Shown here piece after piece: positions 1 to 64,000 of a stretch of DNA of 64,000 nucleotides. The position numbers were made by a program, and so were the translations under genes. Source of the DNA: Octopus vulgaris (lineage: Eukaryota). The stretch is from NCBI GenBank assembly GCA_951406725.2, contig OX597819.1:96844001-96908000 (forward strand), given 5' to 3'. The first letter of the stretch is position 1; every line of letters begins with the position of its first letter. The notes beneath the pieces are model-generated. The model did not search any database and was not told the origin of the DNA. It saw nothing but the letters and a program-made list of their open reading frames with translations.

Positions 1-26
1 AGAGACTGGAGTGAATCTGTTAGAGA

Positions 27-237
27 CTGGTTTCAAATTTTGGCCGAAGTCCAGCAATTTCAGAGAAGAAGGAAAGTCGATGTAATGGACCCAAATATTC
101 AACTGGTATTTATTTTATCGACTCCCGAAAGGCAAAGTTGACCACGGCGAAATTTTAACTCAGAATGTGAAGACGGACGAAATGCTGCTAAGCATATTTT
201 GCCCAGCCTGCTTAACAATTCTGCCAGCTCTCCACCA
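27..237 (-). mobile_element. tRNA-headed SINE (Meta-domain-like family), diverged copy
   Basis: Reverse strand reads GG..GAGCTGGCAGAATTGTTAAGCA...TTCTGAGTTAAAATTTCGCCGTGGTCAACTTTGCCTTTCGGGAGTCGATAAAATAAATACCAG, homologous to the copies at 12737-12968 and 37912-38144. Confidence 0.8.
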
Positions 238-244
238 CGAATCT

Positions 245-1400
245 GATTGAATGTCAATCAGACAAGCGGTTCTTCTCTTGATACAATCCAAAATGTCTAT
301 GTGCGGAGCAGCAACACCGTTCCAGATGTAGGAACAGTACTCCTTTGTGGAACTCACTTGAGCCTAGTAGAATTTCAGCAGTTATGGAGATCTGAAATAT
401 TTGTGACCCAAAAGAGAAGGGTTTGTCTTTGGGATGCGGTCCTAGCTACACCATGGATCTGAATTCGCCAGAAGCAACTGCGTGGGCTGTAGCAGACTGC
501 CGTTCACGTTTAGTAGTGGTGTTTTATGAGTAGTGCTTGAGGGCTGTTATTTCTTATTAAAAGAGACATGGTTGACATAATTAGTGTAGGCATGACGTGT
601 GGTTATGTGTATGTTACGTATTGATGATGGAAAGTTACAGAGGAATGACAAGTCATGTCATTAGCAGAATAAGAGTGAGAGGTGTAGGGTGCAGTGAAAA
701 GTAGGATATTGATGAGGAAGAGAATTGGGGAGAAAACCAAACCCTGGAGAACGCCAAAGTTGATTGAGAGTGTGGTAGAAAATGCTCTGTCGCGATATAG
801 TGCGATAAAATAGGCGGCTAACAATCCAAAGGATGAAAGATGGGTGAGGACTGTAGACAGAGAGTTTTGATAGATTTGTGTGATAAACCCATTCAAAATA
901 TTTGCTGGCATCTAGAGGAACAACATGGCCTTCGCCGATAGCCCACTAGTGATTAACATAACAGAGTAGGTCGTCAGTGAATCTTGCTCTATGCGAACTA
1001 TACTAGTGGTTACTGGGGAAAGAGAAAGAAAAGGACTAGTAGGAGAGAGGGGGGAGAGAGAGACAGAAACAGACAGAGACAGACAGAGGCAGACAGACAG
1101 GCGGGCGGGCAGGCAGGTAGGCAGACAGACGGGAAAAGAGAGAGAGGAAAGAGAGGGAGAGAGAAAAAAGAAAGAAAGAAGGAAAGAAAGAAAGAAAGAG
1201 ATTCAAGGAGATGGAGAATGTCATTGTTAATAGCTGTCTCATTGCCTTGGTTGTATTAGAAGTGAGAGCAAATAGGACGATAGTTGGCTAGGCCAGAAGG
1301 GTTGCCCTTTTTTTGAAATGGGACACATTGAGGAGCGATCCAAACGTCAGTATTCCACTCCCTGTAGGGATATAGCTGCAAGGGGAGACATACTGTGTTG
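245..1400 (-). pseudogene. Degenerate L2/CR1-type LINE ORF2 (reverse transcriptase) relic, interrupted by a GA-rich simple repeat at ~1020-1205
   Basis: Minus-strand peptides in the expected order: PISKKGNPSGLANYRPI (~1270-1325), NFGVLQGLVFSPILFLIN...SYSAND (ORF 603-911; decayed GVPQG and YADD), EYCSYIWNG..HIDILDCIKRRTACLI (ORF 160-357). Confidence 0.8.
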
Positions 1401-1479
1401 TGATATTAAATGTGATATTAATGGACAGAACTATAACAGTAATCCGTCAACACGAAAAATTGGTCATAGTATCCAGTGT

Positions 1480-2672
1480 TGATAAAATGGTACTGACATT
1501 GATGGTTGATAGAATGGTAACAGTATAGTTAGAGGACAGACTGGTAACAGCATGATAGTTGGTAGACGAATTTACATTAGAGTAGTGATGATAGTATGGG
1601 TGGTTGATAGAGTGGTCATAATATAATGAGCTGATAGAGTAGTACTGATTGTATAGGTGGTTGATAGAGAGATCATAGTATAGTGAGCTGATAGAGTGGT
1701 CATAGTTACATTATAAATAGTGACTGTATAGGTAGTGGTGTAGTGGTATATGAAATTGATAGAGTTATGATGATAGTGTAGATGGGTGGTAGAGTGGTCA
1801 TAACATATTGAGCTTATAGGGAAGAGATGTTAACATACGTAGTTGATAGAGCGGTCGCAATGTTGTGAACTGATAGGGTAGAAATGATAGTATAGGTTGT
1901 TGAAAGTGTGGTAATAAAATTGTGAGATGATAAAGCAGAAATGATAGTATGGTTGGTTGATAGAGTGGTCATGATATAGTGAGATGATAGGGCAATGATA
2001 ATAGTATAGGTCGTTGATAGAGTGGTCATAATATAATGAGCTGATACAGTAGAGATGATAGTATGGTTGGTTGATAGAGTGTTCATAATATAATAAGCTG
2101 CTACAGTAGAGATAATAGTATGGGTGGTTGATAGAATGGTCATAGTATACTGAGCTGATAGAGTGGTCTTAGTATAGTGAGCTGATAGAGTAGTAATGAT
2201 AGTATGGATTATTGATAGAGTGGTCATAATATAATGAGCTGATAGAGTAGTAATGATTGTATGGGTGGTTGATAGAGAGATCATAGTATAGTGAGCTGAT
2301 AGAGTGGTCATAGTATAGTGAACTGATAGTGTAGTAATGATAGTATGGGTGGTTGATAGAGAGATCATAGTATAGTGAGCTGATAGAGTTGTCATAGTAT
2401 AGTGAGATGATAGAGTGATGATGATAGTATGGGTGGTTGATACAATGGTCATAGTATAGTGAGCTGATAGAGTAGTAATGATAGTATGGGTGGTTGATAG
2501 AGTGGTCATAATATAATGAGCTGATAGAGTAGTGATGATAGTATGGGTGGTTGGTAGAGTGATCATAGTATAGTGAGCTGATAGAGTAGTGATGATAGAA
2601 TGGGTGGTTGATAGAGTGGTCATAACATAGTGAGCTGATAGAGTAGTGATGATTGTATGGGTGGCTGATAGC
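1480..2672. repeat. Minisatellite of alternating 27-bp and 30-bp units
   Basis: Units TGAGCTGATAGAGTGGTCATAGTATAG (27) and TGATAGAGTAGTGATGATAGTATGGGTGGT (30); homogeneous at 2100-2660, decayed towards 1480. Confidence 0.9.
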
Positions 2673-2742
2673 GCGGAAAAATTTCCAATGTCAGTAGATC
2701 GAAAAACAGAAAACAGCAGGTCAGAACACCCTGACATAACTG

Positions 2743-4016
2743 CGGTGGTAGTTGTGATGGTAGTAGCAGCGGTGGTGGTGGTGGTGGTGGTGGTGGTGGT
2801 GGTGGTGGTGGTGGTGGTGGAGGCGACGGTGGAGATGGCTGCGACGGCGATGGTAGCGGTGATGGCTATGATGATGTCGGTAATGGTGGTAGTGGTGATG
2901 GTGATGGTGATGATGGTGATGGTGATGGTGATGGTAGTGGTGCTGGTGATAGTTGCGGCAGCTGGGGTGGTGATACTGGTGGTGATGATGATGATGGTAG
3001 TGGTGGTGGTTGTGGTGGTGGTGGTGGCGGTTGTAATTGCTGTGGTGGTCGGTGTTATTGTGTTGGTGGGGTGGGGTAGGGGGTGGAAGTTCGATTTGTT
3101 AATGTTGAGAGTTAGAAAGACACAGAAAGAAGAGGGAGAGAGAGACAGAGAGATAGGTAGAGAAAGAGAAAGAGAGAGGTGCTTGAAGAGGGAAGAGGAA
3201 ATATTGTAAGAGAGGGATGAGAGACAGTGATAGAGAAAGAAAGAGAAGAGGAAAATGCAAGGTGCGTTAAAGGGGAAAAAATGAAAGACCGAGAGGGGGA
3301 GGTCAGAATAGAAGGCAAAGGAGGAGGGAGAGACCAGAATAAGGTAGTTGTTGATTTGATGTTTGGGAGTCTGCTGGGATTGTGTTTATGTGTATGTACT
3401 GTGTGTGTATGTGTGTGAGTGTGTATGTCCGCGTGTACGTATGTATGTGTGTAAGCACGGTTGTGTGTCTGAGTCGATGTGTATATTAGAGTGTGTACGT
3501 ATGTGTCTGTGTGTTGGTGTGCATGTATACATACACGTCTTAGTGTTTGTGTATATGTGTATATATTGTATATATATATATATGTGTGTGTGTGTGTATG
3601 TGTGTATGCATGTGTGTTTAAGTATGTTTCTGTGTAAGTGTGTTGGTGTGTCTGTATGTTTCTGTGTCTGTGTGTTAGTGTGCCTGTGTGTACATACGTG
3701 TCTGAGTGGCTGTGTATATAATATATATATATGTTGTACACATTGCATGCATGAATCTGTATATGTGTGAAGTGTGTCTGTGTGTTAGTGTGTCTGTGTG
3801 TCTCAGTGTTACTGTGTTTCTGTGTTGATGTGTGTACATCCGTGTGTACCAACGTGTACCTGTGTAATGGCGTATGCATAGCACACTTGTTTCTGTGTGT
3901 GTGAGAGAGTATGTGTGTGTGTGTGTGTGCGCGCGCGTGTAATAATGTGGGTCATTTTAATATTTATACATTTACTGTGCGAGATACATATCTGTGTATG
4001 TGTATGTGTATGAGTG

Positions 4017-4104
<88 letters not shown>

Positions 4105-4110
4105 AAAAAG
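2743..4110. repeat. Compound low-complexity tract: (GGT/GAT)n, GA-rich, (TG)-rich, (TA)n(GA)n
   Basis: Directly visible simple repeats. Confidence 0.95.
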
Positions 4111-4199
4111 AAAGAGCGGGGAGGAGGAGAACACAGATGATGTATGTGTAGTTATCTTCGACCAATCAATAAAGATATGTTGGCAGTTGGATGCTAGAG

Positions 4200-4390
4200 T
4201 TTAGCCCCAAGTCAAACTAAGTGGACAAGCTTATGACCAAAGGCATTCTAAACATGACTACTCCATCATTTTTTCACTATCTACGACCGCATTATGCAAT
4301 GTTTAAATTCCATATTCTAGGTTGTGACATGAGGGATACTCAGCTGCTATTTCTAGCAAATCAATCGATCATGGAATAACTCTGTAGTTC
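4200..4390 (+). repeat. Unclassified interspersed repeat
   Basis: Shares blocks (ATGA[C/T]CAAAGG..TTC.AG.C.TGACCATC; GCTGCTATTTCTAGCA) with 7920-8330 and 17375-17555. Confidence 0.55.
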
Positions 4391-4631
4391 GATATATACA
4401 CACACAGGGTGTGAAGGGGGTGGGGGAAGAAGCGGTAAGCAGATATAGAGGGGACTGCTTAGACTGTTCTCGAAGCTCCAAGACTGACGTCGTTCACACT
4501 TGCCTCTAACTCGTTACAGAATACGGGGCTTGTCTTGTTCACCGATGGCGCTGCCCAGCTACTACAGTGCTGCGAGTGCCTGGCAAAATTCTTCATGCCA
4601 GATGCTCAGAATAATTCCTTCTACTATAAGT

Positions 4632-4830
4632 ATGAGGCCTGAAAATTTTGAGGGATGGGGCTAGTCGATTGCTTCCACCCCAGATCTTAACTGGTACGTA
4701 TTTTATCGACCTCGATAGGATGAGAGATTAAGTCGGCCCCAGCAGAATTTGAAGTCAGAACGTAAAGCTGGAAGAAACACCGCTAAGCATTTCGTCCGGC
4801 GTGCTAACGATCCCATAGATCGCAGCCTTA
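4632..4830 (-). mobile_element. Meta-domain-like SINE, diverged
   Basis: ACTGGTAC..TTTTATCGACC..ATAGGATGA...GAATTTGAAGTCAGAACGTAAAG...GCTAAGCATTTCGTCCGGCGTGCTAACG, as in the other family copies. Confidence 0.8.
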
Positions 4831-5079
4831 ATAATAAATTATTTAAAAGCTGTATCTACCCAAACCGTTGGGGTTAGTATAAAATATAGAATGCAACACA
4901 ATGCGGGGAGGTTTACTTTAAATCGTATCGAAAGAAAATAACAAGAAATAATAAAAAAAAATACCCAGAAAAAGTCCCCAGTAGAAAAAGGCAGTATTTT
5001 AGTTCTGAAGGTACCGATCAGTATACTCTGACCAGCAAAGGAAAATGCTTTTTCCAAGCTGTCATTCTTCAAACCTATA

Positions 5080-5800
5080 GTTTCATGCTGAATGTATCAC
5101 TGCTCAATCAGTTCCTGTTTATCACACTCACCTGCATTTCAATAAATCTAAGGTGTATAACGACTCCCTTTTCACCCTCTCATTCGTTTCCAAGTGGAAC
5201 TTGGAAAAGTCGATGGGGTTTTTGCGGAAGAGAAAAGTGCCTGTCTTCAGTCCTTTCAGTTGCATTCACAACACTTCTTTCATCATAGCCACCTGACAGA
5301 AGAAAAACTTCCTGTCCTTCCTGACCAAAAGAAAACAGTGGACGATCTTGATGGCGGACTCGTCTTAACCTCCACAACAATTGTTCTACAAAATTCCACG
5401 AGTCAGCAATGCTCGGACACAACGTGTGCAAGCGGAGCGGTTTCGTTGCTTTGCACATATTTCAGACATACTTAATTGATGGCACGTTCGTGCCTGTAAA
5501 ATTTATCTCTAACCGGTAATACCCCTCCTCTCTAAGAACAGTTCGATGAATAATTTCTGCAAATTATCCTTAGTACATGGACCGAAATTCTCCAGAGTAA
5601 ACCTGCCGTTCATTCTTGTGGCTACCTAGAATGTTGCCGCAGTTCCTCACCATTAGTCTTCTATATTATGCTAACGACTAGGTTCCACCGACCGTACTAC
5701 GTGACTAGTAGAGTGTTGTGCGCATTTAATAATATTCCTGACGTCAGGTCTTCTCTTGACATGAGATGGAAGCTCTGTCGAACAGACGAGCTAACTACTA
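5080..5800 (-). pseudogene. L1/Tx1-type LINE ORF2 C-terminal relic
   Basis: Frameshifted minus-strand peptides VQSNET..., CPSIADSWNFVEQLL (zf-RVT-like), LKGLKTGTF and NPIDFSKFHLETNERVKRE; a similar segment lies on + at ~22560-22780. Confidence 0.6.
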
Positions 5801-6831
5801 TAGTAACTGCTAACTACTATAGTAGTTGAGATTGGCATCAGAGTCCACCACCATCTGTAGTCTACCAGACATGGTGACAGTTAGTAAATTGCCACTGAAA
5901 ATCCGCAAATAACAGCTTAGAATAGAGCAACGCGCCTTTTCCAGGCTGTTCATACTAAACTGTGATTTTGTTGTTATGTCACGCCTTTGTAACTAGCGTT
6001 CATAGAACATCCTTTGTTCCTTCGTGCCTGGAGGAGACATTAGATCCAACAACGCCTTTCAGAATGAAAAATATATGCGAGAGGTTATTTCTACAGCTAG
6101 AATTTTAATTTATATTTTTCCCAATTTCTAATTTATTCACTATATTTTTTCCCTTTTTTTTTTTCTTGTAAAATCTATTTCATTCTACTTTAAACGCCTT
6201 CTTTATTGTACCCTACCACTGGTTTTTAAGGATAACTCCTAATTACCTATCTGATTCGTTAATCCGGTCACTACAGGTTTTGCATAACAGGAAATGACAC
6301 GTTTAGCTTCCAGTTATCGGGTCTCTCCCATTGCATTTGAGAAGATCGACCACGCAGATTAAACATGTTAGCTAGATGTAACCATCTGGCTTTATTTGTG
6401 CTCATACATCACTAAATTTGCCTGTCTGCATTCGTTCAATCGAGAAATCCAGTCGGTATTTGTCACACAACTGAAACTGTTTTGGTCAGTTAGCTCATTT
6501 CTGACGAATATCCCAATGTGCGTCTACAAGACAATTCCTGTCTCTCACTTGCCCTACAGATCATTCACTTCCCTGAGCGTTTCAAAATATTTAAATATTT
6601 AAATAAATATTTAAATATTCGGAGCATAATCGCCACGAGTTTGTTGGCATCCATCAACCCTAGCACTTTAAGTGTTCTTTATTTTATCAACCACTGAGGG
6701 GTGAAATGCAAAATTGCCCGAGGCTTCGGAGGAATTTGTACTCAGAACGTAAAAAACCGGAAAAATATCGCGGGTATTTTTTCCAACATTATTACAATTC
6801 ATAGCGCTCGCACATACACACATACAAACAT

Positions 6832-6891
<60 letters not shown>

Positions 6892-7054
6892 CACTCACAT
6901 ACACACAGAAGGCATTCTCTATGCAATTAACAACCAACAATATAACACAACCCACGATATCAAATTGTAAATACACCTGAATTATGTATGTGTCTGTGTT
7001 TATGTGTGTGTGCATGTGCATGTATGTATATATGCATATATATATGTATATATA

Positions 7055-7121
<67 letters not shown>

Positions 7122-7629
7122 CATACATTAATTTTTACAGCGAAATACACTTGTTTGGATATCCCATGTGACTGTCTCTCCTTAAATTTTTCTATAACAA
7201 AGAAGTAGCTTCTTTTACTTCTCGAGGATAAATAAATAATGTTATTTGAACGCCCTACGCCCGTGCGTCTCGTCTCCTGTGGTGTTCTCACAGTTATCCA
7301 GATATTTCAATTCATATATTTTCAATCACTTTTGGATATCACCCGTAAGATATGAGTTACGTCATATCCCGTATCCTCTTCTGAAAACTGACATATATTT
7401 CAGTTGCCATGGAAACACAGGAATCTGTGAATTGACTGATTGACTAAATGAAAAAAGTGGATGAATGAAGCAAAAGATATTGAAATAAAGATGGCGTGTT
7501 ATGGTGATAATTTTAATAAATTGAAATATCGCTGATAGTGAGCGCCGTAGAGAGGAAGTTGCCTTGTATGATTTCCATTTCTGGCAATTGTTGTTTAGCC
7601 CTAGGACATCGCTGATGAATGCACGAGCA

Positions 7630-7918
7630 TTAGTGATAAGGTTGTAAGTTCGATTCCTGACGGCGCGTTCTGTCCTTAAGAAAGACACTGCTTCTCGTTG
7701 CTCTAGTCCACTCAGCTAGGCAAAAATGAGTTGTACCTTCTAGTCAAAGGGCCAACCTTGTCACACATTCTGTGTGACGGTGAATCTTCCCGAGAACTAC
7801 GTTAACAAATACGCGTGTTCGTGGAGTAATCAGCCACACGCACGTTAATTTCACGATCACGTTATTCCGTTAATCGGATCGACTGGAACACTCCTCGTCG
7901 TAACCGACGAAGTGCCAG
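7630..7918 (+). mobile_element. SINE with CORE-like body and a 3' module shared with 26760-27140
   Basis: B-box GTTCGATTCC, TGTCCTTAAGAAAGACAC, then AAAGGGCCAACCTTGTCACAC...GAACTACGTTAA...CACGTTAATTTCACGA...CTCGTCGTAACCGACGAAGTGCCA. Confidence 0.8.
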
Positions 7919-8542
7919 TTTTGGGTCAGCGTTGGTACCGAACAGATCAATAATAAATGGCATTCCAGTCGAAACCATACCACTTTTCTTTTATACATGG
8001 TTACTGTGGGCTACATTTTCCAGTGTGTCCTTCTGAATTTAAGAAAGCTGCTATTTCTCGCATGTCGATTGGTTGCATACTCATTACCCTGTTGGATCAC
8101 ATACCATATAGTAATTGTTGATGTTGCTGTTGTTTCTTAGACCCATGTCGGCCTAAACTTGCAGACCTATGATCGAAGGTTTCCAGCTGTGACCATCACA
8201 CCTTTAATGACTTCCTTATCTAAAGTGCCCTTTCTTTTAAAATGGTAGGTTGTGATTTGTGGTAAAATTAGTGCCGATTTCTATCAGCTCAAATGACATC
8301 ATAGAAGTTCTTTTGCTGATTCGCTCTATACCTAGAGTTTATATCATATGGTATATCCAGTATGTGTGAGTGCGCGTAGCCTAGTGATTAGACTGTTGAG
8401 CTGACGATCATAAGATCGTAGGTTCGATTCCTGAGCGGTGCTTATACTTTGGGTCTCTTTTTCCGAACCACTAAATTACAGAATCGTAAACATACTAACA
8501 CCGGTTGTCAAGCGGTGTGGCGAGGGAACACACACACACACG

Positions 8543-8650
8543 CCCGAGGGTCGGCGAAAGCATTCATAGGTTGAGCAAAATACTTTCATAGAATGTGACC
8601 AAATGAGGTTTATTTTTCAATATATTATAGTAATCCACCTTGCGGACACA
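8543..8650 (+). mobile_element. Mariner-like terminal fragment
   Basis: CGAGGGTCGGCGAAAG...ATGAGGTTTATTTTTCAATAT..CCACCTTGCGGACACAC resembles a mariner TIR/subterminal region; recognition only. Confidence 0.35.
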
Positions 8651-8654
8651 CACA

Positions 8655-8714
<60 letters not shown>

Positions 8715-9585
8715 AACACACATACACACACACACACACACATATGGATTCCAATCGGCTATATTTGGTCAGATATCTGGTCTGAAGATGACTTTCTCTC
8801 TTGAGACACTCTAAAGAATCATGAGCAATTCCGTTCCGCCTCTAAGAGAGCCATGAAAAACAGTTTGGGCGGTGGTCACCAAGCAGGAAAATCCATGTTC
8901 TAAAGGCGCAGTCAACAAATATGGGATGGAAGAATAGATTAGTTATTAAGCTATTTGCTTGTAAGTCATGAGTTCAACTCTGTTGAAGGAATTTCGTTGT
9001 TTCAGTTCAAAACACTTTATTCTCCATCGTTTCAGGTGTTGTATATAACACTTTAGTAGCTGAACTAACCTACTTCAAGAGAAATTTAAAGGAGAAACAG
9101 TTATCCGCAGAAAGTTATGCATGGATACACATCCCACAAGCTACAGAATACCAACGACATTAACAGGAATAATAGATTTTCCTGGACTTGTGATTCATAC
9201 GTTATATCCCATCAAAAACGATTCGCTTTCCATATTCAAAACTAAAAGATTGCTACTAAAAACCTGATCAACAAGAAAGATTAGGATGTCTATAGATCTA
9301 CATGTTATAAAAGCAAATGTCGATTGTACGGTATCAGTTGGAAAACATTGCTAACATCATCAACTGTCCAAAAACGCAGAGTAATAATGAACGTTCGTGT
9401 ACTACAGTCGTATACATGCATACATACATACACGCATACATACATACACTGCATATATATATATATATGCGTTGCGTATGTGTGTGTGTATTATTTATTA
9501 ATTCATGATAGAATATAAGGATAAAAATTATGCTAATGATTTTTATCAGGCAGTCAGCATTCTATAACAATTTATAGGCAATTTA

Positions 9586-10260
9586 TACATTAAATTAATA
9601 ATAATATACATATGCATATAATTATATTAAGAGAGCAAGGGCTAAAACGACCTATCTCCTGCATGCTAGAAGTGCCGATGCCTTAAAAAAAACTACCAAA
9701 AACTCCAGATAAATATACACATGGCTGAAAGTGGGCTAGTAAAAGGATATCAAAAAGACCTCACTAGCCCGCTGGAGTTTTTGGCAATGTTCGCCCTTGC
9801 TCCATTAATATAATTATATACATATACTCTTTTACTCTTTTACTTTTTTCAGTCATTTGACTGCGGCCATGTTGGAGCACCGCCTTTTGTCGAGCAAATC
9901 AACCCCAAGACTTATTCTTTGTAAGCCTAGTACTTATTCTATCGGTCTCTTTTGCCGAGCCGCTAAGTTACGGGGACGTAAACACACCAGCATCGGTTGT
10001 CAAGCGATGTTGGGGGGACAAATACAGACACACAAACACACATATATATACATATACATATATACGACGGGCTTCTTTCAGTTTCCGTCTACCAAATCCA
10101 CTCACAAGGCTTTGGTCGCCCCGAGGTTATATTAGAAGACACTTGCCCAACGTGCCACGCAGTGGGACTGAACCCGGAACCATGTGGTTGGTAAGCAAGC
10201 TATTTACCACACAGCCACTCCTGCGCCTAGTAATATGTATATTATTATTAATTTAATATA
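9586..10260. mobile_element. Hairpin MITE-like element with a SINE inserted in its right arm
   Basis: 9589-9613 pairs with 10234-10258; 9610-9642 pairs with 9793-9825; inner pairs CCAAAAACTCCAG/CTGGAGTTTTTGG and GGGCTAGT/ACTAGCCC. Confidence 0.75.
9823..10228 (-). mobile_element. Full-length CORE-type SINE with internal microsatellite
   Basis: Head GGCGCAGGAGTGGCTGTGTGGTAA, B-box GGGTTCAGTCCC, CORE-like TGGCACGTTGGGCAAGTGTCTT, internal (TA)/(TG), tail (GTAAAAGA)n. Confidence 0.92.
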
Positions 10261-10528
10261 AGATAAGGTAGGATCCATGAATCGAGATGTAGGAATAAAG
10301 TTAGCTTCAAGCAATCTGTAGTAAATATAAAAAACAACTTTCATGAACAATACTGGTTTATTGAGACGGAAGGTTGTGGATTTTTTTTTATCGAAGTGCG
10401 ATATATTGAAATAAGTTCTTTATATTTCAGTGTTGCCGGATATGCGAATAAAAATACAAGAGTTAAGGAATGGAGTAGATAAGATCCGGGTCTTATCTAC
10501 TCCATTCCTTAACTTTTGTGTGTGTGTG

Positions 10529-10590
<62 letters not shown>

Positions 10591-12204
10591 ATTACATATA
10601 CATATACATATACATTACATGTGTGTGTGCGCGCGCGCACATGCGTAAATGTATATACATATATATATACATGTTAATACATGCACGTACACTTGTATAC
10701 TTACACACATATTATATACCACATTGAAGTATCTAAATGCTAAGTACTATTTTGTCGATGATTTTAATGAAAAAGAGATCAATTTAGACAAGATTCGATC
10801 CGTTGTCAGAGTTTTATGAGATTTGCTAATTTTCTCAGGAATATTTCAAGAGAAATAATAATATTTAAATTGTTGGTGTTAATACTTTTCTTCCAGACAT
10901 TTTGGTAATTTCTGTAATGTATAAAAACCGTAAATATTTGTTGTTAAATTAAGATGTGAAACACTGATCCGAGAAGAAAATTACTTAATCAGCTTGAAAT
11001 GGATATTGACGGGGCGAAGTAACTGTGGCTAGAAACCGCTGGGATGGAAGAAAGTTAGATATTAGCATTGCATTGTTTGATTTCGCTACCATGACAACGA
11101 GCAGGTTGAGGCGTTTCATTACATCTAAAGGTCTGTTTCACCACTACAAGTGTTTATACGCGACAAAAACTGCTGTAGCGCCAAGTATTGCATTTACAGC
11201 AATAATTCACTACGCGAGTTTGATGATCGACTTTGCTGTGGGATATTTAAATGAGGTGTTTCGTTAAACAAACCCGAACACTGACCTGATGTTTGCCATT
11301 TGGTTGGTGTAGAACAAATAATCTGTACAATACATTCACCAAACATCTGCGCAGTTAATTAATCATGGTCACTGCACACTGCTTGTCTGTAGCTAATCAA
11401 ACCATGCTATTCAACTGAACATCCTCTTCTGCTTCACTGATCATACGAAATGCAAACATTAAGTCAACCAAATGATAACGTATTCTTCGAGCATTTCACA
11501 AGCAATTTAAGATGATTTAACCGGATTAGTATCGCCTGTGCAACTAATGTTTGGTGGTGTAGTGGTACTATGATAGGATTTGTGGTGATTGCGGCAGTGA
11601 TTATAGTTGTGGAGGAACGGTGGTATGACGGAGTGGTGATGTATCCATATAGTGAATTGTAATGTATTGTACAGCGCAGTAGAACGAGGAGGATATAAGT
11701 GATGTGGTGATATTTTAGTGGAGAGGTAGGGATAAAGAGGTAGTGTCGGGGTCGGACGAGTTTCGTATTTATGAATCTGGAATGCTGAAATAACAAAAGG
11801 AAGTAAAATACTAAAATGAAATATGACTAACTATTAAAAAAATAAGAAATCTGGGGTTTGGAATTAATAAATCATATTCTTTGAGAATCACATTTGTCTG
11901 AGTCGATAACGTGTTGGACTGTAAACAGTTGAAGTTTCGTACCCCAGCAAATGCAAAGCGCAGCTGTATCTATAGACAAAATATCATTTAATTCTCCCTA
12001 ACTTAATTTACTTAACTATAAATACACACCTAGTCTATGGGAAGGTACCCTTTGTACACGACACCTGTGGTAATGTACACTTTCTACACTATGTCGATGG
12101 TATGGAACCCATTATATATACGCAGTATATAAGCTACAGATTATATACCACGTCTAAGGAAATCTCTCGCATGCTCCAATAAGATCATTAACGGCTTATG
12201 TTCC

Positions 12205-12284
12205 ACACGGAAACTGAAAGAAGCCCGTCGATATATATATATATATATGTGTGTGTGTATGTGTGTGTGTGTATGTGTGTGTGT

Positions 12285-12331
<47 letters not shown>

Positions 12332-12548
12332 TATGTCTGACCCCCCCAACATCGCTTGACAACCGATGCTGGTGTGTTTACGCCTCTGTCACTTAGCGGT
12401 TCGGCAAGAGAGACCGATAGAATAAGTACTAGGCTTACAAAGAATAAGTCTTGGGGTCGATTTGCTCGACTAAAAGCGGTACTTCAGCGTGGCCGCAGTC
12501 AAATGACTGAAACAAATAAAAGAATAACGAATAAAAAAAAAAGAATAT
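12205..12548 (+). mobile_element. CORE-type SINE, 5'-truncated
   Basis: ACGGAAACTGAAAGAAGCCCGTCG-(TA)(TG)n-CCCCCCAACATCGCTTGACAACCGATG...GGCCGCAGTCAAATGACTGAAAC. Confidence 0.9.
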
Positions 12549-12736
12549 AACGTGCTATGATATAACAAACCGTAGTATATTGTAATATAGTGTAATATCC
12601 TGCAATCTGCTGTAAAATGATATAACAAGGTATAGCATACTGCAACTTTGTGTAACGTACCTAATCTATCTTAAGACATAACACGCCATAAGATGCTGTG
12701 CCATGCCGCAACATACTGTAACGTAACGTAATATAT

Positions 12737-12968
12737 ATTTCTTTACTACCCACAAGGGGCTAAACACAGAGGGGACAAACAAGGACAGGCAAACGGATTA
12801 AGTCGATTACATCGACCCCAGTGCGTAACTGGTACTTAATTTATCGACCCCGAAAGGATGAAAGGCAAAGTCGACCTCGGCGGAATTTGAACTCGGAACG
12901 TAAAGACAGACGAAATACGGCTACGCATATCGCCCGGCGTGCTAACGTTTCTGCCAGCTCGCCGCCTT
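12737..12968 (-). mobile_element. Full-length Meta-domain-like SINE with 15-bp TSD
   Basis: TSD ACGTAACGTAATATA at 12721-12735 and 12969-12983; central GCCTTTCATCCTTTCGGGGTCGATAAATTAAGTACCAG resembles the MetaSINE domain. Confidence 0.92.
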
Positions 12969-13164
12969 ACGTAACGTAATATACTGTAACGTCACATCAT
13001 CTTCTGCACAAGATGGTTGCGTGAACAAGTTAACGGAGAGACGATTGGAACGTTTTAGAATTAAAAATAAAATAATTCTAATGATCACATTTTTTTCTAT
13101 GTCTTTTATACACTTCATCATACTTCATTCTTTCTTCATTCATCCCTTGAAGTGATGCACTTGA

Positions 13165-13482
13165 AGGCAAATAGCTCAGTGGCTAGAGCATCGGGCTCAC
13201 AATCATGAGGTAGTGAGTTCGATTCTCGGACCGGACTGTGTGTTGTGTTCTTGAGCAAGACATTTTATTTCACGTTGTTTCAGTGCACTCAGCTGTAGAA
13301 ATGAGTTGCGACGTCGCTGGTTCCAAGCTGTATCGGCTTTTGCCTTTCTCTTGGACAACATCGGTGGCATGGAGAGGGGAGGCTGGTATGCATGGGCGAC
13401 TGCTGGTCTTCTATAAACAACCTTGTTCAGACTTGTGCCTCGAAGGGTAATCCCATAGTCAGTCATATCCGAAGGGGATCTT
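13165..13482 (+). mobile_element. tRNA-headed SINE, third family
   Basis: A-box TAGCTCAGTGG, B-box GTTCGATTC, GTGTTCTTGAGCAAGACA; homologous inverted copy at 29605-29905. Confidence 0.85.
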
Positions 13483-13925
13483 TACCGCTTATCCTTTCTA
13501 GACACCATACAAGTCCAGCTATCACATATGTCAATGCATTTTATATGTACAACCACCCTATTTCTCCACTCACTTTTCATTACCAAGCCACCAATGATGC
13601 AGTCGTGTGATTGTGTGAAGTAAACGTAACTAAATTTATGTAAATATTACTCAAAGATAAACTTCACATTTACTAGCACTTCTTCTCCACCATCATATTT
13701 ACTATTTGCCTGTCCAAAATATTTTCGTCCACGCTTGTTTTCAGATTTTATTTAACCCTCGTTTCCTACGTTCTGAATAATATAAAGCTTCCCTTCATAA
13801 ATCCTAAGTTACTCCGGTGGTTGGGAAAGAAATTGGAAATGTGTATCATATATGATGCATGGACGCTAGGCAAATATGCCCTGTATATTACATGTGACAC
13901 ACAGGACAAGCAATGGGTTAATTAA

Positions 13926-14427
13926 TATTTCTTTACTGCCGACAAGGGGCTACACACAGAAGGGATAAACAAGGACAGACAAACAGATTTAGTCGATTAT
14001 ATCGACCCCAGTGCGACCCCGAAAGGATGAAAGGCAAAGTCGACCTCGGCGGAATTTGAACTCAGAACGTAGCGGCAGACGAAATACCTATTTCTTTACT
14101 ACCCACAAGGGGCTAAACACAGAGAGGACAAACAAGGACAGACAAACGGATTAAGTCGATTATACTTATTTAACCGACCCCGAAAGGATGAAAGGCAAAG
14201 TTGACCTCGGCGGGATTTGAACTCAGGACGTAGCGGCAGACGAAATACCTATTTCTTTACTACCCACAAGGGGCTAAACACAGAGAGGACAAACAAGGAC
14301 AGACAAACGGATTAAGTCGATTATACTTATTTAACCGACCCCGAAAGGATGAAAGGCAAAGTTGACCTCGGCGGAATTTGAATTCAGAACGTAACGGCAG
14401 ACGAAATACGACGACGCATTTCGCCTG
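13926..14427 (-). mobile_element. Tandem trimer of the Meta-domain-like SINE body
   Basis: Three ~160-bp units with junction GAAATACCTATTTCTTTACTACCC; flanked by imperfect direct repeats GCAAT(G/T)GGTTAAT(T/C)AA at 13910-13925 and 14428-14443. Confidence 0.88.
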
Positions 14428-15124
14428 GCAATTGGTTAATCAAAGCCACTTACAAACCAGTAGCGATTAACTCCCCTTCTTCACCATCGGCTTAACTAAG
14501 CCATTTCCATGCAGGTATTTCAACGGAATCCTAGGAAATGAGTGAAGGTTTACGTTAGCAACAATAGTAAAAGAGACTTTTTTAATATCAGTAATTACAG
14601 TTACCACGAGGACTGAGAAAATATTAACGGCTCTAACCCACATTTGAGCGTACTGCATCAAAATGCCTTGAATCGTAACGTCGCCTTTTTACCATACCCC
14701 ACAATAACCGAAGTTACTGACGTTCAACAAACTCTCCTGGATTTACCGTGTCCACACCAGCTTTATCTTTCTAATTGCCAAATTAGAAACCCTAAAATAA
14801 CTGCAGAGAAATTATTTCAAAATTTCTTTTATTCCGATTTTATATTCCATCCTAATTTTCGGTGCTGAACACTTAAAAATCTTTATTCTTGGGTTGTTTT
14901 ACGCATGCGCTGTTGAGATGTCAATTTTCACAGAAACGCTACATGAAACAAAAGCACTTTTGTCTCTTGTTTGCTTGTCAACGATAATAATGGTGCGTTT
15001 ACAATTCAATTAGGTTGATTTTTGCATAATTTTCCCATTTACACATGCACAGTCTGGAACTAAACGATTTAGTCATATAAGCAACTTACGCTACCACGTC
15101 ACCGCTTCTATCACATCACAAATA

Positions 15125-15970
15125 CAACTACCACCATCATCATTATCATACCAGCACCGCTACCACCACCACCACCACCACCACCACTAATACCACTACC
15201 ATCTCCGCAACACGACGTATACAACTACTTCCACCAACACAACACCACTACCACCATCACTACAATGCACTGCCACCGTTATCACCACACTTCTTACCAC
15301 ATCACCATCACACAACCACCGCATCATCCATCAGCTACTACCACAGCACCACGACCAACGTTAGAATCATTGTCGTCATCCACCACACTATCACAGTCAC
15401 CACAATACCATCACTACCACCATCACCATCACTATTAAAATAACAACCTGCTAACACTGTAACCAACACTACTGTCGCAAACACCACTACCACCATAGCT
15501 ACTTTCACTACCACCGACTACCACCACTAAAACGACCATATACCACGACCATCCACCACCATCCACCATCATTCACAACCATCATCCACCACCATCCACC
15601 ACCATCCACCATCATCCATCACCATCCACCACCATCCACCATCATCCACCACCATCATCCACCACCATCACTACTACCACAACTACTTCCACAATCAATA
15701 CAACTAGTACCGCCACCACTACTATCTCCATCACTATTTCTACTAGCACCACCACCATGACCATTACTATTAGTATCACTATATCAATCACTGCTACCAT
15801 CATTCTCACTTCTATTATCTATACCACTATTACAACCACCAACACTATCGCCATTACCACTACCACCGCTAACACTCTATCACCATCATGGCTATCATCT
15901 GCACCACTCAAACAACCACAACCATGTCACTACTACCACTACCGTTACCACACTAACACCACCACTGCAA
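15125..15970. repeat. CAC/CAT/TAC-rich low-complexity tract
   Basis: Directly visible, including (CCATCCACCA)n. Confidence 0.9.
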
Positions 15971-15989
15971 CAATATCTCGTTATCCGAT

Positions 15990-16285
15990 ATGGATTTCAA
16001 ATTTTAGCACATGGTCAGCAATTTCTGGGGAGGGGTTAGGTCAATTACATCGACCCTCATTGCTCAAGTGGTACATATTTTATGAAAGGCAAAGTCGACC
16101 TCGGCAGAATTTGAACTCAGAACGTAAAGACAGACGAAACGCAGTAAAGCATTTTGCCGGACGGGCTAACAATTCCGCCAGCTCACCTCTCTTCTCGTTA
16201 CCCAATATTTGGCACAAGGCAAGCAATTTTGAGGGAGGGGATAAGTCAATTACATCGACCTCCAGTGTTCAATTGGTACTTATTA
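15990..16285 (-). mobile_element. Meta-domain-like SINE fragments in tandem
   Basis: GAAAGGCAAAGTCGACCTCGGCAGAATTTGAACTCAGAACG, followed by a second tail fragment. Confidence 0.8.
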
Positions 16286-17036
16286 AAGCTAAAACTAGCT
16301 GGTCATGTCAGTTATTGGTAGAATATTGGCAGAATATTCCACATTCTACCCAAATTCCTATCACCAATATTGTGGTAAAATAGATAGTATGGGGAGCATC
16401 ACTCAGTTGTCATATTTGTTGATATACGTATTCTGTACTTGCTGTCTGTTTTCTGTCTTTTCTATGGCTAATCTAATGGCTTCTGCTCCTCAGATGTGGT
16501 TGGTATTGTACATCTACAACTCAGGTACCCACATCCCAAACGTCTCTCCTCTCGTCATTCTTTTTTGCGTCCAGCCCTCGTATTAAGCAATAATTAAGGC
16601 CGCCCAATACTTCTTCCCCACAACACGACTAGAATTCATTCTCCTCCTATTCATGTCTTTCCCGTGGGTTTTGACCTTCAAGAGTTTAAACGGATGACTA
16701 ACGTCATTAATCCGAACAGTCTAGATAGCATGCAGGGGTTATGAGCTCCTCCCGTTCCTCTTGATTCAGTTAGTAAAGAAATATAATAACTAAATAACAG
16801 GAAATATATTGGTTTCAATATTTGATTGCGTCCTTTACTATTCTCACCGAGACTAACATCATCTGAGATCGATAAAATAAATTTATCTCAATCAATGACG
16901 CCTTGTATTCATGTTAAAAATCCATAAAGCAATATTATAGTTGTTAGTACCAATTATTCTGGTTTTTAAAGTCTTTTAACTACAACATGAGCTGTTATCA
17001 TTAAAAGTATGTTTGGTAATAGACACGGAGCAATAT

Positions 17037-17250
17037 TGGTTTCTAATTTTGGTACAAAGCCAGCAATTTCGGGAGAGAGATAAGTAGATTACATCGACTC
17101 CAGTACTCATCAGGTACTTATTTTATCGACCCCGAAAGGAATTAAAGGCAAAGTCAACCTCGGCGGAATTTGAACTAAGAACGTAAAGGCGGACGAGATG
17201 TCGCTAAGCATTTTGCCCGACGTGCAAACGATTCTGAACGCATGCCGCCT
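17037..17250 (-). mobile_element. Meta-domain-like SINE
   Basis: TTATCGACCCCGAAAGGAATTAAAGGCAAAGTCAACCTCGGCGGAATTTGAAC. Confidence 0.85.
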
Positions 17251-18090
17251 TTGACACGGGGCAATGTTACCAACAGGAAAGCAATCACTGAAACACCATT
17301 CAATGTTGCGATTTTCTGTATTTAAACCATCAGTGAGCAGTCTGGAGTTCAGCTGCTTTTGACTAGGCAACAAAATTTATTATCAAAAGTTCTTCAGCCG
17401 TTACCATCTTGTCTTTTGTTTTTCAGATATATTGTATCTAGTACTCGCATTATCTAATCCATTATCTTTGTTTAAAATAATAAAGTGTGAATTGAGGAAG
17501 GCTTTGCTGTTATTTCTAGCAGATTCAATAACCACGTACATGCTCCCTAGTTGAATCGTTTATGGTTAGAGGGATTTGTATCTGTAATAGGGCGGTGGGG
17601 TCTGTCCTAAAGTAAACACATGACTATTAGTCCAACTATACTGCATCACGTGGTTACTTCACTGGGAACTACAGCTGCTGCTGCTTATAGTTGCTTGCGG
17701 AGGAAGAGAGGGAGAGAGACATAACAGATGTTGCATATTCTCCTTAAGGGGAGAGAATCACTTCAGAGTTTATATTTTATATTTTGTTTTGTTTTGTTTG
17801 TTCTTTCCTTATCTTGAGAGTTCAGTTGGTAAAGCCTTTTTTGTTCTGTTTCTTTGTAGAAAGATGACGTTTTTGTTGTTGTTTTTTGACGTAATAGTTC
17901 TTTACAGCTGGATGAAAAGTCAGCAGTTTTTAATCGGAAAATATTTCAAGGTTAGTACAAAACTAAAAGACTATGATGACCCCGGTGATATTTGAACTAT
18001 GAAACCAAATATTTTGTTAAATTTAGCCCTCTACTTCATCGCTACTGCCAATTCATCAACCTCAGTACTTTAATATTATCTCACCAGGTT

Positions 18091-18652
18091 AAGACGGCGA
18101 GCTGGCAGAGTCGTTAGCACACCGGGCAAAATGCTTCGTGATATTTCGTCCGTCTTTACAGAGTTCAAATTCCACCGAGGTCGACTTCACCTTTCATCCT
18201 TTCGCGGTCGAGCACTGGAGTAGATGTAATCGACTTAGCCCCTACCCCGAAATTGCTGGCCTTGGACCAAAATTTGAAACCGGGCAAAGGCGGCGAGCTG
18301 GCAGAAACGTTAGCACGCCGGGCGAACTGCTTAGGGGTATTTCGTCCGCCGCTGCGTTCTGAGTTCAAATTGCACCGAGGTCGACTTTGCCTTTCATCCT
18401 TTCGGGGTCGATAAATTAAGTACCAGTTACGCACTGGGGTCCATGTAATCGACTTAATCTGTTTGTCTGTCCTTGTTTGTCCTCTCTGTGTTTAGCCCCT
18501 TGTGGGTAGTAACGAAATAGGTATTTTGTCCATCTTTACGTTCTGAGTTCAAATCCCGTTGATGTCGACTTTGCCTTTTATCCTTTCCAAGTTGATCACT
18601 GGAGGGTCGATGTAATCAAATTAGCCCCTCCCCTTGTGCCAAACTTTAAAAC
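18091..18652 (+). mobile_element. Composite of three Meta-domain-like SINE units inside one pair of direct repeats
   Basis: AATATTATCTCACC(A/G)GGT at 18072-18089 and 18654-18671; heads GGCGAGCTGGCAGA at ~18096 and ~18292. Confidence 0.88.
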
Positions 18653-19129
18653 CAATATTATCTCACCGGGTGGGTGCGCTGTGTTTATATAACCTTTCAG
18701 ACTCAATGCTGTTAACTTAGAAATAAAACACAATATCACAAGACTGCATTGAGCCATTCATAAATGTAATGGCATAGCTTTAAGAACGCTAGTTTTGCTT
18801 CCGTTTAAATCTATGCCGGAGAAACTTGGTTAGAATCAATTATTTCAAAATATCTACACACACCACACACCACACACATGCACCATACACACACGCACAC
18901 ACACACACCTTTTTTTGTGTTAACAGACTGAGTAATATTTTATATTTATCTTCCATATTTTAGCATTTTCAGTTAAAAGCCTCTTCGAAGGCTTTCACAC
19001 TCGTAATCCCATCTGTTCCAACACATTTTAATCAATATCAATTTTCACGAAAACACCGTACCACATCCTCATTTACTCCGTCTTAATCTTCAGTCTGTTT
19101 CAGACATCTTTTTTTTTCTTTCACTACCG

Positions 19130-19198
<69 letters not shown>

Positions 19199-20762
19199 TG
19201 ATGACGATGATGATGGTTATTGTTGTTATTTGTACTTAGATGTAAACCAGCGTACATCACCCAGTATGAATATGTACACACGTATGCATACCGTCCACAC
19301 GAACATACACACTCATAGTGAGGTATACACATACACAAAGATGAACGTATCTATAATGATAATATACATACGCACTTTAATATGCATTTATGTAAATAAA
19401 ATCGGCATATATCACCACATGCTTATAACTTGGCGTGTGGTATGTGTTTGAGTATATGAAAATATCTTTATAAATACGTGTGTGTGTGTGTGTGTGTGCT
19501 TGAGTATATAATTCTATATTTGCACTCATATATCTATGTGTGCGTTTGCACGCGTGCTCACAAAGTATTCGCTATAATAGAAATATCACAGCACAGCAAA
19601 ACACGTACCGTATATGTGTGATCATATAAAACACTCCATAACACATAAGCTCTCCTTAACACATATATAAGCTAACACACTGCACAGATATACATTCACA
19701 TAATCATGGGAGTGCGATGAAAGAGGTGGGGAGAACGGGGAAGAGAGTGGGAGAAAGAGAGAGAGAGATGGGGAGAGAGAAAGCATGTAGATGGAGATAC
19801 GGAGAAAATGGTAAAAAAAAAAGAGAGGGAGATCAGATGGTAGAACCGGTGTGTAGACGGAAAGTAACAGAGAAAGAGAGAGAGAGTGAGAGAGAGAGAG
19901 AGAGAAAGGAATATTAAATGGAATATATCTCATAACACAGAAGAGTTCCTGCGTCGATATGTGCCAGCTTTTGCTAAAGAAGTGAACAAAAATGTAGATA
20001 TATAAAATCTTTATTATGCCAAGAGGAGTGTTTATGTAACACCATTAGGATGTGTATCGTTTATTAAATGAACGACTGGAGACGCCATATTTGAACAGTA
20101 TCTAGGTTATGGGAATCATCATTTGTGCAAAATGGCTTTTCTAAACTAAAATCTAAATCAAATAAGTACAACACAAACTACTAAACTCTCTTATTTTCTA
20201 CTTTTTTTATTCATTTATTTATTTATTATATCTTATTTAAATGGTTTATTTTTATTTTATTTTGTTTATTTGTTTGTTTGTTTTTTTTTTTGTTAAGTGT
20301 AAAGAAATTATAAGAAAAGCAATGGTGCTAAGTGAAAGAAAAATCAAGCATTGAATCTATGCTAATACGACATATTGGAAGTTATGAAAGGAAAAGATGT
20401 CGTGATGTCACGAGATGTAGACAAAAGTCTTTTGTATTTACCTGCTGCTGTTACGTAGCTGCATACAAGTCGGTAGAAAAATGTTCCGTTTACGTCGAAT
20501 GTACTGACTCTTACTCTCAACTTACAATACAATCTATCGCAGCATTTCAGCATATTTTCAACATGTTTTTACTGCATCAATATAACATAAAAGAGTGCTG
20601 TATGGAAATACCATAACAATGTTTACAGACTCTAGCATTGCTATTTTCTGAAACGATATATCTATCGTTATATATAATACGTTAATGACTTTATACAAAC
20701 GGCTGTACATCACTCCTATTGTGACAAATACATACGGAATAAAGGACAGATTTCTTAACCGC

Positions 20763-20830
<68 letters not shown>

Positions 20831-21099
20831 ATTTATATACCAATGAGATCAATGTGATTTTTAGCGTTTCAATATTTGATATTGCTATGTCGATAAGTTA
20901 TACACTATAGTCATTTTTGTCATGGAAAATTTAAGTTAGGGTATATCATGTGCTAGCAAGTCGTCTGTCTGTATATTATATTTCTATAGTATTTTCATTA
21001 TGTCGTTTTCTAAAATAGATGAAAGTATCAGAGCTTTTTCTCGCATAAGTTGCAGTTTGGTGGCTAGACGTTTGTAGATCAACATTGCTACTTTATTGT

Positions 21100-22900
21100 G
21101 TATACACCTATATCTTTTTGGAGCTTGGGTGGAACAATGTACCTGATACAATGTAGCCTCTTACTTCTGCAAATAAAACAGAAATAAGAGCGGCGACAAT
21201 AGTAAAGCTCTCAACCAACAATAACAACACCAGCACCAACATTACCCCCACCAGCTCGACAGAGAGTGGGCTGAATTTCAAGGCACAAAGCAAGGCCGTT
21301 TCCACCAACACTACCACCATTGATTCCACTGCAGTAGTCGGCAACATCGCTTAAGGTAGGAGTAACAGGAAGAAAACTATAGCAAGACGGCTACCAGAAT
21401 TGCTTCTTCTGCAAATGCAGCAAAAAGCACAAAGGATTGCTTTTACAGGCAGAATAAGTGAGAGAAACCATGCGAGAGGGCGGAAAGGTCACGTTAATCA
21501 TACATCTAGAAGTGGCCAAGATGTCAAAAATACACAGTTCCCATACATAAAATATCGATGCATTGAAATACACTCCCGTCTGCAAAAGTGTCTCGATGTG
21601 GTGTAGTGTAAGAAAACCTTCGTCATTCGCGACAGATGTTGAAGAACGATAGGCATGCGGTTCCACTTTGATGGTAACATAAAACAAAAAATGCCTTAGG
21701 TCCCGTCAAGAGCAAGGAGTTCATCCTCATTCCCTCATGTGTGATCTGGAGCGTGTTGAAGGTAAGAGTGATTGATGTACCACTAGAAATAATTATGTTT
21801 TGGCTGCTGTTTTAAATGACGAAGAGAATTATGCATCAACCCTGAAGGTGCACAATCTACGTCTAAAGAACTGGTTGAAAACAAGGATCGAGCACTTGAT
21901 CCGAGCAGATCAGAAAACTCCCAAAGCATTGTAGACGTCAACGAGCTATGAAATGATACCCAAAGGTCTATAGTGGTCAAAGATAGAAGGAACATGTTCC
22001 AGTTATATGGCTCCACTAACCATTTAAGCGCCTTGTACATACAGATGAGTACAAAAGAAAGCCGGCACTACTACTGCTAGCCTCTAAATAAGAACAACAA
22101 CCACAATAGCGGTAACACCGTCAACCAAAGTAAGAGTAGGAGCAAAAACATCAACAAATTCTCCAACAACCACAGAACTCACCACCATAGCCAAAAGAAG
22201 TTTCCTAAAAGTGATACCCTCACCCTCCAGTAAATCACAAATACTCAAGCACAGACATATCTTGTAACCACAGCGTCAGCAAAGATTTTAAATGATGAAC
22301 ATGTGTGATCACCGTTCATCAGGAACATCTTCCTACGGTTCATCTCTTTAGCAGAACACTAATCCTGAGTCAAGCGAAGATGAAGACTGAGAGAGCCTAA
22401 CATCTGGAATATTATCAGAGGCTCATAGCTCTCTACTAGTTGAGATTGATTGAAGTTCCAGTCAGCATTGTATACAGAACTAGCGGTTGAGAGGAGCTAT
22501 AACGTTCTCAGAGTAATTCTGGACGATCAAAGTAATCAACTCTCTCTTCCAGTGAAATTTCGACTCAGTTAGTTTTCCTGTCTAATTAGCTTTTGAGAAA
22601 ACGAACGAGGCTTTGAACCGTATCCTTTTCAGCCAAGCCCTCGTCAAAATTTTCAAATTCTCCTTAAGAACGAAAGTGAAGAATAGGTAGAAATATGCGT
22701 CACTTTTGAATAGGTACTGAAAGGTGGGTGAGAGTGGTCTAGGGAATGGATCACCTTTCAGCATGTCCCTCTAGGCCAAGGAATGATGGGTAAGAGCAAT
22801 ACTTAACCTTTGGGATTCCTTCAGTTATTCCAGGTGGTGGAACCTCGACTTTTTCAGTTTATCATAATTCATTTACTTTTCCTTACTCGCGCTATTCTGT
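21100..22900 (+). pseudogene. Highly decayed L1/Tx1-like relic (gag-like ORF1 remnant plus ORF2 C-terminus)
   Basis: VVKDRRNMFQLYGSTNHLSAL (~21973-22035) resembles an eroded CCHC knuckle; SQALVKIFKFSLRTKVKNR (~22632-22688) resembles the 5.1-kb Tx1-like C-terminus. Confidence 0.4.
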
Positions 22901-24396
22901 ATAAAAACGTATCCTTTGTGTAATTTGTTTATATAACTCCGTCTTCTTTTCTCGGTAAAAAGTATTGCTGGTGTTGCTGTTGTTGCTGCTGCTGCTGCTA
23001 TTGTGGCTGATGTGTACGATCACTAGACGCAGACAAGAGTTCCGTATAAGAATTTAATTTTACTACGTTTAAGGGGACATTTAAATAATTCCCCCAGTAA
23101 TACCTAGGGGAAGTAAAATAAGGTTTGTCTCATACATTTAGTTTGTTTTCAAATCTTTGCACCACATTGCTAACCTGTAATTCAATGTAGACGGCACTGA
23201 GGGAGTGAGAAGTGATAACCACCGAAGTAGTAGCAACGAATATGCAAAAAAAACAAATTTTGAATTATGAAGCAAAATAAACATTAAAAAGATAAAATGA
23301 ACAAAACGATGACAATTTATCAAAAAATTTATAGACACACATTTATACTATAACAGATACAAATGAAAAGAAAAATTGGCTACAGCCCAAATATTAGGAG
23401 CGAATGCAATAACAACAAGTGTACATATTTTGCTAGCGTTGCACACCAGGAAGAAATATTAAAAATACGGATGAGTTACAGGAAAAGAAAGGAGTGTTAT
23501 GTCAGAAAAAGGTAGCATCTCCTTGAAGAGTGAAGAAGAGTGCAAAATATTTTTACTTTTGCAAAGTGGAGAACGTTGGCATATGCGCCCGAAGTACTGT
23601 GAAGAAAGCCTTGATAGGTGTGCAGCACTATATATAGGACCATATGTACTTCATCGACCGGTACATGGCGTATGGAAGTGACTCTGGACAAAACTAGTAA
23701 ATACATTAAGGACAGGTGGTGAGTACAGAATGTGATACACAGCATGTGGTCTACAGAGATCTGCATGAACATGTGGGTTCTCATAAGGCCTGAAGATCAC
23801 AAGGTTTGGAGCTGTACGTCAATGCGAGAACAAGTGGGGGGATCAATTAAAATGGAAGCAAGAATGGAAAGCCTAATTTCCACACATGTGATAGTAATGG
23901 TAACGTTAAGACTTTCCAAGAGGAGGAGATGGAAAAACAGAAAGGGAAGGGGAACACAAAGGCAATAGCAATAACTGATCTAACCACTGTTTCCAGTATA
24001 TAACTGGTCATAACTCCGAGGATAACACTGAAGCGGAAGAATTCGCTTTGATTTTAGTGACGCAGGTAGAATGGAGTGGCAAAAAGGTAGAGCAGCAAGA
24101 GATTGGGTATTTTCTTCCATATACAGACCCAGTTCAAACTAGGGGCTCCGTCGACTGAGGTCTGTTGGATTTTTTCGTCACAATGAAAGCTTATAATTTT
24201 CTGGGTCATTATACAGAGAAACTGGTGTCTTTCTTGCTTTACTCGTTACTATTATCCAAAGAGCGGAAACGAGAAACTCAGAGTAAAGACAAGTGAAAAT
24301 TTCAATTTCCATTAAAACTTAAATAACTCAACTGTCTGTATTGAGTTCTCAACAAATTTATGTATGCATGTAGTATGTATGTATGTATCTATATAC

Positions 24397-24463
<67 letters not shown>

Positions 24464-24673
24464 GTGTGTGTGTATACATATACATATATATGCATATATG
24501 TGTGTTTGTTTGTGTGTGTGTGTAAGTCTGTGTGTGCGCATGTGTATGTGGTATATGTTATCTTTACTCAGAACTATCTCGGTCGTCTGCTTCACTGATT
24601 ATATGCTTGCTCGGCAATTTAATGTGATATCCGCCTATTATATTGATTAAACACACGCACGCGCGCACACACA

Positions 24674-24721
<48 letters not shown>

Positions 24722-25183
24722 AACACAAACAAACATACACAAACTCACATACATGCATACACACACATACACAAGTACACATACATATATATGCAATCCT
24801 GTGCTGTACATGTTTACGCCGCCATTCTGGCTCGTCTTATCGTTGTCTTTACTGTTTTCTCTATAGAAACTTTCCAACGTTTGATGTTGGCCGTATTTGT
24901 TGTCTTCTCATGAATCTATTGATTTTATGCTATTAAACCATCAAAGTGTTGTTCACTGATTTCTGTTTATAGCTCCATACAGCTAACATATCATCAACGC
25001 CACTGCTACTGTTGTAGTTGTTGTTGTTGTAGTTGATGTTGTAGTTGTTGTTATTGTTGATGGTCATAATGTTGATGTCATTTCTGTTGTCATTACGGCA
25101 TTTGCTGCTGCTGCTGCTAATACTACCACCACCATCACCACCACCACTACCACCACCACTACCACCACTATATCACCACCACC

Positions 25184-25255
<72 letters not shown>

Positions 25256-25269
25256 ACTACTACTATCAA

Positions 25270-25530
25270 CTCCACCACCGCCCACCACTATTACAACGAC
25301 TACAGCCTCTACTGCTTTTGCTACAACTACCACCAGGAACGCAACCACCACCACTGCAATCACTAATGCTACCACTACGAATACTACTACCACTACTATC
25401 ACCTCCACCACCGCCCACCACTATTACAACGACTACAGCCTCTACTGCTTTTGCTACAACTACCACCAGGAACGCAACCACCACCACTGCAATCACTAAT
25501 GCTACCACTACGAATACTACTACCACTACT
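25270..25530. repeat. Near-perfect 133-bp tandem duplication within a trinucleotide-rich tract
   Basis: CTCCACCACCGCCCACCACTATTACAACG...GAATACTACTACCACTACT begins at 25270 and again at 25403. Confidence 0.9.
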
Positions 25531-26759
25531 TCCACGAACACCATCAACGCCTCTGCCACCACCACCACCACCACCATACAACAACTACTACTACTACTAC
25601 TACTACTACTGTTTGTTTATATTTCCGTTAGCCTCAATATAACAAAATTAACACTTCATTCCCCATTATTCCTAGTTTACAGCTTATAGTATAATATATA
25701 CGTTGTATACATTACAGCGTATATATGATGCGAAAGGGTAGTGATATATAGTTATTCTATATTACAGTGTGTATATAGTGTATAGTGTATAGTGGTGGTG
25801 ATGGTATGTATTTGGTACAGACTTGCAGTGGTTGTAGTGGTGGTAGTAGTGGTAATAGTGATTGCCGTGATGGTAGTGGTGGTCTTATAGCTATTCTATA
25901 TTACAGTGATGGTAATGGTGGTGGTGGCGAGGATGTTGATATCAGTCATTGTCGTAGTGGTGGTAATGAAAGTAGTAATGGCTTATTCGTTGCTGATGGT
26001 TTGGGCGATATTCGTGATGGTACTGATGATGCTGGTGGTAATGCCAGTTGTGGTGGTGATAGTAGAGGTGCTGGGCGTATTAATAGTAGTAGCGGTTGCT
26101 GTGATGGTAGTGATAGTTGTAGTAAAAAACAACCATTATAACAGCCTTATATTCACTGGACCTTATTACTCTTATTGCAGTGATCACAAAAGCAAGGAAG
26201 CGATGAACGTCACAACACATCAGTTCCCTATCATAAACATACAGTTTCTAGCTGAATGTACGAAATCCCGAATGTAGAATTTGTTGTATACAGTTCGACG
26301 TTGTATGATTGCATTCTCATATCTTTGAGTTGATGAACCTGGTTCGGCCTCTGATCATTGGTATTTATTTCAATATTAACGGTGACGATATTAAAACCAC
26401 ACCCTAACTCTTACATACATAAAAGTTCTAGAATTTATGTGTTTTTAATACATTTTTGACAATTGTCCATTATATTCATTATCAAAATTAAATGTCAGTT
26501 TTAATTAGCGATATTTTTGAATATGTTTCATGGTTTCGAAATTTTGATTTATTCATTTATTTGCAGTTCTTTCGCAAAATTCTTCGTATGAAACCGTGTG
26601 TTGAAACACATACCGTGTTCTTTTAAAGGGTCATTTTGCTAGTAAAAATACACAACACTGATTGTCCTTCACTTCTTTATTTATTGACTTATTTATCCAA
26701 ATCCTTTTGTTACATGGCTATAGTCTTCTAAATGAGTTCGTATATTTCTGGAGAAGAGT

Positions 26760-27140
26760 GGAGGCGCAATGACCCAGTGGTTAGGGCAGCGGGCTCGCGG
26801 TCGTAGGATCGCGGTTTCGATTCCCAGACCGGGCGTTGTGAGTGTTTATTGAGCGAAAACGCCTAAAGTTCCACGAGGCTCCGGCTGGGGATGGTGGCGA
26901 ACCCTGCTGTACTCTTTCACCACAACTTTCTCTCACTCTTTCTTCCTGTTTCTGTTATACATGTGTTTCAAAAGGCCAGCCTTGTCACACTCTGTGTCAC
27001 GCTGAATCTCCCCGAGAACTACGTTAAGGATACACGTGTCTGTGGAGTGCTCAGCCACTTGCACGTTAATTTCACGAGCAGGCTGTTCCGTTGATCGGAT
27101 CGACTGAAACCCTCGTCGTCGTAACTGACGGAGTGCCAAC
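26760..27140 (+). mobile_element. tRNA-headed SINE, fourth family, full length
   Basis: GGAGGCGCAATGACCCAGTGGTTAGGGCAGCGG..TCGCGGTC...GGTTTCGATTCCC head; the same head occurs on the minus strand ending at ~35525 and ~37090. Confidence 0.9.
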
Positions 27141-29477
27141 CAGGAGAAAGAAGAAACCAAAACGACCGTCATTTTCCCTGTAAGAATCCGGATCAAATTC
27201 AGGTTCATTGTGCTGACAGCCGAGTCAGATTCCTTGTCTGATTTACGCTAGCCACTATAGATACTTCATGCAAGACAATTTACTTTTGCCTTAATAAATT
27301 GATGGAGGTCATAAACAGTTGTGATAATAAGGCCACCCCTTTATTCTCTGGCTGATCATCAAATGGAATTATAATTTATTAGGTAGCATCTTCTGAGTGT
27401 TTCTTCTGTTCTGAAAACACACGACTTTGACTTTTTCAAAAACTGTTTCTCCACTTTACACTTCATCTTCACTCAAAACTGAGTTGCAGCTATTTTCCTG
27501 TCTTCTATTACTCGAACTGTATATCTGCCTTTGTAACATTTTCATTTCCTCCATAAACTGGGTTTTTTGTTTTATTTTTGCTTTTGTTTTTCTTAATTTC
27601 TTTATTTTCCCCCACCATTTTGAAAACTATGTTATTATGGAAATATTTTAGAATTCAAGAAATCCTTCCAACTATGAATCTTCCACCCGAAAAAATAAAA
27701 TTCTATTAAGACTGCCATTTACATTTTCAGCTTTTCATCTTGAGAACCTTAGATATTGCACCTCAAAACATCGTCATGTTTCAATAAAAAGGTTACTAAC
27801 AACCACTGAGTCAGCATGAAGTTTATGAATGAATTCTCTAATCCGATAATATCAGCTTTGTAAAACTTTTCTTCTCTAAGCTATACGCATAGAAGGATAA
27901 CCACACAATAATCATATGAAACCATCTCTAATTAAAATAAATTGCTGCTATTTCTTATGCTGAAGAATTTCTCTTCACAATGTTACCTCTTCAAAGCAAG
28001 ATTGACATAAATATTTAAGTCAAAGGTCTTCAGCACAGAAGCACCACACATTGTGACATGATACAAACTATCTAATATCGGCCAGACTACCATTTCTTTC
28101 ACCCAACCAGTTGCAGCTGTTCTCTATTTTCATAAATTTGTATGAAATGTATATGTTTGGTTTGGTTTCTTTGTTAACTAAAGACGATTGTTTCGATGTC
28201 TTTCAAGTTTATTCAGCTCTAGTTTCACAGTGATATTTATTATTTAATGAATCGACAGTTTTACATAGCAACAGCAAGTCTTCCTGGCGTTTCATCTCTG
28301 CTGGTTTTTTCTATTGTGTTATCAAAAGTTTGACACCACTGAGATATAGGTTAGATCGCTGAAATTCTTATTTTAAATAGAAGTGTCAAATTTATTGCTC
28401 TTTTCCAGAAGATTAATAATGGAATGAATTAATAACAAAGAAAAGTTTCTTTGTAACTGACTGCTTTGAAAAGAAATATACAAACTACGTTTATATTTAT
28501 GAGGGATTGGCTTTTGTCATTCATCACAAAAGAAAGGAGAACAAATACATAAAAAGAATTGTGTTCTATATCTTTGAGGAGAATGTTGATGAAATGACTG
28601 AGTTAAATATAGAATTCCCTGACAGGTTGTCTAGTTTGGTATATATTTCCTGTCAAGTTCACGCCGCTCTAAATATGAAAACAAAACAACAGGTATTAAT
28701 AAAACAATGGTCTTACTGAAATTATTAATGCCGATGAAATCTGGTGTGAAACTTTTAAAAGAGATTTAAGCGAATGTGAACAGCAGTGGTAAGGAGAAGA
28801 AAGCGATGATACACCAACTGTTTCTATGGGCAACAACAGAGAAAAATGCGATAGCTTTCGAAAATGTTGGAGTTATAATAAATGCGAGTGTTACATATGA
28901 ATTAATATCTTTCATAAAATCAGGTCATAAGAGAATATGATTATTCAAGACGCTCCGCTTTATTCAGGAACCTATTTTGGTTTATCTATTTATTTATTTT
29001 AGTTATATTGCCAAATATATTTATATGATTCTAATTAATAGGAAAGGACAGAAACCCATGACATTCGCATCACGGAACTAATGAACAGCTGCTAGTGGAC
29101 ATCTGTAGAGAAGGCGTATGGCGGGGAGAGATTTCCCAGTACTGAGATTCTGCTGATGTGTTTGTGTATGTGGGGGGTACTGGCGTACTGGTTAGTTCAG
29201 AGTCTGAGAAAACAATGAACGGGGAAAGAAAAAAGCTGCATGAGAGAAATAAATGTAAAGAATAGAGGCTATTGTAGTTACGGTAGGGTGAGGAGACAGT
29301 GTATCTGCGACGTAGTAGTTGATTTGTATAGGTGTGGGAATTCTGTCAGTCAGCTGAGCTGGATAATGAAAATCAAGATCTTTACCTTTTGACCGACAGA
29401 TTAAAAAATAATTTTTTGTAACTAAACACTTTCAAACTTCGTATACTAGTATAGTAGTAATTTTATGGTTACACTCT

Positions 29478-29905
29478 GTAGAATAAGTATCAAGCTTAAA
29501 AAAGAAGTGCTGCGGTCGATTCATTCGACTAAAAATTCAAGATGGTGCCCCAGTATGGCCAAGACCTAATGACTGAAACAAATAAAAGATAAAAGATACA
29601 CAACGGTCTACTTCGGTCATGAATGATCATGGGGTTGCACTTAGAAAGTTACCCTCCGAGGCACAAGTCCGGGCAAGGTTGTTTATGGAAGACCAGCAAT
29701 CGCCCATGTATACCAGCCTCCCCTCTCTACGCAGGCAATGTTATCCAAGAGAAAGGCAAAGGCCGATACAGCATGGCACCAGTGACGTCGCAACTCATTT
29801 CGACAGCTGAGTGAACTGAAGCAACGGGAAATAAAGTGACTTGCTCAAGAACACAACACACAGCCCGGTCCAGGAATTGAACTCGCTACCTCATGATTGA
29901 GCCCG
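29478..29905. mobile_element. CORE-SINE 3' tail (+, 29478-29597) abutting a third-family SINE (-, 29605-29905)
   Basis: GGTGCCCCAGTATGGCC..TGACTGAAACAAATAAAAGA, then the reverse complement of 13200-13480. Confidence 0.8.
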
Positions 29906-30254
29906 ACAAGACTACAATGTCATAGTGATGCCTGCCTACCATACATTGTCACGAAATAGATGTAACATTGAATACACCTGACTTTCAGACTAGATTTGGC
30001 TGGGTGCTTTCCTTTGTCTCGTCACAAAAATTCTGTACACATTTCTGCTACAATAGATACATTTTAAGAGACTTGGAGTAGATAAGAGTACGCCTTTGAT
30101 GAGGCCGCACATGATGATGAAAAAAGACTTTTTGGCAGACCAAATAATTGATCAGTGATTAACTGATTAATTAAGCAATCAATTGTTTAATAGGTTGACT
30201 AGTGAAGTCATTGGCATAATAAGTAGAATCGAAATAAAACCAGTGCGTTTATGT

Positions 30255-30414
30255 TTGGCCCTGCTGGAGCACCACCTTTTTTAGTCGAGAAAATCGCCCC
30301 CAGGATTTATTCTTTGTAAGCCTAGTACTTATTCTATCGGTCTTTTGCCGAACTGCTAAGTTACGAGGACGTAAACACACCAGTATCAGTTGCCAAGCGA
30401 TGTTTGGGGGACAA

Positions 30415-30445
<31 letters not shown>

Positions 30446-30598
30446 ACGGGCTTCTTTCAGTTTCCGTCTACCAACTCCACTCACAAGGCTTTGGTCGACC
30501 CGAGGCTATAATAGAAGACACTTGCCCAAGGTGCCACGCAGTGGGACTGAACCCGGGACCATGTGGTTCGTAAGCAAACTACTTACCACACAGCCACT
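30255..30598 (-). mobile_element. CORE-type SINE, tail clipped
   Basis: Colinear with 9860-10218. Confidence 0.9.
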
Positions 30599-31152
30599 AT
30601 ACTAATTTAGGGAATAGAGTAGGTAAAATCCAGGTTACATATGCTCAGAAGTAGTCATTACTCAAAGAATGGTACGCCGCTAGCTATTCACAGGCCAAGG
30701 ATACCTTAGTCAAATGAAGGTTACCTTGTCTTCAAGTGGTCCCATGTTAACTCGCAGGAGATTTGATCGACAATGTAACCTTCATTTGACTTCAGGTATC
30801 GTTGGTCTAATGAGTAGGTAGTGGGATACCTCTCATCGAATAATTACAACTTCCGAGGTTCTGCTAGCAAGGAAACATATGTAGCCTGGCTTTTACTTAT
30901 TCCATTCCTTGAATTCAGATTTTTATTCGCATACACATAAATCCCAGTTGCTAAACGTGAACTGTAAAATAACTTTATTTTAGCTTATCGAACTTCGATA
31001 TGGGAAAAATTTACAACCTTCTACCTCAATAAATCATTAATATTCCTGAAAGTTGTTTTCTATACCTTCTACAGACTGCTCGAAGCTTACTGACTTCCCA
31101 CACCTGGATCCCTGAATCTTACCTTTACATATAATTATATATATATACATAA

Positions 31153-31343
31153 TCTTTTACTTGTTTCAGTCATTAGACAACAGCCATGCTGGGGCACCGC
31201 CTTGAAGAAATTTTAGTCGAATGTATCGACACCAGTATCTAATTTTTTTAAAGCCTGGTACTTATTCTATCCTTCTTTGCCGAACCGCTAACTTACAGGT
31301 ACATAAACACACCAGCAGTGGTGGTGACTGGAACAACACAAAT

Positions 31344-31377
<34 letters not shown>

Positions 31378-31600
31378 ACACACACACACACACACACGCA
31401 CACACACACACACACACAAACACGCACATAAATATGCATATATACAACGGACTTCTTTCAGTTTCCGTCTACCAAATCTACTCACAAGACTTTGAACTGC
31501 TCGGGGCTATAGAAGAAGATATCTGCCCAAAGTGCCACGCAGTGGGACTGAACGCCGAACCATGTGGTTGGGAAGCAAGCTTCTTACCCCACAGCCACAC
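31153..31600 (-). mobile_element. CORE-type SINE, older copy
   Basis: Colinear with 9823-10228, with more substitutions. Confidence 0.85.
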
Positions 31601-32884
31601 CAAGCCTTGTCTTAATACATTGTGTTACAACTGCTGATAGTTGCAATGGTTTTGACAACAAAAAGATCGCAGTTTTGCTTTATAGATAGTAGAGGTCGGT
31701 GGTAATACCTTGTAACTTTTCTATTGATTATCAAAAACGATGTTGGTTAGGTCTAAGTTACGATGTTAATTTATATATCTTAATGATTAGATTAGCTATC
31801 CAACCATTAGTTAACCAAACAATACGATAGAATATACAGCAGGCCTCTGTTTTCATTTAATATAATATCTCGGCTGTGTGGAGCGGAATATTCCCGCATG
31901 TAATAATTCAGATACAAATATAGCAACGTCTCTGCCATGTTACGACGTATTCATTTTTGGTAGGGGCGGTGCTTTATCGATATCCATTATATGGAGATAA
32001 ATACAGACATGTGTGTTTGTCTTACTGACGTTTCTGTTTGCCTTTAAAGATACACAAAAGAGTTGAAAGTTGTTTTACTCAAAATAATGGTACTTCAGTG
32101 AAAAATCTCAGATATATTATTAAAAGAGATCACTATGATGTTGATACTGGAAACAGAATTGGAAATCTGACAATGAAGTGTTTTCCTGAAGTCAAAATGT
32201 CTGAAGTTGGACATCGATTGAATTCAGAGGCATCACGTTCCCACCCTAAGTGCAATGATTCAAATTCTGGTTGCATATCTGGAAGAAACTACACACATCA
32301 CAGAACAGTAGCGCTTTTCTCTACAATAGCGCTGTAAAAGTACAAAAGGTTTTCTAATACTAGTTGTTATGACTGTAACTCTCCACTATGATGTAGTTAA
32401 TATCAATATTTGCCAATTCTGTATTCTCTATCTCCATCTCTCTTAGAAGTTTGTAATCGATGAAAACTCTAAAACACCACCTCCCAACACTCCTACATCT
32501 TTTAATCTGTAAGATTCCATTAACTAAAATTATAAATTTGGCGTTCGATCTTTTGTGATCTTAGTCGAGGTCATGCATTAAATCATATTAGAAAATCCAC
32601 TCAACGATTTTCTATTCTCTAAAATCTATTTTCGTATATTTCTGAATGTTATTTCCCTTTTCTGTTCGCTGTCACAATCTCTCTTTCTCCCTTTCTCTCT
32701 CTCACCCCCTCTCTCTGTCCCTCCTTACACTGTTTACATCTGTGTGTGAATATATACATATCTATATATACACATATATATATATATATGCATATATACA
32801 TACATACATACATACATATATATATGTATATATGTATATATATACATACATTATATATATACATACATACATACATACATACAT

Positions 32885-32991
<107 letters not shown>

Positions 32992-33837
32992 CGGTCAGCT
33001 TATCTATCTGTTTATCTATATCTTAGAATATATGTTTATCAATCTATATCTGTATCAATCTATATCTATCTTTATATGTCTGTTTTTGTGTATGTTAAGT
33101 TATCTTTATATCTATCTAACGATCGATCTATCCATCTAACCTCTCCCACTATTGACCAAATGAAAACAAACCAGAAATAAACATTCAATGACAAAAAGAA
33201 GTAAAAAAAAAAATAATGAAAAAGAAAACAACAAAGCACAAAATGAAAGGAAACAAAAGAATGAAAGTATGTTATACAATGACGACGATGACGACGACGA
33301 CGACCATGGCGGAACCTAATGTCTTCAGATCTCTATGCTTTTATAGAAGTGGTTAATTATGTTGTGATATTAGACGGGGTAGTTTGTGAGGGGACAGGGA
33401 GTGGGGTATAGTTTGATGGAGAAATGGTTAGAGGAAGAGTGGGGAGGGATAACGAGTAGGATGAGGATGTGAAAAAAGAGGGAAAAAATGGAATGGCTGA
33501 AAATGTGTGTGGTTTAGGATTAAAAGATGAGAGAAGGTAAGAGACTAAGAGGCGGTAGAGAGATTTAAAAAATAGTTGTGAAGGCGGGAGAAGAGAGGTT
33601 GTTGAAGGGGGTGGTCAATAAGGAGAGATGAAGGGGGGTAAACAATAGATGAGGAAATAAGGAGAAATAAACTGAAAGAGATAGGGTGAGAGTAAGGAGG
33701 CGCAACAGAGAAAGTGAATGAGAAAGACAGGTATATAGAAATTCTTTCTGAATGGAGGTGTTGACAAAAGCTGAACACTTCGAAAGTAAATACCATACAT
33801 AAGAATTTCACGAAGTAACGTGTATGTATGTATGTAC

Positions 33838-33868
<31 letters not shown>

Positions 33869-34784
33869 TGTATGTATGTATGTATGTATGTATGTATGTA
33901 TGTATGTATGTATGTACGTGTATTTTGGGAAAGAAAAAGATAGTTGGCGGATTGGGAGTAGGGAGAAATGAAGAGCGAGTAGGAAGAGAGTAGAGAGTAA
34001 TGAAAAGGCTGAAGAAGAAAGAAGCTTTTGCAAGGAAGCAGATTTAGGAACAATAAAGAAACCGATTAAAAATAAGCAGAAGAGAAAGAATTGTGGCTCT
34101 TAACAAAACTGGGAGCTCAAAGTTTAAGAAATAGCTGCCACAGTGCTGAGAAAAAGCAAGAAATAAAAGACAATATGAATGGAAATGGTCATGGAGCTAA
34201 TCGATGTGTATTCACAGACAATTAGTACCTGTTAACTTGCGAAGAAATCTCCTTTTTTTTTTATATCTCCTTCGACAAAAGATTTTGCTTGCTTTAAAGG
34301 GAGCTAATTGGATGCTGTTTTAATGTCTCTTCGTTAATCAGCCAGTGTGGAAGTGAGCATATTGAATTTCAAAGAATACAGCTGCATGTTTCAGGTTTCG
34401 TTGACATTTTCTCACCATACCCACTCTCTATCTCCCTCCCCTTCTCTCCATCGTCTTTCTCTTTCACTCTCTTTCTGTCTCTCTCTCTCTCTATGTACCT
34501 CTTTCTCCTCTTTACCTCTCTTCCTCTCGCTAGTAAAAAGAAGTCAAACACAATGCAGAGCAAATCAACAACAATTTCAATAACATGAATATCATTCCAA
34601 TTATTGATCCTTTTTATTGTATCATCGCTGTCAGTCGGTATTCGATATTCGATTTTATGAGAAAGAGCAATGTTCAAAAGATCACCTTTATTAGCTTAAA
34701 CACGCTGAATTTCTATTTTTCACACAATTTTTGAAATTAAGGACTTTCCCCAAACCAGTTCAGCGAAATTGTTCAGATTTATAG

Positions 34785-34992
34785 TTGCTAGAGACGAAGA
34801 AAATATCTTGTAGCTTTCGTCACGAGTCTTTACGATATGTGTTCAAATTCTGCTTAAGTCGACTTTACCTATCAGCCTTTCAGGCTCGGTAAAATAAAGA
34901 AGCAGCCAAGTACTGGAATCGTTAATAATCGACTATACTACTACCCCCACCCTACCCCAAGTTCCTTACCTTGTGCTTATGATAGAAACCAT
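34785..34992 (+). mobile_element. Meta-domain-like SINE, old
   Basis: GTTCAAATTCTGCTTAAGTCGACTTTACCTATCAGCCTTTCAGGCTCGGTAAAATAA. Confidence 0.65.
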
Positions 34993-35059
34993 TATTATTA
35001 TTCTTTTAGTTTCTCTTGTAATTGATTGTTATTGTTATTGTTGTTGTTCTTCTTCTTCT

Positions 35060-35525
35060 TCCAATCAGGACTCACGCCATTAGCCACAAAGAATAATCTC
35101 TAATTCGAGCCTACTCTAAGCTACTAAGAATGCGTGTGGGAACCTGAAGATCCACCCACCACACGCGATAGACTGGCGGTTGCACGGGCGCGAAAGCTAG
35201 TGTGTTATCCTCATTCCGTAAACGGTGGCTTTTAACGGGTGGAGAGCTGAACCATCCTGGGGTACAGAGGATTTGCAATCTAGACTAGGGTCTGAAAGTT
35301 TAGCACACCATAGTGGGTTACACCATGGTTCCTCTGCTTTGTGGCAGAAATAGGAAGAAAGAGTGAGAGAATGTTGTGTTGAAAGAGTACAGCGGGGTTC
35401 ACCCACTCTCCGTCGGAGCCTTGTGGAGCTTAGGTGTTTTTGCTCAATAAACACTCACAATGCCCGGTCTGGGAATCGAAACCGCGTGCATACGACCGCG
35501 AGTCCGCTGCCTTAACCACTGGGTC
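35060..35525 (-). mobile_element. Fourth-family SINE head and body with an alternative 3' region
   Basis: 35345-35525 is the reverse complement of 26770-26950; the downstream sequence differs and ends at (CTT)n/(GTT)n. Confidence 0.7.
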
Positions 35526-35838
35526 TTTAATAACAAAAAAATATTAACACGAAAAATACGATGAAATACAATAAAAGTTATAGCTGACGTTCAGAGAAAA
35601 CTGAAGCAGAAATGTATTAACGTTTCAGATATGAAGGCCTTTATCAGGAACGCTGAATGAAAAAATGGATGTGAAAAATGAAAGGAAATGAAAAAATGGA
35701 AAAAATATAAAAACAAAAGTTCGCTCATATGAGATATGTATCTCATATTAGCGCCATTTTGAATATGATCTGCAGTGGAAAGGGAAAAGGGGGAAAAATC
35801 ATTCGTGAGAGAGACGTAAGGGAGATAAATTTGAGCGT

Positions 35839-35882
<44 letters not shown>

Positions 35883-36184
35883 CGTGGATATGCATGTATT
35901 TGTGTTTATGTGCGTTTGTGTCGCAGTGCCGTGGAGCCGCATAAGTTTGAGTGTAATGGTTTCAGTGTGTATGCTGAATATGAACGCTGAATATGGTGTA
36001 TGATAGGTTGTTGTTTTTTTATATAGGAACATGCTTTCTGTTTTTGGAATGTATGTGTTAGTTTTGTTTTTTTCATGATTGTAGCAGTCTTATGACAAAG
36101 TTATGTGTGCATTTTTGCAGTAAGGTTTTCCATGTGTATCTATGTGTATCCGTTTGTGTTATTATTAGTGTATGAGTATTGCGC

Positions 36185-36560
36185 GCGTGTGTTCGCCATG
36201 AAGTATTGCATGAGGCTGAAATTGTCGTAGATCGCATATGTTTGAACTCCCCTGGCCAAACCATCGACGACAAGCGCCAACAACCTTGCTAATACCTTGA
36301 CCGAAATCTCAAACTCTGTACATAACAGGGTTATGGGCTGGAAACTAACTATAACATCCCTCTTTTTGGCGTCGTTTCTCAGTAACATTAACAGGTCCCC
36401 GACTCATTGAACAAGCAATTCTCTTGTTCTGCAGACGACGTTAATCAGGAGGTAGACAGACAACTCTGGTGTATATCATAAAATTCACAGGGCAAACCAT
36501 TTAAACCGGGTGTACGACTTGGCACAGCCCAACAATACCACTCGTATGTCACTTGCTGTT
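36185..36560 (-). pseudogene. L1/Tx1-type reverse transcriptase relic
   Basis: Minus-strand PGLNGLPCEFY, then LLRNDAKKRDVIVSFQPITLLCTEFEISVKVLARLLALVVDGLARGVQTYAI (decayed RPITLLN..KILAKVLA.RL...Q motif). Confidence 0.75.
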
Positions 36561-36607
36561 ATTGCCTTTCGCAATACCAAGTATCTTACATCTAATCACA
36601 GTATCAA

Positions 36608-37090
36608 TTTTTGGCACAAGGCCTGCAATTTTTATGATGAGCGAAAAGTCGATTACATCGATCCCAGTACTTGACTGCTTCTTATTTTAAGACCCCAAAA
36701 GATAAAAGGCAAATTCGACCTCAGTGGAAATTGAACTCAGAAGATACAGACGGACGAAATACCGCTAAGCATATTGTTCAGCGTACTAACGATTCTGCCA
36801 GCTCGCCGCCTTCATCATGGGCCCGGTTTCCCGGTTTCTGTGGCGAATGTGTTTCCCCCTAGCTGGACGGGACGCCAGTCCATCGCAGCGTTACTCAAGA
36901 AACAGGAAGAGAGAGAGAAAAGTTGGGGCGAAAGAGTACAACAGGGGTCGCCATCATCCCCTGCCGGAGTCTCCTGGAGCTTTAGGTGTTTTCGCTCAAT
37001 AAACACACACAACGCCCGGTCTAGGAATCGAAATCGCGATCCTCCGACCGCGAGTCCGCTGCCCTAACCACTGGGTCATTGCGCCTCCGC
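36608..37090 (-). mobile_element. Two adjacent SINEs: Meta-domain-like (36608-36811) and fourth family with a third tail (36813-37090)
   Basis: Homology to the other copies in this window. Confidence 0.85.
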
Positions 37091-37107
37091 ATTTAATAAT
37101 AGTAAGA

Positions 37108-39700
37108 AATATATGCAGGCATTTCAGCTGTAGGTTTAACTTTTGTCATTGACGAAACTCTCTGCCAAAATATTCACTCCAATCTTTATACATAAACTGA
37201 ACCATTATTAATTTCAGGTACTTTCCTTGGCAACAGCTATAAATATCGTTTGTTACAGATGCAATTATAGTTCGCCACTGGCCTTAAACTTATAGTTATA
37301 GTGTCTATCACTGGCCTTGCAGGTGGAAATAGTGGGAAGCATAAGTCTTGAAAATATAGTGTCTACCACTCATCTTGCTCGTGGAGACAGTCGTACCTCT
37401 AGCTTAACTGATGTTAGTAGTATGCATCACTGGTATTACAGTTCTAGACAATGTGTACCATTCATCTTGTACATGGAGAAAATATTTACTTAGAGATGTA
37501 GATAGTGTTTACGACTGTTCTTAACGATGTAGATAGTGTGTACCAGAGGCCTTACAGATATAGATAGTGTGTACCATCAGCTTTATGCATATAGATAGTA
37601 TGTGGTGCTGGCCTTACAGATAGCGACAGTATGTGCCATTTGCCTTGCATATATAGTGTGTAGCGTTGGCCTTGTATATGGAGATAACGTGTAATAGTAG
37701 CCTTACAGATATATTGTGTACTATTAGTCTTGCAGATATAAATAGTGTGTAAAACTGGACCTTACAGATATAGGTAATGTGTTTTAATGGCCTTTCTGAT
37801 GAAGGAACAGTGTACCGCCGACCTTACAGTAATATTGTGTACCTTTGATTTTACGGACATAGATACAGTATACCACTGGTTTTACTGATGAAGATATTGT
37901 ATATCTTCATTAGGGCGGTGAGCTGGCAGAAACGTTAGCACGCCGGGCGAAATGCGTAGCCGTATTTCGTCTGCCGTTACGTTCTGAGTTCAAATTCCGC
38001 CGTGGTCGACTTTGCCTTTCTAACTTTCGGGGGTCGATAAATTAAGTACCAGTTACGCACTGGGGTCGATATAATCGACTTAATCCGTTTGTTTGTCCTT
38101 GTTTGTCCCTTCTGTGTTTAGCCCCTTGTGGGTAGTAAAGAAATATATTGTATACCACTAGCCTAGTGATCACCGCTGGCCTTACAAGTGTAGATAGTGT
38201 TCACTGATAGCCTTACACATATACTTAGTGTGTAGCACTGGCCCTATAGATGGAGATGATCTGCACCACTAGCCTTACAGATATTCATAGTATATACCAT
38301 AGACCTTATAGATAGAAATAGCGTACAACAATAGCCTTACAGGTAGAGTTAGTGTATATCACTGACCATGATACACTGACATGTGTGCCAATGACTTGCA
38401 GTTCAAGATAATATGTGCACTTGCCTTATAGGTGAAAGTAGTGTCTCCCTCTGTCCTGGTAAATATAGACAGTGTATGCAACTAGCCTTAAATATTTAGT
38501 GTCTACTCCTGGCCTTACAGATGTACACGATGCGTACTACTGGAATTTATTGATGGAATAGAGTGTGCTACTCGCCTTACAGATGCAGGTAGAGTGTACC
38601 GTTAATTTTATAAGTGCAGATAGCTTATACTACTGACCTTACAGATGTAGATGTGTACCAATAGCCCTAGAGATGTAGATTGTATGTATCACTGTCCGTG
38701 CCGATACAGAATAACGACTGGTTATGTACACCGTCATGTGTACCAATAGCCTTACAGTTCTAGATAATATGTACACTTGCCTTATAGGCGGAGGTAGTGT
38801 CACCCACTGACCTGGTAGATATAGATAGTATGTACCACTAGTCTTGCTGATATAGATAGTGTATATCACTGGCCTTACAGAAATAGGCAATACGTACCAT
38901 TTGCATTATAACCGGAGATAGTATGTACAGCTGGCCTTACAGAAATAGGTAATACGTACCGTTTGCTTTATAGTCGGAGATAGTATGTACAACTGGCCTT
39001 ACAGAAGTAGATAGTGTGTAGCATTTGTTTTAAAGATATTAACGGTGTATTCTCTGGCCTTAAAGATGAAGATAATGTGTACCACTGGCCTTACAGAAGT
39101 AGATAGTGTTTGTCACTGACCCCAATGATGTATATTTTATCTATTACTGGTCTACATTTTCAAGGCTTATGGTTCTCACTATCTCCATCTGTAAGGTCAG
39201 TGGTAAGCACTATAACTATAACTGTAAGGCCAATAGCGAGACGATATTTATAGCGGTTGCCAGGGAAACTATCTGAAATTAATGATGGCTTAATTTATGT
39301 ATTTTTGAGATAAAGATCGGAGTGAATGCCTTGGCAGAGTTTCGTCAATGACCAAAGTAAAACTTACAGCTGAAATGCTTGCAAATATTATCTATTACTG
39401 GCCTAATTTTAACCACTGGCCTTACGTGTGTAGTTAATGTGTTGCTTCTCCTTTTACAAGTATACAACTTCTAGCGCTGTAGATGCTGTATACCACTTGC
39501 CGCTTTCGCAGACATTGTTTCGTCACTGGCTTTAGATCTTTTGTTAGTATGTACTCCGGGTCTGACATACTTGCTTAACATCAACTACTTGTCTTACAGT
39601 CATAGATATTGTCTACCACAGTTCTTTTACTATCTCCTTCTTGTCTTATAACCACATTTAAAATTTCCAACTTGTCTTGCCAGCTATAATTGTTATTCAC
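37108..39700. repeat. ~31-32-bp minisatellite array with ~250-bp inverted repeats
   Basis: Unit consensus GATAGTGTGTACCACTGGCCTTACAGATGTA; 37108-37358 is an imperfect reverse complement of 39152-39389. Confidence 0.88.
37912..38144 (+). mobile_element. Young full-length Meta-domain-like SINE inserted in the minisatellite
   Basis: Near-identical to 12737-12968; ATATTGTATA occurs on both sides (probable TSD). Confidence 0.92.
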
Positions 39701-40872
39701 TTACTGACGTTTGTGTGTAAAACCAGATCCGCAGCTGTATAGAATCCCATGGACGCTTATATATACTACTACCACTACTGCAACAACTCTTCACCACAGA
39801 ACCAATGCTGCACCATTGACGTATTTATATCATTACATGCATATTTAATTATCACAATCAATGTTGACATATAATGACAACATCATTGTTATTGTACAAC
39901 AGATCTTGTGACGCGGAAGGCCACGTTCCTATTGTAACGCAAGAGGCTATGTTACTGTTGTGACTCATTTGACCGTGCTATTGTAGGGACACATAAGGTC
40001 GTTTGCTGTTGTAATACATCAAACTAGCAGTAAAACCTGTTTCTGATGCCGAATCTCTGGGGAATGAATTGGTGTAAAAAAGAGGATCTTATGTATTCAT
40101 TCCTGAAAATTCTTTAAAACTAGTGTAATATCACATTTCTACCACCACTACTACGTTCAATTCAGTACAACTTAATCAGTCTGTGGAGAAAATCTGGATA
40201 GGAACAGAGTTCTAAAAAGTATTGACAAATAATTTCATAAAGTGAGGCAAGGGAACAAGAAAATGAAGCGGTATATAAAAATGCAAAGTATTCAGTGGAG
40301 ATGATACATCGTTTCTTTTTACGTTTTTTTTTTTACAGGAAGAGGAAACTTCATGGTTAAAGTGGGAAAGACAGAGCGGACACAGAATGCTAATATGTGA
40401 AAAATTGTTCAATAAAGGTTTCTTAGTAAGTCAGCTGGTCTTTTCTGTGAATGTGATCCAAAATGTTTCAATGTGAAGCAGCTGTTGCAGTATCCCAAAC
40501 ACATCAGCTGTACGGACTCATATGTGGGTTGCATTTGTGTCTCGTATGAAGCCTACATCAAATGTTCAAGGACAAATAACTTTCCGGCTTTAAATAAGAA
40601 ACTCACCGTTTGTGACGTTGACTTGGAAGTGTCATTGTTATGTGGTAACCATCAGTGGTTATCAGGCACTGTGGATTCATATACTGAACATTCACAGTTA
40701 TCAAAATCTACATATTTTTTTTGCTAAGCCATCCATAAATATGTATAGTGTATAATGTAAAGGAAAACTTTGCCTATACTCCTACTTCATATAACATCAG
40801 CTCTCTCTCCCTCTCCCCTTCTTTCTCTCTCTTCATCTCTTTTTCTTTCTTTTTCTGTCTCTTTCACTCTCC

Positions 40873-40943
<71 letters not shown>

Positions 40944-41475
40944 CTTAGTACTCACTTATTTTCAAAAGCCTCGGTAGCAACAATAGCGTCAAACTTCTTT
41001 TCCCTCATGTATCTACTCTTACACCTTACAATCTCAGTACTCTATTTTTTTCTTTATAAACTCAATCCTCTAGTTACAGTCACATTTACTTAGCGTCACT
41101 TTTCTCCTCTCCCCATTGCGTCCCCGGTATTTCACGTCACCATACAATCGTTACTTCTGCTCTCAACAACATTAGTGCTTTTGACTTTTTTAACGTTAGA
41201 ACTTTTTGTCTCACGTGTTCCAGTATTTCTTCGTTTAGTGTCAATACTCACTCGGTCTTATGTTAGTACTCCCTCTGCCTAGAGATAGTGATTCCATACT
41301 CAGTAACCGTTTGTATTTCCGTTCCCTACAACCTCACTCTCAATAATGGTCCACTCTTCATCTTTTGACTCTTTGAGTTCTCAAACCCCTGTCGCCATTA
41401 ATAGCAACCTCCAAAAGAAACAAAAAAAACTCACGTTGCTAAAATATAAACAGCACCATACGAACAATAATACCT

Positions 41476-41708
41476 GTTTCTTTATTACCCACAAGGGGCT
41501 AAACATAGAAGGAGGACAAACAAGGACAGACAAAGAGATTAAATTGATTGCATCGACCCCAGTGCGTAACTGGTACTTAATTTATCGACCCCGAAAGGAT
41601 GAAAGGCAAAGTCGACCTCGGCGGAATTTGAACTCAGAACATAACGGCAGACGAAATACCGCTAAGAATTTCACCCGGCGTGCTAACGTTTCTGCCAGCT
41701 CTCCGCCC
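41476..41708 (-). mobile_element. Full-length Meta-domain-like SINE with 16-bp TSD
   Basis: TSD TACGAACAATAATACC at 41459-41474 and 41709-41724. Confidence 0.93.
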
Positions 41709-42341
41709 TACGAACAATAATACCAGCATGCAGACTTTCAAATATTCAAAAGAGTCGAATTTACACAGTTTCTATCGATGGAGACGAGAAAATATTTCCT
41801 AGACATAGTAAATGGTCGTTGGAAGTGAGCAACATGATCAAGTGTACCCTTGTGACTAATACTTCCTCGACAGAACCGCTGACCGACTTTTGACGGTCGA
41901 TGCAGAGTTAAAGGTGAGTTACAACTTGCTTGTAGTTGACTCTGTTCTTGTTCACTAACGCTTATATGGTGATATTCAGTGAAGCGAATGAACAACCAAT
42001 AACTATTGATTACTAACAAAATAGGCTTCATTGCTTTTGGATTAATGTTGTCTTTCGTATCGATCACAGTGATAATTGTATTTTACCAATATTACAATAC
42101 ACATCCACTCCTCCTCTCTTTCATCTTTCCCCTATTTTTATTGTTCTATTGCTTTCTTTTGTTTCTCTAGCTTGGCTTTCTTTCTGAATAATTTATACAA
42201 CAGTCCGCTCTTAATGAAACTTCTTTAGCTTTGTGCTCTTTCATATATATACATTCATACATACGTACAGACGTACGTGTATAGACAGACACGTACATAA
42301 ACATATACGTATATATAAATATATACCTATATACATACATA

Positions 42342-42412
<71 letters not shown>

Positions 42413-42998
42413 TATTATAAAAGGCATCTCTTATTATAAAAGGCAGATTTTATCTGCCTCCCTTTGGGAGTTATAGAAATCTACAATATAGGATTTCTTC
42501 AATTACAATTTACCTAGCATTTTTGAGAGTACAATGCATCGCGTCATGCCAGGTCCAGTTTTTAAAATTTAAACTCCAATTAAGCAAAATTTACAGAAAA
42601 CTCACATTCTGGTGTGTGTGTCAAATGCTTTTCTTAGTCTGGTTTACACCACACGCAAACGCACACACACAGTGGGCAACGAATAAAATGAAAGTAAATA
42701 GCAACAGAGTGATTTGAGGAAGACTAAAGTGAAAGTATTCTGTCTATGACGCTGATAGATACATGAGTAAAATGTATGGGAAGCTAAGAGCTAAGAGTGA
42801 GTGAAAATGTTCTTGGAAGAGAGTAATTAGTAATAAAGTAAACATACATACATACATACATACATACATACATACATACATACATACATACATACATACA
42901 TACACACACACATACACACACACATACATACACACACACATACATACACACATACATACATACATACACATACATACATACATACATACATACATACA

Positions 42999-43034
<36 letters not shown>

Positions 43035-43219
43035 GAAGCTTGAGAACAATCAGATACATTTGCAACACATCTGTTGAAAATATTATTGTTCACACACATA
43101 CATATACATATATACATACAGACAGACAGACAGATAGACACACACACACACACACACACACACATGATCCAGCATGGCCACAACCTCAAGGCTGAAACAT
43201 ATAAAAGAATAACAGAATA

Positions 43220-43575
43220 TAAATGTGTGCAAAGTACAAGAAATATTAATGCAGTATATGGGGATTGGACAATAAGCGTAAGGCAGTGTCAATGGTGGTT
43301 CCAGAAATCCCGAGCCATAAACTACAGCCTAGAAGACGAGCCTCATCCTGAAAGATCTGTAGAACTCGACAAGGACATCCTGAAAACCCTGGTGGAACAA
43401 AATATCATCGTAACTGTTGAGGAACTAGCAGAGAAGCTTGGATTTGGTCATTCAACCATTCATTGACACCTGTGTGCTATCGGAAAAGTCAGCAAATTGG
43501 GTCAATGGGTTCCTCACGAACTTTCCGAGTCTAATTGCATGCAGAGAGTGAATGTATGCTTTTCTTTGCTGTCAT
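43220..43575 (+). pseudogene. Mariner (Mos1/Hsmar-like) transposase N-terminal HTH fragment
   Basis: STRNINAVYG..ISVRQCQWWFQK...SLEDEP...TVEELAEKLGFGHSTIH*HLCAIGKVSKLGQWVPHEL; WVPHEL is in frame at 43506; internal stop at 43464-43466. Confidence 0.9.
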
Positions 43576-43603
43576 ATCTCTCACCACTACTGCGCTATGT
43601 ATA

Positions 43604-44240
43604 TCTATATATATAAAACTGTAGTTGTGTGAGTGTCTGTCCCCTTCGATTTAGATTCCTAACTACTCCCACATTTTGCAGTACAGTTTAACCAAATTCG
43701 GGTAGCTTATAGTCGTGATTCATATCGAGCCCGTCTGAATATTAGCGCGCGTCTACGATGAGTCTACGATTTTAAAAATAATTTAACATCATTTTTTATT
43801 CCATTTTAATGCATAATTTTTCGTGTGTCGATGGCGGCGGAGTTGGCGTCCACGCTCACACCTGCACCTGTGGGGAAGGGAGTGTAAGGAAATCAACGTC
43901 GTAATGCGTTGTCAAGGAGACCAGTGTTCTTTTAGAACAACGACTTCATGGCTTGAAGACACCAAAACAGAAATGGCTAAGAAAGCGTCTACATGAGTCT
44001 ACGATTTAAAAAAAAATTTACCATCGTTTTTTTTTCCATTTTAATGCATTTTTTCGCTATTATATAAGGGAAGTAACTCTCTAAAAATGTCTACGATGAG
44101 TCAACGATTTAAAAAAAAATTTACCATCATGTTTTTTCCATTTTTAATGCATTTTTTGCTATTTTTTGGCTATAACTCTCTAAAAATGCTTATATAGTTA
44201 TTTCCCGTACAAACCCGAGCAACGCCGGGCGATACTGCTA

Positions 44241-44241
<1 letters not shown>
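43604..44241 (+). mobile_element. Non-autonomous Helitron
   Basis: 5' TCTATATATATAAAA preceded by A; 3' hairpin CCCGAGCAACGCCGGG then CTAG (44238-44241) followed by T; three internal ~60-bp repeats GTCTACGATGAGTC..CGATTTAAAAA...CCATTTTAATGCAT. Confidence 0.85.
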
Positions 44242-44278
<37 letters not shown>

Positions 44279-44290
44279 ATACGTTGAAAC

Positions 44291-44332
<42 letters not shown>

Positions 44333-44392
44333 GACACACATATATGCATCTATGTATATATATGTATGTGTGTATATCTATCTATCTATCTA

Positions 44393-44426
<34 letters not shown>

Positions 44427-44447
44427 CATACACACACACACACACAC

Positions 44448-44479
<32 letters not shown>

Positions 44480-44556
44480 GATGTTTTTGTTTATGTGGAT
44501 TAGCATTATTGGATTGTTGGTATGGCTATGGAATTTTATTATAACACATCCTTTTG

Positions 44557-44592
<36 letters not shown>

Positions 44593-44714
44593 TATATATA
44601 CATTGTATATAAAAAGAACGACAAAGAGAGAGAGTGGGGAGATAGAGAAAAGAGGGGCATCAAAATAAAAGAACAAACTGTAATAAAACGACGACAGCTT
44701 TCTGTTATCTACTC

Positions 44715-44852
<138 letters not shown>

Positions 44853-45891
44853 GTAATTGCAAATATGCACACACATATACACACAAACGATATACGAATT
44901 AATGACTATAGAAACACGCAACTCTGAAAAACACGCAAAATAATGCCTTCTCATACAAAATCCCCTTTAAAAGCAGAGTTAAACTGTTTGTTCTCAGGAA
45001 TTTCTAAAATATTTCTGCTTTATTTTATACAATTAAGTGCTATCTTCTGTATTTGGCGAGGAAAATGGGAAAATGATGTTTTAGGTGATGTCTGCTAAAT
45101 ATTCACATACATAATAATGGCTGTTGACTCATAGACGAATATGGCCATCGCTGACAAATTATCTTATTCTAGATGCTAAAGACAAAGACAATCAGCAATA
45201 TCCTTGCTGAAGTTTAAAGACAATAACATCTTGCACAATACCGCTAAGGTTGTCACTTAGAAAGCCAAGTAGTTCAGAAATAAGCAAGAGTGAGATCGCC
45301 AGTTTTTGCAATGAAGTCGGTGTTATTTCGGAAATTCCTTCTCCGAAACATTTGCTTCAACGAAAGCTTGGTGATGACTCTCCTTCTGGATTAACGCATA
45401 CCAGGACGTTACATACGGTATTTCTATGTCTTCACTTCGAAGTGAACATAGGAAAAAGAAAAACCAAGTTACTTCGTTGGATGCAAACGAAGTCACAAAT
45501 GTTATACTATTAGTTTTCTTTCTCTAGAGCAGTGCTTCTCAACCGGGTCCATATGGCCTTTGGTGGTGGTGATGGGGGCGGGGTTCCAGATAAGATTTTG
45601 TTGATAAAATTTATCGGTAATAAATATTCAAAATAGAAGAAAATGCTCATCTCCAAACGCTAAAGAATACTTTGTAAGAATTCTAGATCTAAAACTAAAC
45701 TGAAAATAGTCAGTACCACTACTTAAAAACGGCTTCATCTATGCAGATTGCACCATAACATGTGTGTTTGAAAAGGTGTAAACAGCAAAAGCACTTGCAT
45801 ATTACGAAAATTTCTTTTCAAAAGATTAGTGCCGGTGTTTTTGCATGTAACTCCATCTTTTTTCATTTAAGAAATTTTTTTGCAAATTTAC

Positions 45892-45923
<32 letters not shown>

Positions 45924-45946
45924 GTTCACACGCAAACACACACACT

Positions 45947-46225
<279 letters not shown>

Positions 46226-46230
<5 letters not shown>

Positions 46231-46948
46231 GCAACATGTGGACACCCTGGACATCATCCTGGGAGGTGACGGCAGCAGGGAGGGCCAAAAGGATGAGGAA
46301 AGCATCCAGAGCCAAATGGAGAAGCCTGGAACACAGGGAAACGATGACACATGTCCAGCTTCCAACACCACAACTGAAGACCAAAGAGGTGCGATGGCCG
46401 CAAGAAAGGAAAGGCACCCTGGAATTGATGGGAAGCAGGAGGTAAAGGGTGACAGAATCAAGGCTAAAGGAAGCCCTGTCCAGAGAAAGCAGAGGGACCC
46501 CAGCAAAAACTGTAAGGGCAGGGAAAGAAACACCTGCAAATTCTACCTGAGGGGGGACTGCTGGTACGGCGTTGAAGGTGCAAACTGTCGCTTTGCACAT
46601 CGGAGGCCCTACCAAAACCGCACGGACGCGAGACAGAGGTCCCTCCCTCAGGGAGAACAAAAACAAAAAGTTAAAAGAAGGGAAAAAAGCGCACTGACCA
46701 CTACTGAAAGACGGTATGCAGATGTGGTGCGCGGAAACCCAACAGGTGGCCAGCTTCACCCAGATGTGAGAAGGGCGGCAGCTGAACAGCAGTCTTTTTT
46801 GTGCATGGCACAAAAAATTGTTCAGCAGCTGACCTGGCTACAAGCACAAAGCTGGAACTACCACCACATAAGGCCACCTCCAACAGATGCAGGATGGCCA
46901 CCACAGACACCAACACCAACACACACACCACAAAAATATTTCTACTGA
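46226..46948 (+). CDS. LINE ORF1, C-terminal part, with a CCCH zinc finger
   Basis: Stop-free 240 aa; [22 protein letters not shown] (C-x7-C-x8-C-x3-H, 46535-46600); the ATG is formed at the microsatellite junction, so the true start is probably lost. Confidence 0.75.
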
Positions 46949-49900
46949 ATGTAGGAGGGCTGCTGCGCGGAAACTGTAAAAAGAAAATTTCATTCCTGAG
47001 AGACCTTGTGACATGCAATCAAGCTATATGCATGGCACTCACAGAAACGCATCTTGAACCCGATATAGGTGATGCAGAAATACACATGCCGCAATATGCA
47101 GTCATACGCACAGATAGAAAAGGGAGGAGCCATGGTGGAGTTGCAATGTACATCCGAGATGACCTCACGCCCCAGGTCCTGCTGTCATATTCAAACTCAG
47201 TATGTGAAACTCAAATTGTACACATAAGACAACTGAATATCGTCATATGCACTACATATCGCCCACCAGACGCCCCAAAACACTCAGGCATGTTTGAAGA
47301 CTGCCTAACAAAAATAGGAGAAGTCCTCACCAACCTTGAACAGCACAACAGTGTATTCTTCATGGGTGACTTTAACCTCCCCAATGTGGAATGGCCTGGG
47401 GGGCAGATGCTCCCAGGGATGACACACCATCAGCAGGCACAGGTGGAGTCCCTGCTCCATCTCACAAATACCTCTTTCATGGAGCAAATAGTTCTGCAAC
47501 CAACAAGGGCAGATAATATACTGGATCTCTGCTTTACAAACAATATGGATATTATCCATAATGTTAATGTGATGCCGACAATGATCTCGGATCACAACAT
47601 AATAGAGCTGTCTATGTATGGAACAAAAGCCCCCGCAGACACACAGCCTATACGAAGCACCCACCATCTCTCCAACTTAAACTTTCATAAAGCCAACTGG
47701 AAGTCGATTGAGAAAGAGATCCTCAAACAGGATTGGCCTGAATGTCTCTCCACACCGGACATAAACATGAAACACAAACACTTCATGTCCATAATACAAG
47801 CCATATGTGACAAATATGTCCCAATGTGCAGGGCCAGCACACACAAGAATAAAAACAGGATCCCTAGAGAAAGGAGGATTCTTATGAGACGACGGACAAG
47901 GATTGCAAACCGCCTGAGCAAGCACACCAAAAGTGGTGAGAAGTCTCGGCTCGAAAGAATGCTAATGGAAACTGAGAAAAGTCTACATCAGTCCCATGAA
48001 AAGGAGAGAGCAGATAAAGAAGCTTGGGTAATAGAAAATATAAAATCAAACCCTAAAGCTTTCTTTAAGTTTGCCAAAGAGACAGCCACAGTGCACCAGA
48101 GAATAGGACCTCTCTTCCAAAAAGATGGCTCTCTCACAGGAAATCCCACGAGGATAAGTGAAATACTGAACGAACAGTTCCAAAGTGTGTTCACTACACC
48201 TCTAGGACACAGGCAAGTAAACAACCCAGAAGAATTCTTTGCCATTTTACCTGCGGCCAAAGAGACAAAAATTGAGTACATCAACATCGAAGATGATGAT
48301 ATCACACTAGCCATTGATGAGATTGACACAAACTCAGCTGCTGGACCTGATGGATTCCCAGCGATCCTTCTCAAATCGTGCAAACGAGCCCTTGCAAAAC
48401 CGCTACAGCTTCTTTTTCAGAGCTTTCTTGCAAGTGGTAAGCTCCCAGTCAAACTGAAAGAGGGGGTAATATGCCCTATCCATAAGGGAGGTAGCAGAGC
48501 AGATGCTAAAAATTATAGGCCTATCTCTCTGACCTCACACATCAGCAAAGTCATGGAACGAATAGTCCGTAAGAAACTAATCATGTTCCTTGAAGAAAAT
48601 GACTTACTGTCTGACACCCAGCATGGATTTCGACCAGGTAGAGGCTGCCTAACACAGCTCCTGCAACACTATGACTGGGTGTTGAAACAGCTACTAAATG
48701 GCTCAAATGTGGATGTAATATATCTTGACTTTGCAAAAGCCTTTGATAAAGTCGACCATGGTATGATCTGTCACAAACTGCGTGGTCTCGGCATAGGCGG
48801 GAAACTTGGAGAGTGGCTGCACAACTTCCTAAAAGACAGAAAACAGGCAGTTGTGAGCAATGGAGCCACCTCCAGGGAAACGCAAATAACAAGCGGTGTC
48901 CCACAGGGCACTGTCTTGGGGCCACTGATGTTCATAGTGGCCCTTTCAGACATGCCTTCAGTTGCTACGATGACCACCCTTGCTAGCTATGCAGATGACA
49001 CAAAAGTCTCCCACGCAATACAAAACCCTGAAAATATTGCGCATCTGCAACATGAGCTGGACACAATATACAGGTGGGCTGAGGACAACAACATGCAGTT
49101 TAATGCAGGTAAGTTCCAGGCCCTGCGCTACTGGCACACAAAGGTAAATGACGTGAAGACTGGATACACTGGCCCAGGAAGAATTGCAATCCCTGAGTCA
49201 AAATCAGTGCGTGACCTGGGCATTGACATGAGCAATGATGCATCTTTCCAAATGCATATTGCTAATCTGGTGATAAAATGCAGACGGCTAGCTGGATGGA
49301 TTCTCCGAACTTTCAGAACAAGAGAGAAGGAGACACTGATGGTCCTATGGAAAACATTTGTCCTCAGCCGCTTGGACTACTGCTCCCAACTTTGGTCACC
49401 ACACAATATAAAACAAACAGCAGAACTCGAAGCAACTCAGAGAAGCTACACAAAGAAAATCGTCTCAATGCAAAATGTCAGCTACTGGGAAAGACTGAAG
49501 GTATTAAACCTCTTCTCCCTGGAGCGGAGGCGGGAGAGATATGCAGTGATATACATCTGGAAAATCCTGGAGGGTCTTGTCCCAAACTTTGGCATTCAAA
49601 GGTACTCCAACCGCAGAACGGGCGCCGCTGCGTGGTGCCAAGGATTCCAACATCACCATCAAAATACAGGTCCAGATACTGCAACAGCTTGGGTTTCAGA
49701 GGACCACAGCTCTTTAACATCCTCCCTAAATGCCTGAGAGACTTACATGGTGTGGATGTGGGTTTCTTTAAAACTAAACTGGATCTCTTCTTGTTGGGAG
49801 TCCCAGATGAACCTACCTCACGACAGGAGACACGGATGCGGGCAGCAGCATCGAACTCCCTTGTTGATCAAGTGCCACGTATCAGAGGTGGATTCACAAA

Positions 49901-49971
49901 CTAGTGTAGCTCATTCAGCGGTGGTGCCCCAGCATGGCCGCGGCCTTGGGGCTAAAACATTTTTAAGGATT
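46228..49971 (+). mobile_element. CR1/L2-group (APE-RT) LINE retrotransposon, probably 5'-truncated, inside (TA)n
   Basis: Two overlapping ORFs, a short structured 3' UTR, and both ends directly abutting (TA)n. The exact clade cannot be determined by eye. Confidence 0.93.
46894..49904 (+). CDS. LINE ORF2 (APE endonuclease + reverse transcriptase) with one frameshift at ~49620-49622
   Basis: APE: [40 protein letters not shown]: [33 protein letters not shown] (48988-48999). The natural-looking C-terminus ([22 protein letters not shown]) is in the 49278-49904 frame. Confidence 0.93.
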
Positions 49972-50366
<395 letters not shown>

Positions 50367-50372
50367 GCTCAA

Positions 50373-50502
50373 AACAGTTTGATTCAAATTCCTTGGTACT
50401 CTGAGTTTCAAGCTTGATGTTAATCTTCAGCCATAGCCCATCGCCGAAGATTTAGCATCACGCTTCAAACTTCGAGTACCAAGGAGTTTGAATCAAACTG
50501 TT
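50373..50502. mobile_element. 130-bp hairpin (MITE-like palindrome)
   Basis: AACAGTTTGATTCAAATTCCTTGGTACTC... pairs with ...GAGTACCAAGGAGTTTGAATCAAACTGTT. Confidence 0.8.
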
Positions 50503-50629
50503 CTGATCAACACATGTAACTCCAAATAAAAATGTCGAATGCCCTTCTTTCGTTTGTCTACTCACTCGTATATGTATATATATATTCCAAATAAGAAGAC
50601 AATGATAGAATTTAACATATTTATTTAAT

Positions 50630-51014
50630 AGTTAAAGTTGTTTCTGTACCACTCTGTTTTAACGCTAATTCAATGTGAAAAGTCTGCGGTTTTAAACACG
50701 AGCGCCACTTCGCCAGACTTGCATCAAAAGGTGCGCTCTTATACTGTGCATCTGAAAAGCGTTGTATTTTGCTCATATCGGGGTTAAACAGGAAATATAA
50801 ATAAAGATAATATAAATAAAGATAAAAATGAACTGGTGAAATAACAATACCAAACAAATAAAGGTGAGGACGAGCAATGTAACATTGCGTCTACTAATAC
50901 AAGTCTGATAAAGTGCCACTCTAGTGTTTTAAACGCTATTATGAAGTCAAATTTTATTTTGAACATTTGCGTGCAATGGCATTAAAGCAGGGTGGTACAG
51001 AAACAATTGTAACT
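50630..51014. mobile_element. MITE-like element with ~36-bp imperfect TIRs
   Basis: AGTTAAAGTTGTTTCTGTACCACTCTGTTTTAACGC versus the reverse complement of the right end, AGTTACAATTGTTTCTGTACCACCCTGCTTTAATGC. Confidence 0.65.
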
Positions 51015-51514
51015 GGTCATTAAAGACGTGCCAAACTCTTTGTTTGTTTACTTACTTGGATTATATTTCACACATCGCTAGACCCGCACATTGGTTTTTT
51101 ACCAATTTGACACCTGGATTTTCTACACCCAAAGAATTTTGATTTTACTTAGGACTACAATTCAAGAGTGGAGGTAGCCCAAGGTTCAAGGTGGTAGGGC
51201 GGTAGGGTGATAGGATTAGCGCTGCATTGAAAATACTCCATTTTTCTATCCTTCCAGAATCTCAGTATATAAATGTCTGCTACTGTTATCAGTTACCGGT
51301 GCGTATATAGTATGTATATAAGCATATGTACACAAAGTCCCACAAACTCACACGCACTCAAATAGTAACGTGCTGAACATTCACCGCATCTCTTTCACCA
51401 GTGTGGAAGGACCTGTAAAGTTAATCGGCTCCGTCCCTCCCTTTCTGACTAATTCATAATTACAGTTACCCATCTAGACATGTATGTTTAGTCAAGAATA
51501 TATATATATATTTA

Positions 51515-51545
51515 CTAGCAATGCATCCCGGCGTTGCCCGGGTGT
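51515..51545 (-). mobile_element. Helitron 3' terminus
   Basis: Minus strand CCCGGGCAACGCCGGG-ATGCATTG-CTAG|T; nearly the same hairpin as 44214-44241. Confidence 0.7.
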
Positions 51546-52001
51546 TATGACGTACAACTACATTGTATTATTTGTTCTTTTCTTATGGGCGGCAGAGCAG
51601 AATCGGCACACGAGGAGTATGAAGAAAACAACTCTTCTTCATAAACATGTTTTTCGATCATTTTCTGATGAACAACGCTGCAGCTTCTGCGTACCAAATT
51701 CAGTCACAAGTCAGTGGTTGGCCTATGGCTATAGTAGAAAGCACTTGCTCAAGGTACCATGCAGAGGAATCATGTGGTTGGGAAGAAAACTTCTCAACCA
51801 CACAGTCATTCTTGCACCTAATGTGTGTGTGTGTATCTGTTTACATTTGTAGTAAAAAAAAGAGTTGTACAAAAGACATACTTTATTTGGTAAGCGAAAG
51901 ATTACTGAAGCTTTTGATACCACATACGTGAAAATCGACAACTCAGTTTTCAAATCCATACGCGCGCACACACAGACACACACACACAAACTCTGTTTTA
52001 T

Positions 52002-52040
<39 letters not shown>

Positions 52041-52101
52041 TACATACATACATACATACATACATACATACATACATACATAGACAGACAGACAGACAGA
52101 C

Positions 52102-52175
<74 letters not shown>

Positions 52176-52581
52176 ATAAACTACCGTTTCATAAACATCT
52201 AATTACACACTTTCACTGGCGTATACACATTCGCCCACATATACTCAGTTTCGCAGTTACACACACACACACACATATATACACACACACGCACATATAC
52301 ACGCACGCACACACATATATACACCAAAAACATGCTTTCTTCATTAAATATAGTCACACGTCTACACAGTTACGGCACTTTCATATGTACACTCATGCAT
52401 ACACACACACCATGCACGTACACACACACATTCACATACACCATGCACGTACACACACGCATACACATATACCATACACGTACATACACACATACACATA
52501 TTTAATTGCATTTGAACAGTGAATCGGCTGTGAGGAAACGAAATTTGAATGAGCCATTGTCACAACTGTGCGTGCGTGTAT

Positions 52582-52652
<71 letters not shown>

Positions 52653-54944
52653 TTTGTGCGTGTGTGCATACATATGTGTGTATGTCAGTATATGTGTGTT
52701 AGTGTATTATTTTGTCTGTGGAGAGAGGCCAGACAGAGCTAGAGGGAATGTGTGTGTGGAAACTATCAGTGTGCGTGTATGTGTACGAATGTATGTGTAT
52801 GTGTATGTTTCTGTATGTGCATGTATGTGTGCATTCTCTATGTATGTGTGTGCTAGTATCTACATAGGTGTCTATATGTATGTTTTTCTATGTATGTGTG
52901 TACAGAATGCGTGTAGGATGTGTCTACGTATCTATGTGCATGTCTATGTTTGTATGCGTATATGTGTGTATATCTGTATGTGTCTGTGTATGTATCTCTG
53001 TGTCTGTGTATGTCACTCTGTGTATGAATATGTGCATGTATGTAATTGTGTGATTTATGCTATTTAGCAGTTATAGATATTTGGTTACCGACGATAAGAT
53101 CCTATATTGTGTTCTCACTGTGAAATTGTCTCCAACAGCCGTGCAAGTAGCCGTACCAGTATTCGTGCCAATTAGCCGTGCCAACAGCAGATATTTTACA
53201 CAGATTACCTTCCACTATATCAATTCATTAGCTCGATCGTAGCAAATGAATTACGTAGTTTCTGTTTTGGCTATTTGCCCGGTTAATGGAGCATCATATC
53301 ACGCTTTTACGGTTTCACGGTTTACATGATGGACACGGCGCTTAATGGAAATGATTGATGTCAAGTACGGTCAATAAACGATGTTCTTTTTAGTGGCTTC
53401 AGTGGAGTTTGTTTCGTATTCTTTAACTTCAACAAGAATATGAGAAATATTTCTTAATGTAGTTGGTTAATTATGGCAGCGATGGGGAATTAATCATTAG
53501 AGCGACAGCTTATTAAATTCCTTGCGTTATTTAATTAAGTCTCTTTACATATACATTACAAAATATTCTCTCGAGACTAACCCTGCTTTTGGAAGTGGTT
53601 CTCTGGACGGGTGGGGATATGAAAATTCTTATGAGAGATCTTATGCCATTTCCATCTGTCGGATTATTATGGAAATCTGGGGTTCTTGTGGTGGTCCTTT
53701 AGGACTTTCTATTACTGAAATTGCTTATATGTGGTTGATATTGGTTTACATTTTTTATTTTTATTTCATTTTATTTTATTTTTTGTCAAATGCTGTGGTC
53801 AGTTCATCTCAGTGTACTTTCTCCACATGTGTAGCATTTTGCGGATGTTAGAAAAAATAATAATAGCTGTCTGGTTAGAGGTTTTCCTTTTGCCTTTCGC
53901 AACCACGAAATTCTGGATTAGAGCAGCACTTTGGATCAGTGCCTTCTAGTATTGGAGGAATATGGTAGATAAAAACTCTTCAAAATCCCGCTGCATATAA
54001 TATATTTCAGGTGTGTGTATATGGATGTAAGAGAGAGGGGTGGAAGAAAGAGGGCAAGAGAATGCAAGAGCAAGTGATGTGTGAATGATGTGTGTGTGTG
54101 TGTTAAAGATGGTTATAATTTCAAAGTCTATCTTCTTCTGATACACCAACGCCCTTTTCAACGTCACCTATAATAATGCTTACTTCTATACAGCTTATAC
54201 CATTTTTCATCCCTTCTCAATCCACCACACAGAAACGCTATCGTATTATAATCTAGACAACAATCTAGATTTCTCACATCAAATTTACACTGTTCCATAT
54301 AAATAAATCTCAAAAACATTCTCTACGACAGCCATGGCAGTATAATCTCCTTCAACATCAAAAAGACACTATGACTACACCCTAATCTTGGACAACACGA
54401 AACGAGAACCCTCGCAATCTCTGATGATCGTTGTTATTACATTAATAATGTAACAGAAGCTTTGTCCCAAAACTTATGGAGGGATATTAGTGTTATAACG
54501 AGGTGCGAAACTGCTACCCTTGATATTGTATATCACGAATAGATTATAATATTTATAAAAAAACGATACTGATATGTTAATTTTGGTACATGCTGTTTGT
54601 GGATTTGCATAGGATTGAGTATATGTATCTAAAGGTGGTTATCATTTCCAGCTATAGCTTTGTTATGGAGCAAGATTTCTAGATAATTGATTTAGTGTTG
54701 AAGTAGTTGTGGAGTCAATGTTTTGAAAATGGTAGGTGGATATGACTATGATGAAAGGTTGTTTACAGTAATTTGGGTGAAGCGTTGTGTGATATCAAAT
54801 AAGATTTTAAAAAAGTCTTGTTAAGGTCGAAACAATGCAAAAGGAAATACAAAAGTGAAAACAGAACAGTTGTATTTCTTCCAAATTTCAGGATTAGGAC
54901 AGCTTCACCAGGATATGTGGTAAAATGGGAGATGGAACTAATCT

Positions 54945-55441
<497 letters not shown>

Positions 55442-56116
55442 GGGATATGTGGGAGAAGGAAGTAACATGAGCAGATTTGTTTTGTCATAGCAGCTTCACA
55501 TAATCCTTAATTGTTGCTTAATACTGGTTTCAACTTATTAATTAGGACAGCTTCTTTGATTCGAAGATTCTGTATATATTTGACTATGGTGTGATAGGTT
55601 TATGTAAGTATATCTTGTACCTAATAGCGGAGATAACGCATATTTTCAGTATTACGTGCGAGAAGCCATTGATTCCCGAGGTATTGCTATTGTACCCTGT
55701 CTATTCTTGACCTCCCGAGATCTACTGCATTTCTTTTGCCAGCGTTCTGTGTTGTACTTTTTAGGTAGCGATTGATATTTTCTTTACGAGAAGATAGATT
55801 ATTCCAGAAAGTGCTGCGATTTTCAGTGCTTCTACTCTCAACTATCGTGTGGAAGTGTATGGTGAAATTAATCGCAGCACAAAAGTAGATATATTTTGTA
55901 TGAGAACCCAATAGTAAATTCATGTTGACTCAACCATATACGAAACTCTTTTTTAAAAAATAGAATAGGGGTATTCAAGTTATAAATTTCATCACAAAAT
56001 CTGTCCTCAAAGTAGAGAATTCTGTTGCTAGAAGGAATTACGATAGTAAAATATTACAATTCGTACTTGTGGAACTACTTTGGGATTGATAAATATGATA
56101 GGAGAGGGTTAACTTT

Positions 56117-56137
56117 TATCATCATCATCGTCATCTA

Positions 56138-56175
<38 letters not shown>

Positions 56176-56401
56176 ACATCATCATCAACATCATCATCAT
56201 TATCATCATCAACATCATAAGCAGGAACAGCAGCAAGAGGATCTTTTTCGTCCATCATCTTCATCTTCATCTTCATCAGCGGCAGCAGCAACAGCCGAAA
56301 CTGCAGCAACAGGAATAGTAACATCCTCTTCATCACCATTGTCATGATCAGCAGTAATAGTAGCAGAAGTAGCAGCAGCAGCAGCAGCAGCAGCAGTAGA
56401 A

Positions 56402-56432
<31 letters not shown>

Positions 56433-56725
56433 AAGAAGAAGAAGAAGAAGAAGGAGGAGGAGGAGGGGGAGAAGAAGAAGAAGAAGAAGAAGAAGAAGAA
56501 GAAGAAGAAGGAGCGGGCGGAGAAGAAGAAGAAGAAGAAGAAGAAGAAGAAGAAGAAGAAGAAGAAGAAGAAGAAGAAGAAGAAGAAGAAGAAGAAGAAG
56601 AAGAAGAAGAAGCCGCTGCAGCAACATCATCCTCTTCATCGTCACCGTCACCAGCAGCAGCAGCAGCAGCATCAACACCACTACCAACAATCTCCTGTTC
56701 TTCATTGTTACCATCATTATCGTTA
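56117..56725. repeat. Compound trinucleotide array (ATC)n/(AGC)n/(AAG)n
   Basis: Directly visible. Confidence 0.95.
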
Positions 56726-57438
56726 TAAAGATCAATTAGCGGAAAAGATTTCAATCTGAAAAACAACCAGCGGCTATTGCAAATTCTACGACTGTTCTAC
56801 ACTCAAACACTGAAAGCACTAAAAGAAAAATGGCATTGTTTACTTTGGCGTCATTAGAAATTGGATCAATCTCGGTTCATTGGAACTGTCGCCTTAAACT
56901 ATTCAATAATTTAACTGGAAGAATGGTAGTTTGCAGTCAAAGTTAATTGAAATCCAAAACACACAAACAGGAGATGCTAAAACAATCATAAACTACTTCA
57001 AAAACATTCTTGAAATCCATGGAGAAATAGGAAATTGCGTTCAAGAGTATTAACTGTTCTACGTAATGGAAGAATGTGTTTAAAAAGAAAACAGTTATTC
57101 GTATATTTTCAGTTGTGATTGGAAAGCAATAGAGTCGTTGGTTACAAGCTTAATGTATTTGTGGTGTTGGGAGTGACAGTGGCGTGTGGAGTGTCACAGG
57201 ATGTCAAGTTTCTCAACGATGATTATGTCTTTCGCCAATCTATATTGTCAAAAGTTACACAAAAACACATGCACACAATTTTAATATATGTTTATATATA
57301 TATATTACGTAGATGTACTCGCATAGCAAGTAATTTGATCTGAGATCGTGTGCTGAAACGAAAACAATTGCAGCGTGTTTATAAGCCATTTAAGAAACAC
57401 ACAAAAGCCGTTCGATTCACTTCAACATTTAAGTTTAA

Positions 57439-57488
57439 TTTGTCAAAATATTTTCGTCGCTAAAATCCGCGACCTGTTCACTGACAAA
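57439..57488 (-). ncRNA. Candidate minimal type-I hammerhead ribozyme with G3-C8 core variant
   Basis: UUUGUCA-GUGAACA-G-GUCGC(GGAUUUUA)GCGAC-GAAA-AUAU-U-U-UGACAAA: 7-bp stem I, 5-bp stem II, palindromic stem III AAUAUU. Confidence 0.55.
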
Positions 57489-57517
57489 AAACTACTTACC
57501 ACACAGCCACTCCTGCA

Positions 57518-57559
<42 letters not shown>

Positions 57560-57573
57560 CATACATACATACA

Positions 57574-57620
<47 letters not shown>

Positions 57621-57621
<1 letters not shown>

Positions 57622-57752
57622 GGTGCAGGAGTGGGTGTGTGGTAGGTAGTTTGCTTACTAACAACATGGTTCCGGGTTCAGTCCCACTGAACCGACCAAA
57701 GCTTTGTGAGTGGATTTGATAGACAGAAACTGAAAGAAGCCCATCGTATATA

Positions 57753-57787
<35 letters not shown>

Positions 57788-57970
57788 TTGTGTCTGTGTT
57801 TGTCCCCCCAACATCGCTTGACAACCGATGCTGGTGTGCTTACGTCCCCGTAACTTAGCGATTCGGAAAAAAGATAGATTAAGTACTAGGCTTACAAATA
57901 TTTGTTCGTCTAAAGGCAGTGCTCCAGCATGGCCGCAGTCAAATGACTGAAACAAGTAAAAGAGTAAAAG
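57621..57970 (+). mobile_element. CORE-type SINE with internal deletions; an inverted copy of its head lies at 57489-57520
   Basis: Colinear with 54945-55441 but lacking the CORE block. Confidence 0.88.
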
Positions 57971-58049
57971 ATATATATATATATATATAAATATATATAC
58001 ACACACAAATGTAATCCCCTCCCAAATAAATTGCATTTCGTATTTCGAG

Positions 58050-58130
58050 GCTCCGATGAAACTATAAGGTATTATTCAGGCTTACTCAACTATGAGTCCA
58101 CTCCATCTTATAGCAGAAACAGCTGTAAGC
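58050..58130 (+). ncRNA. Degenerate hammerhead-like fold with extended stem II
   Basis: GCU-CCGAUGA-AA-CUAUAAG...CUUAUAG-CA-GAAA-CAGCUG-U-A-AGC. Confidence 0.35.
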
Positions 58131-58496
58131 TAATGAAAAGATAATCCTTTATTCCTTTGTTATCTATTTTTCTTATTATCGCTCTATACTCATCTAACAC
58201 TTCGCTCGGAAACATACGTATGTTGAGTTCTACACCAGGTTATCAGTCTTATAATACCTAGGTAAAATATTAAAACATGTATATTTATACATATATATTG
58301 AAGGCAAACATCTAACCACTACACATGTACATTAAAATGATTATCTCCTTTTAAATGTGAAACCGGTATGTAATTATGTGTTTTGAAATAATATGATTTA
58401 TTTACAGTACAAAAGTAATTGCGACTGTCTTTTCATTTTTTCATTTTTTATTTATTTTCTGTTCAATGACATACGAAATATCTTTAATTTGATATA

Positions 58497-58571
<75 letters not shown>

Positions 58572-59187
58572 AACACCCGATCATATTGTTACCAGTATTT
58601 TTGTTTAGTATTTTGTAATTAAAATTTATGGGAAAATTGAAGCAAATATATTCAGCAGAGTATTTAACTTTGATTATATTCGAACCTTCACTCACTGATT
58701 GCATATTGACACAATTGACAGCAAAGAGGAAAACCTTTTTCGCAAATGTTCTCAAATTTAAGCACAAGACCAAGAATTTCATGGGAGGAGAACACTAATT
58801 TACATTGAACCTAGTTCTCAACTGATATTTAATTTTATCGGTCCCGAAAGAATAACTCGGATTCGCTTTTAATCCTTTTGCGGTTGACAAAATAAAGTAC
58901 TGGGGTTGATGCAATTGGTCAAAACCCACCTCCTAAAACTGCAGGTGCTGTGCCAACATTTGAAACCATTTAAAAAGAAATCAACAATTTTAAGGGGAAG
59001 TACATTAGTCGATATCTGTGACCTTAGGAGTTGACTAATATTTTTTTTATTTTATTGAATCCCGGAAGAATGGATTGTTGGATTTGGTGGAATTTGAACT
59101 CAGAACGTAAAATTACGAAGCAACAGCCCCCGGGCGACCAAAGCCTTGTGAGTAGATTTCGTAGACGAAAACTGAAAGAAGCTCCTC

Positions 59188-59329
<142 letters not shown>

Positions 59330-59549
59330 ATGTATGTATGTATGTATGTATGCATGTGTATATATATATTGAATTGATAGCTAAAGAGCTAGAAACATGT
59401 CTGGGAATCCGACAAGAGGTAGCACTGGACATATATCGTGTTTTTACACTCTTTTACCACACGAAAGAGTTTTCACCGCGGTAACTGCAGCGAATTTGCT
59501 TTTAGAAGTTGAAATGTGTCACAAACATATTTTAACTAACCTGAAGTTC

Positions 59550-59605
<56 letters not shown>

Positions 59606-59965
59606 GTATGTATGTTTATATATATCAATATATATATGTACGTATATATGTATATATGTATGTGTATATATATATATATGTATGATGTGTGTGTACATAT
59701 ATATATATATGATTAAGATCAGTTAAATTAGGTACTTAAATTGAGGCACCTTGTTAGGTCGATCTAATTTGCACACCCAAACAAAATCAGGTGAATCAAA
59801 CTCTGTGCAAACGTGTTTGCACTTGATATTCTTGCAGTGTATGCAGATAACACGACCCAACTTAGTGAAGGGATCCTCTCTTGGTTGTTCAGACATGTAC
59901 TTTATATAAAAAAATACATTCTATGATATTTCCGAAGTGCAGATTCCAGGGTAGGTGAATAAAAT

Positions 59966-60198
59966 ATGAGTAACAAAGATGTACAGGTGTCAATTCATTA
60001 CGGCCGTTTCAAGTGACTCCTTTAATTGATTAATGAAAACGTTACATCATTGCAAAGAAACAACTGTTTTTGTCAACTGTCTGCGGTCATCTGACGAAAA
60101 CAGTTCCTTTGCAATGATGTAATGTTTTCATTAATCAATTAAAGGAGTCACTTGAAACGGCCGTAATGAATTGACACCTGTACATCTTTGTTACTCAT
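59966..60198. mobile_element. 233-bp near-perfect palindrome (MITE-like)
   Basis: ~90-bp arms with one mismatch, plus an inner AACTGTTTTTGTCA/TGACGAAAACAGTT stem. Confidence 0.9.
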
Positions 60199-60199
60199 T

Positions 60200-60440
60200 T
60201 GTGTATGTGTGTGTCTTTGTGTCTGTGCTTGTCCCTCCCCTCCACTGCTTGACAACCGGCGTTGGTGTGTTTACGTCCTCGTAAACTAGTAGTTCGGCAA
60301 AAAAGGCCGATAGAATAAGTACCAGGCTTTAAAGAAATAAGGTATTGGAGTCGATTCATTATTCGACTGTTAATTTTCCTTCAAGGCAGTTCCCCAGTAT
60401 GGTCGCAGTCTCATGACTGAAGCAGATAAAATATAAAAGG
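60200..60440 (+). mobile_element. CORE-type SINE 3' half, older subfamily
   Basis: GCTTGACAACCGGCGTTGGTGTGTTTACGTCC...GATAGAATAAGTACCAGGC...CCCCAGTATGGTCGCAGTC. Confidence 0.85.
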
Positions 60441-60787
60441 TAGAAGCTATAAGCTACGATATCGACAATAACAACAATAAAAACAACAACAACAATAGCA
60501 GCAGCAACATCAACACCAACAATAGTCACTTTACTTTATAAAATTCTCTTTTGTTTTAGAATTGCAGACATTTTTGCGATTGATCTACAATACACAGCAA
60601 CACCAACACTGCTATTAACACCACCAACACCCCTCACACCACTACCAATACCTCTATCTCCACCTGGCTCCTCTCTTCTTCTTCCTCTCCTCTTTAACCT
60701 CTGCCTATTACTCACTATCCATCTCCTCCCTTCCTTATTCAATCCTAGTTTTACCTAATTAAAGCGATATATTTTGGGGTTTATCCG

Positions 60788-60828
<41 letters not shown>

Positions 60829-61152
60829 ACACAATTTCCCGTTTCTCTCCTTACCACCCCCAACACATTTCCACGTGCGTCACCTCATCCAATTCTTCTG
60901 TCAACCTTTTCACCACCACCACCACCAACAACACTTTCACTACCAGCTTCTCCATAGCCACCACTCATCAAATGGAATGAAGCAATCAACTTTGGTAAAA
61001 CAGAACGTCAAGTTGACAGAATTACCGAAGAATTATCTCTCCAGTTCTTCAGATTTATGGTGGAATCTATTTATTTCAATTAATATTGTTTTCGCAGTCA
61101 AACAAAGGTCATTCAGTAAGGCAAGAATTGCGAAGAGTATCCCCACATTTCA

Positions 61153-61232
<80 letters not shown>

Positions 61233-61339
61233 CTATCTATATATATATATATATATATATATTTCCTCTTTCCTGAGCGTCCAATAATATTATACTTGTT
61301 CCACGTCCTCGCGTTTTTTGTGTTTTCATGTTTGGATTA

Positions 61340-61389
<50 letters not shown>

Positions 61390-61693
61390 CATCACTATCT
61401 CTCGCTCTTTCCCTCTCTCTCCCTCTCTCCATCTATCTACCTATCTATCAGTTTATTTATCTTTCTATCTATCTATTTCTATCGCTCACTCACTCTCCCC
61501 TCTTTCTTTGTACTTCATTCTTTCTCTTCCAATTATAACTCGTTATTTGCCTATCTTCATAGCTACGTCTATCATATGTATATCGCTGTGTGTGTGTGTG
61601 TGTGTATGTGCAGTTTCTTAACAGTGTTAGTATGTATATGCGTGCAAATTACCAATCGCATCTGTTTGTGTGATGTGTGTATATATATATGTG

Positions 61694-61754
<61 letters not shown>

Positions 61755-61760
<6 letters not shown>

Positions 61761-61965
61761 CCGCGTGTGTACCGTTGGCGATGTTTTTCCTCCGTCTTCC
61801 CTTCTTTAGATCTTTCCTTTTCCTCAGTTTCTGACGAAGAGCTCCGCTCGAAACGTTAAATCCTCCTTCTTTCCTTCTTTCCTGAGCGTCCAATAATACT
61901 ATACTTGTTCCACGTCCTCACGTTGTTGTGTTTTCTCTTTGTGTTTTCATGTTTGGATTAACTAT
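61755..61965 (+). mobile_element. Short microsatellite-flanked repeat containing a hammerhead-like motif (Penelope-like terminal repeat or retrozyme candidate); partial direct copy at 61269-61345
   Basis: GUUU-CUGACGA-A-GAGC(UCC)GCUC-GAAA-CG-U-U-AAAU at 61827-61861; TTTCCTGAGCGTCCAATAATA.TATACTTGTTCCACGTCCTC...CATGTTTGGATTAACT occurs twice, ~610 bp apart. Confidence 0.6.
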
Positions 61966-62517
61966 ATATATACATACATACATCCTTTATACACACACAC
62001 ACATATATATATATATACATACATTCTTTATACATATATATATACATACATATATATATGTGTGTGTATATGTGTGTATATGTATGTATGTATGTATGCA
62101 TGTATGTATGTCATTATTCAGTTTTATTTCAAGATTTCTTACCAAATGGGACAGTTTCTAACCTAGATCCAAGGCTCCTTCACCGGAATTTCAACAACAC
62201 CAGCAGGGTATTTATGTATGTATTTTAGAAAAATATGAATTATCCTTGTGGCACTGTAATTGTCTTTTTTATAATTTGTTCCAGGACTATCCAGGGAGCT
62301 ACCATTATCACCGGTATAAAATTTATAGCCCCGTGATTTGTAAGTAATTTGATAAGTGCTAACGCACGAAATTCTCGGCCCTTGGGTCACTCTGTTACTT
62401 CTTCCATATATGTGTGTATGTATGTGTGTGTGCGTGTTTATATGTGTATAGACAGACAGACAGACAGACAGACAGATAGATAGACAGACAGACAGACAGA
62501 CACACAGACAGACAGAC

Positions 62518-62588
<71 letters not shown>

Positions 62589-63003
62589 GAAAAAGAGAGA
62601 GAGAGAGAGAAAGAGAGAGAAAGAGAGTTATTAATAAAGGATTATCAATCCAGGCAAAATACTTCTTAATCTCGCTGTTAGTTCAGAAACGCCAAGCAAA
62701 CAAAAAGTCTTCATAATGATATAGAACTCCAAGTAATCCTAAGGCAAAAACCGAAATTGAAGTCCATCACCAGCCGACTTTGTAAACCTATGGCTGCATT
62801 CTCCAGTTAATATGGTAAGTATTTGCAGTAAATAATTGGGTTTACATATTTATTTGCACCTCGTATACTCACAACTGTTTCTGATATGTATTATTAGGTG
62901 CATAGTTCCCTTTACTCAATCGGTCGTCTGAACAATTGAAAAAATTGAGCGACCTTAAGAAATACTATTATCTTCAGAGTAAAGCTCATTATTTATGTCT
63001 TTC

Positions 63004-63061
<58 letters not shown>

Positions 63062-63179
63062 GTGAAGTATATTTGCCACTTAAATGTAGCTAACCCTTAA
63101 GGGTGGGTGCTAGTATAGCCTGTAGCCCCAGGAAGACACCTCCTCCAACCGGCTATTGACATATATATATATATATATT

Positions 63180-63420
63180 ATTATGGCTGCCGCCTCGTTA
63201 TCGAGTATGGCCATTGCACGAAGCTTAACTGTTACTGGTGCTGTGATCGAATGTGACTTTTTAGCTCAGCCAAAGATCTACAATGTCTTGTACAAAATTG
63301 GCAACTAAAACCTTTACCGGTAATAGCCGGCTTTAGTTGTAACTGGGCTTCATGTACATTTGCATGTCGTTTAAGTCCTCCTGCCGAATTACTCTCTCTT
63401 CCACATGCCCGACAGATATA
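63180..63420 (-). mobile_element. 5'-truncated RTE-like LINE 3' end with two C2H2-like motifs
   Basis: YICRACGRESNSAGGLKRHANVH...FSCQFCTRHCRSLAELKSHIRSQH*, then a ~50-nt UTR with stem-loop CTCG-ATAA-CGAG and (TAA)/(TA) tail. Confidence 0.65.
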
Positions 63421-63889
63421 CATACATACATACATACATACATACATACATACATACATACATACATACATGCATACATACATAAATTAGCATATATATA
63501 CATGTGTGTGCGTATCTGCGCATGTGTATATAAAAGAATTTTCATAACTTTAAATCAAAAGAAATCAATAAGGGATCGGTTGAGCAATGTTCATAATGAT
63601 TGTGATATAAGCTGGTATATTCCTGGCATAGTTATGAGGTAAGTCCGTATTACTGATACCAGATAGTAGTTTAAAGCTGGTCATCATAGATCAAATGTGT
63701 GTGTGTGTGTGCGTGTGCGTGTGTGTATAACACGCACATATATCTATATTAAGAATGGGTTATAAAATGCTTATGCGAGCGTGATCAGGTTGTCACCAAG
63801 TAGTGCTCAGAGAAGTCCGAATCTTAGACACCAGCCTCTTCATCAGCGTTAGACATCGTAGAGTTAGAAATTTGGCTATAAGAGCGCTC

Positions 63890-63941
<52 letters not shown>

Positions 63942-64000
63942 GTGTGTTGTATACGTATATATATACATACATACACACATACACATTAATATTCATGAGC

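What the first reader, a model, noticed from the sequence alone, without database searches (positions are those of the whole stretch)
57439..57488. Hammerhead-ribozyme-like fold with a compensatory G3-C8 swap in the catalytic core
Seen: the minus strand reads UUUGUCA GUGAACA G GUCGC GGAUUUUA GCGAC GAAA AUAU U U UGACAAA. This gives a perfect 7-bp stem I, a 5-bp stem II, GAAA, a self-complementary stem III (AAUAUU) and an NUH triplet (UUU), all in type-I hammerhead order. Established: the canonical core is C3UGANG8A, C3 and G8 form a Watson-Crick pair in the active fold, and minimal dimer-dependent hammerheads occur in Penelope-like elements and retrozymes. Here both positions are exchanged (G3UGAAC8A), which preserves the pair and would be missed by CUGANGA searches. 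Inference: the ~185-bp non-coding block 57306-57490 may be a ribozyme-bearing retroelement family with a non-canonical core.
Basis: partly seen in the sequence, partly recalled or inferred. Interest (0 to 1): 0.8.

Follow-up and report, generated by a model that had tools for sequence, protein, structure and literature searches.

The report
Swapped-core hammerhead in a Penelope retroelement
Thousands of copies of a jumping gene in this animal genome (likely an octopus) carry a hammerhead-shaped RNA with two paired core letters swapped (G3-C8 instead of C3-G8), a natural version of a laboratory rescue mutant that standard searches miss and that likely still cuts RNA slowly, though cutting is untested.

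Summary
Confirmed. The motif (57488-57439, minus strand) is the 5' part of a truncated Penelope-like element (RT plus C-terminal GIY-YIG, Neptune/Nematis type). A swapped-core pattern has 9,011 matches in the genome against 671 for the control. In a pLTR-ORF-pLTR copy it lies in both pLTRs on the sense strand, 56 nt before the ATG, where Penelope hammerheads sit. The sister family (55% protein identity) and a metagenomic relative carry C3-G8 at the matching place, so G3-C8 is a derived double change. Shared subfamily changes avoid core and stems (0 of 42 columns against 11 of 69). Against strong activity: 0 of 97 copy ends lie at the cut site, most lie upstream, and the sister family fixed A9C. 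Best reading: a slow, dimer- or protein-dependent ribozyme. Cleavage was not tested. I found no natural G3-C8 in the papers searched, but could not read Lunse 2017. This scan noted G3-C8 before in phages and in two single Penelope-type candidates on other DNA.

The parts
57305..57491 (-). 5'-truncated copy of a Penelope-like element (family A): hammerhead, 5' UTR spacer, ORF start and 'tail'
   Evidence: Aligns over its whole length to the 5' pLTR/ORF junction of the long copy L100; 40 of 40 scored relatives at 89-100% identity
57482..57488 (-). Hammerhead stem I, 5' arm (7 bp with 57439-57445)
57475..57481 (-). Catalytic core G3-U4-G5-A6-A7-C8-A9; G3 = 57481, C8 = 57476
   Evidence: G3 in 99 and C8 in 96 of the first 100 of 5,653 copies found without fixing the core (counted by eye)
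57474..57474 (-). Extra nucleotide (G) between A9 and G10.1, a trait of Penelope minimal hammerheads
   Evidence: trait described in PMC4209133, whose consensus has H here, not G
57456..57473 (-). Stem II (5 bp, closing G10.1-C11.1) and variable 8-nt loop 2
   Evidence: P(G10.1-C11.1) = 0.996; loop 2 holds 4 of the shared subfamily variants
57446..57455 (-). G12-A13-A14, palindromic stem III segment (57452-57447) and U17; predicted cut between 57446 and 57445
   Evidence: the cut site is inferred from hammerhead rules, not observed
57439..57445 (-). Hammerhead stem I, 3' arm
57305..57389 (-). Start of the RT-endonuclease ORF (ATG at 57389); this copy has a 7-nt deletion after codon 4 and stops at the tail end
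   Evidence: the same DNA opens the ORF in L091 and L100
57305..57364 (-). Optional 'tail' between the two 3' end points of insertions (likely the two internal RT start sites)
   Evidence: present in 46 of 97 sampled arms, absent in the rest; interpretation from PMC11167929
57282..57305 (.). (TA)n-rich target at the 3' junction
   Evidence: most copies end in (TA)n

Best explanation
This is the pseudo-LTR hammerhead of a Penelope-like retrotransposon whose core pair 3-8 has flipped from C-G to G-C, and it likely still self-cleaves after U17, slowly and only when two copies pair through the palindromic stem III or when the element's protein helps it fold. Shown: the motif lies in both pLTRs on the sense strand, 56 nt before the ATG; the swap is fixed in the family; relatives have C3-G8. 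Inferred: the element's mRNA likely starts about 58 nt before the cut site; reverse transcription starts inside the ORF at the two tail sites and runs to that 5' end, which yields thousands of short hammerhead-bearing copies like this one, all from uncut RNA. Cleavage would remove the capped first 58 nt or split tandem read-through RNA, so it would act as a brake or processing step on part of the RNA, not as an obligatory step of transposition. The window copy itself is a dead, solitary fragment.
For: Position: L100 has the motif at 4742, the ORF start 56 nt after the cut site, a second motif 4,261 bp on, and an inverted truncated arm. Protein: YVDD RT motif, DKS at the DKG position, CX3CxxC linker, GIY-YIG (Pfam PF01541, 23.1 bits against cut-off 22.6). 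Covariation between families: sister family B (55% identity, tree support 1.0) has C3-G8 in both pLTRs of full-length copies and an A-U pair where family A has G-C in stem II; metagenomic relative L213 (41%) has a canonical C3-G8-A9 motif with palindromic stem III 37 nt after its stop. With the 3 and 8 positions left free, other repeat families in my 1.05 Mb of loci gave C-G or U-A. Constraint: 0 of 42 core and stem columns against 11 of 69 leader, loop and spacer columns carry a shared (10% or more, non-CpG) variant in 127 arms, Fisher p = 0.004. The old loop-2 subfamily is already G3-C8 (89 and 87 of the first 100 of 570; no C3-G8). Biochemistry: C3G/G8C partly restores cleavage in a Penelope hammerhead, which needs the element's protein (PMC11167929), and the G:C swap is the only rescuing double change in this region of a pairwise scan (PMC9901934).
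Against: No cleavage was observed. 0 of 97 sampled copy 5' ends lie within 2 nt of the cut site (about 1.7 expected from the local background); 69 of 97 lie upstream of the core. No compensatory stem change within family A, and the four loop-2 columns may reflect only one or two events, which weakens the p value. G3 is predicted to pair with U17 (P = 0.67), extending stem I over the cut site, and the dimer fold is 2 kcal/mol less stable than two monomers. Among the first 100 of 356 non-C8 variants, G8 (42) outnumbers T8 (38) and A8 (20), which suggests some copies were made from templates with a broken G3.G8 pair. The very active sister family has fixed A9C, so core constraint may be relaxed in this clade. 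In the anole element hammerhead mutants insert normally in vitro.
Confidence: 0.6

Rival explanations
1. It descends from a hammerhead but no longer cuts; the fold is kept as a 5' UTR or protein-binding element, and the G3-C8 pair arose by drift through inactive single changes.
For: All sampled insertions came from uncut RNA; excess of G3.G8 variants; A9C fixed in the active sister family; G3.U17 wobble and weak all-A/U stem III; cleavage is dispensable for insertion in vitro (PMC11167929); Naiad elements thrive without canonical hammerheads (PMC8557442).
Against: All 12 core columns, not only the stems, are free of shared variants; the one double change fixed is the one known to rescue activity; G3.G8 is only 4 of 100 in the old subfamily, so no long-lived unpaired stage is visible.
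Confidence: 0.27
2. The ribozyme cuts efficiently in vivo and its job is to license translation: cleavage 56 nt before the ATG frees the ORF from long read-through or tandem RNA and allows cap-independent initiation.
For: The cut site lies in the 5' UTR about 58 nt from the inferred RNA start, like the chrysovirus hammerheads at positions 58-60 whose cleavage drives translation (PMC13725137).
Against: Cut RNA would still hold the RT start sites, yet no copy starts at the cut (0 of 97); Penelope minimal hammerheads cleave poorly in vitro (PMC4209133).
Confidence: 0.1
3. A chance hammerhead look-alike inside an ordinary repeat, or a stand-alone retrozyme.
For: Rfam gives no hammerhead match.
Against: Rfam also misses the canonical motif in L213; shuffles give 0 of 150; the motif is at the same place as canonical hammerheads of related elements and is part of a protein-coding element, not a short tandem unit.
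Confidence: 0.03

Closest known systems
Minimal type I hammerheads in pLTRs of Penelope-like elements (Cervera and de la Pena 2014, PMC4209133)
   Same: Type I order, extra nucleotide after A9, G10.1-C11.1, palindromic rudimentary stem III, U-rich 5' and AU-rich 3' flanks, location in both pLTRs, many solitary truncated copies.
   Different: Core is G3-C8. The text I read reports C3-G8 and U3-A8 only, the rows of its Fig. S3 that I saw start with C3 or U3, and its descriptor demands cuganga. The extra nucleotide is G, not H; stem I is longer (7 bp).
Anole Poseidon element PAc and its protein-assisted hammerhead (Frangieh et al. 2024, PMC11167929)
   Same: Hammerhead at the 5' UTR/ORF junction, two 3' end points with an optional tail inside the ORF, AT-rich targets, uncut RNA as template.
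   Different: There C3G/G8C is a laboratory rescue mutant; here it is the wild type. PAc is Penelope/Poseidon clade and its ORF starts in stem II; this element has the CX2-5CxxC linker of Neptune/Nematis and starts 56 nt after the cut.
Natural hammerhead core variants (Perreault et al. 2011, PMC3088659)
   Same: Watson-Crick covariation at positions 3 and 8.
   Different: Section 8 reports U3-A8 as the natural covariation, not G3-C8.
Non-LTR retrozymes of animals (bioRxiv 10.64898/2026.07.22.740005; PMC7229834 seen as a listing only)
   Same: Type I hammerhead related to Penelope pLTRs.
   Different: Retrozymes are short non-coding tandem units; these copies are dispersed or inverted fragments of a coding element.

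Membership tests
Penelope-like element, C-terminal EN+ (Neptune/Nematis type) | Single ORF with RT and C-terminal GIY-YIG endonuclease | tested here: met
   1,025-aa open stretch in L093 with YVDD and GIY-YIG; PF01541 just above cut-off on the L063 piece. No family A copy with a whole unbroken ORF among those I fetched.
Penelope-like element, C-terminal EN+ (Neptune/Nematis type) | pLTRs in partial tandem, inverted 5'-truncated arm, optional tail | tested here: met
   L100; tail in 46 of 97 arms
Penelope-like element, C-terminal EN+ (Neptune/Nematis type) | CX2-5CxxC linker before the endonuclease | tested here: met
   CX3CxxC in family A, CX4CxxC in B and L213; feature as stated
Neptune versus Nematis clade | Placement on a tree with named clade members | not tested
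   The tree held no clade-labelled reference
Naiad/Chlamys | N-terminal endonuclease, DKA motif | tested here: not met
   Endonuclease is C-terminal; motif is DKS
Type I minimal hammerhead ribozyme | Stems I and II around the core, G10.1-C11.1, GAAA, UH | tested here: met
Type I minimal hammerhead ribozyme | Literal C3UGANG8A consensus | tested here: not met
   G3 and C8 in 99 and 96 of 100 copies; U4, G5, A6, A9, G12-A14 are kept
Type I minimal hammerhead ribozyme | Watson-Crick pair between 3 and 8 | tested here: met
   G-C here, C-G in sister family B and L213
Type I minimal hammerhead ribozyme | Palindromic stem III allowing a dimer | tested here: inconclusive
   Palindrome present and invariant, but the dimer fold is 2 kcal/mol less stable than two monomers
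Type I minimal hammerhead ribozyme | Site-specific self-cleavage after H17 | not testable with these tools
   Only assembled contigs were available
Rfam hammerhead families | Covariance-model match | tested here: inconclusive
   No match to E = 10, but none for the canonical L213 motif either
Non-LTR retrozyme | Short non-coding head-to-tail units each with a hammerhead | tested here: not met
   Copies are dispersed or inverted and include ORF sequence; direct spacing in L100 is 4,261 bp

The most novel reading that the evidence does not exclude
An active natural G3-C8 hammerhead fixed in thousands of copies of a recently mobile animal retrotransposon, beside a sister family with C3-G8 and other families with U3-A8 in one genome. 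It would show that evolution crosses the 3-8 fitness valley, that CUGANGA-based censuses miss whole Penelope families (perhaps some elements scored as lacking hammerheads), and that the core is tuned down on purpose so that most RNA stays capped and uncut.
Probability: 0.5. Interest if true: 0.7.

Novelty: new variant of a known kind. Interest (0 to 1): 0.55.

Why it matters
The C3-G8 pair is a textbook feature of the active hammerhead fold; the G-C swap is known to me and to the papers I read only as an engineered rescue. A natural, family-fixed case with a canonical sister gives evolutionary support for that tertiary pair and a ready test pair. It also means that the standard descriptor overlooks roughly 8,000 motifs in this one genome. 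The copy-end data speak to an open question, what Penelope hammerheads are for: here the templates of new copies were uncut.

Tried and rejected
Naiad identity (lacks hammerheads, targets (TA)n): rejected, the endonuclease is C-terminal. G3.G8 as an ancestral intermediate: suggested, not supported (4 of 100 in the old subfamily; no C3-G8 copy); its excess stays unexplained. Genomic fossil of cleavage (copies starting at the cut): none, 0 of 97. A first truncation count was an artefact of ungapped matching and is not used. Cap-G signal: G precedes the common 5' start in 17 of 28 truncated arms (8 of 16 in the unbiased sample), but many junctions take that G from the inverted arm and a control junction class was also G-rich (6 of 10), so it is only suggestive. 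The same test in family B was uninformative because those loci were picked for full length. RNA runs: no RNA holder listed on record, only contigs; laying 4 of 24 runs showed no usable ends. Metagenome scan gave only 2 relatives, one reaching its pLTR. Rfam microRNA matches near the site come from microsatellite palindromes and are below gathering score. No covariance model was built: too few independent families.

Full report
Observation. My descriptor, run on 150 dinucleotide shuffles of the window on both strands, gave 1 loose hit and none with stems as long as these. Rfam found no hammerhead here, but it also missed a canonical minimal hammerhead in L213, so that blank says little.

It is a large family. 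A 20-mer across the core has 5,777 exact matches in G000 (2.8 Gb), control 0. A looser swapped-core pattern has 9,011 matches against 671 for the reversed control, and 97 of the first 100 listed belong to this family (counted by eye). With the core left free, 5,653 copies were found; of the first 100, 99 have G3 and 96 have C8 (by eye). The named protein relatives closest to the element are from Octopus vulgaris, so the host is likely an octopus.

It is the end of a Penelope-like element. Walking upstream from longer copies led through a microsatellite-rich 3' region to a GIY-YIG endonuclease and an RT. L100 (G000:C4:22952000-22961900) holds a whole unit: motif, ORF start 56 nt after the predicted cut, ORF (frame-broken in this copy), a second motif 4,261 bp later, tail, (TA)n, and an inverted truncated arm. 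The window block aligns to that pLTR/ORF junction, with a 7-nt deletion after codon 4. The protein has YVDD, DKS, a CX3CxxC linker and GIY-YIG, which fits the Neptune/Nematis type as defined in Craig et al. (passages of the preprint and of PMC8557442). Dozens of copies are 97-98% identical in the C-terminal 310 residues, so the family was mobile recently.

The swap is a derived double change. A second family (B) in the genome has intact 1,312-aa ORFs, is 55% identical and is sister to family A with support 1.0 in a 54-sequence tree. It has a hammerhead in both pLTRs with C3-G8, the same extra nucleotide and spacing, and a stem II with an A-U pair where A has G-C. Young B copies have C at position 9; one older copy (L229) has canonical A9. 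A metagenomic relative, L213 (41%), has a fully canonical core and a palindromic stem III just after its stop codon. Only these three lineages have a known core state, so polarity rests on parsimony plus the published consensus. In 1.05 Mb of my loci, scanning with positions 3 and 8 free, 98 distinct motifs were found; of the 19 not caught by my filter for families A and B, 6 were further A copies, 8 C3-G8, 3 U3-A8, 1 U3-G8 and 1 C3-C8 that looks like chance.

Constraint. In 127 arms from 90 loci picked on a downstream marker, no core or stem column (0 of 42) carries a shared non-CpG variant at 10% or more, against 11 of 69 leader, loop 2 and spacer columns (p = 0.004) and 7 of 87 ORF columns. 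The four loop-2 columns may be one or two events, so the p value is optimistic. There is no compensatory change within the family. The old loop-2 subfamily (570 matches) is already G3-C8 (89 and 87 of the first 100, no C3-G8). Against strict constraint: of 356 non-C8 variants, the first 100 show 42 G8, 38 T8 and 20 A8, more G8 than neutral decay should give.

What the copy ends show. If cut RNA were copied, 5' ends would pile up at the cut. In 97 arms, 0 lie within 2 nt of it; 43 lie 46-79 nt upstream (41 of them 50-62 nt), 24 at or near the start of stem I (some of these are alignment breaks at a variable T run), 16 inside the motif, 12 downstream and 2 run further upstream. So templates were uncut and most shared a 5' limit about 58 nt before the cut. 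That limit is likely the transcription start (a G often precedes it, as cap copying would give, but the signal is confounded). It also looks like a 3' splice site (CTAAC, pyrimidine tract, AG; read), and in Drosophila virilis an intron ends at helix I (PMC4209133). This pattern fits the internal-initiation model of PMC11167929 (parts 1-2 of 4 read), where RT starts inside the ORF at two sites and uncut RNA is the main substrate.

Mechanism. G8 acts through its 2'-OH (passages of PMC6155905 and PMC8495972), so the base can change if the 3-8 pair is kept. C3G/G8C partly restores cleavage in a Penelope hammerhead that needs its protein, and the swap is the only rescuing double mutant in this region in PMC9901934 (passages). 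Folding predicts a G3.U17 wobble (P = 0.67) and a dimer 2 kcal/mol less stable than two monomers; PMC3884650 notes that a G3-C8 variant is less active with C17 than with G17 (passage, data not shown there), and this family has U17 in 106 of 107 arms. I therefore expect slow, assisted cleavage (0.6), a non-cutting relic (0.27), a translation-licensing role as in chrysovirus UTRs (0.1; abstract and passages of PMC13725137), or chance (0.03).

Novelty. Searches for a natural G3-C8 hammerhead and for octopus or Penelope core variants returned only laboratory mutants and natural U3-A8 (PMC3088659 section 8; PMC4209133 parts 1-2 of 4, a search of supplement file 2 and its part 2; its supplement file 1 could not be searched). 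Lunse et al. 2017, the main survey of Penelope hammerhead variants, is not held; I saw only its citation in PMC6765202 (passages), so a prior report there cannot be excluded. Przybilski and Hammann 2007 I saw only as a reference. bioRxiv 10.64898/2026.07.22.740005 (part 1 of 5) and PMC11014351 (passages) added nothing on this pair. Earlier notes of this scan report G3-C8 motifs in several phages and two single Penelope-type candidates with an added nucleotide; they are unchecked and not used as support. This case differs in being fixed in thousands of copies with a canonical sister family.

Verdict: real, a new variant of a known kind; catalysis untested. Interest 0.55.

Noticed in passing
window 61825-61862 (+): A canonical C3-G8 minimal hammerhead (core starts at 61831) in a different repeat; like copies occur in L016, L064 and L167.
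   Followed up: partly
L245-L248, L254 (e.g. G000:C17:6329500-6339400): Sister family B: several near-identical full-length elements with intact 1,312-aa ORFs whose hammerhead has C instead of the conserved A9; an older copy (L229) has A9.
   Followed up: partly
L070:4350, L077:2670, L157:441, L062:875: U3-A8 (one U3-G8) minimal hammerheads in other repeats, so this genome holds C-G, U-A and G-C versions of the 3-8 pair.
   Followed up: no
L100:4696-4722: The common 5' limit of copies coincides with a sequence that reads both as an initiator-like start and as a 3' splice site with branch point.
   Followed up: partly
G000, 356 matches; L198: Excess of G3.G8 variants; in L198 the two arms of one insertion differ at position 8 and in loop 2, as if copied from two templates.
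   Followed up: partly
window 57489-57652: A 67-nt inverted repeat around a (TA)n(TACA)n tract directly at the 5' junction of the copy; one arm belongs to a common SINE-like repeat (label from recall) and may have been inverted during insertion.
   Followed up: no
runs X1, X15, X17: Contig loose ends from runs with three different organism labels show the same G3-C8 core, so the family is not confined to this assembly.
   Followed up: no
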